Shown: one piece after another, positions 1 through 64,000 of the stretch
Numbering within the stretch: position 1 is the first letter of the stretch
How the letters are laid out: each line of letters opens with the position of its first letter
DNA from: Bdellovibrionales bacterium
Lineage (GTDB): Bacteria > Bdellovibrionota > Bdellovibrionia > Bdellovibrionales > CAYMLA01
Direction of reading: 5' to 3'
DNA: 64,000 nt
Assembly: GCA_965217115.1 (NCBI GenBank)
Contig: OZ244239.1
Location: 1,664,001-1,728,000, forward strand
Translations under genes and position numbers: made by a program
The notes under the pieces: generated by a model
Database searches by the model: none
The model's input: the letters and a program-made list of their open reading frames with translations, nothing else
What the model was told of the DNA's origin: nothing

Positions 1-262
1 CTTCAAGAATAATACCACCTTTAATTGGCAAAGAGGGGGCAACAAGTTTGATTGATTTAACTAATTCTTTAGTTTGACGTCTCTTAGTTCCCCAAACAGC
101 ACTAGCATGTTCTAAGTTGTTGTAGTAGTGCTCATTCGTCCCATAAGCAGTCATACTTTCTGCAGCTATGGAAAGCCCCTTTGCAATACCACATTCCGAC
201 TCTGTATTTGCAAAAGAAGTCGAAACTATTAAACTAGCAAAAACAACTATCAATGATCTCAT
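1..262 (-). CDS. Secreted hypothetical protein (partial, runs off window start)
   Basis: Manual translation from ATG at 262: MRSLIVVFASLIVSTSFANTESECGIAKG..., open to position 1; GGAGG RBS upstream; signal-peptide-like N-terminus. Confidence 0.7.
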   Translation of the reverse strand, partial: MRSLIVVFASLIVSTSFANTESECGIAKGLSIAAESMTAYGTNEHYYNNLEHASAVWGTKRRQTKELVKSIKLVAPSLPIKGGIILE

Positions 263-382
263 GATTCCTCCTGATTACTCATCTGAGTAATGGTTTAATT
301 ACAAGCCTTGCAAATTACAGCGCGTACAAGTTTCGCACACACTGCAAGAAATTTATAGCAAAGAAAACTTCAATATTACGAG

Positions 383-793
383 TTACTTAAATTGTTCGCC
401 AAGAGAACAAACACCTGTTCTAGTCTCTTTTTTAGAAGTAATAACCCCAGTGCTGTTTTTAATATGCATAGTGATTAAGTTATTATCACTATCTTTAAAA
501 CTAAAATGTAACAAATTTTTCTGGTTCTCTATAATTGTGGAGTTTACCTCTATTGCAATGCCTGCTTTTGAAAGAGCCATAATCGTCTTAACAGGAGCAC
601 TAGAGTCGCCAAGAGTGACTGTTGCAACCCAATCTTTCAAGTTCAAGTATGCTGTAAAGTCAAATTTAGCATCAGCATCAGAAAACTCACATGAAACAGC
701 CTTAAAAGAAACGTTGGATGAAACTTTCAACTCAGAATTTGCGCTTGCATGAATAGAGACTCCCAACAAAAGGGATAATAATATTTTTTTCAT
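383..793 (-). CDS. Secreted hypothetical protein
   Basis: MKKILLSLLLGVSIHASA signal peptide; AAGGAG RBS before ATG at 793. Confidence 0.7.
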   Translation of the reverse strand: MKKILLSLLLGVSIHASANSELKVSSNVSFKAVSCEFSDADAKFDFTAYLNLKDWVATVTLGDSSAPVKTIMALSKAGIAIEVNSTIIENQKNLLHFSFKDSDNNLITMHIKNSTGVITSKKETRTGVCSLGEQFK

Positions 794-1020
794 AAGATTC
801 TCCTTATTTATGACCCTTTGTAACAAGGGTTTAAGTTTTATTAGAGCTTGTGCTCATAATTCAGTTTGCTTAACAGGAGGTTTAGACAAAGAAGAAGAGA
901 CAAGCAAGCAAAAACTTAACTAAGCGCAATAGCCTAAGATGTCTACCTGAGCCACCTTGTGAGCGTGCTGTCCATGAGCAACAACGCACAGCACCAGCTC
1001 TCCCCCCCCCCTTTTTTTTT

Positions 1021-1150
1021 CCGTTGTCCCCCTTCCCGTTGTTCCCCTTCCCGTTGTTCCCCTTCTCGTTGTTCCCCTCTCGTTGTTCCCCTCTCGTTCT
1101 TCCCCCCACCCTCCGTTGTTCTCCCCCTCCCTCCCTCCCCGTTGTTCCCA
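1021..1150. repeat. Degenerate ~14-15 bp pyrimidine-rich tandem repeat (CCGTTGTTCCCCTTC-like), preceded by C10-T9 homopolymers
   Basis: About 8 imperfect copies of the CGTTGTTCCC core read directly. Confidence 0.8.
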
Positions 1151-1174
1151 GTCAAGCGCAGGTTTCTAAAGTGA

Positions 1175-1290
1175 GTTTTTTAAGTGGGCTTTTGTTTTCA
1201 GATGAGTTCGGCTTGGTGCTCTGCTCGCTGAAGCGAGCGGTGCAGCCAAACGCATGTCTGAATCTGAAAATAGAAGCCCACTTAAAAAAC
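1175..1290 (+). ncRNA. Long structured hairpin element (candidate ncRNA/ssDNA motif), related in its core to the MITE hairpins
   Basis: 29-bp arms 1175-1203 / 1262-1290 pair fully with two G-U; inner hairpin CTGCTCGC-TGAA-GCGAGCGG; internal-loop strands GAGTTCGGCTTGG and CAAACGCATGTCTGA. Confidence 0.55.
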
Positions 1291-1392
1291 GGCACCATTC
1301 GCCCAAACCCAGCAAAAATTGGTTAAAAGTTAAACAAAACCCCAACCTTTACCAAAATAATTCAGAAATTCGCATAGTTTTCTCGACCTGTC

Positions 1393-1420
1393 TTAAGTCT
1401 AGATGAATTCAGGCCGACGA
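1393..1420 (+). promoter_or_regulatory. Putative sigma28 (FliA) promoter
   Basis: TTAAG-N15-GCCGACGA about 40 bp upstream of the GYF-PilZ gene; consensus TAAA-N15-GCCGATAA. Confidence 0.5.
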
Positions 1421-1458
1421 GTGTTTGTGAGATAAATTTTCTAGGGAGTGACTAAGCA

Positions 1459-2055
1459 ATGAAGAATAAGAAGGATCTAGAATTTCAAAATTTAGCACAA
1501 TGGCATGTTTTGAGAGGAGAGACAAAGAGTGGTCCTTTTAGTTATTTAGAAGTTATTTCCATGCTTCAGGGAAAAGATGTTTTTGAGTTTGATTATATTT
1601 GGAAAAAAGATATGAAAAATTGGGAGCGTATCGCTCTATTAGAAGAGTTCAGTTCAGAGGCAATAGGTCATTTGAAAAAAAATGAGGATATTGAGGTGAA
1701 GGATGTTTTTCATCGTCGCCGGCATCTTCGAACCGCATTTCAGGAGAGGGCTCTTGTGCATAATAATAAGTGCTTTTGGAATGGCAAAGGAATTGAAATA
1801 AGCTCAGGCGGAGCTGGAATTATTATGGAAAATGCAACCCTACAGCCGAAGGATGTTTTATTTATACATTTTGTTCCTAGTGGAGAGATACCTGCCTTTA
1901 ATGCTATTTGTGAAGTTGTTGGTAAGCAGTATGTAGATGGGGTGGAGAAAAAAGATGAACCTATTCGTTACGATGTGAAGTTCACTGGTTTAGATATAAA
2001 AGCACGTAAAAATATTAGTGTGTTTATAAATAAAAAATTCCCCAATGCTTCCTAA
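1459..2055 (+). CDS. GYF_2 (DUF4339) + PilZ domain protein
   Basis: N-terminal W...GPFS...IWKKDMKNWERI (GYF_2 pattern); RRRHLR and EISSGG (PilZ RxxxR / D-x-S-x-x-G-like motifs). Confidence 0.8.
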   Translation: MKNKKDLEFQNLAQWHVLRGETKSGPFSYLEVISMLQGKDVFEFDYIWKKDMKNWERIALLEEFSSEAIGHLKKNEDIEVKDVFHRRRHLRTAFQERALVHNNKCFWNGKGIEISSGGAGIIMENATLQPKDVLFIHFVPSGEIPAFNAICEVVGKQYVDGVEKKDEPIRYDVKFTGLDIKARKNISVFINKKFPNAS

Positions 2056-2072
2056 ATTAGGGTGGTCGTTTT

Positions 2073-3038
2073 ATGATTTGGATAAGAATATTCTGGTTAT
2101 CAATTTTGTCCCTAATGATGTCTTGTGGGAACAAGAAGTTTGATATTAAATCGCAAACAAGGGCCTTCAAAGGTTATGTGGAAGTCAATAACAAAGTTGA
2201 TATTTTGTGGGTTCTTGATAATTCATCTTCGATGGAGAGGCATCAAGAGCTTTTGAGTCAGCAGGTAGATTTCTTTATGAAGTCTATTCTAAAAGGTAAT
2301 TATGATTTTCATATTGGCGTGATCCATACGGATATGACTCCGAGTAAAGGGCCTGGAGTTTTATTGGGAAATCCTTCGGTGCTGACGTCGTCGACCTCTG
2401 ATGTTCAGAGTCTCTTGCAGGAAAAATTCCAGGTGGGAGATACTGGAACTAACTTTGAGCAGGGGTTGGCAGCAATGGAGGCAGCTTTGTCCCCGGATTA
2501 TTTACAGGGAGTTAATCAGGGTTTTCTCCGTCAAGAGGCTTCCTTGGTGGTGATATTTCTTAGTGATGAAGATGACCATAGTTCTGAAGAAGTGACTCAT
2601 TACATTCAAATTTTGAATCAATTAAAAGGAGCGTCTGCGAAGAAAAGTAGAGGTTGGGATGTCCATTTTATTGGTGTTCTAGAGGATAGTTTGTCTTGTA
2701 CCACGATGAATGACTACTCCGAAGTGGGTCAACGTTACATGGAGATGGTGAACGAATCTGGAGGAGCTAAAGAATCTATCTGTGCGGCGGATTTTTCAAC
2801 AGCTTTGTCCAGAATTCAATCAAGAATAGTGAGTGTACTTACGGATTTTCCTTTGGATAGAAGGCCTATTATTGAGTCTATTCAAGTTTGGACAAATGAT
2901 GTTAAAGTGCCTCAAAACTCAGAGAACGGTTGGGTTTATTTAGCAGATAAAAATGCAGTGTCTTTTCGAGGGTCGTTCATTCCTAAAAATGGGGCAAAAA
3001 TTCGCGTGGATTTTACTCCAGTGAGTGTTTTTGAGTGA
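2073..3038 (+). CDS. vWA/MIDAS-domain lipoprotein (Bdellovibrio/Myxococcus CglB-like type)
   Basis: Lipobox LMMSC; VDILWVLDNSSSM (DxSxS MIDAS motif); IFLSDEDD. Confidence 0.75.
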   Translation: MIWIRIFWLSILSLMMSCGNKKFDIKSQTRAFKGYVEVNNKVDILWVLDNSSSMERHQELLSQQVDFFMKSILKGNYDFHIGVIHTDMTPSKGPGVLLGNPSVLTSSTSDVQSLLQEKFQVGDTGTNFEQGLAAMEAALSPDYLQGVNQGFLRQEASLVVIFLSDEDDHSSEEVTHYIQILNQLKGASAKKSRGWDVHFIGVLEDSLSCTTMNDYSEVGQRYMEMVNESGGAKESICAADFSTALSRIQSRIVSVLTDFPLDRRPIIESIQVWTNDVKVPQNSENGWVYLADKNAVSFRGSFIPKNGAKIRVDFTPVSVFE

Positions 3039-3371
3039 TTTTTCTTGTAGGTAATACGCCCTAACTATTCTTTTTAAGATGTTTTTTTCTTTCTTCTTCG
3101 GCGTTTTCTACGCTTGTTTTTCTTACAGGTAATATTAATAAAACCTTAAAAATTCACGATCGTACAAGTATGTGACCTCTTAGGGTTATCTGTCAAGTGT
3201 GAGAAGAAGCTGTGAAAGTGGGTTGGCCAATATTAGGGGATGGATGGTGTGGGTCCACTGATTTTTCTTGCAGAGGCTCGGAATTTAACGGGAATTCAGT
3301 GACAGAGGGAAAGCGGTTTGGTAGGGTTTGGTGGCATTTGCAAGTGAGAGTCGTGTAGAGGAGATAAGGGT

Positions 3372-3971
3372 ATGCCAGAAAACCCTTCTGGAGTGGATAT
3401 GGGCGTGGGAGCTGGGGGTGTTTTGCCTGGTTCTCAGATGAGTTCGCGTATAGCTGGTGATCAGACGGTTCAAGATGAATCCCGTGCTTTTGCTATGACC
3501 ACCCGTTTAGATAAGCTTGTGGCGTGGGGTCGTAGAAATTCTTTATGGCCTTTGCCCTATGGAACGGCCTGTTGTGGTATTGAGTTGATGTCAGTGATGG
3601 GGCCTCGTTATGATTTAGCTCGTTTTGGAGCTGAGGTGGTTCGTTTTTCGCCCCGTCAAGCAGACTTGATGCTAGTGGCTGGAACGATTACAGAAAAAAT
3701 GGCCCCTGTCCTTTTGCGTATTTATCAACAAATGTTGGAACCAAAGTATGTTTTGTCGATGGGGGCCTGTGCGAGTTCTGGTGGATTTTATCGTGCTTAT
3801 CATGTGGTTCAAGGGATTGATCGTATCATTCCTGTGGATGTTTATGTTCCCGGGTGTCCTCCGACTCCAGAAGCTGTTTTGGATGGAGTGATGGTTTTGC
3901 AAAAAATGATCACAGACGGGACTCCGCGACCATGGAAAGAGAATTGGAAAGAGAATTGGAAAGATAATTAA
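3372..3971 (+). CDS. nuoB: NADH-quinone oxidoreductase subunit B
   Basis: [33 protein letters not shown] motifs. Confidence 0.97.
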
Positions 3972-3986
3972 GAGATGTTGGTTTAA

Positions 3987-5672
3987 ATGAATGTAAAAAT
4001 AGAAAAGATAAAAAAAGAATTAGAGGTTAAAAACCTTGTTTTAAAGTCAGAGTTTACAACAGTTTTCAATGATGAAGTGCTGACTCTGGATAAAGAAGAA
4101 ATTGTTGCTGTGTTATCGCATCTTAAAAAAGAAAGTCATTATGATTTCTTGATGGATATCTGTGGTGTGGATTACCCAAAAAGAGAAAAACGTTTTGAAG
4201 TGGTTTACCATTTATACTCATCTAAGGACGCTCAACGTTTGCGTATAAAATTAAAAGTAGCAGAGGGTGAGAGTGTGAAAACGGCAACCACTGTTTGGAA
4301 AGGGGCGGATTGGTTTGAGCGAGAGACCTATGAAATGTTTGGAATTAATTTTAGTGGGCATCGGAATTTACGTCGTCTATTAACTCATCACCAATTTGAG
4401 GGATATCCACTTCGTAAGGATTACGATGCCGATCGACAACAGCATTGCTATGAATCTCTGCCGGTGCATTTTAATATTGATGATGAGCACGACTCGATTG
4501 AACCGAGTGACAACATGGTTCCCATTAATATTGGCCCTTCCCATCCAGCGACCCATGGAACGTTGCGTGTAATGGCTGAATTAGATGGGGAGACGATTGT
4601 AAGAGCGAATCCTGAAATAGGTTATCTCCACCGTTGTTTTGAAAAAATGGCAGAAACTCACACTTACAATCAAGTGATTCCCTACACTGATCGCTTGAAT
4701 TACTGTTCGGCAGCGTCTAACAATATTGGTTATTGCAAGACTGTGGAGAGAATATTGGAAGTTGAAATTCCTGCCAGAGCACAGACAATGAGAGTGATTT
4801 TAGCTGAACTATCCCGAGTGATTGATCACATTATAGCTGTTGGAACAGGAGCTGTGGACTTAGGAGCCTTATCGGGGTTCTTTTATTTATTTACTTTTAG
4901 GGAAAAGGTTTACACTCTTTTTGAAAAACTTTGTGGAGCACGCTTGACAGTGGCTTTGACTCGAGTGGGTGGAATGACTCAGGATGCACCAGAGGGATGG
5001 TTTGATGATGTCCTGGGTTTTTGTAAAGAGATGAGAACTGAGTTAGATCAAATGGAGTCTTTGCTAATAGACAATAAAATTTTTATTAAGAGAACTCGTG
5101 ATGTTGGTAACATAACACAAGAGAATGCGATTGAGTGGGGTTATACGGGGCCTTTATTGAGATCGACAGGAGTGAGTCAAGATTTACGTAAATCCCAGCC
5201 TTACTATGGTTATGATCAGTATGATTTCGATGTTCCTATTGGAAGCACGGGTGATCTTTACGATCGTTATTTAGTGCGCGTTGAGGAAATGCGTCAGTCT
5301 TTGCATATTATTGAGCAAGCTTCTCGTAATATTCCTGGTGGGGATTACACGATCAGGGATAAGAATATCGTGTTACCTGAAAAAAAAGATGTCTATGGAA
5401 ACATCGAGGGTTTAATGAATCATTTTATGTTGGTGATCAATGGCTTGCGGCCTCCTGCAGGAGAACTTTACGATGCGACCGAGGCTCCTAATGGTGAGTT
5501 GGGTTTTTATTTAGTGAGCGATGAGAGTGGGAACCCCTATCGTTTGAAAGTTCGCCCCCCTTGTTTTGCCATTTATCAGTCTTTTTCAGAAGTGGCAAAG
5601 GGTGGGTTGATAGCTGATGCAATAGCAACGATAGCAACGATGAATTTAATTGCGGGTGAGTTGGATCGCTAG
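3987..5672 (+). CDS. nuoCD: NADH-quinone oxidoreductase fused subunit C/D
   Basis: NuoC ERETYEMFG / GYPLRKDY followed by NuoD NIGPSHPATHG, GYLHRCFEK, terminal GELDR. Confidence 0.97.
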   Translation: MNVKIEKIKKELEVKNLVLKSEFTTVFNDEVLTLDKEEIVAVLSHLKKESHYDFLMDICGVDYPKREKRFEVVYHLYSSKDAQRLRIKLKVAEGESVKTATTVWKGADWFERETYEMFGINFSGHRNLRRLLTHHQFEGYPLRKDYDADRQQHCYESLPVHFNIDDEHDSIEPSDNMVPINIGPSHPATHGTLRVMAELDGETIVRANPEIGYLHRCFEKMAETHTYNQVIPYTDRLNYCSAASNNIGYCKTVERILEVEIPARAQTMRVILAELSRVIDHIIAVGTGAVDLGALSGFFYLFTFREKVYTLFEKLCGARLTVALTRVGGMTQDAPEGWFDDVLGFCKEMRTELDQMESLLIDNKIFIKRTRDVGNITQENAIEWGYTGPLLRSTGVSQDLRKSQPYYGYDQYDFDVPIGSTGDLYDRYLVRVEEMRQSLHIIEQASRNIPGGDYTIRDKNIVLPEKKDVYGNIEGLMNHFMLVINGLRPPAGELYDATEAPNGELGFYLVSDESGNPYRLKVRPPCFAIYQSFSEVAKGGLIADAIATIATMNLIAGELDR

Positions 5673-5692
5673 AGAAAATAAAAAGGGTTAAT

Positions 5693-6166
5693 ATGTTTAA
5701 GTTATCAGATGAAGGTTTGAGTTTTGTAAAAAAGGAATTGGGCAGATATGAGGAATCAGAGTCGGCAATCATCCCATGCCTTTTTATGGCTCAGAAAGAA
5801 AATGGTGGGCACATATCCGACGAGGTGATTGACTGCCTAAGTGAGGTAATGAAGCTACCGACATCTAAGATTAATGAGGTTTTTAAATTCTATACGATGT
5901 TTAATCAGAAACCTGTTGGGAAACACCATGTGCAGGTGTGCAATAATATTTCCTGCGCTTTAAACGGTGGGCGTGAATTGACAGATTATATCTGTAAAGA
6001 ATTGGGAACGAGCGTTGATCAGGTGACAGAGGATAATCAATTTAGTGTGTCGCGTGTGGAGTGCTTGGGATCTTGTGGAACGGCTCCTATGATGCAGGTT
6101 AACGATAGTTATTATGAGGGATTGGATAATAATTCAGCGATGAAAATTTTGCGGGAGTTGAATTAA
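5693..6166 (+). CDS. nuoE: NADH-quinone oxidoreductase subunit E
   Basis: FYTMF, CNNISC, ECLGSCGTAP [2Fe-2S] motifs. Confidence 0.96.
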   Translation: MFKLSDEGLSFVKKELGRYEESESAIIPCLFMAQKENGGHISDEVIDCLSEVMKLPTSKINEVFKFYTMFNQKPVGKHHVQVCNNISCALNGGRELTDYICKELGTSVDQVTEDNQFSVSRVECLGSCGTAPMMQVNDSYYEGLDNNSAMKILRELN

Positions 6167-7467
6167 TGGAATTAAAACTGCTTACAGAATTTTATCATCT
6201 TGATGAATTCAGAACTTTAGATGGCTACAGGAAAAATGGTGGATATGCTGTTTTAAAAAAAGCACTAAAAATGAAGCCGAATGATATTAAAGACGAGGTA
6301 AAAGCTTCGGGTTTGCGTGGTCGTGGAGGAGCTGGATTTCCTACGGGAGTTAAGTGGGGTTTTTTACCAGACAATAGTGAACCTCGTTATTTACTTTGCA
6401 ATGCAGACGAAGGTGAACCTGGAACTTTTAAAGATCGCGAGATGATGGAGCGTGCGCCCCATCAGTTGATAGAGGGAATGATTATTTCAGCCTATGGGGT
6501 TGGGGCTAATAAGGCTTATATATATATTCGTGGAGAGTATAATTATCCCTATTCTGTGTTGAGAGAAGCACTGGATGAAGCTTATAAAGCGGGTTGTTTG
6601 GGTAGGGATATTTTGGGATCTGGTTTTGACTTAGAGATGGATTTATACTCTGGGGCGGGAGCTTATATTTGTGGAGAGGAGACGGGAATGATTTCTTCTC
6701 TTGAGGGTAAAAAAGGACAACCTAAATTGAAACCGCCCTTTCCTGCGATTCAGGGATATTTGCGTAAGCCAACTATTGTGAATAACGTTGAAACACTGGC
6801 TGCAGTGATTCCTATTATTCGTGATGGAGCGGAGGCTTATAAAAAAATTGGTACAGAGAAGTCGACGGGGACAAAATTATTTTCCATCAGTGGTAATGTG
6901 ATGAAACCAGGAAATTATGAAGTCCCTTTAGGGGTTCCGTTAAAAGATTTTATCAATCAGTTAGCTGGGGGAGTGCCCCCAGGGCGTAAATTGAAAGCGG
7001 TGATTCCGGGAGGTTCGTCAGCTCCTGTATTGACGACTGAAGAGGTGGAAGTTGCCTGTTTAGATTATGAATCTTTATCTGGTCTTGGCAGTATGTTGGG
7101 ATCAGGAGCGATCATTGTTATAGATGATTCTAATTGTATGGTGGATTTATTAAGTGTGTTGTCACATTTTTATCAACATGAGTCTTGTGGTCAATGCACC
7201 CCTTGTCGTGAGGGTACGGGTTGGTTATATAAGATAGTTAACAGTATTTTAGCGGGAGAGGGGAGACTTCAGGATATAGAACTCTTGGAGAAAGTAGCCA
7301 ATGAGATGAAGGGTAAAACAATCTGTGCTTTATCAGATGCGGCGGCATTACCAGTGTTGAGCTTTATTGAAAAATTCCGTGATGAATTTGAATTTTTTGT
7401 GCGCGAAGGGCGTTCAAAGGTGAAGGGAAATATTTATCGTGCACCAGAAGGAGCGGTTCATGCTTAA
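6166..7467 (+). CDS. nuoF: NADH-quinone oxidoreductase subunit F
   Basis: SGLRGRGGAGFPTG, NADEGEPG, YICGEET, ESCGQCTPCREG. Confidence 0.97.
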   Translation: MELKLLTEFYHLDEFRTLDGYRKNGGYAVLKKALKMKPNDIKDEVKASGLRGRGGAGFPTGVKWGFLPDNSEPRYLLCNADEGEPGTFKDREMMERAPHQLIEGMIISAYGVGANKAYIYIRGEYNYPYSVLREALDEAYKAGCLGRDILGSGFDLEMDLYSGAGAYICGEETGMISSLEGKKGQPKLKPPFPAIQGYLRKPTIVNNVETLAAVIPIIRDGAEAYKKIGTEKSTGTKLFSISGNVMKPGNYEVPLGVPLKDFINQLAGGVPPGRKLKAVIPGGSSAPVLTTEEVEVACLDYESLSGLGSMLGSGAIIVIDDSNCMVDLLSVLSHFYQHESCGQCTPCREGTGWLYKIVNSILAGEGRLQDIELLEKVANEMKGKTICALSDAAALPVLSFIEKFRDEFEFFVREGRSKVKGNIYRAPEGAVHA

Positions 7468-9043
7468 ATGTACAGTCAACGGAAAAGAGATTGAAGTCGA
7501 AAAGGGCACGACTGTTATAGAGGCTTTTAAGAAAGGTGAACAGGATATAGCCCATTACTGTTGGCATCCAGGTCTTAGTGTAGCAGGAGCGTGTCGTCTC
7601 TGTATGGTTGAAATAGAAGGCAACCCTCGGTTGCAGATTTCTTGTAATACAACTGTGCAAGATGGAATGGTCGTCAGTAACCAAACTGAAAAAGTGAAAG
7701 AGGCTGTTCGTTGGGGTTTGGATTTTCATTTGATTAATCATCCGTTGGATTGTCCTATTTGCGATCAGGCAGGAGAGTGCGAGCTTCAGGAGCAGTACAT
7801 GAAGTTTGGACAGTATGATTCTTCCATGGCAGAGAATAAGGTTAAGAAACAAAAAGTAGTGAGTTTAGGTGAGAGAGTTGTTTTAGATTCAGAGAGATGT
7901 GTTCTTTGCTCCCGTTGTGTGCGTTTTACGGATGAGGTGACAGAGACCCATGAGTTGGGAATTTTTAACCGAGGAAATCGTAGTGAGTTAGGAACATTTA
8001 AAAATCGTCCGCTCGATAATAAGTACTCTTTGAACACGGTGGATATTTGTCCTGTGGGGGCGTTGACCTCTAAGGATTTTCGCTTTGAGCAAAGGGTGTG
8101 GCTTTTAAAAGAGACGGAAACCACCTGCCCAGGTTGTTCTACGGGGTGTAGGGTGAAGGTTTATCATAATAATTCGGGTGTTTATCGTATTAAACCAGTT
8201 TATGATAAAGAGGTTAATGGGTATTGGATGTGTGATGAAGGGCGTGATATTTATAAATCAGTAAATAAAGAACAGCGTCTGGGGTATGGTAAAAAACACA
8301 ATGGACTCTCTTGGGATTTGATGTCTCCAGGTGAAGCGGTTAAATCGGCGGCCTGTGATCTTCAGGGAATAGATAAGAAGTCGGTCGCTTTAGTATTGAC
8401 GGGCCAATTTAGCAATGAGGAGTATGAAAAAGCCATTGTTGAATTTAAGGGGAGTTATAATTCAGAAAATATTCACCATTGGCAGAATGAAGAAGAGATG
8501 GCAGATGATTTTGATGGGTTATTGATTCGTGGTGATAAAAACCCAAATACTCGTGGTTTAAAAGAGGCTTTAAATAAAAATTCTATTGAGGCTGTGCAGT
8601 TGAATCAGCTAGAAGAGAAAATAAATTCTGGTGTTATCAAAGCTGTCATTGTGGCTTCTCCTGAGAATTTGTTAGGGTATAGTGATTTTAGTAACAAGGT
8701 GAATTTATTTTCTAAGGTAGAGAAGATCGTGTGGTTAACAGCGGTGAAGAGTAAAGAGCTGGACTCTTTGATAGGTGATGTTTATCAGATACCATTGAAG
8801 ACCTTTGTTGAAAAATCGGGAACAACGATAAACTATGCAGGATTAGAGAGGAAACGACAGAAGGCGATGATTATTATATCTACGGCATTCACTTTAGATC
8901 AGGCGTTAACTTTGTTGGTTGGAAAAAACATTGTTCCTGAAACTGTAACTGGTGTGGGGGATAAGACGTCAGAAGTGACCGATCATGTAACTAACCAAAT
9001 GCGTGTGACAAATGAATTTGTTCACAGAAGAGGTTCTTTATGA
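7460..9043 (+). CDS. nuoG: NADH-quinone oxidoreductase subunit G (short form)
   Basis: HYCWHP..GACRLC, HPLDCPICDQAGECELQ, CVLCSRC, CPGCSTGC; start at ATG 7460 after AGGAG. Confidence 0.93.
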   Translation: MLKCTVNGKEIEVEKGTTVIEAFKKGEQDIAHYCWHPGLSVAGACRLCMVEIEGNPRLQISCNTTVQDGMVVSNQTEKVKEAVRWGLDFHLINHPLDCPICDQAGECELQEQYMKFGQYDSSMAENKVKKQKVVSLGERVVLDSERCVLCSRCVRFTDEVTETHELGIFNRGNRSELGTFKNRPLDNKYSLNTVDICPVGALTSKDFRFEQRVWLLKETETTCPGCSTGCRVKVYHNNSGVYRIKPVYDKEVNGYWMCDEGRDIYKSVNKEQRLGYGKKHNGLSWDLMSPGEAVKSAACDLQGIDKKSVALVLTGQFSNEEYEKAIVEFKGSYNSENIHHWQNEEEMADDFDGLLIRGDKNPNTRGLKEALNKNSIEAVQLNQLEEKINSGVIKAVIVASPENLLGYSDFSNKVNLFSKVEKIVWLTAVKSKELDSLIGDVYQIPLKTFVEKSGTTINYAGLERKRQKAMIIISTAFTLDQALTLLVGKNIVPETVTGVGDKTSEVTDHVTNQMRVTNEFVHRRGSL

Positions 9044-9564
9044 GTATAGTTAAAAAGCCTTCTGGTGCGTCTAAGTGGTATGTTTTTAGCATTTTTATTG
9101 GTTTATCTATTACGATAAGGAAAATGTTTCACAACCTTTTTAATCAGAGTAAAATGCCGACGTTGAATTACCCTGAAAAAAAATATGAATATGGTCCCCG
9201 TTTTAAAGGCAATCATGTTTTGACGGTGAAGAAAGACGGATCTTTACGTTGCACAGCTTGTATGTTGTGTGCGACAGCTTGTCCAGCGGACTGCATTGAT
9301 ATTCAGGCGGCAGAGCATGATGATTTCGCAGTGGAAAAATTTCCTGTGAAGTACAACATTGATATTCTCCGTTGTGTTTTTTGCGGCTATTGTGAAGAGG
9401 CCTGTCCAGTCGACGCGATTCGCATGGGGCCTGAATGGCAAACTCCAGGGCTAAATGGTCGTTCTTTTGTTAATGATATTCAAGAGTTGGCTTATCGCCC
9501 TGCCTTGAGAGGTGGAGTGTTGAGTGTGGTGGATGAACAAGAGCGTCACGATTTTGGTATTTAA
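9040..9564 (+). CDS. nuoI: NADH-quinone oxidoreductase subunit I
   Basis: Two [4Fe-4S] motifs, CTACMLCATACP and CVFCGYCEEACP. Confidence 0.96.
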   Translation: MSIVKKPSGASKWYVFSIFIGLSITIRKMFHNLFNQSKMPTLNYPEKKYEYGPRFKGNHVLTVKKDGSLRCTACMLCATACPADCIDIQAAEHDDFAVEKFPVKYNIDILRCVFCGYCEEACPVDAIRMGPEWQTPGLNGRSFVNDIQELAYRPALRGGVLSVVDEQERHDFGI

Positions 9565-9611
9565 ACAAATATTTTAAAAAATATGCTAAAAAAATAATTA
9601 AATTTCTGTAT

Positions 9612-10050
9612 GGTTTTTTGTGATAAATAGTGGAACTGTTCCCAAGAGATCCATTGACCCATTGATTGAATACGGCCTTTTTTTCTAGAGTCTCTCCCAA
9701 AAGAATCCAGTTCTTTTCGGCGAGTTTGGCTTGGCGACTTCCATTGCATTTCTCTGCAATGGGAGGTGACAAACGGATGTTTGAGCAAGAAAAGGGCTGG
9801 ATTCTTTTGGGAGAGACTCTAGAAAAAAACGGATCATCAGAGAAAAACTGGCTCCACTATTGTTTGTCATAAAGAATCCAGTTCTTTTCGGCGAGTTTGG
9901 CTTGGCGACTTCCATTGCATTTCTCTGCAATGGAAGGTGACAAACGACTGTTTGAGCAAGAAAAGGGCTGGATTCTTTTGGGAGAGACCCTAGAAAAAAA
10001 ACGGCTCATCAGAAAAAAACTGGCTCCACCGGTATTTATCACAAAGAACC
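9612..10050 (+). mobile_element. Non-autonomous MITE with ISL3-like ends (copy 1; carries an internal ~171-bp tandem duplication)
   Basis: TIRs GGTTTTTTGTGATAAATA / TATTTATCACAAAGAACC; 8-bp target duplication TTCTGTAT at 9604-9611 and 10051-10058; homologous to 43030-43488. Confidence 0.85.
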
Positions 10051-10068
10051 TTCTGTATGAACTCTTTA

Positions 10069-10177
10069 TGACAATCTGCGCAGGGGTTAGACACCTCAAA
10101 ACTTCTCAAACATTGATAGTTTGATATCTGAGCTATTTTTTCAGTGGCATAGAATGTGTAGTTTAGACTCTTGAAAT
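10069..10177 (+). promoter_or_regulatory. Conserved ~110-bp upstream module with sigma54-like promoter
   Basis: TGGCATAGAATGTGTA at 10145-10160; module aligns with the reverse complement of 52376-52486. Confidence 0.6.
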
Positions 10178-10257
10178 GGGTGGTTTTTTAGTTGACTTCT
10201 CAAGAGGAAGTCTTCACAAAAACATAATAATATTAACTACTTAAGGAGATTTTATCT

Positions 10258-11478
10258 ATGGAAAAAATATTGATTGGTTTTCTCATGTTGGCCCTTGTTG
10301 GTTGTGGTTTAGAAAAAATGCCTCCTGTGGAGAAAATACCAGATGCTGAGTTGTTTGATCAAAATTTGTCTCCAAGTAAAGAGGACAATCCGTTCCATGT
10401 GAAGACGGTGAGTGAATCAAAAGTTTCTATAAATGAGGGAAAAATTCAAAAGCGCCTTCCCAGTTCTTCTTTAAATGAAGGAATAACTTCTGTAGGTGAA
10501 GGCTTAGCTGGAATCAAACCTCGAGTATTCACGACAAAAGAAGGGTGTCAGAGAGAGAATAAATATGAAAATCGTTTAACGGTTATAGAAGAAGAAAAAG
10601 TAATGAGTCATTTAGATTTAATGTGTAAAAGAGTAGATTTATATCGAAAGAGAAAAAAAACTCGATTAGAGACACGAGATAGATATTTAACGAAAGAATT
10701 TTTACCATTGATTTCCTCGATGCATTTGCCAACTAGAAATCTTCAAGAATGGAAAAAGACAAGTATTTCTAAAATGAAAAAATATTTTACTTGTATGATC
10801 ACAGCTGAAATTATCATTGTGAATGAGAGAATACTGAAAGAGAGAGGGTTTTTAGAGGGTATCCATGTTGGGTTAGGGGAGAATGGGGGAATATCTGAAG
10901 AAGAAGATGTGTATTTAGGAAAACTCGCAAATAAATACTTGGGTGAAAGGAAAAATATTTCAGAGAGTAATAAAAAACTAGTTAATGTTCTATTAGATAG
11001 AGTGGATATCATACCAACCTCTTTGGCTCTGGCACAAGCGGCGAAGGAAAGTGGGTGGGGTGGAGCTAACGATGGCGCACGGTTTGCTCGTCAAGCCTAT
11101 TCATTATTTGGTCAGCATTACTCTGGTGATCAAGGAAGCATGAAGACTTGCGAAGAATCCGCTATAAAGGTAGCGATTTTTAGTTCAACTTTAAAATCGG
11201 TACAGTCTTATGTACATAATCTTAATACGGGTAGAGGATATAAAGAGTTAAGGGATATTAGAAAAGAATACCGAGATAGGGGGGAAACTCCAGATGGCTA
11301 TGGCATGGCAGGTGGGCTTGGGAGATATTCTGCTGATGGAGAATATATCAAATCTTTACGTAATGACTTTATTTGTTCCTATCAGTGGCAAGCTCTAGAT
11401 AACTACACAGTGAACTTATCTGAGACGTATTCACAAGTTAGTTTTAAAAAAATGACAGGAGAGCACCCCTGCCATTAG
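10258..11478 (+). CDS. Bax-like GH73 glucosaminidase-domain lipoprotein
   Basis: Lipobox LVGC; VDIIPTSLALAQAAKESGWG, ARFARQAYSLFG, SYVHNLNT, GLGRYS. Confidence 0.85.
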   Translation: MEKILIGFLMLALVGCGLEKMPPVEKIPDAELFDQNLSPSKEDNPFHVKTVSESKVSINEGKIQKRLPSSSLNEGITSVGEGLAGIKPRVFTTKEGCQRENKYENRLTVIEEEKVMSHLDLMCKRVDLYRKRKKTRLETRDRYLTKEFLPLISSMHLPTRNLQEWKKTSISKMKKYFTCMITAEIIIVNERILKERGFLEGIHVGLGENGGISEEEDVYLGKLANKYLGERKNISESNKKLVNVLLDRVDIIPTSLALAQAAKESGWGGANDGARFARQAYSLFGQHYSGDQGSMKTCEESAIKVAIFSSTLKSVQSYVHNLNTGRGYKELRDIRKEYRDRGETPDGYGMAGGLGRYSADGEYIKSLRNDFICSYQWQALDNYTVNLSETYSQVSFKKMTGEHPCH

Positions 11479-11703
11479 TGACGAGGCGATGATTTCAGAG
11501 TCTATGGACGGTGTGTGAACTAGCCTTTTGTCGTTATTTACTATGAGAATGAAAGATAGAGAATCAGGTCATAATCAAAACCCGTGAACTGATCTACTAG
11601 TCCATAGCTTCATAGTTTATGAATCCCTCGACAAGTCTATTTAAAAAATGCTAAAATTCAAAAAAGAGCATTTTTAAGAAATATATAAAGACTGGGGGGT
11701 TTA

Positions 11704-12300
11704 GTGTTAAGGAATATTTTATTCAGTTCGATAGGTTTTGTGATTTTTTTGGGTTTTTCAACGCCTTCCCATGCATTGTTTGAAGCGCAAGCCCATTTAG
11801 GGTATCAAACATCAGATTATAATTTTTCTAGCATTGCAGGTGATCCTGTCAACAATAGTCTCGATTTAAAAAAACTAGATGTCCTTGGTTTAGATTTAAC
11901 TGTGGGTATTCCCTTTATTCCTTTTGACATTGGTGTAAGATATGAAAAATTAGCAGGGGAAATTTCTCCAAATCTTTTTTATGCAGATGTGAAATCTGTA
12001 AGGAAGTCTATTTTAATTAAAAGGCGGCTTTTTGATTTTTTTGGATATTTTGGTGTACTAGGTTCTATAGGTGTTTCCCACGATAATGAGTATACAGTGA
12101 AATCGAATGAAGTGCTCCTTCAAAGGGAGAGGCCCAAAACTGATTTCAGTTATTCTATTTCTCTTGAGGGAGGCGTGAACTTAATTGGAATTCAAGTGGG
12201 GGCAGAGGTTGGTTATCTTGGTCTTAAGCTTAAAGGAAAATTTGAAACGATTGATCTTTCAGGGCCCTATGGAAAGATTCTTGTGGGTATAGGGTTTTAG
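11704..12300 (+). CDS. Putative outer-membrane beta-barrel protein
   Basis: Signal peptide, alternating beta-strand pattern, C-terminal Phe (ILVGIGF). Confidence 0.65.
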   Translation: MLRNILFSSIGFVIFLGFSTPSHALFEAQAHLGYQTSDYNFSSIAGDPVNNSLDLKKLDVLGLDLTVGIPFIPFDIGVRYEKLAGEISPNLFYADVKSVRKSILIKRRLFDFFGYFGVLGSIGVSHDNEYTVKSNEVLLQRERPKTDFSYSISLEGGVNLIGIQVGAEVGYLGLKLKGKFETIDLSGPYGKILVGIGF

Positions 12301-12406
12301 TTGGGATGAAGGCTGTTATTCGTCACTTGGGAGATTTACAAAGTTAAAGTAACTCCGATAAGTTGCCTGTTTCTTTGTAGGTTTTTGGTTTGAAGGGGAG
12401 TTTCTT

Positions 12407-13774
12407 GTGATTGACAGCAGAGCTAAGATGTTAGCAACAACGGTGCGTAAGCTGTATCAGCGTGGGGCACGTGTTAATATTCAAAAGATTTTAGAGAAAA
12501 CACACGAGGCAGACATTGCCAATGTTCTTGAGAACTTTTCTAAACAAGAGAGAGTTGAAATTTTTCGCCTATGCTCTTCTGATGAGAAGAGGGGAGAGGT
12601 TTTAAGCCATTTAGAGGCCCACGTTCAGGAAGAGTTATTATCTAGTTTTGATCAGAAAGAGATAAAAAAAATCATGAGTTATTTGGACAGTGATGATGCT
12701 GCTGGTTTGCTGAGAAATGTGTCAGAGGACTTTGCCAATGAGGTTTTAGCCTCGATGGATAAAGAGGAGTCAGAGGATGTGGCTGATCTTCTTGGCTATC
12801 CTGAGGGGTCTTCTGGGGCTCTGATGAATTCTGATTTTTTGTCTTTGAAACAGGATATGACAGTGGCTCAGGCGATTGGTCAAATTCAGGATCAAGATGA
12901 AGATTTAGCAATCACTTTTTATGTGTATGTGGTTAATGATTCTGGTCATTTGGTTGGAGTGATTAGTCTCAAGCAAATGTTATTAAATCGAAAAAATGAA
13001 GTTTTAAAAAATATTATGTCGAGGGATATTATTAGTGCTGAAATCAGTCAGGACCAAGAAGAAGTGGCTAAAATGGTCGAGCATTATGATTTCTTGTCAA
13101 TTCCAGTGACAGATGCTGCGAACAAGTTAATGGGTGTAATAACTGTTGATGATGTGTTGGACGTTATTCGGGCTGAAAGCGAAGAGGATCTTTTGGCCAT
13201 GGGACAGGTTGGAATTATTGATGAGCATCCTTTGAGTGCATTCAGAGCAAGAGCACCGTGGTTATTTTTGGCTTTCATTGGCGGTATAGCGTGTTTTACT
13301 GTGATAAAGATGATTGCCTCTTTGCAAGGAAGAGAATCATTGAACCACTCTGTATGGCTGGTGGTGTCTTTCTTACCTTTGATGTTAACGATGGGAACAA
13401 CAGCGGGGAATCAGGCAACGACTGTTGCAATTGGAGTTTTATCTAAAATAGGTCATTTAGAGACAAAGAAAATTTTTTCCCATGTTATAGGGGAGTTGAC
13501 TCTATGTTTGGGGATAGCTTTTGTGTTTTTATGTATTATTGGAGGTTTGGGCATATTATTTTATCCTGAGATGATAAGATTGTGTTTTATGATGGCGATA
13601 GCATTGGTATTGCAGATGTTATTGTCTGTGGGGATAGGGAGTTCAGTCCCTTTTTTCTTAAATCGTCTATCCATTGACCCTGTGGTGGGTTCGGTTCCTT
13701 TGTTAACGACTGTGATTAATTTAACAGCGGTAACAGTTCTCTTCCTGTTAGCGTTTAATTTTGGTGGATTTTGA
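12407..13774 (+). CDS. mgtE: Magnesium transporter MgtE
   Basis: MgtE N-domain, CBS pair (YVVNDSGHLVGVISL, GVITVDD), TM region GNQAT / IDP. Confidence 0.92.
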   Translation: MIDSRAKMLATTVRKLYQRGARVNIQKILEKTHEADIANVLENFSKQERVEIFRLCSSDEKRGEVLSHLEAHVQEELLSSFDQKEIKKIMSYLDSDDAAGLLRNVSEDFANEVLASMDKEESEDVADLLGYPEGSSGALMNSDFLSLKQDMTVAQAIGQIQDQDEDLAITFYVYVVNDSGHLVGVISLKQMLLNRKNEVLKNIMSRDIISAEISQDQEEVAKMVEHYDFLSIPVTDAANKLMGVITVDDVLDVIRAESEEDLLAMGQVGIIDEHPLSAFRARAPWLFLAFIGGIACFTVIKMIASLQGRESLNHSVWLVVSFLPLMLTMGTTAGNQATTVAIGVLSKIGHLETKKIFSHVIGELTLCLGIAFVFLCIIGGLGILFYPEMIRLCFMMAIALVLQMLLSVGIGSSVPFFLNRLSIDPVVGSVPLLTTVINLTAVTVLFLLAFNFGGF

Positions 13775-14392
13775 GTGAAGGGAAAAGAGCGGGTTTTTGT
13801 TTTACGCTCTCTAAAGTTTAAAGAACATGATTCTATTGTTCATTTTTTAAATGCCAAGGGAGCCAAGTTAATCTTAATAGCTAAAGGTGGGCAAAAAAGT
13901 CAGAAAAGATTTTCAGGCGGAGCTTTAGATCCGACTCAATATATAGAAGTTACTTACACGATTAAGAAGAATCAGATGTCTAGTGGTTTCTATGGCACTT
14001 TGGATGAGGCTCAAATATTAGACTCCTTTAATGGCTTAAGAGAGAACTATGAACGTTTGGAATTGGGAATTTATTTTACACATTTAATAGGGAAGATCAG
14101 TCAAGAGGGGGTGATTGACCAGGGAGAGAATTTTCAGCTTCTTGGTAATGGACTTAAGGCCGCCGAACAGGTGAGAGATTTGCTAAAACTTAAAGCCCAT
14201 TTTCTTATTAAACTTCTTTATCATCAAGGGGTTTTGGAGCCAGAAGAGAGGATGACTGTTTTTCTTGGAAAATCTTTGGTAAAAAGTGATGATATTGAAA
14301 TAGATAAAAAACAATTAAAGACTGTATTTGATGGAATAAATAAAAAGCTTAATGATTGGTTTGAGACCTTAAATATTCCTCAGTTACTTTGA
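13775..14392 (+). CDS. recO: DNA repair protein RecO
   Basis: VLRSLKFKEHDSIV...AKGGQKSQKRF..GALDP N-terminal OB pattern. Confidence 0.85.
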   Translation: MKGKERVFVLRSLKFKEHDSIVHFLNAKGAKLILIAKGGQKSQKRFSGGALDPTQYIEVTYTIKKNQMSSGFYGTLDEAQILDSFNGLRENYERLELGIYFTHLIGKISQEGVIDQGENFQLLGNGLKAAEQVRDLLKLKAHFLIKLLYHQGVLEPEERMTVFLGKSLVKSDDIEIDKKQLKTVFDGINKKLNDWFETLNIPQLL

Positions 14393-14421
14393 ACAGAGTG
14401 AATTTGAAGAATTATTAATAA

Positions 14422-14967
14422 TCACATTATCTGAGTAGACAGTATAAATTTGGCAGCTTCGATGAGGTTGTTACAAATAAACTCAGGAGATGCAAATGGG
14501 GATTTCTCTGGAGATTCTGTTCCATTAAGAAAGACACCTTTGGTACCAGCTCTGTGACCAGCCTCTATATCTGTCATGCGGTCACCGATGATCCATGAGT
14601 CTCTTAAGTCAAGAGAGTGTTCTTTGACAGCAAGATCGAGCATACCCGTGTCAGGTTTACGCATGGGGTGATTAGAGTCAGGAAGGTGGGGCGCATGATA
14701 GAAATGCTTCATGGCGATGGGAATATCATGTTCTAAGAATTTTTTGGTTATCAATTGATGAATTTTGTGAAGATTTTCCTCTTGAACAAGTCCACGGGGA
14801 ATACCAGATTGGTTGGTTACAATAATAATTTGAAAACCAGCATGGCTAAGACTTTTTATCCCCTCAATGGCATTTGGTAGGTAATGAATTTGTTTGGGAT
14901 CATTAAGGTATATTTTATCAACAATAATGGTCCCATCGCGATCTAGAAAGAGGGCTTTTTGTTTCAT
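14422..14967 (-). CDS. gmhB: D-glycero-D-manno-heptose 1,7-bisphosphate phosphatase (HAD-IIIA)
   Basis: ALFLDRDGTI, TNQSGI, RKPDTGM, IGDRMTD. Confidence 0.88.
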   Translation of the reverse strand: MKQKALFLDRDGTIIVDKIYLNDPKQIHYLPNAIEGIKSLSHAGFQIIIVTNQSGIPRGLVQEENLHKIHQLITKKFLEHDIPIAMKHFYHAPHLPDSNHPMRKPDTGMLDLAVKEHSLDLRDSWIIGDRMTDIEAGHRAGTKGVFLNGTESPEKSPFASPEFICNNLIEAAKFILSTQIM

Positions 14968-15039
14968 TTTATGATGCTCCTAAGTTTGTTGTGAATAGTT
15001 AGCACTGCTTTGATAAAAAACCAAATTGAAGCATCGGCT

Positions 15040-16017
15040 CTATGCTTTCCGACTGTTTTTGTTGAGTGGGTGAAAATCTTCTAAAGTTTTGGCGAGTTCA
15101 TCAATTCCTAGGTGAGTGTATTTCTCTGTGGCTTGGAGACTCTGGTGACCGAGGAGTTCCTGTAGGGTTCTTAAGTTAGCTCCGCTAGAGAGGATATGAG
15201 TGGCAAAGCTATGTCGTAGGGCATGGGGTGAAAGAGGTTTGAGGAGGTTTGCAGAAACACCAGCATCACGGATCATTTTCCAAGCTGAGCGAGGATTGAG
15301 GGGGGCACCCCATAGGGAATCGTGGAGGGAGTGGTCGGGAGATGTCTTTTGTGAGAGTTCTTTTTTCAATGCTTCAATAGCCAATAGAGGAAGAGGGCAA
15401 ATGCGTTCTTTCTGGCCTTTCCCCATGATTTTGATTTGTCCCTTGGCGATGTAAATATTTTTTATTTTAAGTTGGCAGGCTTCACTGACTCTGAGCCCTC
15501 CACCATAGAGAAGAAGGGTTAAAAGCAGTGTTCTCTGCCCTTGTTGTGATTTTGATGCCTCTCTCTGTAGATGTCGCACCAGATGCAGGGCTTCATCCAG
15601 TGAGAGAAAGTGGGGAAGCTTTTTCGGAACTTTTGGGCAGGTGATTTGATGGGCAAGGTTTTTTTCGATGATTTTTTTCTCATAGAGCCACTTGAAAAAG
15701 GATTTCAAGGTAGCGGCCTTCCTATTGCGAGATGAAAGGCTGAGAGTCCCCCAGCGGGATTGGGCGTTTCGCGCTAATTGTAAGAGCTGTTCGCTGGTTA
15801 TCAAGGGCGACTTTTTCCCTGGATGGAGTTCAAAGCTAATATTTTTATCGATTGAAGTGAATTTTCCAAAATTCTGAAGAAGGAAGGCCTGGGTTAGATC
15901 GGTGGTGTAGGCTTTCAGTGTGTGTGGGGAGAATGTTTTAATAAACAACAGTGATTTTATATAGTTAGAAGATGTTTCAGCAATGTTTAGAACAGTATCA
16001 GAGGTGATTTTGGGCAT
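15040..16017 (-). CDS. xerC: Tyrosine recombinase XerC/XerD family
   Basis: SPHTLKAY, PKVPKKLP, LLYGGGLRVSE, GKGQKER, SPHALRHSFATH, LGHQS..T..Y. Confidence 0.85.
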   Translation of the reverse strand: MPKITSDTVLNIAETSSNYIKSLLFIKTFSPHTLKAYTTDLTQAFLLQNFGKFTSIDKNISFELHPGKKSPLITSEQLLQLARNAQSRWGTLSLSSRNRKAATLKSFFKWLYEKKIIEKNLAHQITCPKVPKKLPHFLSLDEALHLVRHLQREASKSQQGQRTLLLTLLLYGGGLRVSEACQLKIKNIYIAKGQIKIMGKGQKERICPLPLLAIEALKKELSQKTSPDHSLHDSLWGAPLNPRSAWKMIRDAGVSANLLKPLSPHALRHSFATHILSSGANLRTLQELLGHQSLQATEKYTHLGIDELAKTLEDFHPLNKNSRKA

Positions 16018-16183
16018 CAGTAGAGGGCCTTATTTGGATTTGAGAAAAAAGATGGGGGTTTTATAAAAATTCCTTGCTTTTCAGGTGACGCACTGTTACA
16101 ATCCATTTCAACGCATAGCATCAAAATGAGACACTTTGTAAAATAACACGTTTATAAATATTCATCCTAATTAGGAGTTTAAC

Positions 16184-17242
16184 ATGTCAGAGAATAAAAA
16201 ACCTTCATCTCTACCGTCTTCTGCTAGTTTGGAGCAGAAATTTTGGACTAATGGTCAGTCAAATCAAGTCATTCAGAACAAAAAAATCATATATAAGTCA
16301 GATGTCATGGAGCAGATGATGAAGGTGATTATGCGTGTGGCCCCATCACATGCCAACGTTTTGATCTTAGGTGAAAGTGGCACGGGTAAGGAGCTTATTG
16401 CTCACGCCATTCATGAAAAAAGCAGCCGTAGGGATAAGTCTTTCGTGGCAGTGAACTGTGGTGCTTTGCGCGAAACTCTATTAGAGAGTGAATTGTTTGG
16501 TCATGAAAAAGGAGCTTTTACAGGAGCCTATTCTCGTAAAATTGGTCTTGCTGAGGTCGCTAGTGGTGGAACATTATTTTTAGATGAGATTGGAGAGTTG
16601 AGTCAAAATATTCAGGCGAAACTTTTACGTTTTATTCAGGAAGGCGAGGTTTATCGAGTTGGCGGAAAGGAGCCCATTAAGATTGATATTCGTCTAATAA
16701 GTGCGACAAATCGTGAGTTGGATGATGAGGTGATCAAGGGTAATTTCCGTGAAGATCTTTTCTACCGTATTAATACAATTATGGTGAGTGCACCTCCTTT
16801 GCGTCGAAGAAAAGAAGATATACCTATTTTAATAGAGCATTTTTTGGCTAATGGAGTTCATAGTTACTTAGATCGCGGTCGTGTGGTGAGTGAGGAAGCA
16901 ATGGAAGTGTTAAAAAGATACGATTGGCCAGGTAATATTCGTGAAGTACAAAATATTTGTGAGAGACTTCAAATTTTATCCGAAGGTCATACGATCATGC
17001 TAGGAGACCTACCTTCAAACATCAAAAATTTAGAACAGAAATTAGGGACTGAAGAAGGATATGATCCAACAATAACAATTCATGAGTTGGAAAAACGTCA
17101 TATTTTAAAGTCGTTGGACCACTTTGATGGTAATAAAACTCAATCGGCTAATGCCTTAAAAATCACGATAAAAACTCTTTATAATAAATTACATGAGTAT
17201 GGAGAATTTGATCGTTACGCGGTTCACTATCGTTCTAAATAA
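16184..17242 (+). CDS. Sigma54-dependent transcriptional activator (AAA+ and Fis HTH, no receiver domain)
   Basis: GESGTGKE, ESELFGHEKGAFTGA, LFLDEIGE, FREDLFYR, WPGNIRE, C-terminal HTH. Confidence 0.93.
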   Translation: MSENKKPSSLPSSASLEQKFWTNGQSNQVIQNKKIIYKSDVMEQMMKVIMRVAPSHANVLILGESGTGKELIAHAIHEKSSRRDKSFVAVNCGALRETLLESELFGHEKGAFTGAYSRKIGLAEVASGGTLFLDEIGELSQNIQAKLLRFIQEGEVYRVGGKEPIKIDIRLISATNRELDDEVIKGNFREDLFYRINTIMVSAPPLRRRKEDIPILIEHFLANGVHSYLDRGRVVSEEAMEVLKRYDWPGNIREVQNICERLQILSEGHTIMLGDLPSNIKNLEQKLGTEEGYDPTITIHELEKRHILKSLDHFDGNKTQSANALKITIKTLYNKLHEYGEFDRYAVHYRSK

Positions 17243-17265
17243 AAACACAGGACATTAGGATGAAC

Positions 17266-17295
17266 AAAAAAAACCTCTTTTAAGAGGTTTTTTTT
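17266..17295. terminator. Bidirectional rho-independent terminator
   Basis: A8-CCTCTT-TT-AAGAGG-T8 between convergent genes. Confidence 0.85.
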
Positions 17296-17336
17296 GTGGT
17301 GCTCTTTGCCTTTGAATTCCTCCCTAACAGTGTCCT

Positions 17337-17990
17337 TTAAAAGTAGCCACCGTCATCTCCGCCGTCATCATCGCTTATATCTTTAAAGGGGTTGTCTGAA
17401 GGGTCATCAAAGGTGTCTTCAGATTCAGGATCGTCTTCCCAGTCATTGGAGGTTTCAATAGAGGAAGAGAGATCGTCAGGCTCTGTAGATTCATCATCGT
17501 TTGCTATTTTTTTGTCTCTAGGGTCTTTTGCGATAAAAGGGTTGCCTGATGTAGACAAAGGAGTGTCGTCTGTATCGTTAGCGATGTCCTCAAAAGAACG
17601 GACTTTAGGTTTCCTTGTTTTCCCGGCACTCGTGGGTCGTCGGTTTGTTGATTTATATTGGGCAGTTTCTTTTTCAGAAGGAATAATAACCTCATCACCA
17701 ATATTAGGGGAGAGTGGAGCATTGGCCATTGTTTTTTTCTGAGGGGCTTTTTTTCGAGGTGTTTTCTTTTTAGTGACTTTCTTTTTAGTGGCCTTCTTTT
17801 TAGTCACTTTCTTTTTAGTGACCTTCTTTTTAGTGGCCTTCTTTTTAGTGACTTTCTTTTTAGTGGCCTTCTTTTTAGTGACTTTCTTTTTAGTGGCCTT
17901 CTTTTTAGTGACTTTCTTTTTAGTGGCCTTCTTTTTTTTGGCTAAACCTTTTTGAGTGATTTTTTTTTTAGTTGTTTTTTTCTTAGCCAT
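17337..17990 (-). CDS. Histone H1-like Lys-rich repeat protein with acidic C-terminal tail
   Basis: Alternating KKKAT/KKKVT pentapeptides (15-bp DNA repeats) then a D/E-rich tail; AGAGG RBS. Confidence 0.8.
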   Translation of the reverse strand: MAKKKTTKKKITQKGLAKKKKATKKKVTKKKATKKKVTKKKATKKKVTKKKATKKKVTKKKVTKKKATKKKVTKKKTPRKKAPQKKTMANAPLSPNIGDEVIIPSEKETAQYKSTNRRPTSAGKTRKPKVRSFEDIANDTDDTPLSTSGNPFIAKDPRDKKIANDDESTEPDDLSSSIETSNDWEDDPESEDTFDDPSDNPFKDISDDDGGDDGGYF

Positions 17991-18095
17991 AATAACCTCT
18001 TGAAAAATGATTATGTTGTTTTAACCTATCTCTTACTTGAGTTCAAGTTGAGAAGGTCGAGATTTACCATAGATAATTTGAGTGAATCAAGAGGG

Positions 18096-18812
18096 TTATA
18101 AATTTTTAAGAATTTGAGCGATTTCACTGGCATTGAGTGTCATAGAGATAAAAAAACCTCCACGGGAGGAATTCTTTTCTGGAATATAGGCATATTTTCC
18201 TATGACTTGGTTGTCTTTTCGCTTTATAGAGAGCTCTTGATAATAATAGGGGTCAAGAGGGGTTTCTATATATAGGGCTAAAGCTCCATTGCCTTTGTAT
18301 GTGTGGATTGTGGCGTATGAGTCAATGTTTATCTCTTCATGTGTGAGGGTTTTTCCTGAGAGACCTGGCAGAGAGTCTCCGTTTGGTAGAGTTGAGGAAG
18401 TTTGCCCTGTTGGAGGTTTGGCAATGGAGGAGAGGGAAGTGTTTAGCATTAAACCCGAGAGACCGTCGGTCCTTGTCATTGCTCTCAGCGTTGTGCTGCT
18501 ATCAAGGTCTTTTGAGAAAGATAAAATATCGGTGTAGCTAGTTAAGGGCAGAAACAGGTTAAGATAAGGAGTGTCAGATGAAAGAGAGATAACTTGTGAG
18601 CCATCAAAAAACCCGCCAGCCACAGTAGAGTCGATTTTGAGATCTCTCCATGACCAAAGTCCAGGTTGGTTTTTACCCCCTCCTTGGGAGCAGGTCTGCT
18701 TCGTGCAATAAGTTGGAATGGAGAGGTCTTCTTGGAGGCCTTGTCCACAACCACTAAAAAATAAACTAGAGAGCACTAAAAAGAAAGATAAAGAAATCGT
18801 GTTTTTATTCAT
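18096..18812 (-). CDS. Hypothetical lipoprotein
   Basis: Lipobox FFSGC; GGAG RBS before ATG at 18812. Confidence 0.75.
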   Translation of the reverse strand: MNKNTISLSFFLVLSSLFFSGCGQGLQEDLSIPTYCTKQTCSQGGGKNQPGLWSWRDLKIDSTVAGGFFDGSQVISLSSDTPYLNLFLPLTSYTDILSFSKDLDSSTTLRAMTRTDGLSGLMLNTSLSSIAKPPTGQTSSTLPNGDSLPGLSGKTLTHEEINIDSYATIHTYKGNGALALYIETPLDPYYYQELSIKRKDNQVIGKYAYIPEKNSSRGGFFISMTLNASEIAQILKNL

Positions 18813-18840
18813 AATAGCAATCTCCATCGAAGTTAAAAGC

Positions 18841-18868
18841 TTATCGTCTTAAAATCAGGTTAGCTTGA
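18841..18868 (-). promoter_or_regulatory. Putative sigma28 (FliA) promoter
   Basis: Minus strand TCAAG-N15-GACGATAA about 30 bp upstream of the lipoprotein start. Confidence 0.5.
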
Positions 18869-19041
18869 TCTATAAGGCATATAAATAACTAAGAAAAGTG
18901 TAGAGAAGTTTGTCAAAAAAAAAGGGTTTTAATAAGTATTAATTTTTTTGTAAAAATTATCTTCATATTTTATAAGATATCCCCTTTAAGTGAGGAAACT
19001 GTTTAGCAACGCTCGCTACATAAGAAGTGATGGGAGGTTTG

Positions 19042-20181
19042 TTAAGAGAAGACTTTGCTCAATGTAATACCAAATGATTCTACGGACTGTAGTTCGGTGA
19101 CTTCTTTGATTTGTCGTTTTCCATGGCTGTTTTTTTCGACGACAATAATAAAATCTATTGTTGATTGAATAAGATTTCGAATGGAGCTGAGACTCCATTG
19201 AGGGGCTCCGAGTTGAATGAGCATCTCTAAGCGAGTGATAGCTTCTTGAGTATTGCGAGCATGGAGCGTTCCTGCGCATCCACGATGTCCCGTGGCCATG
19301 GCAAGCAGGAGATCCTTAGCTTCGTCACCACGAATTTCCCCGATAATGAGTCGATCAGGGCGCATTCTTAGGGATTGTTTGACGAGATCAGAGAGATGAA
19401 TGTCTTTTAGTAAATCGTTAGGATCAAAACGAGTCATTAAACGAACACTGGATGTATTTGGAGGAACTAATTCAGCTGTATCTTCTAAAATAATACAGCG
19501 CTCATTTTTTGGAAGTTCTTGGAGGAAGGCGTTCAGAACAGATGTTTTGCCACTGCTCGTTGGGCCTACAATAAGAAAGTTTTTCTTTTCTTTTAATGCT
19601 TGATAAATAAATCCAAAAGCTGCGTTGCTGGCCCATTGACACTCGTTTAGTTTTTTCAGAGTCCATGGGCTGTTTGGGTGGCGACGGAGGCTGATAATGG
19701 GCCCATTTTCAGATACGGGATTTGTAATAATGTGAACACGAAAATTTTTCCATTTTCCATTAGCAAAAGGTGTTGAAATGTTAACGTGTGTATTGCTCTG
19801 TTCACAAAACATGAGGAACCATCTGTGAAAAGTCTCTTTTGAGAGAAAGGCGTTTTTCTGTCTCTCAAGTGAGCCGTCTCTGTCTATCCAAATTTCTTGA
19901 TCACTGTTAATGATGATCTCCTTAAGAGTCTCATCGTTTAGAAGTTGATTGAGAGGACCATGTTGAAAGAATTCATTTTCTAATCGCTCCCGATCATTCT
20001 TCTCATATAAAGCAAGGTGTTTATTGATAATATCTTTAATAGGCTCAGGAGATGAATGGGAAGACAGAGCGTCTGGACTTAAACTGCCAGAGACATGGAT
20101 GTCTTTGTGTATAGAGTCAACAGTTTGCATGAGTGTCTCTTTGTCCATGGGGTCCTTTTTAAGTGGAGAGTTTTTTTGCAT
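19042..20181 (-). CDS. cpaF: Tad/Flp pilus assembly ATPase CpaF/TadA
   Basis: GPTSSGKT Walker A, LEDTAEL, SLRMRPDRLIIGEIRG, TGHRG..TLHA. Confidence 0.9.
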   Translation of the reverse strand: MQKNSPLKKDPMDKETLMQTVDSIHKDIHVSGSLSPDALSSHSSPEPIKDIINKHLALYEKNDRERLENEFFQHGPLNQLLNDETLKEIIINSDQEIWIDRDGSLERQKNAFLSKETFHRWFLMFCEQSNTHVNISTPFANGKWKNFRVHIITNPVSENGPIISLRRHPNSPWTLKKLNECQWASNAAFGFIYQALKEKKNFLIVGPTSSGKTSVLNAFLQELPKNERCIILEDTAELVPPNTSSVRLMTRFDPNDLLKDIHLSDLVKQSLRMRPDRLIIGEIRGDEAKDLLLAMATGHRGCAGTLHARNTQEAITRLEMLIQLGAPQWSLSSIRNLIQSTIDFIIVVEKNSHGKRQIKEVTELQSVESFGITLSKVFS

Positions 20182-20184
20182 TTG

Positions 20185-21609
20185 TTACTTCTCAGAGAGG
20201 AATTTTTTTATAATAGGATTGATGTACTTTATATTTTTTATTTCTTCGCGTAAGCCGTGTCGTTTTTTTCGTGTAGAGATCATTTTAGGTGTGACAAAAA
20301 TGACGAGTTCCGTTTTATCCATAAGAAAATTACGACTAGAGAATAGGCGTCCAATGATTGGGAGTCTCGAAATAAAAGGAAACCCCTCAGCAGCTTTGCC
20401 TTGATTCTGCTGAACAAGGCCCGACAGAACAATAGTTTGTGATTCAGAGAGATTAAAGTGACTCTTGATGCGATTCGTATTGAGAGCAGGCAGGCCATTG
20501 GCAGAATGGCCCATGTCGAGAGAGGAAACTTCAGTTTCAATGCCGATACTCATTTGTCCACGAAGATCGGCTTTGGGAGATATCTTAAGAAGGACTCCAT
20601 ACTTTTTCCATACGACATGCTGTTTCCCTTTGTTTATGATCTGTATGGGTATTTCTCCTCCAGCAAGAAAGCTAGCTGACTTACCGCTTTGGCAAACAAG
20701 GGTTGGCGTTGCAAGGATTCGATTTTTTCCATTTCTCTCTAGCGCATGAAGCGAAGCGATGAGGTCTTGTGATGAATAGGACGGTGATAGAATATTGGTT
20801 TTATAGAAAGAGTTCCATTGAACACCTAGACTTTGAACTTCAGAACGCTTCATCTCAGCGACAGTTATTTGAACTCTAACCATGGGCGCACTGGCGAGAA
20901 TATAGGGGGAGAGTTTGATGTTGATTCCGTAGGGGGAAGAGATATATGTGTAGGAATTTTTTATTTTTTTTAATGACTGGGGCATCTGAAAATGCAAATG
21001 AGGAAAAAATTGTAGATTTAAAGGCTGTAGGTTATTTTTTGAAAAAAGTTGATTGAAATGCTGATGAATCTCTTCTCTAAGATATTCAGAGATATTAGCT
21101 TTAAATTTAAAATTAGATGTGGAATCCATACCTTGAGCAATGATAAGCCAATCTTTCAAGCGCAGGAGTTTTCCTCGAAGGGAGATTTGATGATTTTCGT
21201 CAACATCGATTCGTAGGCCTTTCATGGAGTCAGTGAGGTGAAGAAGCTTTTTGTAGGTTTTATAATTTTTTTTTGAAATAACAAAGAGTGTCTTTGATTG
21301 ATTAGATATTTTAATAAAAGCTGTCCCGATTTTGTAAGCGGTGAGTTGTATTTGTGAATGAAGATCTTTTATTTTAGCGATATGTCCGTTGCTGAGCCAG
21401 ATATGATCATCGGCTTTTATGGGTAAAAGGATTCTTTGACCAATAGCAAGCACGAGGCTGTCTGAGTCTTTTGCTGAAGCCCTTGAATTTGCAAGAATAC
21501 GATTTGAATGGAAAAGAAAAGAGAAAAAAATAAATAATAATAAATGGCGGGAGAGATATCTGGAAAAAAAGTTGAGACAAGGCATGGGGGTTATCTTTGC
21601 AACTCCCAC
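20185..21609 (-). CDS. cpaC: Tad secretin CpaC/RcpA family
   Basis: SGKSASFLAGGEIP, KKYGVLLKISP, PIIGRLFSS..TELVIFVTP; exact start uncertain. Confidence 0.85.
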   Translation of the reverse strand: MGVAKITPMPCLNFFSRYLSRHLLLFIFFSFLFHSNRILANSRASAKDSDSLVLAIGQRILLPIKADDHIWLSNGHIAKIKDLHSQIQLTAYKIGTAFIKISNQSKTLFVISKKNYKTYKKLLHLTDSMKGLRIDVDENHQISLRGKLLRLKDWLIIAQGMDSTSNFKFKANISEYLREEIHQHFNQLFSKNNLQPLNLQFFPHLHFQMPQSLKKIKNSYTYISSPYGINIKLSPYILASAPMVRVQITVAEMKRSEVQSLGVQWNSFYKTNILSPSYSSQDLIASLHALERNGKNRILATPTLVCQSGKSASFLAGGEIPIQIINKGKQHVVWKKYGVLLKISPKADLRGQMSIGIETEVSSLDMGHSANGLPALNTNRIKSHFNLSESQTIVLSGLVQQNQGKAAEGFPFISRLPIIGRLFSSRNFLMDKTELVIFVTPKMISTRKKRHGLREEIKNIKYINPIIKKFLSEK

Positions 21610-21940
21610 GACGCTGGAAATAGCTGTTATTTGTTTTTAGATGAATAAATTTGTCCGTTAGTTCAAGTTTCGGATAACAGGGAGGCTGTTTTAAATAGAG
21701 GGAGGGGAACTGCTTAAAAAATAAGCACAACGCTGGTGTTTAACTCCCTATAACCTCCCTTTAATTCAATTTAAATTTAGAGCCACAGGGGCTAGTAAGT
21801 ATTTAGAATCTTTATTTGAATTAAGGAATTGACATCAGATGTTGAATGGGTGATTCAAAGTACAGTGTTCATGAAATGAATGTGACGAGGCGTTTTTCTA
21901 CTGATTATTTATCAGTGTTCAAAAAAAGGAGAGATGGAAA

Positions 21941-23974
21941 ATGAAGATGGAAATGATGGCCCCAATAGCGGGTATTCTGGGATTGTTAATTGCGGCAATT
22001 ATTTACAGGAACGTTGTGGGCAAACCAGCAGGGAACGAAAAAATGCAAGCCATTGGCGATGAAATTTACCTTGGAGCAATGACTTTTCTAAAAGCTGAGT
22101 ACAGTAAATTAGTGATCTTTGTTGCTATTGTGGCTGGGTTGCTTTTATGGCAATTTGATATGGCAACGGGTTTGTCATTTATTTGTGGAGCTTTAGCATC
22201 AGGTCTGGCTGGTTACATAGGTATGAAAGCGGCAACTAAGAGTAATGTAAGAACAGCCGCAGCGGCTAAAGACAGCGGAGTGGCTTCGGCACTTCTTGTT
22301 GCCTTCAATGGTGGGGCTGTGATGGGACTTTCCGTCGCGAGTTTAGGTCTCTTGGGCTTAGGGACTCTTTATTATCTTTTTGCTGACATGATGATTCAAG
22401 ATACAGAACGGGTTTTCATTCTCAGTGGTTTTTCCATGGGTGCTTCTTCGATTGCTCTTTTCGCTCGTATTGGTGGAGGAATATTCACTAAGGCAGCCGA
22501 TGTCGGTTCCGATCTTGTTGGAAAAGTAGAAGCCGGTATTCCTGAAGATGATCCTCGGAACCCTGGTGTGATTGCCGATAATGTAGGTGACAACGTGGGT
22601 GATGTAGCAGGTATGGGTGCTGATATCTTTGAATCCTACGTCGGAGCTATGGTAGCGGCAATCACAATTGCTGTGACGATGGGTGCAGGGCAGATCACAA
22701 ATTTGTTTGGTGGGGGAGTTTCGGTACAGATGTTGGTGATCTTGCCGTTGATGTTAGCTGTTTTAGGTTTAGCCGCTTCTGTTTTTGGCATTTTTGGGAT
22801 GAATTTTTTTAAAAATCTGGCTCCAGCGAAGGCCTTGGCTGTTTCTGAATTCTCGGCGGCAGCATTGTTTTTGTTGGCAGCGGCGTGGTTTTTATCCGCC
22901 TTTGGTTACGGTTTTTCCCTGTTTTGGGCGATTTTAGCTGGAAGCGCATGTGGAGTTCTTATTGGTAAGGCAACAGAGTACTACACGTCCTCTAAGCCTG
23001 TTTTTAAAATTGTCGAAGCTTCTAAGACAGGACCAGCAACAAATATCATTGCGGGTATATCTGTCGGATTAGAATCCTGTGCAATTCCTCTTTTTCTTAT
23101 TGTTGTCGCGATTTATTTTTCCCATCACTTCGCAGGTCTCTACGGAATTGCTATGGCGGCGGTCGGGATGTTAGCCACAGTGGGTGTGACGATGACGATT
23201 GATGCCTACGGCCCAGTGGCGGATAATGCTGGGGGGATTTCTGAAATGTCTGGTTTAGGCCCTGAGGTTCGTAAAATCACTGATGGCTTAGATGCAATTG
23301 GTAATACTACGGCGGCCATGGGTAAAGGTTTTGCCATCGGTTCAGCGGCATTGACAGCTCTTGCGCTTTTTGTGGCTTACAAACAAGCGGTGATTGTTGG
23401 AGGATCTGACATATCTATGGATATTACTCAGCCTGATGTGGTTATGGGTATGTTTTTAGGAGCAATGGTTGTTCTTTTTGCGGCGGCTTTGACGATGACT
23501 TCTGTCGGTAAAGCAGCCTCTGAGATGGTGACTGAAATACGTCGTCAATTTAAAGAGATTCCTGGATTACTAGAGGGAACTGGAAAACCAGATACCGCTC
23601 GTTGTGTAAAAATATCTACGGATGCAGCCTTGCGTGAAATGGTTTTACCAGGTGTGATTGCAGTGATTTCTCCAGTGATAGTTGGTTTTCTTCTTGGGCC
23701 AGCGGCTTTGGGAGGAATGTTGGCAGGTTCATTGGTGACAGGTGTGACATTGGCTCTCTTGATGTCTAATGCAGGGGGAGCTTGGGATAATGCTAAGAAG
23801 TTTGTCGAGAAAGGCGATATTCCTGGTGAGAAGAAAGGAACCCCAGTTCATGACGCTACTGTTATTGGTGATACAGTGGGAGATCCATTTAAAGATACGA
23901 CAGGCCCTGCTATGAATATTCTAATTAAACTAATGTCTATTGTGGCATTGATTTTAGCTCCGTTAATTATTTAG
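21941..23974 (+). CDS. hppA: Membrane-bound ion-translocating pyrophosphatase, K+-dependent type
   Basis: [55 protein letters not shown]. Confidence 0.95.
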
Positions 23975-23998
23975 TTAGGATTTTTTTTTAGAAAAAAC

Positions 23999-24031
23999 AA
24001 AAAAGCTCGGTTTGTACCTGGGCTTTTTTTG
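23999..24031 (+). terminator. Rho-independent terminator
   Basis: AAAAAAGCTCGG-loop-CTGGGCTTTTTTT after hppA. Confidence 0.75.
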
Positions 24032-24145
24032 TTAGTGACCAATTAAAAAAAAATCTTCAAAGAACACGCTTAAATATTTATTGTTATTATTTAGTTAGGA
24101 AGAGCCGATCACTTATTGAGATGATGTTTATCAAGGGAATGACGA

Positions 24146-25174
24146 ATGCATCGCAGTGATAAAAACTATCTTTTAAATCAAGACAAATGCTGTGGAGAAA
24201 TTCAAAAAGGAAGGTTTTTTTTTCAAAACCTACAAACAGAGCATGTAGGAATGATGATTTCTGACGACTTTCCAGCGTCATTTACCCACGTAAAAACAAA
24301 TAAAAAAATATGCTCATTTGGAAACAGAGGATTTATTGCTTTTGAGGATTTTTTTAATACTTGGGTTGTTGCAGGGGAACCGATCTCTTTGAAAGAGGAC
24401 ATAAGTAAAGAGTGGTTGTTGAGAGCTTTCAGTAAAAAGGCACATTCTCTTGGCAAGAGGGTCTGTGGTTACTATACGACAAGAAAAATAGCAGATGATG
24501 AGTTCTCCTATTTTCGTATTGGAGTTTCTAATGTTGTTGATATTCCGAAATTTAATTTAGAAGGGAAGAAATTTGTTGAAGTTCGTCGAGCATTGAACCA
24601 AGGTAAGAAAAGTCGGTTAAGCTTTTTAGAAATAGCACATAAAGAAAAAGACAAATGGATCAGGGAAATATCTAGGCATTATAAAGACTGGTTATCAAGT
24701 AAGAAACAACCCGAGGTGAAGTTTCTACTCTCTCGGCCACAAAATATTTTCCCCTATTCAGAAAAAGAAAGATGGTTTGTGGTAATGAGAGATGGAGCTA
24801 TTCACGCTTTTGCTTCACTGCTTCCTTGTGGGACGAAGTCTTGGTATTTAGACTCATCGATACAATGTATTAAGAGTCATAAGTTTGCTTTAGATTTTTT
24901 ACTGACAGAAGTCTGTTTACTTTTAAAATCAGAAAGAGAGAGTAGATTCTATATGGGTCTGAATGCTTTCTGTATTAAGAATCCAAAGAATCGGATTGAA
25001 AAAGTGGTCTTGTTTGGTAAAAAATTTTATTGGCCCTATCGGTCATCAGGACTTTATTTTTTCAAATCTAAATTCACAGGACGTGAAGAAGAACGTTTTT
25101 TCTTTATAGAAAAAGGGAAAAATTTTTTCCTACAGATGCTTGCAATGTTTTGGGTGACTTTCATAGGTTCTTGA
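24146..25174 (+). CDS. Stand-alone MprF-like aminoacyl-phosphatidylglycerol synthase domain (DUF2156)
   Basis: WVVAGEPI, FNLEGKKFVEVRRALN, GLYFFKSKF motifs; no TM flippase domain. Confidence 0.75.
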   Translation: MHRSDKNYLLNQDKCCGEIQKGRFFFQNLQTEHVGMMISDDFPASFTHVKTNKKICSFGNRGFIAFEDFFNTWVVAGEPISLKEDISKEWLLRAFSKKAHSLGKRVCGYYTTRKIADDEFSYFRIGVSNVVDIPKFNLEGKKFVEVRRALNQGKKSRLSFLEIAHKEKDKWIREISRHYKDWLSSKKQPEVKFLLSRPQNIFPYSEKERWFVVMRDGAIHAFASLLPCGTKSWYLDSSIQCIKSHKFALDFLLTEVCLLLKSERESRFYMGLNAFCIKNPKNRIEKVVLFGKKFYWPYRSSGLYFFKSKFTGREEERFFFIEKGKNFFLQMLAMFWVTFIGS

Positions 25175-25190
25175 AGTGGGAGTGTGCTCA

Positions 25191-26237
25191 CTACTTTTTT
25201 AAGAGTTGGTTTAAGAGTCGGCGCATTTTTGTTAAGTGTCGTAAATTCTGTTTAGTTCTTAGGTAATCCTTAATAGGCTCTAAGGGATCGCCACCATAAG
25301 TTCCAGGTTCCGTGATATTCTTTAGAACAACTGACAAGGCTGCTAATTGGACATTGTCGCAGATTTCTACGTGGTCTGTGATGCTGGTTTTTCCCCCAGC
25401 GACAAAGTGATTTCCAATTTTAGAGGAGCCAGCAATGGCAAAGCCTGCAGTGATGAGACAGTGTTTGCCTATTTGGCAGTTATGGGCGATGTGGCAATGA
25501 TTGTCTATTTTTGTTCCCTCTCCAATAACCGTTTCGTTAAATGTCGCACGATCTATGGCGCATAGAGCCCCAATTTCAACGTGATCCTCCATGCGAACGA
25601 TACCTAGTTGGGGGATTTTATGGGATTTTCCTTGGGAATCTTGTGCGAACCCATAACCATCAGAACCTATGACCGCATGGCTTTGGATAAAACAGTGCTG
25701 CCCTATGATGCAATGGTGACCAATGACGGCATGGGCGGCGATGGATGTTCCAACGCCTATTTGTGCGTGATCTTCAATGACGGCATTGGCATGGATAGAG
25801 GTGTTCTCCCCCAACTGCACTTGGGTGCCAATGGCTGCTCCTGGGCCAATATAGATATTTTGAGGTAAAGTAACGTTGGGGCCTATAGTGGCCGTTGAAG
25901 AGATGACTTGAGACGTGGGTTGATCGGGGGTGAAGTATTGGCTATTGATCTTAGCCATGGCCATTTGCAGATGGGAAGTTTGTAACAGGCAAGCGGAGTG
26001 TTTTTTGAGATGGTTCACATCTATGGTGCCTGAAAAAATAATAATGCCCGCTTGGGCTGAAATGGCGTTCTCTATCTGCTCTAAAGAAGAGGCGTAACAG
26101 AGACAGGAAACAGAGGGTTGAGAGACAGAGCTAACACTAAGCACTTGATTTTCTTGGTCTCCACAGATGTATGTGAGAAGTTTGGGAAAGTCTTTGAGTA
26201 TCTGTCGGCCGTTGAGGGCGATCATTTTCTTCTCCAT
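25191..26237 (-). CDS. lpxD: UDP-3-O-(3-hydroxyacyl)glucosamine N-acyltransferase
   Basis: Hexapeptide repeats, [30 protein letters not shown]. Confidence 0.95.
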
Positions 26238-26448
26238 TTTTTATTCATAAAATGAGGATTGTTTTTGTTAATTTTACAAATTTTGGGGACAAAACCTTTT
26301 TAGTTTTAGTTCTTACTGGACAATAGAGCTTAACTTATTGTAATGTCCAGAGAAATTCGAGATTAGAAGACTTTGATGACCGATGGACCCTCTTTTTGCT
26401 GGTCCCTTTGCTGTGAAACTGCAGAAAGTCTTTTTTAAGGAGGCCAGT

Positions 26449-26940
26449 TTGGCGAAAAAAAAGAAGGCTGTGACCAAGAAGAAAGCGACTAAGAAGGCTG
26501 TGACCAAGAAAAAAGCGACTAAGAAGGCTGTGACCAAGAAGAAAGCGACCAAGAAGGCTGTGACCAAGAAGAAAACAGTCAAAAAAGCATCCGTATCTGC
26601 TAAGAAAATGTCTGAGAAGACAGATGTAAAAACACTTGAGATCCAGCCTAAAATCCTTCAAAGAAAGGCAAGGAAGGATCCACTTTTGATAAAAAAGCTC
26701 ACTCGTGCTGAAGAGAAGGCTTTATTAGAGGCCTCTGAGATGACACGTAAATGGCTTGCACTTTATCGTCGATCTTCAAATACCGATGCTCCTAATTACT
26801 CTATGGGAGAAAAATATGGGGTGTCAGGCCCCATAGAGCATAAAACCCTTGGTTGGGGGTACATCTTGTCAAACGTGAACGATCGTTTAGAAATTATCTT
26901 CAAAAAAGGGGTTAAGACTCTGATTTCTAATTATGATTAG
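26449..26940 (+). CDS. Lys-rich histone-like repeat protein with a small globular C-terminal domain
   Basis: TTG start after AAGGAGG; KKAVT/KKKAT repeats; C-terminal YSMGEKY...IEHKTLGWGYI...RLEIIFKKGVKTLISNY. Confidence 0.75.
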   Translation: MAKKKKAVTKKKATKKAVTKKKATKKAVTKKKATKKAVTKKKTVKKASVSAKKMSEKTDVKTLEIQPKILQRKARKDPLLIKKLTRAEEKALLEASEMTRKWLALYRRSSNTDAPNYSMGEKYGVSGPIEHKTLGWGYILSNVNDRLEIIFKKGVKTLISNYD

Positions 26941-27156
26941 GTCTCTTTTGAAAAAAATAAGTGCTTAAAAATCAGGCAAGTCCTAGAGAGCATCTGCTTA
27001 GGTCCAATAAAACTGCCTTTTCCTGGACTTAAATCTTAAATAAAATGAAAAAAAATTGATTATTAGTGTCAAATATTCTTAGGCTATTTATGTGGCTTCT
27101 TGGTGGGTCGTTTTTTGTGACATGGAAGTCATTGGTTGTATTGCTAGAGGGGATAT

Positions 27157-27585
27157 ATGACATCAGATGGACGATTTACCGAATCCAGGTTTTTTTCGCC
27201 GATTTTTAACTCGGCTATTTTTGATGGCCCTATTCGTATTTACTTTGCGCAGCCCCAGGAGCCGTTGGCTCTGGGGCTTCATTTTGAAATTCATGAAAAG
27301 AATCGAAAACTCTTGGAGAGAGCAAAGAGCTGCGCCCGTGTTTGGGATGCGATGATCTGCATCATGCTCTATCCCGATACAGAGATGTTTGAGAAATCTT
27401 TTACAGCTAAAAACCAGAAAGAGATGTTTATTGCGACTGAAGCAATTGGAGAAGATCACATCATAGGGATTAGGGTTGAGCATGGGCAACAGACTTTTTC
27501 TGGAATAGTGTCTTTGATTGAAGACATTATAGAACACTGGGAAGACAAGGTAGTTAATGATGTTTCTGCCGTAAGAGTCTTTTAA
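27157..27585 (+). CDS. Hypothetical protein
   Basis: 142-aa ORF with GAGGGG RBS. Confidence 0.7.
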   Translation: MTSDGRFTESRFFSPIFNSAIFDGPIRIYFAQPQEPLALGLHFEIHEKNRKLLERAKSCARVWDAMICIMLYPDTEMFEKSFTAKNQKEMFIATEAIGEDHIIGIRVEHGQQTFSGIVSLIEDIIEHWEDKVVNDVSAVRVF

Positions 27586-27733
27586 TAAGAGAAATTTTCT
27601 TTGTTCCACTCCAATTAATAGCTCCTTGTATTTTGAGTATCATATCTCCTGAATCGTTTAATAAGACTAAAGCTTGTTTCTTATTTCGATGATTTTAAAA
27701 AAATAAGCTGAAGTAAATTAGAGAGGACTTGAT

Positions 27734-27925
27734 ATGAAGAGAGAGATGCTAAAATCATCATCAGGTCAGATCGTTGTTGAATATGTTTTACTTATTGTCG
27801 TGGTTGTGATGCTGGCAACTCTTATTAGTAGTCAATTAGTGAATCGTAATAGTGAAAACCCAGGTTATTTAATAATGAAGTGGCAACAAATTTTACAAAC
27901 AATTGGTTCTGATCAATCTGATTAG
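27734..27925 (+). CDS. Small Flp/TadE-like prepilin
   Basis: G|QIVVEY class III signal with Glu at +5 and Tyr at +6, then a hydrophobic helix; GAGGA RBS. Confidence 0.75.
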   Translation: MKREMLKSSSGQIVVEYVLLIVVVVMLATLISSQLVNRNSENPGYLIMKWQQILQTIGSDQSD

Positions 27926-27945
27926 TCCCATATAGCGATCGCCCC

Positions 27946-28716
27946 TTAAAAGACAGATTTACGTTCTTTTAACTCCTTGTTGAGGGCCTGTTGCATTTGC
28001 TCGCGGATATCATTGGCAAGTTCATGGACAAGTTCGGTGTTATCGGCCGCATCGGGGCCGTAGGGGAGATATAGAGGGTCAAAAATCTTAATTTTCCACT
28101 TTATGGGGAGTGGAATGATGTTTAGAGGTAGAGGCAGAACTAGGCCGTAAAGGTATTTGCTGAAGTTTAATTTACGCAGGTTGATGTGAGTCTCTTCTGC
28201 TCCAATGACAAGGGTGGGGATGATGGGGGATTGGGTTTTTAAGGCCATTCTTATAAAACCACGTTTAAATTCTTGAAGTCTATAGGCTTCAGAGGATGGT
28301 TTGAAGTTCCCATGCTCTCCTTCAGGGAATAAAACGACTAATTGTTCACGTTCAAGATATTTTAATCCGTTGTCTGTTGTGGCCTCAATAAAGCCAAGTT
28401 TTTCCGCAGGAACGGAAGTTGTTTTTGTTAAGAACCAGAGGTGGTGGGTTAAAACGCGTGGTACACGTTGAGTTCTTTTAGCTATTTCGTGAGTGAGGAC
28501 AAGGGCGTCGAAGCCAGAGTAACCCGAGTGATTGGGTGTCATAAGGAATCTGCCTTTTTTTGGGATTTTTTCAATGCCTTCAACTTGAATACGAAAATAT
28601 TTAGCAATAATCTCCATGAGTAAGTGAGGGAGAACTTTATAAATAAGAGCCTCTCGATTAAAGTTTTTTATATCGAGGAGATTTATATCTGGTAGGCTGA
28701 AGAATTTTTTAAGCAT
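27946..28716 (-). CDS. Lysophospholipid/glycerol acyltransferase (PlsC superfamily)
   Basis: NHSG..FD, LFPEG, FKRGFIRMAL motifs; start placed at MLKKFF. Confidence 0.85.
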   Translation of the reverse strand: MLKKFFSLPDINLLDIKNFNREALIYKVLPHLLMEIIAKYFRIQVEGIEKIPKKGRFLMTPNHSGYSGFDALVLTHEIAKRTQRVPRVLTHHLWFLTKTTSVPAEKLGFIEATTDNGLKYLEREQLVVLFPEGEHGNFKPSSEAYRLQEFKRGFIRMALKTQSPIIPTLVIGAEETHINLRKLNFSKYLYGLVLPLPLNIIPLPIKWKIKIFDPLYLPYGPDAADNTELVHELANDIREQMQQALNKELKERKSVF

Positions 28717-28858
28717 AATATGATTTACCTTAATCACCTGTATAAATGGTGACTCTTTGTATAACACCTTAACGTGTTGTTGTACAGGAAGAGAGTTTGT
28801 AGATAGACTGATAATATACAGCATTATTGTATTCAAATGAATGGGCTGGGAGAAAAGT

Positions 28859-30370
28859 ATGAAGGGAAAATACATATTAGCGATAGATCAGGGAACAACA
28901 GGAACAACTGTTTGTTTGATGGATCGTCGTGGACGTTTTTTGGGTAAAGAGAATAAAGAATTTGAACAAGTTTTCCCTCAACCAGGATGGGTTGAGCACG
29001 ATTTGGAGAATATTTGGAAATCAACAGTATCAACAATAAATCGCGTGATACAAAAAACAAAAATTAATTCTAAAGAAATCATTGGCATAGGAATAACAAA
29101 TCAAAGAGAAACAGTAGGCATTTGGAATAGACAAACAGGAAAACCTATTTACAACGCCATTGTCTGGCAATGTCGAAGGACGGCCAAGGACTGTGAGAGA
29201 ATAAAAAAAACCATGCATCGTGAATATATAGAAAAAACAACAGGGCTTGTTATTGACCCTTATTTTTCAGCAACAAAAATAGGTTGGTTATTAAAAAATG
29301 TGAAAGGGGCCAGAGAGCAAGTAAAGAAGGGAAACCTAGTTGCTGGGAATATAGACACATTCCTATTATGGAGATTAACAGGTGGGAAAACCCATAAAAC
29401 AGATATTTCAAATGCTTCACGGACGCAATTAATGAATTTAAAAACAGGAAAATGGGATCATAAGTTACTAAAAATATTTTCTATTTCTAAAGATATTTTG
29501 CCAGAGATATCTTCTAATAACAGCGTCTTTGGATTCACTGAAGGGGTTAAGGGGTTGCCTGATGGAATTCCTATTTCGGGAATGATTGGTGATCAGCAAG
29601 CTGCTCTTTTTGGACAGGCTTGTTTTGAGGCAGGTGAGGCTAAGTGCACTTATGGAACGGGAAGTTTTTTGCTAATGAACACAGGTCATAAAATAGTTTC
29701 ATCAGAGAATCGCCTGTTAACGACAGTTGCTTGGCAACTAGAGGGGAAGGGGAAAATAACTTATGCCCTAGAGGGAGGAGCTTTTGTTTGTGGATCGGCT
29801 GTGCAGTGGTTGCGTGATGGCTTAGGAATTATTAAAAAGAGTTCTGATATAGAGAGCCTTGCCGAAAAAGTGGAGAGCAGTGAAGGTGTTGAGTTTATTC
29901 CTGCTCTAACGGGTTTAGGGGCTCCTCATTGGAAGCCTGAAGCCAGAGGAAATATTTCTGGGTTAACTCGAGGAACGACAGTGGAACATATTGCACGGGC
30001 GACCTTAGATGGAATGGCTTTACAAAATGTAGAAATTTTGAATTGTATGCAGAGAGATGCAAAGAAAAAACTTAAAAGCCTGAAAGTAGATGGCGGAGCT
30101 TGCACCAATAATTTATTGATGCAAATACAATCTGATTTAGCAGAGACGATCTTGACTCGTCCACAAATTACTGAAACCACTGCAGCAGGCGCAGCTTATA
30201 TGGCTGGTTTAGGAATAGGATTTTGGAAAAACTTAGAGGAGATTCGTCAAATTTGTAAGGAGGATAAAGCTTTTCATCCCCAGAGGACAAAGCGTCAGGT
30301 AAGAGAGCGTCTTCGAGCTTGGCAATTGGCAGTAGAGAGATCAACGTTGAGTCGTTCTTATAAAAGTTGA
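28859..30370 (+). CDS. glpK: Glycerol kinase
   Basis: LAIDQGTTGT, GITNQRET, DPYFSATK, GDQQAALFGQ, KCTYGTG. Confidence 0.97.
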   Translation: MKGKYILAIDQGTTGTTVCLMDRRGRFLGKENKEFEQVFPQPGWVEHDLENIWKSTVSTINRVIQKTKINSKEIIGIGITNQRETVGIWNRQTGKPIYNAIVWQCRRTAKDCERIKKTMHREYIEKTTGLVIDPYFSATKIGWLLKNVKGAREQVKKGNLVAGNIDTFLLWRLTGGKTHKTDISNASRTQLMNLKTGKWDHKLLKIFSISKDILPEISSNNSVFGFTEGVKGLPDGIPISGMIGDQQAALFGQACFEAGEAKCTYGTGSFLLMNTGHKIVSSENRLLTTVAWQLEGKGKITYALEGGAFVCGSAVQWLRDGLGIIKKSSDIESLAEKVESSEGVEFIPALTGLGAPHWKPEARGNISGLTRGTTVEHIARATLDGMALQNVEILNCMQRDAKKKLKSLKVDGGACTNNLLMQIQSDLAETILTRPQITETTAAGAAYMAGLGIGFWKNLEEIRQICKEDKAFHPQRTKRQVRERLRAWQLAVERSTLSRSYKS

Positions 30371-31752
30371 GAGAGATTTTTTATGTGTTTAATCCAATGA
30401 ATGCTCTTTTCTTTGGGAAGCTTTAGTTCTTTAAGATGCTTCTTATTTGCAAAGGGAATAATAAAGGTATCAAACCCTAATTTATCAGCTTCGCGTATGC
30501 GTAGGTCGGCAAAGGAGACACCTCGAACTTCTCCTGTTAGGCCAATCTCACCGAAAAAAAGAGTATTATTTTTAATCTCTTTATAATTATCACTTGATAT
30601 AAGGGCGGCAGCGACAGCTAGGTCTGAAGCTGGCTCTACAAGCTTAAGTCCACCGACAACATTGATAAATATATCAGAAGAATTGAGTGATAGCTTAAGG
30701 TGTCTGCCAAGAACGGCAATGAGTAGGTGAAGACGGTTAACGTCAGTGCCGATGGCGGTTCTTCTCGGCATAGCCATTGGCGTGGAATTAGACAGGGCTT
30801 GCACTTCACACAGCAGAGGTCGACTGCCCTCCATGGAGGCAAACACGGCTGAACCGATAAGATGCTCACCTCTTTCTTCAAGAAACATTTCTGAAGGGTT
30901 TGAGACTTCGGCAAGTCCTTCGGAGTTCATTTGAAAGACTCCAAGTTCGTGTGTGGCTCCAAAGCGATTTTTAATGGCCCTTAATAAGCGAAAGCCGTAG
31001 TTCATATCTCCTTCGAAGGAGAGAACAGTATCGACCATGTGTTCTAGAACTTTGGGGCCAGCGATTTGCCCATCTTTTGTGACGTGACCGATAAGAATAA
31101 CAGAAATATTTTCTGACTTGGCTAGAGTCATTAAGTGACCAGCACATTCGCGGATTTGTGAAACAGTTCCAGGGGTTGAGTTAAGTTCGGGAAGAAAAAC
31201 GGTTTGAATAGAATCAATGATAAGAACATTCGGTTTTTTCTTTCGTACGAGATCAGTGATTTTTAGAAGATCATTTTCACTGCCGATTTCAACGTTGGAC
31301 TGAATTACGCCAAGTCTCTGGGCGCGAGAGCCTGATTGTGCGACACTCTCTTCACCTGAAATATACACCACATGACTATTGTTTTTTCCCAAGCCTCCAG
31401 CCATTTGCATTAAAAGAGTGCTTTTTCCAACCCCAGGTTCTCCCCCGAGAAGGACAAAACTTCCAGAGACAAGGCCACCCCCTAAAACACGATCGAGTTC
31501 GCTGATATTTGTTTGATAACGATTGACCTTGAGGGCTTCAAACTTGGCATTGAGGGGAATGAGGGACGTTGAGGAGGATGAGGTTTCTTTTTGAATGGCC
31601 CAGCCCTGGGTTTTAGTGCTGTGGGTGTTGTCTCGAAAGGTCTCTTCGACAAAGGTATCCCAAGCTCCACAATCAGTGCAACGACCTTCCCATTTGGGGC
31701 GTTGAGCACCGCATTTCTGGCAGGAGTAGACGGTTTTACTTTTCTTAGCCAT
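30358..31752 (-). CDS. radA: DNA repair protein RadA/Sms
   Basis: CxxC..CxxC zinc finger, GGEPGVGKST, KNRFG, GEIGLTGE. Confidence 0.97.
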   Translation of the reverse strand: MAKKSKTVYSCQKCGAQRPKWEGRCTDCGAWDTFVEETFRDNTHSTKTQGWAIQKETSSSSTSLIPLNAKFEALKVNRYQTNISELDRVLGGGLVSGSFVLLGGEPGVGKSTLLMQMAGGLGKNNSHVVYISGEESVAQSGSRAQRLGVIQSNVEIGSENDLLKITDLVRKKKPNVLIIDSIQTVFLPELNSTPGTVSQIRECAGHLMTLAKSENISVILIGHVTKDGQIAGPKVLEHMVDTVLSFEGDMNYGFRLLRAIKNRFGATHELGVFQMNSEGLAEVSNPSEMFLEERGEHLIGSAVFASMEGSRPLLCEVQALSNSTPMAMPRRTAIGTDVNRLHLLIAVLGRHLKLSLNSSDIFINVVGGLKLVEPASDLAVAAALISSDNYKEIKNNTLFFGEIGLTGEVRGVSFADLRIREADKLGFDTFIIPFANKKHLKELKLPKEKSIHWIKHIKNLSQLL

Positions 31753-31887
31753 GGAGGGAATAAGACTAGGGATAGTTTTGTTTTTTGTAAAGAATTCATA
31801 ACCCAAGAAAACACTGCACTGAGTCATAAAAATCTGTTATAAGGCTTCTATATGGTGAAAATCAGACTTTTTAAGGAGCTAAAAAAA

Positions 31888-33936
31888 ATGGTTAAAAGTA
31901 TGTTTTTAAATCCAATAAAATTGTTTTTAGTGATGTTTTTTTTGAACTCTTTAGTTATGGCAGAGGGGCCTTACTCGGAAGAACTGTTTAACTCGATAGA
32001 GGAGACTAACTCATCTGAGAGCTCAATATCTTTATCTTTATTTGAACAGAATAGGGGAAAAATAAGCGAAGAGATAAGAAGTCTTGATGTTGGATTTGGT
32101 TTTGATTTTTTTGATATATCTAAAACTGGGTTTGGGGCTTCATTGGGTTATAAGTATGCGGTGAGGCCAACCTATGAGAAAGCGTCTTTTTCCAGGTTTG
32201 ACAAATACCCAGGACAAATCCATGTCAATCCGATTCCTTGGATTTGGGATGATTCAAAACTTGGTGTAACAGTTTCTGCAAGCTCAGAGCTTCAATTTGC
32301 CAGACAGTTTAAAAGTCAAAAAGAAGCTTTTACAGCAAAGCCTTATTCTCCTTCAAAAGCTCCGACAAACAGTAAAAAGGTGATAGAGAAATTGAATGAA
32401 GGAGATTATTCAAGTCTGATTCATCGACTATCTATCTATATTGGAGCAGGTAGTTCTTGGGAGGATGTCATAAAAATATCGGCTTCTGTAGGCTATACGA
32501 TATCCGCACAGTATGGGGTACAAGTTTTTAAACTTAAGAATAATCATATTAGATTGAAACTTTTCGCAGAACGCTCAAAGGGACCTGGTTTTCATATTGG
32601 GGCGGAGGCGAAGAAAGATGATTTCGATATTTTTGGCACTGACTACATAAACGACGCTATTGAACGTCTTATTAAACTAGAGTTGCTCGATGTGAGTAGC
32701 TCATCACGAAAAAGAGACGTTTACCTGGAGGATTTTGTTGTTAACCTAAATGATAAAGACTCTCGTAAGGCATTTGACAAAGTCATGAAGCGAATGATTT
32801 CGATCAAAGAGTCTAAATTCAGATTGCTGAATCCTTACCTGACTAACGAGGAAATTATTAAGTATCTACGTGGGCTAACAAGAGGATTGAATGTCATTTT
32901 TGAAGAAGATACAGAGCGTCAGCCTCAAGTTAAGAGAGTTGTACGACTTTTTAGTGGTAAAGACATTGTTCCCTTAGCAGTAAGCAGAGGTTTTTCCCTA
33001 GGGAATAGTCTCTTGTCTATTTTTTCAAGAAAACAAGATTTTGAAAATCAGTTAACATATAAAACTAAAGGAAATGAAGCTGAGCGCTATACTTTATCTG
33101 ATTCAGTCTCTAATAGTGGTTTTAGGGCTTTATTTAACTTTTTTGAAGAGACTAAAACTCGCTCAATTAATGTGATTCTTGAAAGAGATGAAGATGAAAA
33201 AATAAAATCTCTCGCTACTATTGGTTTCTCTTTAGAGGTAAAAGATAAAAGAATGAGAGCCAATGAGTTTAAAAGAATGAAGAGTCGAATTTGTAATGGC
33301 TTGGGAGAAGAAATTTGTAGAAAGGTGAATTGGTCTGAATATGAGGGTAAGAGTATTGAGGGCTTTAGAATGCGAGTACAATACCTCTTAGGCTCCGAAG
33401 CGTATGGGGAACTGACTTTATTAAATAAGGATGATTATCGGAGAAGTATTAGAAGAACAATTGAACAATATGGTGAATCGGAGCTTTCGAGTGTTGCACA
33501 TGGGGATTGGGATTGTGTCGTTTACGGTCAAAACGGCGAAATGTGTGAGGCTTTGGCTTTTTATTTAGATGATGTAGAAGAGATTACTGAGAAATTATAT
33601 GAGACATTTCACAGTCAGAATCCTGAGGAGGCCTATAGGGCATTTTCTGATTTACGGTGGAATTCAGTATTTTCAACCCTTGGGGGACCGATTCTGATGA
33701 ATATGCTTTCTCCAAATAGCAGAGGCCAGTTTGTGGCCACTGTTTTTGAAATGTCAGGAGCTAATAAACGGCCTGTCGAGGTCATTCTTGCGGGCGACTT
33801 GACGCCAGAAGAACTTAATAAAAAAAGAAAGCTCTACGATTACACTCGGAGTATTCAGACAACTATTTTTAATAGAGGGTTTGATTTAAGGTTTCAGAAT
33901 GTTAATGAAGAGAACTTGATTCATTTAAACCCTTGA
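31888..33936 (+). CDS. Large secreted hypothetical protein
   Basis: Long ORF, AAGGAG RBS, signal-peptide-like N-terminus. Confidence 0.75.
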   Translation: MVKSMFLNPIKLFLVMFFLNSLVMAEGPYSEELFNSIEETNSSESSISLSLFEQNRGKISEEIRSLDVGFGFDFFDISKTGFGASLGYKYAVRPTYEKASFSRFDKYPGQIHVNPIPWIWDDSKLGVTVSASSELQFARQFKSQKEAFTAKPYSPSKAPTNSKKVIEKLNEGDYSSLIHRLSIYIGAGSSWEDVIKISASVGYTISAQYGVQVFKLKNNHIRLKLFAERSKGPGFHIGAEAKKDDFDIFGTDYINDAIERLIKLELLDVSSSSRKRDVYLEDFVVNLNDKDSRKAFDKVMKRMISIKESKFRLLNPYLTNEEIIKYLRGLTRGLNVIFEEDTERQPQVKRVVRLFSGKDIVPLAVSRGFSLGNSLLSIFSRKQDFENQLTYKTKGNEAERYTLSDSVSNSGFRALFNFFEETKTRSINVILERDEDEKIKSLATIGFSLEVKDKRMRANEFKRMKSRICNGLGEEICRKVNWSEYEGKSIEGFRMRVQYLLGSEAYGELTLLNKDDYRRSIRRTIEQYGESELSSVAHGDWDCVVYGQNGEMCEALAFYLDDVEEITEKLYETFHSQNPEEAYRAFSDLRWNSVFSTLGGPILMNMLSPNSRGQFVATVFEMSGANKRPVEVILAGDLTPEELNKKRKLYDYTRSIQTTIFNRGFDLRFQNVNEENLIHLNP

Positions 33937-34001
33937 AATCTGGTTTCTGATATTAAAAAGAGTGGATATTGACCTGCTGGGGCTAGCCATGTCCATTTTT
34001 T

Positions 34002-34202
34002 ATGTTAAAAATGAACACACAATGGCATATTTACTCAAATAATGATATCGAGGGGAAAGATCTGAAATTTGTTGAATCAGAAGAGTTGAATCCTCCATCT
34101 CCTGATGAACGACTGCTTTTAATTGAAGATGCCTCTTTTAATAAGAAGAGATTTACAATCTTTAATGTGTTTTCGGCTATTATAAATAAACTCCCCTTTT
34201 AA
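34002..34202 (+). CDS. Small hypothetical protein (doubtful)
   Basis: 66-aa ORF with no clear RBS or motif. Confidence 0.3.
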   Translation: MLKMNTQWHIYSNNDIEGKDLKFVESEELNPPSPDERLLLIEDASFNKKRFTIFNVFSAIINKLPF

Positions 34203-34425
34203 TTTGAAAATAGAGAAGTGCTCCTTGATTTATGCAGATGAGCAGAGGGAGTTATTTTTAATACAGACTCTATTCGAATATAATGGAGATGAGTGAGCTA
34301 ACAGACTAAGGTGAATTTTATGGATAAAAGAGGTGTGGGGCTTATCTTTTTATTGGATTTGAGGTATAATAGAATCCTAGAGTCTGTTTTGATTTTAGTT
34401 TCAGAATTCCATAGGAGGGGCGGTT

Positions 34426-36711
34426 GTGACTTTGAGAATAGTTCTTTTGCTCTCTCTATTTTGTCAAACAGCTTTAGGGGTGCAGAGCACTCCTGTAAAC
34501 CTTCACTCGTCCTATAAGAAACTTGAAAATATGATTGAACAACTCAGAAGAGTCGATCAAAAGACTCGATCAAAATCTGAGAAAGGCCTACTGCAGTTGG
34601 GTATGGGAGTTCGGCATTATGAGTTAGGTAATTATGAGAAAAGTTTGGATTTTTTAGTGAAGTCATTAGATGTTGAATCAGAGTTGAAAAATTATTCTTA
34701 TTATTATCTGGGCTTAACTTATAAAGCTCAAAAAAAACCCAAAGAAGCTAAAAAATATTTTTTAAAAATCACTTATGATGAGATCAACAGACATCTGAAG
34801 TATTTTGTTTTTTTGGAATTGGCTAAAATAGAGATAGCACAGAAGAATTGGAACAAGGCCTATAGGCATTTACGATATTTGGAAAAGAGACTGCGTAGAG
34901 ATAAGAAGCACGCTAAAATACTTGAATTGCTTGCCTATGTTGATAAGAAAAAAAATAGAAGCTGGCGTTCTTGTCGCTGGGCAAGGAGCCTTTACAGGAA
35001 GTATCCAGACTCTCCTTTATCTAAAAAATGGGATAGAGGGTTAGAAAAAGCAAATATCCGTGGGGTTGATTTAAATTGCACGGCAAGATTTTCTGATCAG
35101 AAGAGTAGAATTCAGCGCCTACAACTTATTGGAAAATCGCAGAGAGCGAGACAAGAGGTTGAAAGGATAAGAGACCAGTATGGCAGGGGCTCCTACAAAG
35201 GAGACATCCTTCAGGTTGAGTATTTAAATCAAGAAGGGCACCCGAAAGAAGCATTTGAGCTACTTTTGTCTCATTATGAAGAAAAAAAAGATGACCAAAA
35301 ATATCTTAAGAAGCTTGCTAAAACCTCTTTACGCTTGGGTGATCCTGAATTAGGCATTAGCATTTATTACCAGATCTATAAAAATTTTCCGAAGAAGCGT
35401 AAAGGAAAAGAGGCTCTTTATAAATCTGCTTTTACGAGTTATCAATATGGTGACTACGATGGATCTATAAGAAAGTTTTTAGAATATACGAAACTTTATT
35501 CTCGGTCGGCTTTATTTAATAATCATGCCCGTTGGTATATAGCATGGATGAGTTATCTCAAAGGTCAAAATCAATTATCGTATAAGTTATTATCTCAAAT
35601 TTTAAAGAATAAGAAAAAAAAACCGCGTTACTGGCGAAGTTATTCAAAAGATAAAATCCGTTATTGGCTGGCAATGTCTGCTGACAAAGCGGGAAAATCT
35701 AAAATTGCTAAGGATATTTTTCGAGACCTTGCAGAAAATGGTCTTCTTAGCTATTACGCTGTATTAGCTAAAACTCGATTGGAGAGTTTAGGAGGAGATT
35801 TTAAGAGCAATCTCAAAGATGCTTCTAAAAGCAGGTCGTTGTTTAATGAACCCCCTTGGATTGACCAGCTCGCTTCAAAAGAAATGACAGAATCAAAAAA
35901 GAGGGTTTTGACAAAAGACAAAAGAAGCAGTGGCTTTTTTCGGCGAGCTAGAAGTCTAAAAAAAATAGGTTTGTATAATTGGGCAAAGTGGGAACTTTAT
36001 GAGATTGAGAGGAAAACGAAAGACAAGGCGATTTTGAAAACATTGATGACGGAGTATCATGACATAGGGGCTTTTCATCGTTCTTCTTATATTGGTCAAG
36101 TTTATTTTCAAGATCTTTTTAAGAAAGAAGTCGTCTCTCGTAAAAGTTTACTATGGGATTACACCTATCCTAAAGCATACAATTATGAGGTGGAACGAGC
36201 ATCTGGAGCCCATGGTGTTGATGAAGAGTTTGTGTGGGCAATTATGCGTGCGGAGAGTAAGTATCGTTCTCAGGCCATTTCTCCAGTGGGTGCACGGGGG
36301 TTGATGCAAGTGATGCCATACACGGGGCGGAAGATAGCTAATATATTAGATGTGCCGTTTTCCCCAGAGGATTTATTTCATCCCAAGAAAGGGGTGTATT
36401 TGGGGACAAGTTATTTGAAGAGATTAATGGGGAAGTTTAAAAAAACAGTTCCACTAGCTGCTGCGGCTTATAATGCAGGACCTCACAGAGTTGTGCGCTG
36501 GGCTCACTATTTTGGTAATGGTTTAGAATTGGACGAGTTTGTTGAACATATTCCATTTGTGGAAACACGTAATTATGTAAAGAAAGTCGTTCTTAATTAT
36601 AATATTTATTCTTTTCTAGATAAGTCTAAAAGCATGTTAAAGTTAGCAAAGAGCTTTAATTTACCGCCTGAAACCTATCTTCCTGTTAGGGAAAATTGGG
36701 ATAGGCTTTAG
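34426..36711 (+). CDS. slt: Soluble lytic transglycosylase (Slt-like) with TPR repeats
   Basis: AIMRAES, SPVGARGLMQVMP, AAYNAGP, IPFVETRNYVKKV. Confidence 0.9.
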   Translation: MTLRIVLLLSLFCQTALGVQSTPVNLHSSYKKLENMIEQLRRVDQKTRSKSEKGLLQLGMGVRHYELGNYEKSLDFLVKSLDVESELKNYSYYYLGLTYKAQKKPKEAKKYFLKITYDEINRHLKYFVFLELAKIEIAQKNWNKAYRHLRYLEKRLRRDKKHAKILELLAYVDKKKNRSWRSCRWARSLYRKYPDSPLSKKWDRGLEKANIRGVDLNCTARFSDQKSRIQRLQLIGKSQRARQEVERIRDQYGRGSYKGDILQVEYLNQEGHPKEAFELLLSHYEEKKDDQKYLKKLAKTSLRLGDPELGISIYYQIYKNFPKKRKGKEALYKSAFTSYQYGDYDGSIRKFLEYTKLYSRSALFNNHARWYIAWMSYLKGQNQLSYKLLSQILKNKKKKPRYWRSYSKDKIRYWLAMSADKAGKSKIAKDIFRDLAENGLLSYYAVLAKTRLESLGGDFKSNLKDASKSRSLFNEPPWIDQLASKEMTESKKRVLTKDKRSSGFFRRARSLKKIGLYNWAKWELYEIERKTKDKAILKTLMTEYHDIGAFHRSSYIGQVYFQDLFKKEVVSRKSLLWDYTYPKAYNYEVERASGAHGVDEEFVWAIMRAESKYRSQAISPVGARGLMQVMPYTGRKIANILDVPFSPEDLFHPKKGVYLGTSYLKRLMGKFKKTVPLAAAAYNAGPHRVVRWAHYFGNGLELDEFVEHIPFVETRNYVKKVVLNYNIYSFLDKSKSMLKLAKSFNLPPETYLPVRENWDRL

Positions 36712-36732
36712 AAGCACGTTGAGTTGTTACAG

Positions 36733-37827
36733 TTAAACATTAAAACGAAAGAGAATAATATCTCCATCTTTGACAGTGTACTCTTTTCCTTCAGATCGGT
36801 AACGACCAGCCTCTCTAACTGAGGCTTCATTTTTTAATTCAAATAAATCAGAGCAATGGTATGTTTCTGCACGAATAAATCCTTTTTCAAAATCAGAATG
36901 TATGACTCCAGCAGCTTGTGGAGCTTTATCGTTAAATTTTATTGTCCATGCTCGAACTTCCTTCTCTCCTGCAGTGAAGTAGGTTTGTAGGCCCAATAGA
37001 GAGTAAGCAGTTTGAATAAGGCGATGGAGACCAGGCTCTTTAGCTCCAATAGCCTCAAGAAAATCTTTTTGCTCTTCTTCTGGTAATTGAGCAATTTCAG
37101 ATTCTAGGGAGCTGCAAATGGTAATTGTTGAATTGGATTCATTTTTAGCCCTCTCTTGCACGGCTTTGACCCAGTCGTTGTCCCCGGAAGAGAGGCCGTC
37201 TTCACTGACATTACAAGCATAGAGAACAGGCTTGAGAGTTAATAGATTAAGCCCTTTAATAAGAAGGACTTCTTCTTCGGAGAACTCAATTGAGCGCACT
37301 GGCAGGCCATTGTTCAAAGTTTGATTGGTTTTTTTGAGAACTTCAACTTCTGGGAATAATTTTTTATCTGATTTTGAGGCTTTAGAAATTTTTTGTAGCC
37401 GTTTTTCCACAGCATCGAGGTCTGCCAGAAGAAGCTCTGTATTGATAATATCTATGTCTCTCATCGGGTCGATAGAGCCTTCGACATGAATAATGTTGGA
37501 ATCATCAAAACAGCGAATGACATGAATGATCGTATTTGTTTCCCGGATATGTTGTAAAAATTGATTACCGAGTCCTTCCCCTTTGCTTGCACCTTTGACG
37601 AGACCTGCAATATCGACAAATTCAATGACGGCGGGAATGGTTTTCTGTGTTTTAACTAAAGAAGAAATTTGTTCTAATCTAGGGTCAGGAATAGTCACAA
37701 TCCCCACATTGGGGTCGATGGTACAGAAGGGGTAATTAGCTGCCTCGGCTTTGTTTTTTGTTAATGCATTAAATAGAGTGCTTTTTCCCACATTAGGAAG
37801 ACCCACAATTCCACATTTTAGAGACAT
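36733..37827 (-). CDS. ychF: Ribosome-binding ATPase YchF
   Basis: GIVGLPNVGKST, ANYPFCTIDPN, DIAGLVKGASKGEGLGN, FRFNV terminus. Confidence 0.98.
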   Translation of the reverse strand: MSLKCGIVGLPNVGKSTLFNALTKNKAEAANYPFCTIDPNVGIVTIPDPRLEQISSLVKTQKTIPAVIEFVDIAGLVKGASKGEGLGNQFLQHIRETNTIIHVIRCFDDSNIIHVEGSIDPMRDIDIINTELLLADLDAVEKRLQKISKASKSDKKLFPEVEVLKKTNQTLNNGLPVRSIEFSEEEVLLIKGLNLLTLKPVLYACNVSEDGLSSGDNDWVKAVQERAKNESNSTITICSSLESEIAQLPEEEQKDFLEAIGAKEPGLHRLIQTAYSLLGLQTYFTAGEKEVRAWTIKFNDKAPQAAGVIHSDFEKGFIRAETYHCSDLFELKNEASVREAGRYRSEGKEYTVKDGDIILFRFNV

Positions 37828-37844
37828 AATGATTTAAACCTTTT

Positions 37845-38417
37845 TTAAGGAGTTTGATTAAAATTATTGGCTGCTTTATCAAAGCCAGAAACAATAAAGC
37901 TGTCAATGGCTTGTATAGCACGATCTAAAAAATCGTCTAAAGAATTCATCTCATCGTCGTTAAATTTTTGCAAAACATAATCAGCGACATCCATTTTAGG
38001 GTGGGGAGGTCTACCAACCCCCAGTTTAAGACGAGCGTACTCGTTATGTCCTAATTGTTGATGAATATGACGAATACCATTATGTCCACCATGTCCACGC
38101 TTACGCTGCAATTTAATATGTGAAAATTCTTGGTCAATATCATCGTGAATAATAAGAATATCTTCGCTAGCGATCTTGTAATAACTCATTAGAGAGACAA
38201 TGGAATCTCCTGAGAGATTCATATAGGTCATCGGCTTAACCAGAAGAATTGTCGTCTCTTTATAGGGAGTTTTACTCACAAGAGCTTTGTGTTGACTTTT
38301 TTCAAAAGAGGAACAGTGTAATTCCTCTAAGAGGTCATCAATAACTGTAAAACCAATATTGTGGCGAGTGAGGTCGTATTTTTTTCCAGGATTTCCTAGG
38401 CCAGCAATTAATTTCAT
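37845..38417 (-). CDS. pth: Peptidyl-tRNA hydrolase
   Basis: GLGNPG..Y..TRHNIGF, KPMTYMNLSG, GGHNG. Confidence 0.97.
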   Translation of the reverse strand: MKLIAGLGNPGKKYDLTRHNIGFTVIDDLLEELHCSSFEKSQHKALVSKTPYKETTILLVKPMTYMNLSGDSIVSLMSYYKIASEDILIIHDDIDQEFSHIKLQRKRGHGGHNGIRHIHQQLGHNEYARLKLGVGRPPHPKMDVADYVLQKFNDDEMNSLDDFLDRAIQAIDSFIVSGFDKAANNFNQTP

Positions 38418-38430
38418 TGTAAAAGACAAC

Positions 38431-38994
38431 CTATTCTTTATTACCACCGTCAATCGTTGCTGCAACTGTGTTCTCAGAGGTGAGAACAGTAACGCCTTCA
38501 GGGTTTTTAATATCCTTAACTCTCAGGCTATTGCCGATATCCATGTGGGAAGTGTCAACGGTGATGACTTGAGGAAGATCTCGAACCTTTGCTTCAATTT
38601 TAATAGTACGTATGATTGGACGAAACTTACCACCATCGGCAAGGGCTTTGGGTTTTCCTTGAAAACTGACAGAGACATCTCTTTTAACAACCTGGTCTTC
38701 GGTGATTGCGTGAAGGTCAACATGAACGGGCTGAGAATTAAGAGGGTGGGTATCGAAATCACCTCTTAGGCAAAGTTGACCATCAAGATATTTGTCATCA
38801 GATTTTAATTTGAAAATAAGATTTTCATTCTTGCTGTTGAAGTATTTAGTAAAATCACGATTATCGATATAGAGGTTTTTTGATTCTACTTTAGATCCGT
38901 AAACAACTCCAGGGCAAAAACCTTGGCGACGAAGAGCGCGGTTATGTTTTTTTCCAGCTTCTCTACTGGAGACGTTTAATTCAATTTTTTGCAT
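38431..38994 (-). CDS. rplY: 50S ribosomal protein L25/Ctc
   Basis: R..GKKHNRALRRQGFCPGVVYG, HP..HVD; located between prs and pth. Confidence 0.93.
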   Translation of the reverse strand: MQKIELNVSSREAGKKHNRALRRQGFCPGVVYGSKVESKNLYIDNRDFTKYFNSKNENLIFKLKSDDKYLDGQLCLRGDFDTHPLNSQPVHVDLHAITEDQVVKRDVSVSFQGKPKALADGGKFRPIIRTIKIEAKVRDLPQVITVDTSHMDIGNSLRVKDIKNPEGVTVLTSENTVAATIDGGNKE

Positions 38995-39065
38995 AGCTTT
39001 GGTCCTTATTTATATTTTGTTAGTTCATTCTTTTTTAAATCATACTCAGGCAGACTCCCATGACA

Positions 39066-40010
39066 TTAATCAAAGAGAGAGCTTACCGAGTCGTTATTAT
39101 AAATCCTCTTAATAGCCTCAGCAATTAAAGGGGCAAGGCTAACGGTTTTAATCTTTTCACAGGCTTGAGCCGCAGCACTGAGATGTACTGTATCAGTGAC
39201 CCATATTTTTTCAATAGGACTTTCGATCAAGCGAGAGATGGCTGGTCCAGAAAAAACAGGGTGGGTACAAACTGCAAAGATTTGTTTTGCCCCATTTTTG
39301 AGCAAGCTGTCAACTCCTTGTGTGAGAGTTCCAGCTGTATCGACCATATCATCGAGAATAATGGCGATTTTATCGGAGACATCACCAATAACATGGAGGG
39401 CTTCAGCCTTGTTGGGGCCAGATCGACGCTTGTCGATAATGGCAATAGAGCTCTTTATTCGCTTTGCAAAGGCCCTTGCACGCTCAACTCCGCCTGCGTC
39501 GGGGCTGACAGTGACGAATTGCTCACCTTGCCCATAGGCGTCCTTCCAGGCAAGGGCCATGGTGGGAATAGCAAAAAGATGATCCACGGGACAGTTGAAA
39601 AAACCTTGTATCTGAGTCGCGTGTAGATCCACTGAGAGCATGCGTGTGGCTCCTGCCGTTGTGAGAAGGTCAGCCATGCATTTTGCCGAAATAGGGGCAC
39701 GTGGGGCGACTTTGCGATCTTGTCTGGCGTAGCCATAATAGGGAATGACAGCAGTGAGTGATTTTGCAGAGGCTCGGCGTAGGGCATCGAGCATGATAAA
39801 GAGTTCCATGTAGTTATCATTTACAGGAGGACAGGTGCTCTGTATCAGGAAGATGTCCTGTCCGCGAACATTCTCCTGGATCTCTACTTGAATCTCCCCA
39901 TCGGAAAAACGAGTAATTTTGGCCTTTCCGAGAGGAACACCCGCTTTCTCGGCAATTCTTTTAGCAAAATCAGGATTTGAATTACCAGTAAAAATCTTCA
40001 TTCCTTCCAT
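39066..40010 (-). CDS. prs: Ribose-phosphate pyrophosphokinase
   Basis: RFSDGE, PYYGYARQDRK, VSPDAGGVERA, DDMVDTAGT. Confidence 0.98.
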   Translation of the reverse strand: MEGMKIFTGNSNPDFAKRIAEKAGVPLGKAKITRFSDGEIQVEIQENVRGQDIFLIQSTCPPVNDNYMELFIMLDALRRASAKSLTAVIPYYGYARQDRKVAPRAPISAKCMADLLTTAGATRMLSVDLHATQIQGFFNCPVDHLFAIPTMALAWKDAYGQGEQFVTVSPDAGGVERARAFAKRIKSSIAIIDKRRSGPNKAEALHVIGDVSDKIAIILDDMVDTAGTLTQGVDSLLKNGAKQIFAVCTHPVFSGPAISRLIESPIEKIWVTDTVHLSAAAQACEKIKTVSLAPLIAEAIKRIYNNDSVSSLFD

Positions 40011-40097
40011 GGAAATTGAAGTATCTTGTCTCCTGTGGAAAGTCCAGGCAATTCATAAAATCTTGACAAGAACCTAGGGTCATGTGCACAATTTATT

Positions 40098-40493
40098 ATG
40101 GTTCAAGGTGTATGTTCTGATTGGAAAATTGTCTCATTTGATGATCGCTTTGATTCGACAAATTTTGAGAGGCTTCGGATCAGAATTGAACAGATATTAT
40201 CTTCGGAAGATAATCTCGTAGTTCTAGACTTTAGTCAGCTTAAATATTTGAGTATATCAGCTATCAGGTTTGTTACTTATACAGCTAAATACCTGAAACT
40301 GAAGAAAGGACAATTGGCCTTAGTTGGTCCGTCTGATCGCATCTGCCGCCATATTGAAGTCTATGGCACTATGGAAAATATCAGAGTTTTTAAATCTTGT
40401 CAGGAAATCCTGAAGGCTGGAACCTCAATTTCTGAACCACGCTATACTGAAGTTCTCCCCGAGAGAGTCGACTTCAGTTTAATGAGTAGATAA
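40098..40493 (+). CDS. STAS domain protein (anti-anti-sigma-like)
   Basis: VVLDFSQLKYLSISAIR STAS pattern. Confidence 0.75.
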   Translation: MVQGVCSDWKIVSFDDRFDSTNFERLRIRIEQILSSEDNLVVLDFSQLKYLSISAIRFVTYTAKYLKLKKGQLALVGPSDRICRHIEVYGTMENIRVFKSCQEILKAGTSISEPRYTEVLPERVDFSLMSR

Positions 40494-40502
40494 TCTTATT
40501 AT

Positions 40503-41144
40503 TTAAATAAAATTGGTGTGTTCAGGTTTTAAGTGATCTAGAAACTTGCGTGTGGCCTTCGCTCTGTGGGAGATTTTGTTTTTGTAGGCATTCCCTAATT
40601 CAGCAAGGGTTTGGGTTTCGTTATTGGGAATGAAGATGGGGTCATATCCGAAACCTTGATGACCTGTTTGTCTTATTGCGATAGTTCCTTCTAGAACCCC
40701 TGAGAACACGCTCTCTTTACCATCAGGAGAAATAACAACAAGGGATGTTACAAACTGCGCCTTGCGGTTTAAGGGGCTACGTATCTTGAGCATTTGTAGA
40801 ATTTTGGCTGTGTTTTCAACATCTGAAGCATTTTCTCCAGCATAGCGAGCTGAGTAAATTCCCGGCATGCGCTCTAACCCTTCTACTTCGAGACCTGAGT
40901 CTTCTCCTAGAATCCAAACGTTTTCCTTAACGGCGGCGAGTGTTTGGGCTTTGACCCGAGCATTGTCTTCAAATGTGTCTCCTGTTTCGTCTTGAGGAGT
41001 GAAAAAGCTCAACTCTGCTTGGGAGTGGATATCATATTCAAGCTCTGAGAGGATGTTTTTAATTTCTTTAAGTTTACCTTGATTGCCAGTGGCAACCCAG
41101 ATTTCTTGACAGGTTCTTTTGTGAAATGTGGTTGTCATAGACAT
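40503..41144 (-). CDS. rdgB: Non-canonical purine NTP pyrophosphatase
   Basis: ATGNQGKLKE, EDSGL..PGIYSARY, GFGYDPIF, KNKISHR. Confidence 0.95.
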   Translation of the reverse strand: MSMTTTFHKRTCQEIWVATGNQGKLKEIKNILSELEYDIHSQAELSFFTPQDETGDTFEDNARVKAQTLAAVKENVWILGEDSGLEVEGLERMPGIYSARYAGENASDVENTAKILQMLKIRSPLNRKAQFVTSLVVISPDGKESVFSGVLEGTIAIRQTGHQGFGYDPIFIPNNETQTLAELGNAYKNKISHRAKATRKFLDHLKPEHTNFI

Positions 41145-41165
41145 CCCTACTTTTAGAACAAGATA

Positions 41166-41879
41166 TTAAAGGGCAAGAATTTTATTTTGTTCCTTAAAAA
41201 GTTCCTGACAACCTTTGGTGGCAAGCTCTTGCATAGCAAAAAAAGATTCCTTGGAGAAAGGGGTGTCTTCGGCTGTCCCTTGGATTTCTACAAATTGCCC
41301 ATCGGCAGTCATAACAAAATTCATATCGGTGGAGATGCTGCTATCTTCGTCGTAGTTGAGATCGAGTAAGACCTGTTGGTCTTTTTGTAGGCCGACACTG
41401 ATGCCCGCAATTTGATGCTTTATGGGATCAGAGGAAATCTCTCCTATTAACTGAAGTTTTTTAAGGGCGAGGGCGAGGGCGACAAACCCACCTGTAATAG
41501 CAGCCGTGCGTGTGCCTCCATCGGCTTGGATAACATCACAGTCTACAGTGATCTGTCGTTCACCAAGTTTTTTTAGATCAATGGATGCACGTAGGCTACG
41601 GGCAATGAGACGTGAAATTTCTTGGGTTCGTCCACTGCTGGCGGCTTTATCACGCCGCATGCGAGAGTGTGTGGAGCGAGGTAGCATGCCATATTCTGCT
41701 GAAACCCAGCCTTGCCCTTGGTTTTGCAACCATTTTGGAATATTGCCTTCTTGGCTGGCGGTGCAAATCACTTTGGTTTTGCCAAAAGAAATGAGCACGC
41801 TGCCTTCGGCATAGGCGTTTACATGGGGTTCAATGGTGATAGGTCGTAATTGATCGTTTTGTCTTTTGTCTATTCTCAT
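41166..41879 (-). CDS. rph: Ribonuclease PH
   Basis: AEGSVL, AEYGMLPRST, GRTQEISRLI, QADGGTRTAAITG. Confidence 0.97.
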   Translation of the reverse strand: MRIDKRQNDQLRPITIEPHVNAYAEGSVLISFGKTKVICTASQEGNIPKWLQNQGQGWVSAEYGMLPRSTHSRMRRDKAASSGRTQEISRLIARSLRASIDLKKLGERQITVDCDVIQADGGTRTAAITGGFVALALALKKLQLIGEISSDPIKHQIAGISVGLQKDQQVLLDLNYDEDSSISTDMNFVMTADGQFVEIQGTAEDTPFSKESFFAMQELATKGCQELFKEQNKILAL

Positions 41880-41899
41880 GGGTAATACATTTAAAGGAG

Positions 41900-42694
41900 C
41901 TAAGAGGATTTGTCCAATGTTTCTTTGTATTTTACGAGGCCGTTGTAGATGTTTTCAGCGGCTTTTCTATGAAATTTTTTGGTGTTTAATATCTGAAGCT
42001 CTTTGGGGTTGGAGAGAAAACCGAGTTCAATAAGAACAGATGGCATGGTGACTTCGCTGACGAGATAGAAGGGGGCTTGTCGAAGGGGGCGTGTTCTTTT
42101 GTGAATACGTGCACTCCAGTTTTTTAGGAAGTGCTGACTGATAATGTAGCTTTGTTGTGTATTGTGATTACGATCAAGATCATTGAGAATGTTTTGTAGG
42201 TCATTTTTCTTTGAGAGCCATTGTGTCTGTGTGTTTTTTTGTTCATTATTTAGAGAAGTGCCTAGATAGTGATTTTCTTTGTTAGCAAGAAACATGGCTT
42301 CTTCATCTGGCGGGAGCTGGTTTTTAAAATAGACTTCGACTCCACTGGCTCGGCTGTCTTTAGAGGCATTAACATGAATACTAATAAAGATATGTCCCTC
42401 TTTGTCTTTTGCGATTTGGGCTCGATACTCTAATGTGGTTGTCTTGTCATCTTTTCTTGTGAGGGTGACTTTGAATCGAGGATCTTTGGAGAGGATATCA
42501 GAGAGTCTTTTAGCCACTTTGAGAGATATATCAGACTCATGAATTGACGAACGAACGGCTCCCATATCTGAGCCACCATGCCCAGGGTCAACAATAACGT
42601 GGAGTGGTGTTGGGATAGATTGACTGGCGTGGCCCGTCCAAGAAATTTGAATGACAAGAATGAGGGAGAAGAAAAGTTTTAAAGAAAAACCCAT
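41900..42694 (-). CDS. N-acetylmuramoyl-L-alanine amidase (Amidase_3)
   Basis: VDPGHGG.D.GA, ISIHVNA, PSVLIELGFLSN. Confidence 0.92.
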   Translation of the reverse strand: MGFSLKLFFSLILVIQISWTGHASQSIPTPLHVIVDPGHGGSDMGAVRSSIHESDISLKVAKRLSDILSKDPRFKVTLTRKDDKTTTLEYRAQIAKDKEGHIFISIHVNASKDSRASGVEVYFKNQLPPDEEAMFLANKENHYLGTSLNNEQKNTQTQWLSKKNDLQNILNDLDRNHNTQQSYIISQHFLKNWSARIHKRTRPLRQAPFYLVSEVTMPSVLIELGFLSNPKELQILNTKKFHRKAAENIYNGLVKYKETLDKSS

Positions 42695-42770
42695 TTAAAC
42701 ACTCTAACATTCTAAGCCGTGATTTGGGTAGAAGCTAAGAGGGGAGAGGGAAATATCCCTGCTTAAGTCG

Positions 42771-42825
42771 AAAAAAAGCGACCTGGCTAATAGGGGGAGG
42801 GCCAGGCCGCCGAGGGGGGATTGCC
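42771..42825 (-). ncRNA. Candidate sigma54-dependent small RNA with C-rich loop and intrinsic terminator
   Basis: Stem GCGGCCTGGC / GCCAGGTCGC followed by T7; loop CCTCCCCCTATTA; lies directly downstream of a sigma54 consensus. Confidence 0.5.
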
Positions 42826-42834
42826 TAATAGTAA

Positions 42835-42851
42835 AGCAATGAAGATGCCAA
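42835..42851 (-). promoter_or_regulatory. Sigma54 (-24/-12) promoter
   Basis: Minus strand TTGGCATCTTCATTGCT matches TGGCAY-N5-TTGC. Confidence 0.7.
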
Positions 42852-43029
42852 GCTCAGTGATGATTATAAAGGGGTTCATGGAGTCAGAGAGTTCTCTCCT
42901 AGACAAAAATCTGGGAAGAAGGGGGTATTCAGCCACAACGTACTGATTTTAAAGAGCAATCAGGCTCTGTAAAGGAAATGAGTGATTTTCCTCAAATTGT
43001 CTTTGAGATCTGTGTGGGAGCTTTGATTT

Positions 43030-43488
43030 AGTTCTTTGTGATAAATATTGGTGGAGCAAGTTTTTTTCTGATGAGCCGTTTTTTTTCTAGAGTATCTCCC
43101 AAAAGACTCTAGCCCTCTTCTTGCTCAAACATCCGTTTGTCACCTTCCATTGCAGAGAAATGCAATGGAAGTCGCCAAGCCAAACTCGCCGAAAAGAACT
43201 AGAGTCTTTTGGGAGATACTCTAGAAAAAAATGCCGTATTCAATCAATGAGTCAATGGATCTTTGTGTAATATCAAAGGGGGTTGTACAAAAGACTGGGA
43301 AGGCCAAAGTGTTGGTTTAGAAATAGGTCATTTATTCTGGACAAATTTGCTCGAAAGTTTAAAACGAATAATAATAAACCTGGACTGACCTCCATGTATA
43401 ACAACGCTGTTATCCATGGATAGTTTTAGAAAGAGAGGCCTCAAGATGAGTCTCTTGGGAACAGTTCCACTATTTATCACAAAGAACC
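43030..43488 (-). mobile_element. Non-autonomous MITE with ISL3-like ends (copy 2, longer form)
   Basis: TIRs AGTTCTTTGTGATAAATA / TATTTATCACAAAGAACC; 8-bp target duplication TTTGATTT at 43022-43029 and 43489-43496; inverted homolog of 9612-10050. Confidence 0.85.
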
Positions 43489-43623
43489 TTTGATTTTATT
43501 GTGTTATTTGCTTAGGAAAACCTGTAAATATCCCGAATAACTGCAATGAGACAACTAAAGTAAGAAAACGGCATCTTGAAACTGTTATAAATTTGGTGGC
43601 AGTTTCACCTTGTAGAAGGAGTT

Positions 43624-44730
43624 ATGGCTATGAAAGTGTCCAGAGTTTTATGTTTGGTATTGTATTGCACCATTCTTTGTTTCATCCCTCTTAAGGGGCC
43701 AGTATTTGCTCAACTTGACGCTGAAATTGAGGCAGAGGAGGCTGTTGCTGATTCAGAAGCAGCCAGGGTTGAAGCTCGAGAGACGCTCAAAAGGGCTAAG
43801 AGACAGGAGAAGGAGAGCAAGAAGGCGCTTTTAGATGCTCAAAAAATCATTGCCTCATCTAAAAGAGCCAAAGCCAGGTCTTTGCGAGATATCTCTAAAG
43901 CTGAGGATCGTGAGATCAAGGCGAGGAGACAGAAGAAAAAATTTATTCAGCAGAAAAAACAGGCAAAAATCCGTGAAAAGAAGGCACTGGCACGAGTCGA
44001 GGTGGCGAAGAAGAAGCGAGATCGAGCTGAAAAGAAGATGGAAATAGCCAGAGAGAATAAAAATAAGAGCGAGGCACAGGCTCGTAAAGCTCTAAGAGAG
44101 GCGCGAAGGCAGGAGGAATTGGCTAGACGCAAAGATGCTGAGGAGAAAAAAGATGCACAAGAATTACATGAAATAAAAGAAGAAAATAAAAAGGCACAAA
44201 AAAGATTGAAGTCAGTGAAGAAGAGAGTCTCACTTGAGATGAAGAATTCTAATAAAGCAATCGCTAAACACAGTAGGAATAAAATAAAGGCAGAGAAAGC
44301 CCATAAAAAATTACTATCAAAATTTGAAGAGTTAGAGATTGAAATAAGCAAACAGACAGAGAAGAAGAAAGCTGCTGAGAAGGCGTTGCGGGAGGCCCGA
44401 GAAAAAGAAAAAACGGTAAAATCACAATTGAGGAAGGCGGAAAGGCAAATAGTTAAGATAAAGATAAAGGAAAGTAAAGTTCAAAAAAGGAAAAAAAAAT
44501 CAGAGAAGAAGTATCGATCTAAAATGGTTGAATTAAAAAACCTTAAAAGTGGCAAGATGAGGAGTTTGCAAAAAAGCTGTCATCATAGGGATAGAGCGAG
44601 TCTTAAAAGTAAATCTTTAGAGAAGCACAAAAAAGGGGATAAATTCCTTGTTATTCCCCATAGTAGAACTTGGTATAAGGTGATATCCCTTGATTCGACG
44701 ACTGGCTATATGAAAAAACATTGTTTTTAA
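43624..44730 (+). CDS. Exported Lys/Glu-rich coiled-coil protein with putative C-terminal SH3-like domain
   Basis: Signal peptide, long charged heptad region, C-terminal ...TWYKVISLDSTTGYMKK. Confidence 0.75.
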   Translation: MAMKVSRVLCLVLYCTILCFIPLKGPVFAQLDAEIEAEEAVADSEAARVEARETLKRAKRQEKESKKALLDAQKIIASSKRAKARSLRDISKAEDREIKARRQKKKFIQQKKQAKIREKKALARVEVAKKKRDRAEKKMEIARENKNKSEAQARKALREARRQEELARRKDAEEKKDAQELHEIKEENKKAQKRLKSVKKRVSLEMKNSNKAIAKHSRNKIKAEKAHKKLLSKFEELEIEISKQTEKKKAAEKALREAREKEKTVKSQLRKAERQIVKIKIKESKVQKRKKKSEKKYRSKMVELKNLKSGKMRSLQKSCHHRDRASLKSKSLEKHKKGDKFLVIPHSRTWYKVISLDSTTGYMKKHCF

Positions 44731-44800
44731 CTTTTTAGACCTCGTCCTAAAGCAAATGGGTTTTTAAAAAGGAAGAAAGTTCAAAAGTTGTTTCTATTTG

Positions 44801-44847
44801 AGACAATCTCGACGATTGTCTTAAGGTTCTGTCTAGTTTGTCGATAG
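44801..44847 (+). promoter_or_regulatory. Palindromic operator abutting a sigma28-like promoter upstream of spoVG
   Basis: AGACAATC-N5-GATTGTCT, then TTAAG-N14-GTCGATAG. Confidence 0.45.
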
Positions 44848-44914
44848 AGTATTTGTAGGACACAACTGGATTAGAGTGATTTGATCCGTGAGAGTTAGCA
44901 TCGGGAGAAGTGAG

Positions 44915-45199
44915 ATGAAAATTACGGAAGTGAAGGTTTTTCCTGTGAATGAGGAGCGTCTTAGGGCTTATGTTTCTATTACAGTGGATGATAGTTTTGT
45001 TGTTCGTGATTTGAAGGTCATTCAGGGGACGAATGGACTTTTTGTCGCCATGCCAAGTAAAAAGCGCAAGGACGGTCAATTCCGTGATATAGCCCATCCT
45101 CTTAATCAGGAAACTCGTGAAATGATTGAAAATGCGATCTTTGAAGAGTACAAACTTCAGATAGAGTCCCATGGAGATTCAATAGAAGAGCTGGCATAG
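44915..45199 (+). CDS. spoVG: SpoVG family nucleic-acid-binding protein
   Basis: MKITEVKV, FVVRDLKVIQG..GLFVAMPS, FRDIAHP. Confidence 0.96.
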   Translation: MKITEVKVFPVNEERLRAYVSITVDDSFVVRDLKVIQGTNGLFVAMPSKKRKDGQFRDIAHPLNQETREMIENAIFEEYKLQIESHGDSIEELA

Positions 45200-45310
45200 G
45201 CGTAGATGTGCTTCAGTTGCTTCGATTCAAGGGCCTTTAAATCAGCACTTCTTCTGTTGAATTATAGATCCTAGGTCTTTTTTAGTTATCTAGAAAAGGG
45301 GCCTTGCTCC

Positions 45311-45339
45311 GCCCTGTGTCAATGGCACAGGGCTTTTTT
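45311..45339 (+). terminator. Rho-independent terminator
   Basis: GCCCTGTGTC-AAT-GGCACAGGGC followed by T6. Confidence 0.8.
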
Positions 45340-45393
45340 CTGCTTGCTTCGCCTGGGGATTCCATTTAAATTTTTGCTTCTATATTTAGTTGT

Positions 45394-45468
45394 TGGGGTG
45401 TCGTCAAGCGGTAAGACAACAGATTTTGATTCTGTCATTCGGGGGTTCAAATCCCTCCACCCCATCCA
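45394..45468 (+). tRNA. tRNA-Gln(TTG)
   Basis: Acceptor stem TGGGGTG/CACCCCA, anticodon arm ACAGA-TTTTGAT-TCTGT, T-loop TTCAAAT, encoded CCA. Confidence 0.96.
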
Positions 45469-45588
45469 TTTTATTAGGTCTTTTTAGCTGTAAGTTTAAA
45501 ACCCAAGTAAGGTTCAAGTGTTAATAATTTTAATCTGAAGCAGAATTCTTTAGTCTTCTTTCACGAAATTTCAACCTATTTCACAATG

Positions 45589-45620
45589 TGGAACCTTTTG
45601 GAACCCTTGGTGGAACCCTT
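45589..45620. repeat. Three direct repeats TGGAACC(T/C)TT (possible integrase arm-type sites)
   Basis: Copies at 45589, 45599 and 45611, about 120 bp downstream of the tRNA 3' end. Confidence 0.6.
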
Positions 45621-45743
45621 GCAAAGTTTTTAGTTGATGCCCTCTACGCTATTATTTTTAGAGAAAAATGAGTCCAGTAACGGCTTTCAGAGGAAATAAA
45701 TCCTTTGAAAATATTGACCGTCTTTGACGGAAAGGAAGTCACT

Positions 45744-45902
45744 ATGGGTGCATTATTTTCGATGCGGAACCTTTTAGTTGTTTGGAGTGTATTTTATTTA
45801 TTCTGTCATGCCATTGGTAGACCTGAAGTCCCTGTGACTTTAATTTGGCGACTTCATCATAAAGTGATGAGTGGTATTGATAAACCGTGGGGTTGGGTAT
45901 GA
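45744..45902 (+). CDS. Small membrane protein
   Basis: AAGGA RBS, hydrophobic N-terminus, ATGA overlap with the next ORF. Confidence 0.55.
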   Translation: MGALFSMRNLLVVWSVFYLFCHAIGRPEVPVTLIWRLHHKVMSGIDKPWGWV

Positions 45903-46309
45903 AGATTAATACCTTAACCCTCACCCACCATATTGAGAGTCGAATGGCTGAAAACTCTGATTTGTCTGTGAGGTGTTCTTATCTTTTGCAGACACTTCTT
46001 GAAAGAGTCGAAGATCAAACAGAAGTGGAAGCCTATGATCTCTTTCTAATTCTTATTTTCTTGAGTGACGGGATACCTGCAAAGTGTATTGTTGAGCTTT
46101 TGACCTTGGTCACTGATGAAAATTCTTTTGATGTTTTAGAGAGGGACACCGTTCAGAGGTCGGCTGAGTTTTTAAGGGATTACTTAAAAAATTCTTTCTC
46201 TAAACAATTAGCACAGAATCGGAAAAGGCAGTCGATGGATAATAGCCTTGAATCTCGAATCGGCCAAAGCTCCGACACAACGAAAGTAACGATGCGTTGC
46301 TTTTTTTAA
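45899..46309 (+). CDS. Hypothetical protein
   Basis: Translationally coupled by ATGA overlap to the upstream ORF. Confidence 0.55.
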   Translation: MKINTLTLTHHIESRMAENSDLSVRCSYLLQTLLERVEDQTEVEAYDLFLILIFLSDGIPAKCIVELLTLVTDENSFDVLERDTVQRSAEFLRDYLKNSFSKQLAQNRKRQSMDNSLESRIGQSSDTTKVTMRCFF

Positions 46310-46433
46310 GGAATAAGTTCAGCGTCAATCATCTGAAAACGCTTGAGTTGCACTACGGGACCAAAGTGTGTAATTTTGACACAGGACACCTGATATAATG
46401 TTGTGTATTAATATTTTGTGTTACATTGACATT

Positions 46434-46745
46434 ATGTCGAGTTTTGATTACAAAAAGCAAAGAGTGACACCTCAGCAGGCCAGAAAATTGGTGTCCGAAG
46501 TAATGAGACTTGGTGGTGATATTGAAGTATCAAAGCACGCAAAACAAAGAATGGACTCTAGGAACATAAGTATTACTGACATTTATAATGTCTTGAAAAG
46601 CACTTCTTCTCGAATATATGAAGAGGGAGAACTTGAAAAAGGAAGTTACAGATATCGAATGGAGACAAATTATTTTACAGCAGTAGTAGCTTTTTCAAAA
46701 TCTGGTAAAAATTTATACTTGATAACTGCATGGGACAAAAGGTAG
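46434..46745 (+). CDS. DUF4258-family putative toxin
   Basis: SKHAKQRMDSRNISITDIYNVL and C-terminal LITAW; upstream of a Zn-finger-HTH gene. Confidence 0.8.
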   Translation: MSSFDYKKQRVTPQQARKLVSEVMRLGGDIEVSKHAKQRMDSRNISITDIYNVLKSTSSRIYEEGELEKGSYRYRMETNYFTAVVAFSKSGKNLYLITAWDKR

Positions 46746-46754
46746 GAGGATCAA

Positions 46755-47246
46755 ATGGAATGTTTTGAATGTGAAAGTAAAGACATAAAAAAAGAGTCGA
46801 TAACACATAAATACACAGAGTCAGGGCTTGATAATATCACTCTCTACGGTGTCATTCGGACAAAATGTAATTCTTGCGGAGAGGAATATTACAATTTTGG
46901 AGATATCGGTCAACTCCATGATATTATATCTGAATCAATAATAAAGAAAAAAGGACGTATTACAGGAAAAGAAATTCGTTTTCTTAGGAAGTATTTAGGA
47001 TATACTAATTCTATTTTTGCTAAAATAGTTGGTAAAAACAGTTCTGTTTTATCTAGAATAGAAAATGGACAACAAGCAGTAGCAGAGCCGTTTGATAAAC
47101 TCGTGCGACTTTTGGTTGATAATAAAATGGAATGTAGAAATTACGACTTCCACGATTTATTTCTCAACGGATACGGAGTCGAAACTGACAATTTGAAGCT
47201 CAAAAATGAAAATAAACATTGGGAAATATACAAACAAACAGCTTAA
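46755..47246 (+). CDS. MqsA/YgiT-type zinc finger + Xre HTH antitoxin
   Basis: CFEC...CNSCGEEY, SGLDNITL, GKEIRFLRKYLG...SRIENG. Confidence 0.85.
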   Translation: MECFECESKDIKKESITHKYTESGLDNITLYGVIRTKCNSCGEEYYNFGDIGQLHDIISESIIKKKGRITGKEIRFLRKYLGYTNSIFAKIVGKNSSVLSRIENGQQAVAEPFDKLVRLLVDNKMECRNYDFHDLFLNGYGVETDNLKLKNENKHWEIYKQTA

Positions 47247-47765
47247 TAAGTTCAAATACTGGGTGCTTAGTATCTCTTCTCGTGAGATGCACGAAGCTGT
47301 CAGAGATGCCTATGCCGTATTTGATGCCTACATCCCTATGTTATACCGCAATTGCGGTCGAAGGTTGCAAATACTTAAAATCACTAACTATATAAAGGGA
47401 AGTAGGTGTATCTTTCATGGAGCAAAAGACTTTGCTTTCAACTGGTGATTTAGTAAATAAAAACCTCTGGAGAGAACACACTTGAAGGACTAAGTCTTCA
47501 ACTTCAAAGTCACTTGGATATTGAGGTCTCTGTGTAGACTCTGCTAAAAAAGTCTACAGAAAAGACAAGGTGAAGCTAGATAGTGCGTATAAGCAGCGTG
47601 GATTGGTGATCATTTGAAGGGGATGGTTAAGGTTAAGTGGAGTTGCGCAAATGTATGACTTACCCAGAAATTAAAAACCCACATCAAAAAATGTGGGTAA
47701 TAGTAGGACTATCCCATCGCCTTTTTCTTTTGTGCAAAACGTCTTTTGGCCCTATAAGAATACAT

Positions 47766-48596
47766 TTAATTTACTCCTACACTTCCAGGAGAACTCTTTA
47801 GTTTTGGTTGCCTCCAAAGAGTGTGGTCATTTAAGACTCTTCTTGTAGAACCCCTCATATTACAGAATGCCAAAGCTGAAGTACTAGAGAAGTAAATATC
47901 GTCAACGGGAGGAGCGTCGGAATGTCCTCCACCAATAAGCGGGGTGATGGTAGGAGCTCTTTTGAGGATTTTCCGCAATTGTTTGCTATGTTTGGCCATG
48001 TCGTTGTTACATCTGATAATGGCTTGGCTATTTTTAGCAAAAAAATCTTTTAAGTCTTTACACACTTGAAGATCAAAGACCTTCGCTTTATTTCGAACAG
48101 TGTTCTCGACTCCTTGATCCTTCATTGAACTCTTGAAATCATTATATTCTTCAGAGGCGACACAGTTTCCATTTTTGTTTTCAAAAGTGATTTTACGATT
48201 ACTGTGAGACTTTGTTCCTTCAGCAGTGAAACGATCTTTAATAAGGACCCTTTTCCAGCCAGTTGAGTTTTTATATAGCACGAATTCGGAATTGGCCGTA
48301 GAGTCTTTCCCCCATGTGCCCTTTAACTCAGGAAATGTAACTGTATCTTTGTAAGCTGAGAGATTGTAACTCTTCAGAAATCTATCTTTAACCATTTTTT
48401 GTAATGAATTCTTAGATAACTCACCTTTATTATTAAACGGTAAAATCGCTAATTGAGGGAATTCTTTGAGATAATCGACACAATGATTTCCTGTGGAGGG
48501 GTGATTTGCAAAAACAGCACCTGCAAAAGCATCACTTCCCCATGATAGAGAAGTATTTAAAACTATTACACCCACACTCAAAACCTTAGCCCACAT
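47766..48596 (-). CDS. Secreted hypothetical protein
   Basis: GGAGGA RBS, signal peptide MWAKVLSVGVIVLNTSLSWG, several Cys. Confidence 0.75.
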   Translation of the reverse strand: MWAKVLSVGVIVLNTSLSWGSDAFAGAVFANHPSTGNHCVDYLKEFPQLAILPFNNKGELSKNSLQKMVKDRFLKSYNLSAYKDTVTFPELKGTWGKDSTANSEFVLYKNSTGWKRVLIKDRFTAEGTKSHSNRKITFENKNGNCVASEEYNDFKSSMKDQGVENTVRNKAKVFDLQVCKDLKDFFAKNSQAIIRCNNDMAKHSKQLRKILKRAPTITPLIGGGHSDAPPVDDIYFSSTSALAFCNMRGSTRRVLNDHTLWRQPKLKSSPGSVGVN

Positions 48597-49023
48597 TTTT
48601 TCCTCCCAGGAAACTGTGCTTAATTTTATTATCATTCTAGTTGATACTAGTTTAACTAGAATCAACGAGCGTAAAAGAAGAAAGAGGGGGCTGGGGGGGG
48701 GATTTAGTCTTTTGTCTAGGAAAAAAAATAAGTTATAAAGTCAATGGAGCTGTTGATAAAGCCCCAGGGTCTGTTGTCGATTGTTCTTTTGTTCAAAAAA
48801 TCAGGGCAGAGCATTGCTCCAGGTTTTTAGATTATAGCCACAGGAAAATGAGCCACTCAAAATCACTTAATTTTCGAGATAAGAAAAAACTGACTCAAAT
48901 GTGAATCAACAACAAGGTCATAAAAAACACAACAAAATAAAAACCACATATTTCAAGTTTCCTCGGTTTTTTTTTTTTTTGGGGGGAATCGCCATGGTTT
49001 AAACAAAAGGTTTGATAGTTAGT

Positions 49024-49572
49024 TTAGGCTTTTCTTAATTTTTCTTTTGTTATATCAATCGCCTTTTGAGTTGATTGAATTTGATCCAATGGAGATTTTT
49101 CCCTTTCTCGGATAGATTTAGCTTCTATGAAAAAAATAAGAGCTTCTTGATATTTTTTTTGATCGAATAGATTTTTTCCTGCGTGCTGAAGAGCAAAGTC
49201 TAAATAGCATTTCACATCATCATTAGAACGGCAAACACTAATAATATCTTCAAGCATTTTATTACTTTGTGAAAAGTTTCGTTTCCACTGTAGGACATGA
49301 GCCAACCGAATTTTTTGTTGAATTTCCCACTTGAGGTTTAATTGATTTGCCCTAATTATGTTTAGTGCTTTGGTGAGTGTTTCTTCGGCTTTATCAAGCT
49401 CTTCGAGTCTTCTCTGGAATACTCCAATTCTTCCTAAAATACTAACATCTTGCTCAATATCACTAGTAGGGAGTAAACTTTTGAGTTCGCCTATATGGGC
49501 TCTTAATCCTTCTGGATCGCAAGAAATATCTCTTAAATTTCCATCTGTAAAAGTATTGAGTCTTTTATCCAT
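49024..49572 (-). CDS. TPR-containing protein
   Basis: IRLAHVLQW, DFALQHAGKNLFDQ helical-repeat pattern. Confidence 0.75.
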   Translation of the reverse strand: MDKRLNTFTDGNLRDISCDPEGLRAHIGELKSLLPTSDIEQDVSILGRIGVFQRRLEELDKAEETLTKALNIIRANQLNLKWEIQQKIRLAHVLQWKRNFSQSNKMLEDIISVCRSNDDVKCYLDFALQHAGKNLFDQKKYQEALIFFIEAKSIREREKSPLDQIQSTQKAIDITKEKLRKA

Positions 49573-49592
49573 AAAAATTCTCGATCATGTTT

Positions 49593-50288
49593 CTACAACG
49601 TTTCTATAATGTTCCATAGAATAGGGATGTCTTCGTCAGATACACCGTGCCCCGAATTTGGCAGCTCAATAAGTTCAAAATTCTCTAATGAATCCTGGTA
49701 GTCTTTTATATCTAGTTCTTCAATATGACTTCCATCCAAACTTCCTTTTAGAAGTTTAACGGGGGCCTTAATTTCATTAAGACGAGGATATAGGTTAACA
49801 AAATGAGATTCATTTTTAATTCCCTCTACGGCTTTTGAGGAGATTGGATATTTTTTATCAGCGATCGCTTTTTCGTACCAATTTTCATCCACAGGAATAT
49901 TGATAGCAGCGTGGTCTATTAAAACTAATCCTCTTATCTTGTTTAAATTCTCTAAAGCATAGCCCAAGCTCCAAGCAACCCCTGCAGAATTAGCAACGAG
50001 AATTAAATCAGTCATTTCAAAATGATTAGCAACAGTAGCAATGTCTGAAGTATGGTCATCAAAGGAGTATCCTTTCTCAGGAGAATCACTGCTTCCTCTC
50101 CCTCTTAAACTCATGGAGATAGTTTTTCTTTTATTAAAATGCTTTAGAGCTTTTTCCCATGTATAGGCATTATCTCCCATACCATGTACAAATAAAATGA
50201 AAGGGGCTGTTCCTTCTTGATTTTTTACTTGATTCTTTAAAACTTGAATTTTTACACCATCATTATTAACAAATAACTCTTCAATCAT
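49593..50288 (-). CDS. Alpha/beta hydrolase
   Basis: LFVHGMG, SLRGRGSSD, nucleophile elbow ANSAG, SGH catalytic His. Confidence 0.88.
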   Translation of the reverse strand: MIEELFVNNDGVKIQVLKNQVKNQEGTAPFILFVHGMGDNAYTWEKALKHFNKRKTISMSLRGRGSSDSPEKGYSFDDHTSDIATVANHFEMTDLILVANSAGVAWSLGYALENLNKIRGLVLIDHAAINIPVDENWYEKAIADKKYPISSKAVEGIKNESHFVNLYPRLNEIKAPVKLLKGSLDGSHIEELDIKDYQDSLENFELIELPNSGHGVSDEDIPILWNIIETL

Positions 50289-50509
50289 AATTTACCCCAA
50301 AGGCAATATACTCTAATTTTCAATAACAAGAAGACCTTTCGTTCAAGTAACTACATTACAAATATTATGTCAAAGAATAACTCAACATTCTCATCTGTTG
50401 ATTTCGTGTTTACCAAATCTCCAGTGGCAAAGAAGAGGACAGTCATTATTTTATTAGGTAGCGACAGTTTCCCATCTGTTATTCGTTACTAGCAACAAGA
50501 AATGGGCAA

Positions 50510-52339
50510 TCATTTAGATTGGCCATTAGTCCCATTACTAATATAATATTCAATTTGCTTTCTATAAGCTTCTTTTTGGACTGAATTAAACTGATCAGAC
50601 TCTCCCATTATACTGTCAAACGAAGCTCTAAATGTTTTGACCAGATCAACATGAGACCCCTGAAATAAACCCACTTCATTTTTGACCCCTGTGAAGGTAC
50701 GGCTAGGAAGGGTTAAAAAGTGTTTAGACGAAAGTGTACGATCAGAATAATCCAAAATGTACTTGCCTGCATCATCCTTAAATTTAAGGACTACATTTAT
50801 CTCATCACCTTCTTTGACAGGAAAATCAGCTATTCTTACAAAGTCAATTTCTCCGACCTTTTCTATAACAAATTTATAAGAAGAACCATTAACATTTACA
50901 TCTGTAATACTCTGAACTAAGTTATTATAGCTGTAACCACTCAGACCAATAGTTAAAAGAAGTTCACTTCTTGATTTTTGAATACTATAATCCCAAGAAA
51001 AACCCTTACTCTTTTCCAAATAAACACCTTGCTTCTTCGCGTAGTCAAAATAAACAATTGGAGAGTCTTTTTTTAATAAATGTGCCCATTTGGCTTTCTT
51101 TGGGTCATCAAATAACGTTAAATTTGGAGCCAAAGATTTATCATCCTCAAAGAATGTATTTCCTCCCCATGTCTTATGCTTATGAGAAGCATGGGAAACG
51201 ACTCCATGATCTTCACAACGACGACTTCCCAGATCATCACTTCTCAGATCATTACTTCCCAGATTATTACTTCTTAGACCATCACTAAAGGAGTTATACT
51301 CATCTGCTAACATTCCAATAGAGTGGGCCAACTCATGTTTAATCAAGTAATGTGCTTCTTTATGAACACTAAATGTAGCAATATCATGACCTATCCCTCC
51401 ATATGTTTCACTGTTTACTAGAACCAGAATCTGATCAAAAGGAGTTTCTGAAGCCATTTTTAAAGCTCGTTTTTGGTCTCTAACCACAAGAGCTCTTTCG
51501 AAACAATTAATTCCAAAGGCGGCACTATATACAGTCCGCTTGTTAATATTACGAATTAAATTTGAAACCCCAGAGTCAACCGAGGGGGTTGCAACGACCC
51601 ATATGTTTATATTTTCTTTCAAAGAAGAAAAAGGCTCCGTTTCCAACAACGGCAGTATATATTCTTTGGCATATTTTCCAAATTTTGACTCCATAAGAGC
51701 TTTTTGAGATGACAAGGCGATTTCCTCTTTAGAGAAACCTTCTGTTAGCACAACTAAGTCAAAAGCTTGCTCTGCTGGCTTATCTCCATAAATTTTAAAG
51801 ACCGCTTTTTCGCCGCTCCAACCATCAACAGTTTTATTTTCTTTAAAAGGTTTTTTTATATCTTCAATATTAATTGAAGATATAATTTTATCATCTTTCA
51901 GATCAATGATATCTAAAGAACGTGCTGTACTGAGATCTATTTTTGTAGAAATATCAAAAAAGAGTCCTCCTCGAGAGAAACTTACCCAATAATCAGGTCT
52001 TTCTTTTGATGTTTCGTAATAGTAGCTCTTTTTAAAAAAGTCCTTATGCAAAGAGAGTTTATTTTTATCTCTAATGACAACACCATAATATTCTCCATGC
52101 CTTTCTTTAGGCAAAGACCTCTGGTTGATGCTTTCAAATGAGGTGATAGTTTCAACTCCACTAAACTCCCAACCTTTTGGGCTAAAAGACAAGTGTAGAC
52201 GAAGATGCTGGGATTTAGTTTCAGATTTTTGTTGAATTTTACCATCATTTTTCAGTGAAACTCGATAATGCTCATTTTTATGACCGCAAGAGACTAAAAA
52301 GAATATAACCCAGACAAAAAAAACATAAATTAGTTTCAT
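50510..52339 (-). CDS. M64-family (IgA peptidase-like) metallopeptidase lipoprotein
   Basis: Lipobox LVSC; DLVVLTEGF, SVDSGVS, YGGIG, HELAHSIGMLADEY, terminal SIM Met-turn. Confidence 0.85.
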   Translation of the reverse strand: MKLIYVFFVWVIFFLVSCGHKNEHYRVSLKNDGKIQQKSETKSQHLRLHLSFSPKGWEFSGVETITSFESINQRSLPKERHGEYYGVVIRDKNKLSLHKDFFKKSYYYETSKERPDYWVSFSRGGLFFDISTKIDLSTARSLDIIDLKDDKIISSINIEDIKKPFKENKTVDGWSGEKAVFKIYGDKPAEQAFDLVVLTEGFSKEEIALSSQKALMESKFGKYAKEYILPLLETEPFSSLKENINIWVVATPSVDSGVSNLIRNINKRTVYSAAFGINCFERALVVRDQKRALKMASETPFDQILVLVNSETYGGIGHDIATFSVHKEAHYLIKHELAHSIGMLADEYNSFSDGLRSNNLGSNDLRSDDLGSRRCEDHGVVSHASHKHKTWGGNTFFEDDKSLAPNLTLFDDPKKAKWAHLLKKDSPIVYFDYAKKQGVYLEKSKGFSWDYSIQKSRSELLLTIGLSGYSYNNLVQSITDVNVNGSSYKFVIEKVGEIDFVRIADFPVKEGDEINVVLKFKDDAGKYILDYSDRTLSSKHFLTLPSRTFTGVKNEVGLFQGSHVDLVKTFRASFDSIMGESDQFNSVQKEAYRKQIEYYISNGTNGQSK

Positions 52340-52375
52340 AATTGAGATTCCTCCGCTTTCATTCTGATACCGTTA

Positions 52376-52486
52376 ATTTCTAAGGTTCTAGAGTACATAT
52401 TCTATGCCATGGAGAAAACAGCTCAGATAGCAATCTATCGGTCACTGAGCTTTTTTGAGGTGTCTAACCCCTAGCGTAGATTGTCA
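52376..52486 (-). promoter_or_regulatory. Second copy of the ~110-bp sigma54-like upstream module
   Basis: Minus strand TGGCATAGAATATGTA (52409-52394); aligns with 10069-10177. Confidence 0.6.
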
Positions 52487-52539
52487 GTTTGGAGCTTTAA
52501 AAAGAGGCTTTTAAAAGCGATGTTTTTTGAACTCAATCA

Positions 52540-52612
52540 AAAAAAAAGGCCACTTTACAGTGACCTCGTCGCAATCTCCTGGGCCTATCGGCTGAGGATG
52601 AATCATTCATCT
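52540..52612 (-). repeat. Conserved RNA/terminator element, copy 1 of 3
   Basis: CCAGGAGATTGCGACGAGGTCACTGTAAAGTGGCC-T9 on the minus strand. Confidence 0.8.
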
Positions 52613-52619
52613 GGGGTCT

Positions 52620-53027
52620 TTATTTCAAGTCAGAGCAAACTCTTTCAAATGGGTTCAAGCCTTTCCAAAGGCCAGTATTATCTCTATAAGTGAATTTTGA
52701 AAAACCAGATAAAGAATCATTTTCGATGATAGGGATCAGGTGGACTTGCACCCCCTGGTATTCATCATGTTCACCCAGTATACCGTAAAATACAGGAGTG
52801 TTAGCTGGAATGTTAAACTCCTGTAAATAGCCACTGCCCTTTTCTGACAGAGACAGTTCACCTGTGTTTTTACTATATGATGTTTTCACAATTAACGTCT
52901 GACCGTTCCCTTCAATTTTAATTGAACAGTCTTCTCCTCTCTCGTCCACCCCAGAGTAAACGACTGCAGCTCTCGCAAATGATGAAATTGAGGTCAAAAT
53001 AACAACAGCTAATAACATTTTTTTCAT
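52620..53027 (-). CDS. Secreted hypothetical protein
   Basis: Signal peptide MKKMLLAVVILTSISSFARA; AAGGAG RBS. Confidence 0.75.
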   Translation of the reverse strand: MKKMLLAVVILTSISSFARAAVVYSGVDERGEDCSIKIEGNGQTLIVKTSYSKNTGELSLSEKGSGYLQEFNIPANTPVFYGILGEHDEYQGVQVHLIPIIENDSLSGFSKFTYRDNTGLWKGLNPFERVCSDLK

Positions 53028-53189
53028 TCTATTCTCCTTGGTTTTAATTGTTTATTTTGATGCACACTAGCATGTAAGACGCAATGCAAACAGAGTCATT
53101 GAAAAGGTTTCATGATGACTAGCTAATAAAGTGAAGTCTACAGAGACTTTCACATGACCATTTCACTGAAATGCGAGTAATCTAATTAG

Positions 53190-54020
53190 ATGAAAAATTC
53201 AATCAATATTTATGACTTTATAGATTATAGAGAATTTTTAAGTTCCTACATTGAACAAATGCAGGAGGTAAAAAGCTCTTGGAGCTTAAATGCATTTGCA
53301 AACTTGCTTGGAGCCAAAAATGGTTCAACAATTTTCAAAATCTTAAATGAAGAAAGAAATTTAGGAAATGAGTTAACAAAAAAAATCTGTAATTACTTTA
53401 ATTTCCTTCCCGAACAAGAAGAGTATTTTAGAGATTTAATAAAATTAGATCAATTTAGTAAAAGTTCAACAATTTATAAACTTGTCAAGCGTGGACTTAA
53501 ATCGAAACTAGAAGACACCAAAGTTCGAAACGTCGAGATGAACAGAGATAGTTCTAACAGTTCTATTTGGTATTATATTCTACGAGTCTTGATCGAGAAT
53601 AAAATACTTGATCCTGAGACTTATAAGCTTAAAGAGGAGCTTTACGTATGTCCTCCCTCAAATATTCAACAAATTGTAGCTGATCTTAAAAGGGAAAAAC
53701 TATTAATCAAAAAAGATGGGAAGTTGATATTATCAGATGAACACCTTGAAACATTAACATCGACAATCCCAGGTAGCCTTTGTAGGACCCATATCAATAT
53801 GCTCGAATTTACAATTGAGACGTTTAAAAACATCGATTTCAATAAGGAGAATCTTTATTCATCAAACTATACTGTTTCCCTGACAGAAGAAGATTACAAA
53901 GAGTTAAGAAATGAATTAGCTGAAACGATCAGAGTGTTTGTAAATGAGTGTAGTGGGAAAATTAAAAGTCAAAAAAAGGTCTATCAATTACAGTTCCAAT
54001 TATACCCGCTTATAAGGTAA
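53190..54020 (+). CDS. TIGR02147 / DUF4423-type HTH protein
   Basis: IYDFIDYREFL...SLNAFANLLG...EEYFRDL N-terminus and KVYQLQFQLYPL C-terminus typical of this family. Confidence 0.8.
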   Translation: MKNSINIYDFIDYREFLSSYIEQMQEVKSSWSLNAFANLLGAKNGSTIFKILNEERNLGNELTKKICNYFNFLPEQEEYFRDLIKLDQFSKSSTIYKLVKRGLKSKLEDTKVRNVEMNRDSSNSSIWYYILRVLIENKILDPETYKLKEELYVCPPSNIQQIVADLKREKLLIKKDGKLILSDEHLETLTSTIPGSLCRTHINMLEFTIETFKNIDFNKENLYSSNYTVSLTEEDYKELRNELAETIRVFVNECSGKIKSQKKVYQLQFQLYPLIR

Positions 54021-54159
54021 ATGAGTTGTTTTCTTTATTCGTTTTGAACCCATGGGCGACTATAGACGATTTCAAAAATGACTAGCAGAAATTTAGCCCG
54101 CTATGTAATTTCTCCCGATTTTCAGAGGTTGATTTTAAAAACGATGTTTTTCGAGTTCA

Positions 54160-54202
54160 CAAAAAAAAGCCACTCAACAGTGACCTCGTCGCAATCTCCT
54201 GG
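54160..54202 (-). repeat. Conserved RNA/terminator element, copy 2 of 3
   Basis: CCAGGAGATTGCGACGAGGTCACTGTTGAGTGGC-T8 on the minus strand. Confidence 0.8.
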
Positions 54203-54245
54203 TTCAGATGAACAAGTTAGCTTTTAGAACTAGTGAAAAAAATAA

Positions 54246-54599
54246 CTAGAAAACTGGAAGTCTCTTTTTAAAACGATTACCAATATCAAATTTATCTCCA
54301 GCTTTTTGCCCTAATTCTTCATAAGTAAATTTAACGAATGTTCCATAGGGAGTATAGGCTATACAGTCATCTGGCTCGTCGTCTAGCCTTACTCTGCCAA
54401 GGACAATTTGTACTGGGGAGGTTTTTAATTGAAGAATGACAAAATAAGATTTATCCGTACAGCCATCACTCTCAACTTGAAAAGTTACTCCTGTAGAATC
54501 ATATACTAAGCCTAAAATTACCTCTGGCTCTGGCAGTTGGTACTCTGCAAATACTGAGAACGATGCCAGTAAACTAAATATAATAATAATCTGTTTCAT
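54246..54599 (-). CDS. Secreted hypothetical protein (paralog of 56103-56471)
   Basis: Signal peptide; shares EVILG..YDSTGVTFQVES.GCT.KS and KFTYEELGQ.AG.KFDIGN. Confidence 0.8.
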   Translation of the reverse strand: MKQIIIIFSLLASFSVFAEYQLPEPEVILGLVYDSTGVTFQVESDGCTDKSYFVILQLKTSPVQIVLGRVRLDDEPDDCIAYTPYGTFVKFTYEELGQKAGDKFDIGNRFKKRLPVF

Positions 54600-54779
54600 T
54601 GTTACTCCTAAAATTAATGGTTTTATTATAAGTCTTGTCCATAACTTAAGTGAAGATTTGCCATCACCCCTACAAAATAAGCAAGAAATAACTTATTTTA
54701 ACGCAATGACGGAGTAATTTTTACAAGTTTAAAAAAGTAATCTTCTAAATTTTCTTTTTTAAATCGTGGATTTCTAAAT

Positions 54780-54852
54780 AAAAAAAGCCACTCAACAGTG
54801 ACCTCGTCGCAATCTCCTGGCCTTATCGGCTAGGGATTGATTATTTATCTAG
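54780..54852 (-). repeat. Conserved RNA/terminator element, copy 3 of 3
   Basis: Core identical to copy 2, with the 5' extension (ATCC..AGCCGATA..GCC) shared with copy 1. Confidence 0.8.
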
Positions 54853-55113
54853 TGTTATGACAGATAAGAGCGTAGAGGCTTAACAAAACCTAAATAATCT
54901 CCGATAGGGCAGAGGAGCTTTGCAAAAGGTCCTCAGAATATTAAAAAGGGAAGGAGAGATGGGTAATCAACTAAGGAAACGAATAAAAACTAGCAAGCTA
55001 AGAGATAACAAACCCTGTAACATGTTAATTTTATTTAAATAAATGTAGAGAAAGGTGTTTGTGCAGTTATTTGAACTAGTTATGAATAGCATTTATATGT
55101 GGGAGTTTATATC

Positions 55114-55824
55114 ATGAGAGCTAGCAAAAAAATAGAAAAAGCTCGTTCTTTTCTTCTTGCACATTGTGTAGGGTCTGCTTTTATATTCCAGCATTTATTT
55201 ATACCTGATTTTGCATATTATTCTACATTCTCAGAGCAATTTTTCAGTTTGAAGGGTTTGTTACTTAAACTTAAAGTATTTTCTCTAGGCTTTCTTACAT
55301 CCATCGTTATTGTTAGTGTGTTGCCTGCGATCTTCATCTACATAAATAAAGCTTACCTTCTTCCTCGAAAAATCAGAAGAAAGAAAATACTTGAGAAAAA
55401 AAAGCAGGAACATTCAAGAAAACTTACAAATCAGGGTAGGGAAATTGCTCATAAAATAATTACAGATGAAAGAAAGAAAAAAGATCTTTTATCTATTAGG
55501 AACCAGCGATTTGATATTTTATACAATTTACTAGTGAAATATGAAAAAATTGATGAATATCTAGAAAAGTATCCTTGGTCTTGGGTTGCGACTGCTACGG
55601 ACGATATTTGTCTTATTAGAGAAGATAACACATGGGATAGTATTATTTATGAAGGATTATGTACTAATAAAGATTTGAAAGAGTTAGAAAAAAAATATTG
55701 CGATATTGTTGGTAAAATTTCAGATGAAATCAAGAGACAAGTAATTAGAGATGAAATCAATAAGTACATAAAACCAAAGGAATTATCTGATCTAAGGAAC
55801 AAATTAGAAAATAAGGTTGCATAA
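55114..55824 (+). CDS. Hypothetical membrane protein
   Basis: Two hydrophobic segments followed by a charged domain; GGGAG RBS; very AT-rich. Confidence 0.7.
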   Translation: MRASKKIEKARSFLLAHCVGSAFIFQHLFIPDFAYYSTFSEQFFSLKGLLLKLKVFSLGFLTSIVIVSVLPAIFIYINKAYLLPRKIRRKKILEKKKQEHSRKLTNQGREIAHKIITDERKKKDLLSIRNQRFDILYNLLVKYEKIDEYLEKYPWSWVATATDDICLIREDNTWDSIIYEGLCTNKDLKELEKKYCDIVGKISDEIKRQVIRDEINKYIKPKELSDLRNKLENKVA

Positions 55825-56102
55825 GTCAATAAACTTACTATATCAGAAACAATCTAATTAACGTAATGACTAAGTAATTGTTACAAAATTAAAATATTAA
55901 TTTTCTTAACTTGCCCTTAAAGGCAGGGGCTTATGAATAAGAAAAGGTTGCCAGCTTGGCAATTTTTTTTTCTGGCTCAAACGAACGGGGTAGTTTTTAG
56001 AACCTAGAGACAGAAAAAAAATAAATGGCCCGTTACTTGGGCCATTCGGTTTAATTGAAATTCCATTGTCTTTGTGTGTAAGGTTTAATTACAAACCTAA
56101 AT

Positions 56103-56471
56103 TCAGAAAATCGTGATTCGATCATTAATTTGATTACCAATGTCAAACTTGGTTCCAGCACTTTGACCAAGTTCTTCATAGGTAAATTTAATGTATTCCC
56201 CATAAGGAACAGATACTTCACAATTATCTGGACGGGTTCTTTCAATCATGACTTGTACTGGGTAGGTTTCTAATTGAAGAACGACAAAGTCAGATTTTTC
56301 TGTACATCCATTACTTTCAACTTGGAAAGTGACACCAGTGGAATCATAAATAAAACCCAATATCACCTCTGATCCTGGTGATTCCGACGATTCCGACGAT
56401 TCTGATGATTGACTTTCTACAAACACTAAACAAGATGCTAATAGGGAAACTATAAGGATATATTTTTTCAT
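56103..56471 (-). CDS. Secreted hypothetical protein (paralog of 54246-54599)
   Basis: AGGAGG RBS, signal peptide, SSE x3 linker, conserved core shared with the paralog. Confidence 0.8.
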   Translation of the reverse strand: MKKYILIVSLLASCLVFVESQSSESSESSESPGSEVILGFIYDSTGVTFQVESNGCTEKSDFVVLQLETYPVQVMIERTRPDNCEVSVPYGEYIKFTYEELGQSAGTKFDIGNQINDRITIF

Positions 56472-56913
56472 CTTTACCTCCTACGGTTCTTTCATTATGG
56501 ATTTCTTTGAGATTATAGACTTTCTTGGGGAGGGCAAGGTTTCTGTAAATAAATAGTTCTTTAGTCCTTTAGTCCTTTAGTCCTGACGTTTGTAAAAACA
56601 CCCTAACATAGGAGGTTTTTTAATAGAGCTATGGGGGATAAAGTTTAAAGTGGCGAGGGTGTTTTTTATTTACTCTTTGAGGTTTGTTAACTTCAGTTCC
56701 AGGTTTTACGACAATCAAGGCATCGTAGGTCCAAATTAAATTAAAATTTAGATGTGTAGAGATGCCTGTGAGGGCTTTAAGCCTTTAGTCTAGCTGAGTG
56801 TTATATTTTCAACCGATATTGTCCATATTATTTGCTTATTTCTAGTAATCCCCGAGACTGAAACTGTAAATGTAAAATTTTAAATGAGTGTTATGAGGCG
56901 TAGGAGTTTAAAG

Positions 56914-58485
56914 ATGTTAAAAAAACCATGTTTTGGGGTGTTTTTTGTAGGGATGTTTTTTTTATTTGGCTGTGCCACATTGAATAATAAAAAGTCGTCT
57001 CATAACAATGATCCCATTCAAGCAGACCGTGGACTGGCAGGAGAAAAAGATGCCAGCGTGGTTGAGTCCCATGGTGATGTGACTCTTCTCTACATAGGCG
57101 TTAGTAGGATATTTATTAAACAGTGTGTGAAAGAAACTATTTTAAAAGAGAATCTTTATAAAAAGAGAGATTGTCATCAAAAGGCGGGGACAGAGATTAG
57201 AGAGATCTCCGTGGATGAGTTTAAAGAAGATTTGAAAAGAATCCTACGCATGCCCGAGACTCTCTCGAAGACTGATTTTGACGGAAACACAAAGAAGAAG
57301 GTTGCATTATATAGGAGAGGAGAGCAGAGCAGAGTTGTCAATTTAAGACGTGAAAAATTGAGAATAGAAAATACTATTGCGAGAACGAATGCGTTTAAGG
57401 CTTATTATAGTGCTAAAAACAATTCGAAAAAGAAAAAAAAACAAAAAGAGCAAAAAGAACGTGAAGCTCGGGTGAAGAAAATTGAATCCATCTTAAAAGA
57501 GAGTCAGAGCCTTCTAGCCGTTAGAGTCGAGGTGAATAATTTAATAGACGCTATTGTCAATGATGTGCTTTCCCATGGTCAGTTGAAGCAATTTGTTTTT
57601 TTTAAAAACCAGACAAGGTTTGAATTTAATCTTCTAAAAAGTTATTTGCGAGGGTCAGGAGATTTACAAGCCTACTTTGTTCCAATCAAGGCGGGGATAT
57701 TTATGATGGGAACCCCAGAAGGGGAATATGGTCGTAGTGATGATGAAACTTTACACGAAGTGAAGACTCTCACGAAGGATTTTGAAATACAGGCAACTGA
57801 GGTGACACAGCGGCAGTGGTTCCGTGTTATGGGCGATAACCCGTCAAAGTTTAAGCCGTCCAAGGGCACTGATTCTACGGAGTTCACTGATTCTACAGAG
57901 CTCACTGATTCTACAGCTGAGCGCGACTACTGTCCAGAGACTGCTATTATTGAGGAGAGTTACACGATGTGCCCAGATCACCCTGTGGAGATGGTTTCTT
58001 GGAATGATGTGCAGAGCTTTATTCGAAAACTAAACAGGTCCAGTGAGACTTATAGTTACAGATTACCCACAGAAGAGGAGTGGGAGTACGTCGCTCGTGC
58101 TGGGGAATCAACTCCTTTTAATTTAGGAGAGAAGATCTCTACAGATAGGGTGAATTACAATGGGTACTTTCCCTATACGAATGGAGCTATAGAGAAGTAT
58201 AGGGGGCAAACAGTCGCTGTAGGTAGTCTCGACAATGCTAACCATTGGGGACTGTTTGATACCCATGGAAATGTTTCGGAGTGGGTGCAGGACATCCATG
58301 GTGACTACCCACAGGGTTCAGTGGAAAACTCTGATGGCGCTTCTGCTGATAGCAATAGCCGTGTTTTGCGTGGTGGTAGCTGGTACAGCGGGGCTCAATA
58401 CGTGCGATCGGGGGCTCGTGACAGCCTTGATTCTAAACATTCTGGCAGTCATATTGGTTTCCGCCTTGTAAGAACTGCTAAATAG
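56914..58485 (+). CDS. Lipoprotein with C-terminal FGE/SUMF1 (C-type lectin fold) domain
   Basis: Lipobox LFGC; FMMG, TEVTQRQW, HPVEMVSWND, RLPTEEEWEY, GLFDTHGNVSEW, RVLRGGSW...IGFRLV. Confidence 0.9.
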   Translation: MLKKPCFGVFFVGMFFLFGCATLNNKKSSHNNDPIQADRGLAGEKDASVVESHGDVTLLYIGVSRIFIKQCVKETILKENLYKKRDCHQKAGTEIREISVDEFKEDLKRILRMPETLSKTDFDGNTKKKVALYRRGEQSRVVNLRREKLRIENTIARTNAFKAYYSAKNNSKKKKKQKEQKEREARVKKIESILKESQSLLAVRVEVNNLIDAIVNDVLSHGQLKQFVFFKNQTRFEFNLLKSYLRGSGDLQAYFVPIKAGIFMMGTPEGEYGRSDDETLHEVKTLTKDFEIQATEVTQRQWFRVMGDNPSKFKPSKGTDSTEFTDSTELTDSTAERDYCPETAIIEESYTMCPDHPVEMVSWNDVQSFIRKLNRSSETYSYRLPTEEEWEYVARAGESTPFNLGEKISTDRVNYNGYFPYTNGAIEKYRGQTVAVGSLDNANHWGLFDTHGNVSEWVQDIHGDYPQGSVENSDGASADSNSRVLRGGSWYSGAQYVRSGARDSLDSKHSGSHIGFRLVRTAK

Positions 58486-58561
58486 GGTTGTCACTGTGTT
58501 TTTTACCCTTGCCCCTTAGAAGGGGGCATCTACTTTGAATGCGTCAGTTTTATTTTTAGAA

Positions 58562-59305
58562 TCAAAAATCTTGGGTGAGGGCCGAGGTGATTTTTTGATC
58601 TAAGTCAGAACAAATAAGCTCCATGTACAATTGGTTTAAGTCTCTGGTCTCATCTTTGAATTCCATATTACAATAAACAGACTTTGTCCCATGGAGAATG
58701 AGCAATGCATCACATAGTTCAGACATTACGGCTGGTTCATGGGATGAGATAATAAATGTTTGTCCTTGTTTAGACGCAGATAAAATCATCTTCTTTAAGG
58801 TGATAACTGATGGGACATCTAAACCTATTGTTGGTTCATCGAGTATCATTAAGTCAGGCTTTACAAGAAATCCTAGTGCTAAGATGATTTTTCTTTTCAT
58901 ACCAAAAGAATAGGTGATCATTAGATCATTTGCTTGGTCTTCTTCTATTCCAAAAAGATCTAGCACCTTAAAAATACGATCATTAGTGGGTAGGGCTCTG
59001 TTCTTTATTTGTAGGACAAAGTAAATATATTCAAGCCCTGTTAAGTAGTTGTATGAATGAGGAGAGTCGTTCACAAAGTATAAATTATTATAATTAATAA
59101 CCTTGTTTTCCCTGATAAGTCTCTGGGATAGGAGTATTTGTCCTTCGTAGTCATTTTTTTGAAGAATAGACTCAATGAGAGTTGTCTTTCCAGAGCCATT
59201 TTTACCCATAACTCCAAAAACAGAGCCTTCCTCTACTTGAAAAGAAATATTTGATAAAATTATTTTAGAGCTATATTTTTTTGTAAGATTTTTAACTGAG
59301 ATCAT
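58562..59305 (-). CDS. ABC transporter ATP-binding protein
   Basis: GKNGSGKT, YSFGM signature, LDEPT, SSH. Confidence 0.92.
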   Translation of the reverse strand: MISVKNLTKKYSSKIILSNISFQVEEGSVFGVMGKNGSGKTTLIESILQKNDYEGQILLSQRLIRENKVINYNNLYFVNDSPHSYNYLTGLEYIYFVLQIKNRALPTNDRIFKVLDLFGIEEDQANDLMITYSFGMKRKIILALGFLVKPDLMILDEPTIGLDVPSVITLKKMILSASKQGQTFIISSHEPAVMSELCDALLILHGTKSVYCNMEFKDETRDLNQLYMELICSDLDQKITSALTQDF

Positions 59306-60350
59306 TTTTAAAATCCTTAAAAGCGAGTATTATAATTATTGGAATTAACAGAGGAAGTCCAATTGAAATTCCAATAACCATTGCCCGTGTAAGTTTTTTA
59401 CCAATAAAATACATCTTAACTAGTAATATATAAGTAAGAAGCATTATTAAAACAGGCATAAAAGACAATGAAATCTCTAAAAGGTTGAATCCAAGTATTT
59501 TTAGAGAGAAAAACGTTATCAGCCATTGGAGGAATATTATGAAAGACCAAAAAGTAAAGTCTGCTATGAATGAATTGAATTTCGAGAAAGAGGTGTAATC
59601 CTTTAGTCGGTCATATATTTCAGAGTTAGAATTGAATGCTTGTAGAACTGGAAAGGCGAAGGGGACAGTAAACAGCCAGATATTCTCTTTTTGATTATTA
59701 ACCAAATATGCCACGATACATAAGTTGAATATAAAGACATTAAATATTAGATAATAAAGAGAGTGACCTTTTCTGAGAATATATAAAAAATTGAGGCAAA
59801 TTATGGAGTAGGTTTTTTTAAACCATGGAGGACCTATTTTTTTGATAAGCCACTCTCCCTTGAGCAGAGGTTTTCTAGCTATTTTTCTCTTACTCTTGAA
59901 TAAGAAAACCGTTGAGAACATAGAGACAGGTATCAGTGCAAAAAGAGAAACAACTAAGAGGGTTGGAGAAATCATGTTCTTAAATAAAAAAATGCTGGAA
60001 AGAATAAAACTGCTTGTTACAAGTACTGCGTAGATTTGTATAGTTCTCAGAAGAAAAAACATTTGTTTTGAAGTGATCTCTTTCACAAAGCTTTCGTCAA
60101 AATTAAGACCCTTTGCTATTGTCCCCATGAAAAGAGATGGAATAAATATGACTATAAAGATAATGATTTTTTGTGGGTCATCATATTTGTCGGTGAGGGA
60201 GAGAATTTCTTTTGATAAAATAATTGATAGGCCAATCGTGAGCAGCAAGAAAAAAGAGACACTTAAAAAATGAAAAGAAAGGAAGTTTTTTATCATTTTG
60301 AAGTAAATAACTCTAAAAGAGTTTAAAAAATTTAATCTAGATACAGGCAT
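59292..60350 (-). CDS. Putative ABC transporter permease
   Basis: Multiple TM segments; overlaps the start of the ABC ATPase. Confidence 0.7.
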   Translation of the reverse strand: MPVSRLNFLNSFRVIYFKMIKNFLSFHFLSVSFFLLLTIGLSIILSKEILSLTDKYDDPQKIIIFIVIFIPSLFMGTIAKGLNFDESFVKEITSKQMFFLLRTIQIYAVLVTSSFILSSIFLFKNMISPTLLVVSLFALIPVSMFSTVFLFKSKRKIARKPLLKGEWLIKKIGPPWFKKTYSIICLNFLYILRKGHSLYYLIFNVFIFNLCIVAYLVNNQKENIWLFTVPFAFPVLQAFNSNSEIYDRLKDYTSFSKFNSFIADFTFWSFIIFLQWLITFFSLKILGFNLLEISLSFMPVLIMLLTYILLVKMYFIGKKLTRAMVIGISIGLPLLIPIIIILAFKDFKNDLS

Positions 60351-60480
60351 CTGTTCTTTGATTTCCCCATAGAAAATTTAATTTTCGAGAAGTTAACATT
60401 ATTTTCTTCTTCTGAGCACTTTTTTTTTGGAATTAGACAGTATCGAGGGGCAATCGGAGTGCTGCTAGCTCTTTAGAGAG

Positions 60481-62202
60481 TCACAAGCCTCTGGCCAAGC
60501 CCTCTCCTCGTGGGTCTGAGACCCCGTGGAGTTTTCCCTGTTCAACAGAGATAGCTTGGATTTTGCACCCAAGGTTTTTTCTCTGGAGGGTGTGGCCTTT
60601 GGACTTAAGTGCTCGTTTTGTCTCTTTAGAAAAGCCGGGAGAGCCTATTCGAATGTAGTCGGGACTCCATTGGTGGTGATAGCGAGTGGCGGAAACGGCA
60701 TCCCAGAGGGTGAGTTCATGCTCTAGGTAATTGAGCACAACCTGCGCGACACAGGTAAGTATTCTTGTGCCAGATGGAGTTCCAAGGGCGAGGACAACCT
60801 GCCCTTTCTTTTTAATGATAGTCGGAGACATACTACTGAGAGGTCGCTTGCCTGGAGCGACTAAATTATTTTTACTGCCAACAGCTCCAAAGAGATTGCT
60901 GTCACCAGGTTTTTTGGAGAAATCATCCATCTCATCGTTCATAATAATGCCTGTTCCAGGAACAACAACTCCTGAGCCCATCCAATAGTTAATCGTCTGG
61001 GTTGAGCTGATAATGTTTCCCTCTCTGTCCATAACAGTGAAGTGGGTCGTCTCATCGGATTCGTACTTAAAGGCATTGACGAGATCTTTTGTTTTGATTT
61101 GTAGGGCTCTAGGGGTGATTTTCTCCCTTAGAATTTTCCCATAAGATTTAGATGTAAGCCCCTTGACGGGAACTTTGACAAAATCGCTATCCCCCATGTA
61201 CTTGGCTCGATCGACAAAAGCCAACTGCATGGCTGTGGCTGTTTTATGAATGGTCTCCGGAGATTGTACCCCCTTGGATTTTAAGTCCCATGGCTCTAGA
61301 ATATTAAGTATCTGAACAATATGTGTGCCTCCCGAGCTAGGTGGTGGCATAGAGAAAACATCGTAGTTCTTGTAGGTTCCGTGTATTGGTTTTCTCCACT
61401 TCACATGGTACTTATTGAGATCATCTTGAGTGATAAGCCCACCAAGTCTTTTGAATTCTTTAACAATAGCTTGGGCGACAAACCCCTTGTAAAAGCCACT
61501 CGCCCCACGCTGTCTTATAGCTCTGAGTGTTTTTCCAAGATCTCTCTGGATAAGCAGATCCCCTTCTCTGAGGGGCGCCCTATCTTTGAAGAATATTTTC
61601 TTCGTGGCGGGATATTGTTTTAGAACATCTTTACGAAATTCAAGGGCTTTGGCGAGGTGGGGGTAGACACGGAACCCTCTTTCCGCCAATTCAATGGCAG
61701 GCGTGATGACTTGCCTTCTTGAGAGCTTGCCGTATCTCTTGTGCATTTCAAGAATGCCCTTAACAGTGCCAGGAGTTCCACTGGCTAAGATTCCATCTAT
61801 GGGCATCTTGTTGATAGGAGTTCCTCTCTTATCAAGATACATATCGCTTCTAGCAAGAAAAGGGGCTCGCTCCCTAAAATCCAGAGCCTTTGGGCTCTTA
61901 AATGAAGGACTATCAATAAGCATAAATCCACCTCCGCCAAGGCCCGTTGACTGTGGCCTTTCCACGGAGATGGCAAAGGAGATGGCGGCAGCGGCATCAA
62001 AGGCATTGCCTCCAAGTCTGATCATCTTCAAACCAGCTTCGGTGGAGTGAACTCCTTGTGTAGCGATCATGACTTTTTGGCTGAATGATTCGTGCTGCTC
62101 TCGTGTGTGCCCAGGCAGAAGAGAGGTTTTGTAGACCTGATTAACCGAACACGATAGAGCCAAAGGGGTGAGTAGAGCTATTTTAATAAGATTTTTTTCC
62201 AT
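60481..62202 (-). CDS. ggt: Gamma-glutamyltransferase
   Basis: GGNAFDAA, GLGGGGF, DFRERAP, PPPSSGG, ETTHF, GKRPLSSMSP, SDPRG. Confidence 0.95.
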   Translation of the reverse strand: MEKNLIKIALLTPLALSCSVNQVYKTSLLPGHTREQHESFSQKVMIATQGVHSTEAGLKMIRLGGNAFDAAAAISFAISVERPQSTGLGGGGFMLIDSPSFKSPKALDFRERAPFLARSDMYLDKRGTPINKMPIDGILASGTPGTVKGILEMHKRYGKLSRRQVITPAIELAERGFRVYPHLAKALEFRKDVLKQYPATKKIFFKDRAPLREGDLLIQRDLGKTLRAIRQRGASGFYKGFVAQAIVKEFKRLGGLITQDDLNKYHVKWRKPIHGTYKNYDVFSMPPPSSGGTHIVQILNILEPWDLKSKGVQSPETIHKTATAMQLAFVDRAKYMGDSDFVKVPVKGLTSKSYGKILREKITPRALQIKTKDLVNAFKYESDETTHFTVMDREGNIISSTQTINYWMGSGVVVPGTGIIMNDEMDDFSKKPGDSNLFGAVGSKNNLVAPGKRPLSSMSPTIIKKKGQVVLALGTPSGTRILTCVAQVVLNYLEHELTLWDAVSATRYHHQWSPDYIRIGSPGFSKETKRALKSKGHTLQRKNLGCKIQAISVEQGKLHGVSDPRGEGLARGL

Positions 62203-62630
62203 GGGACCTTCTTGTTTTTTTATCGTGTGCTTATGCTCTGGTAACCTACCTGATCTCTGAGTGATTGTAACGAAATTAAATGTCCTTTTTATTATGAGTC
62301 AATACGGGCCCTCTGGAGGTTCTAGAGATTAAAACCGCTAGATTTGGAGAGAGTTCTTCCGTGGGCCTTGAGAGTTGAGAAAGCTTTACGAATTCTCCAT
62401 ATCAATGGTAACAATATATTCAGTGTTGAAATTGATGACACTAAAAAGCATCATGACTTGGTGTTATTTCCTAACAGGGCATCTTTAAAGTGCATCGTGG
62501 AAGAGATAAATTTACTGTAATGACAGAAGCAATTCTCTCTAAGTTATAAAAAACAGTTAAAACAGATTTTCTCTAGACTTTTCTTTTCTTTTTGGTATGT
62601 TTCTACCTGTTATCTTTAGTAGGAGGAAAA

Positions 62631-63641
62631 ATGAAGTCGTTTTTAATTATTGTGTTGTCATTTTCTTTTATTTCATCTTATGCGCAAGATGTTGTAGAGG
62701 GTCTGGAACAATTAAAAACTCAAACTGTAAAGAGCGGAATTTCAATTCAGTATTTATTCACGAAAAGAAATTTGAGTGAGACAGAATTTATGGAGTCCTA
62801 TCGAAAAGAGAGAATTGCTTCTGATAATGTGTATATTTCACCTAACAAAATAGACTTTGATCTCCATACTTTTGGAATTCGTTATGAACCTAATGATGTC
62901 TGTGGATATGAGCTTGCTGTGAGTTACATGACGAGTCGAGTGAATCTAACAGGGCAGCTAGTGACAGGGACCTATACGCCTGAAGGAGAGCCGGATTCGG
63001 TTAAAATTCCTATTTTTGGAAAAGTTGACAAGCCTGTTGGCTCAGAAGGAGTGGGTGATACGAGAATTGGTGCGAGGTGCAAGGTTTACAGGAGAGGAGA
63101 CCACGCTGTAATGACAAGCGTTCATTTAAATATTCCAACGGGATCAGTTAAAGAGCAGGAAGATGGTTATGTTTTTCCCTACGCGGGTCAACTTGGCTCT
63201 GGAACCTATGATCTTCTCCCTGAGCTTAAATACAATTATCGAAAAACGGGTTTTGTGGCTGGTGCGAAATTAGCCTACACCTTGAGAACTGGAAAAGGCG
63301 AAAGTGATTACAGAATGGGTGATCAGATATTCTTCGATTCTTTTGTTGGGTATGATTATAAGAGAAAGGCTGGGGTTTTTCTTAGGGGTCGTGTTCGTGA
63401 TTGGGGAGCTTCATCAGACCCTCGTTATGATGTTGAGAATCCAAAAATAGACGATCCCTATGTACAGAGAGGTCGTCGTTGGGAGATTTCTTCTACAGTG
63501 AGAACAGGTTTTCCTCTTCCTTGGAATTTAGGAGCGGTCATTATAGAGGGCGGAGTGCCTGTTTACCAAGATCAAAAGTCTGGAGAAGTTCAGCTTGAAA
63601 CAGCTTGGTATTTGACTTCAAGGGTTGTCACCCGGTTTTAA
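62631..63641 (+). CDS. Putative outer-membrane beta-barrel ('transporter'/MetA-pathway-like) protein
   Basis: AGGAGG RBS, signal peptide, G.GD..., IPTGS, QLGSGTYD, C-terminal Phe. Confidence 0.7.
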   Translation: MKSFLIIVLSFSFISSYAQDVVEGLEQLKTQTVKSGISIQYLFTKRNLSETEFMESYRKERIASDNVYISPNKIDFDLHTFGIRYEPNDVCGYELAVSYMTSRVNLTGQLVTGTYTPEGEPDSVKIPIFGKVDKPVGSEGVGDTRIGARCKVYRRGDHAVMTSVHLNIPTGSVKEQEDGYVFPYAGQLGSGTYDLLPELKYNYRKTGFVAGAKLAYTLRTGKGESDYRMGDQIFFDSFVGYDYKRKAGVFLRGRVRDWGASSDPRYDVENPKIDDPYVQRGRRWEISSTVRTGFPLPWNLGAVIIEGGVPVYQDQKSGEVQLETAWYLTSRVVTRF

Positions 63642-63848
63642 ATTTCTTAGCCCCTTGGATTCGTGGGCGTCTTCTAGATAAAAGCCTTGTTTTGAGTGGA
63701 GTGGGCTTTAGGGGTAAATCCTTATAAAGTACTGAAATTTCTGATAAAATCCAAAAACAAGATTCCATGGGCGGAGCCTTTATCTTGTTCTTAATGCGTC
63801 TGTGCATTATTCTTTTAAGACAAGATGAATGGAGGGAGAGTAGTTCTC

Positions 63849-64000
63849 ATGCGGTTAGTATTTATTCTTAGTTGTAGCTGGTTATTACTTTCTTGTGCCA
63901 ATCACGGCATTGCTAGAAAGGGTGTTATTAAAAATAGCATGACAGGGCCTAAAAATCTTCTTGAAAAGAAATTTTATTCCCAAAGAAAGGTGAGAGCATT
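63849..64000 (+). CDS. Lipoprotein (partial, runs off window end)
   Basis: MRLVFILSCSWLLLSCANHG... lipobox, open to the window end, GGAG RBS. Confidence 0.6.
   Translation, partial: MRLVFILSCSWLLLSCANHGIARKGVIKNSMTGPKNLLEKKFYSQRKVRA

Follow-up and report, generated by a model that had tools for sequence, protein, structure and literature searches.

Paired stem changes in an ISL3-ended MITE hairpin of a Bdellovibrionales genome probably represent one arm variant copied in DNA

Three stem pairs differ on both arms between two MITE hairpins of the window, the 64,000-nucleotide stretch of the Bdellovibrionales assembly GCA_965217115.1 (G000 below) that was analyzed here. These paired differences probably represent one arm variant that was copied in DNA and spread by conversion between copies, in an element that has ISL3-type ends and a hairpin presumably captured from a wider family. 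The MITE and its three paired changes are ordinary. The evidence for this reading lies in the pattern of alleles across the copies of the element, in the membership of its hairpin in a family of related heads, and in signs of copying between the arms of that family.

An ISL3-ended MITE with a long hairpin

Copy 1 of the element occupies positions 9612-10050 of the + strand (439 bp), starting 47 nt past a NuoI-like gene. The protein families encoded in the window suggest a Bdellovibrio-like host. It is bounded by an 8-bp target-site duplication (9604-9611 on the left and 10051-10058 on the right, + strand) and by terminal inverted repeats, the left of which is ISL3-like (9612-9634, + strand) and the right of which is read on the - strand (10025-10050). 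The hairpin unit is duplicated in tandem inside this copy, the second unit (9871-10000, + strand) being without the outer part of the left arm. Copy 2 lies on the - strand at 43030-43488 (459 bp), between exact 8-bp duplications at 43489-43496 and 43022-43029. Across G000, 42 near-identical heads were found at 38 loci, in elements that range from 212 to 522 bp, and the 8-bp target duplication is exact in 16 of the 30 two-ended elements, with one mismatch in four more. With terminal repeats, 8-bp duplications, multiple copies, short length and no transposase of its own, the element qualifies as a MITE with ends of ISL3 type, which bears out the label that it had been given in a preliminary description made from the sequence alone.

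The left end of the element is identical to the right end of an ISL3 locus from the same order (L035) at 18 of 22 bases. Among 45 ISL3 loci, a search conditioned on an 8-bp repeat defined the ends of nine, and the left end of the MITE is the closer to ISL3 right ends in five cases against two. The strand of the MITE hairpin that carries G-U pairs coincides with the leading strand at 29 of the 38 loci (p=0.0017), GC skew being used to place origin and terminus. For ISL3 elements an orientation bias against fork movement is reported in the excerpted text of PMC3971601, and the likeness of the MITE left end to ISL3 right ends would fit such a bias.

None of the elements contains a transposase, the best tblastn match of ISL3 proteins to them having E=0.029. 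In G000, which is 99.4% complete, no match was obtained for the ISL3 transposase family PF01610, for the ORFs of the 45 ISL3 loci by tblastn, or for any of four other transposase families (PF01797, PF01609, PF13358 and PF13610). MITE DNA had no convincing match in 60 relatives, the two weak ones spanning 25-32 nt, and across 300 genomes of the order its arm motif was no commoner than the control, with 3 positive genomes against 6. The few hits in wider collections (0 and 2 in metagenomes, 2 in GTDB, 0 and 0 in viral sequences) were chance matches.

Two other elements of G000, at 1971321 and 2041717, share the ISL3-like left end and then continue with different sequence. At G000:2002820-2004768 a MITE hairpin is apparently split in two: some 1.75 kb containing two small ORFs separates its parts, and the right part is followed by a tRNA-like sequence. 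A truncated IS1595-family transposase fragment occurs at L011:1405-1842 (G000:877003); as no MITE end motif lies nearby, it was rejected as the source of the MITE.

Two hairpins that differ at paired stem positions

Hairpin 1 (+ strand) consists of a left arm at 9678-9718, made of a 7-nt T run and 34 nt, a right arm at 9789-9829, and an intervening head at 9719-9788. The head belongs to a conserved, asymmetric head family and comprises an inner stem and an apical 11-bp hairpin, with GA at 9722-9723 opposite GA at 9783-9784. The 41-bp stem combines the 7-bp T/A run with 34 bp, of which 32 are Watson-Crick pairs and two are U-G (9711/9796 and 9712/9795); both U-G pairs are common to all 35 complete copies and have been corrected in none of them. 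Hairpin 2, in copy 2, lies at 43080-43231 on the - strand (arms 43080-43120 and 43191-43231), has the same inter-arm distance of 70 nt and carries the minor arm variant on both arms.

The two-sided changes at three stem pairs, and the positions of both hairpins, are exactly as first claimed: between copy 1 and copy 2, the pair 9692/9815 changes from C-G to A-T, 9705/9802 from A-T to C-G, and 9708/9799 from C-G to T-A. The other stem differences had been described as giving G-U pairs, which is right as to their kind (T-A to T-G) but not as to their number, since there is one such site rather than several. The hairpin is predicted to fold at -92.5 kcal/mol on the + strand (z -13.0) and at -77.1 kcal/mol on the - strand (z -12.4), and the + strand is the better fold in every one of the 35 copies.

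Alleles are probably exchanged between arms and between copies

Allele tests were performed on the 35 copies in which both arms are ungapped, the 7 of 42 heads lacking a full ungapped arm being excluded. One-sided stem changes in these copies amount to 14 G-U, 12 A-C and 8 other mismatches (p=0.85), or to 9 G-U against 6 A-C when they are counted as distinct states. The retention of G-U pairs had been taken to favor selection on a folded strand, an argument that does not survive the alignment of the MITE copies, in which G-U and A-C are about equally frequent. Nor do the three changes behave as separate compensations: they are linked and form one inherited arm variant. Linkage (phi) is 0.45-0.67 between partner sites and 0.41-0.62 between non-partner sites. 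Any of the three alleles is carried by 12 copies, just two of which, copy 2 among them, are matched at all three pairs, and the carrier cells at the three sites comprise 10 Watson-Crick pairs, one G-U, five A-C and seven other mismatches, so that 12 of 23 are A-C or other.

The same alleles recur in mirror image. In arm coordinates, 8 of 10 right-arm variants equal left-arm variants, where 2.5 are expected, a count reached in none of 100,000 permutations; three of these mirror alleles are never found on both arms of one copy. Over all 35 copies there are 34 non-Watson-Crick cells, against 52.4 when arms are shuffled between copies, and 12 two-sided cells, against 3.4. Leaving out the five copies in which both arms have the variant brings the count to 25 mismatches, against 27.7 in the shuffled sets (p=0.10). 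Ancestry accounts for the better-than-shuffled match of the arms across the 35 copies, and selection is a further possible cause of it. Furthermore, the MITE copies are mosaics: the four-gamete test rejects 70 of the 189 marker pairs, and the consistency index on a heuristic tree is 0.34. The allele pattern is that of exchange between arms and between copies, not of pair-by-pair selection, and recurrent hot-spot mutation could be an added source of mirror alleles and homoplasy.

Diversity among 24 elements is 0.052 and 0.048 in the two arms, 0.053 in the body and 0.011 in the head stems. The equality of arm and body diversity, together with that of G-U and A-C, indicates that selection now acts weakly, if at all, to keep the MITE stem paired. 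Within the head, variable sites make up 4 of 42 stem positions and 8 of 13 loop positions (p=3.5e-4), the sole common head-stem polymorphism being U-A/U-G on the + strand. This low head-stem variation may result from self-correction of short hairpins and a higher mutation rate in loops or, equally, from constraint on the head.

The MITE hairpin belongs to a wider head family

Comparison of the genome with itself exposed a second group of repeats with a related head. The heads matched in G000 by an iterated profile number 109, of which about 67 lie outside the MITE. A unit without ISL3 ends lies in the window at 1172-1293 (+ strand), with its head at 1204-1262 and unrelated self-complementary arms of 29 bp. 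The relationship of the MITE hairpin to this group was assessed with two models, both built without it. A profile of 22 heads from other genomes matches 9720-9786 with E 4.6e-6, and a covariance model of 20 non-MITE units scores the hairpin at 58.6 bits on the + strand and 30.5 bits on the - strand. The hairpin is thus a member of the wider head family, one that would have been captured by the element.

Arms were measured with 5 of the 109 heads skipped, and the 64 non-MITE units have a median arm of 29 bp and fall into 21 arm clusters. In an alignment of 20 units, chosen by hand at about one per locus or arm type once the G-U count of the 64 units (see below) was known, the heads (~60 nt) are 86% alike, whereas arms of different units are 52% alike and yet those of one unit are 94% complementary to each other. 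Two-sided change is seen in 29 of 29 arm pairs, and the head also holds compensated pairs; its higher identity than that of the arms, together with these pairs, indicates that something constrains the head. A kink-turn is formed by tandem G-A pairs beside a 3-nt bulge. In 35 aligned units the GA/GA of the head is nearly invariant and k-turn-like on the + strand only, the bulge reading at least 4 nt.

The covariance model has matches in 27 of 150 genomes of the order, with none in the 19 genomes of one genus, while in a phylum-wide sample of 150 the six positive genomes are all of that same order. One relative (G273) has as many as 82 motif matches. No Rfam family reached its gathering threshold, the sub-threshold matches being to miRNA hairpins only. 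Searches of the main texts of mostly open papers returned no description of the head family, and PMC2267715, searched by term, contains no mention of Bdellovibrio; we regard the family as an undescribed variant, possibly with a new copying behavior. In another relative (G267), a 134-bp inverted repeat round the head at L160:1027-1236 reaches the contig end, where it may be longer or may be an assembly fold-back.

The wider family shows a G-U excess on one strand

Read on the strand that gives GAG...TGA through the head, the 64 units contain 66 G-U against 18 A-C cells; as distinct states per arm cluster, the counts are 30 and 15 (p=0.036). The 20 hand-picked units contain 18 G-U and 1 A-C, a ratio that is less safe than the unselected 66:18 because the units were picked by hand. 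In this set the G-U cells cluster in four columns, and 14 of the 18 fall in two adjacent ones, 10-11 pairs from the head. The relatives show the same tendency, with 43 G-U against 13 A-C in 42 arms from 20 other genomes, or 12 against 3 by genome (p=0.035), 13 of the 33 genomes having yielded no arm of at least 15 bp with the motif applied. The p-values for the family overstate the effect, since kin are not independent. The fixed U-G pairs of the MITE, 9-10 pairs from the head, occupy about the same stem position as the family wobbles. A folded molecule of defined strand polarity had been proposed for the MITE; the polarity is missing in the MITE copies themselves but present in the wider family, where G-U exceeds A-C on one strand.

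In a toy model with symmetric mutation and arm copying but no selection, 96% of positions pair, 25% show two-sided change, and G-U equals A-C. Given this equality, compensation can be ascribed to copying, whereas the wobbles need a strand-specific cause, whether selection that acts on a folded strand or a mutational bias between strands.

One form of the first is selection on a folded + strand RNA, either a small RNA or an RNase III-processed mRNA end, acting in the MITE copies as well. It would be in keeping with the one-strand G-U excess of the wider family, with the GA/GA motif being k-turn-like on one strand only, with the conserved head stems and with the better + strand fold of all 35 copies; furthermore, the genome has an RNase III gene, and a same-strand gene lies upstream at 31 of 43 wider-family loci. 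We nevertheless consider it unlikely. Selection of this kind in the MITE is at odds with the equality of G-U and A-C and with arms as diverse as the body; at loci flanked by genes that run the same way, the G-U strand is the antisense one in 17 cases and the sense one in 6 (p=0.035, from rough ORF calls); no family in Rfam reaches threshold; and the patchy spread over the order resembles that of selfish repeats.

Somewhat less likely still is that structural selection had no part and that the G-U excess of the wider family came from strand-biased mutation, such as deamination of an exposed strand, or from a few inherited wobbles. Clustered as they are in four columns, and most of them in two adjacent ones, the G-U cells of the hand-picked set may descend from few events; the excess is also modest when expressed as distinct states or by genome. 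Against it stand the strong conservation of the head relative to the arms, the head's own compensated pairs, and the persistence of the wobbles at one stem position even though adjacent pairs have turned over.

It is scarcely credible that errors of assembly or consensus calling in a repeat account for the differences between copies. The genome was assembled into one contig and has 42 near-identical heads, but the variants recur in several copies and are mirrored between arms. The variant at 43094 is not such an error, as both letters are seen in contigs from four runs of one sample (possibly the assembly's own source and so not independent of it), the copy-2 letter making up about 14, 15, 16 and 5% of depth, near its share of 5 of 35 copies in the assembly.

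Arm-to-arm copying as the proposed source of the paired changes

Two units of a further relative (G290; L159:909-1150 and L138:1290-1520) bear on how arms come to match. Their 3' arms run into a tRNA-Ser gene, and their 5' arms repeat in inverted form the end of that gene (24 nt in one unit, about 13 nt in the other) but not the rest of it, which argues that host DNA was copied into the opposite arm. A template switch that produces multi-base compensatory changes is described in the excerpted text of PMC8794818. Arm-to-arm conversion by template switching had been offered as the other explanation of the MITE stem, and it is the one that the data favor; in the MITE, arm copying is a likely cause.

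We propose that the one arm variant formed by the three two-sided changes was most likely copied from arm to arm in DNA, probably by template switching or conversion, and that conversion between dispersed copies would have spread this variant and then broken it up. An ISL3 transposase, not found in the present assembly, would once have moved the element in double-stranded form, and the hairpin would be a single family unit captured by ISL3 ends. In the wider family, arm-to-arm copying may keep the arms matched, copies of a tRNA end having been shown twice, and the G-U excess would point to a folded single-strand stage, most likely ssDNA handled by a putative mobilizing enzyme.

A broader joint reading is possible, if doubtful as a whole. 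The family would be an order-wide class of foldback elements whose head serves as a strand-specific ssDNA signal and in which one flank is rewritten as the mirror of the other, host DNA included, so that each unit acquires matched arms, from 15 to over 60 bp long. Such elements would have gene and tRNA ends as insertion sites and flank cassettes of genes for secreted proteins, and they would be moved by a Y1/HUH enzyme and could be captured by unrelated ends, here those of ISL3.

Arm copying in this family would provide a natural case in which DNA copying is able to generate most of a textbook covariation signal, here seen in 29 of 29 arm pairs, and covariation-based RNA discovery would class the family as a structured RNA. 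If the head truly directs mirror copying, it would constitute a local signal for inverted duplication.

Genomic placement and a candidate mobilizing enzyme

At 26 of 43 loci in G000, and in 47 of 60 matches in relatives (some of them duplicates; crude ORF calls), a wider-family unit borders on the end of a gene that points the opposite way; these units show no replication-strand bias (17 of 43). Cassette-like arrays, in which units alternate with small one-strand genes that have signal-peptide-like starts, are located at G000:426500-431500, 473500-483500, 526000-535000 and 1813500-1822500, and the last unit of an array often adjoins the stop codon of an opposite gene. The 74 proteins encoded next to units indicated no common enzyme.

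In one relative (G020), units detected with the model flank a Y1/HUH transposase gene in four of eight loci (L271, L272, L276 and L277, each with head and stem), and one more locus has a partial unit. The Y1 protein, of 187-194 aa, is multi-copy in that genome (copies about 80% identical), and its best PDB matches are the 'transposase' entries 2xm3 and 2xma (E 0.003), which we take to be ISDra2 TnpA. The link between Y1 genes and units did not extend to other sets of loci (0 of 12; none convincing among 30, with a best E of 0.021; 0 of 29). No Y1 gene was found in G000, nor did the G020-type query have a match in several high-copy genomes (G142, G139, G151, G007, G121 and G148). A role of Y1 as general mobilizer was rejected, the G020-type protein being present in 12 of 27 family-positive relatives against 82 of 150 genomes overall; Y1 is a lead from one genome, not an assignment.

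Two other origins were considered. A retron origin was rejected, as the sole reverse transcriptase of G000 has no head nearby and none of the 74 neighboring proteins is a reverse transcriptase. An integron attC origin is not supported by linkage to an integron integrase, as the one neighboring integrase scores best as XerC/D and has 129 bits against an integron cut-off of 265. Three tyrosine recombinases are encoded in G000. The reverse transcriptase itself (L114, G000:1867139-1870675) is of retron type, 315 aa long, with a gene for a 104-aa HTH protein and a long non-coding leader upstream.

Comparison with known repeat systems

The closest counterpart of the element as a whole is an ISL3-mobilized MITE of 187 bp from Microcystis aeruginosa PCC 7806, which, as excerpted from PMC11448079, likewise has no transposase, about 30-40 copies, a predicted stem-loop, short terminal repeats starting GG(C/T)TCT, and 8-nt direct repeats. 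The Microcystis copies are identical, whereas those of G000 are mosaics of variable length; in addition, no ISL3 transposase was found in G000, and the hairpin would have been captured from another repeat family.

The hairpin has its nearest parallel in REPIN/BIME elements and their RAYT enzymes, which, according to the excerpted text of PMC3116915, are likewise extragenic hairpins that occur in tandem clusters, show compensatory changes (described as common) and probably pass through an ssDNA stage. The unit that flanks a Y1 gene (IS200/RAYT-like) in G020 is a further likeness to REP-RAYT systems. Unlike the head family, with its conserved head and diverged arms, REPINs are described in the same source as having conserved ends and a less conserved middle. 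Moreover, G000 is without a Y1 gene and the Y1 loci of other genomes show no link. The MITE hairpin is REPIN-like in its working but not a REPIN by architecture.

Correia/NEMIS and YPAL elements resemble the MITE as small dispersed elements with long predicted stems (excerpts of PMC2229807 and PMC10969869), YPAL having internal inverted repeats as the MITE does, and in the same excerpts RNase III cleavage is reported for Correia transcripts. Unlike Correia and YPAL as described there, the MITE has no TA duplication, its own being fixed at 8 bp. As in template-switch (quasipalindrome) mutation, where one event yields several apparent compensatory changes, a single transfer would account for the three paired changes; the gap between source and target is at most 8 bp in the excerpts of PMC8794818, whereas the arms lie 60-70 nt apart here, and in the wider family the copying appears to reach into host DNA, in contrast to the cases of that study.

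Other repeats in the window

A dispersed repeat adjoins copy 1 at 10082-10172 and recurs at 52382-52472, with about 15 similar sequences in the genome. The segments 52539-54855 and 54393-56378 hold a 79-nt repeat in three copies and a 141-nt repeat in two, among short genes. Tandem repeats of 15 nt occur at 17704-17972 and 26461-26604, the latter of which encodes a lysine-rich, histone-like peptide repeat.
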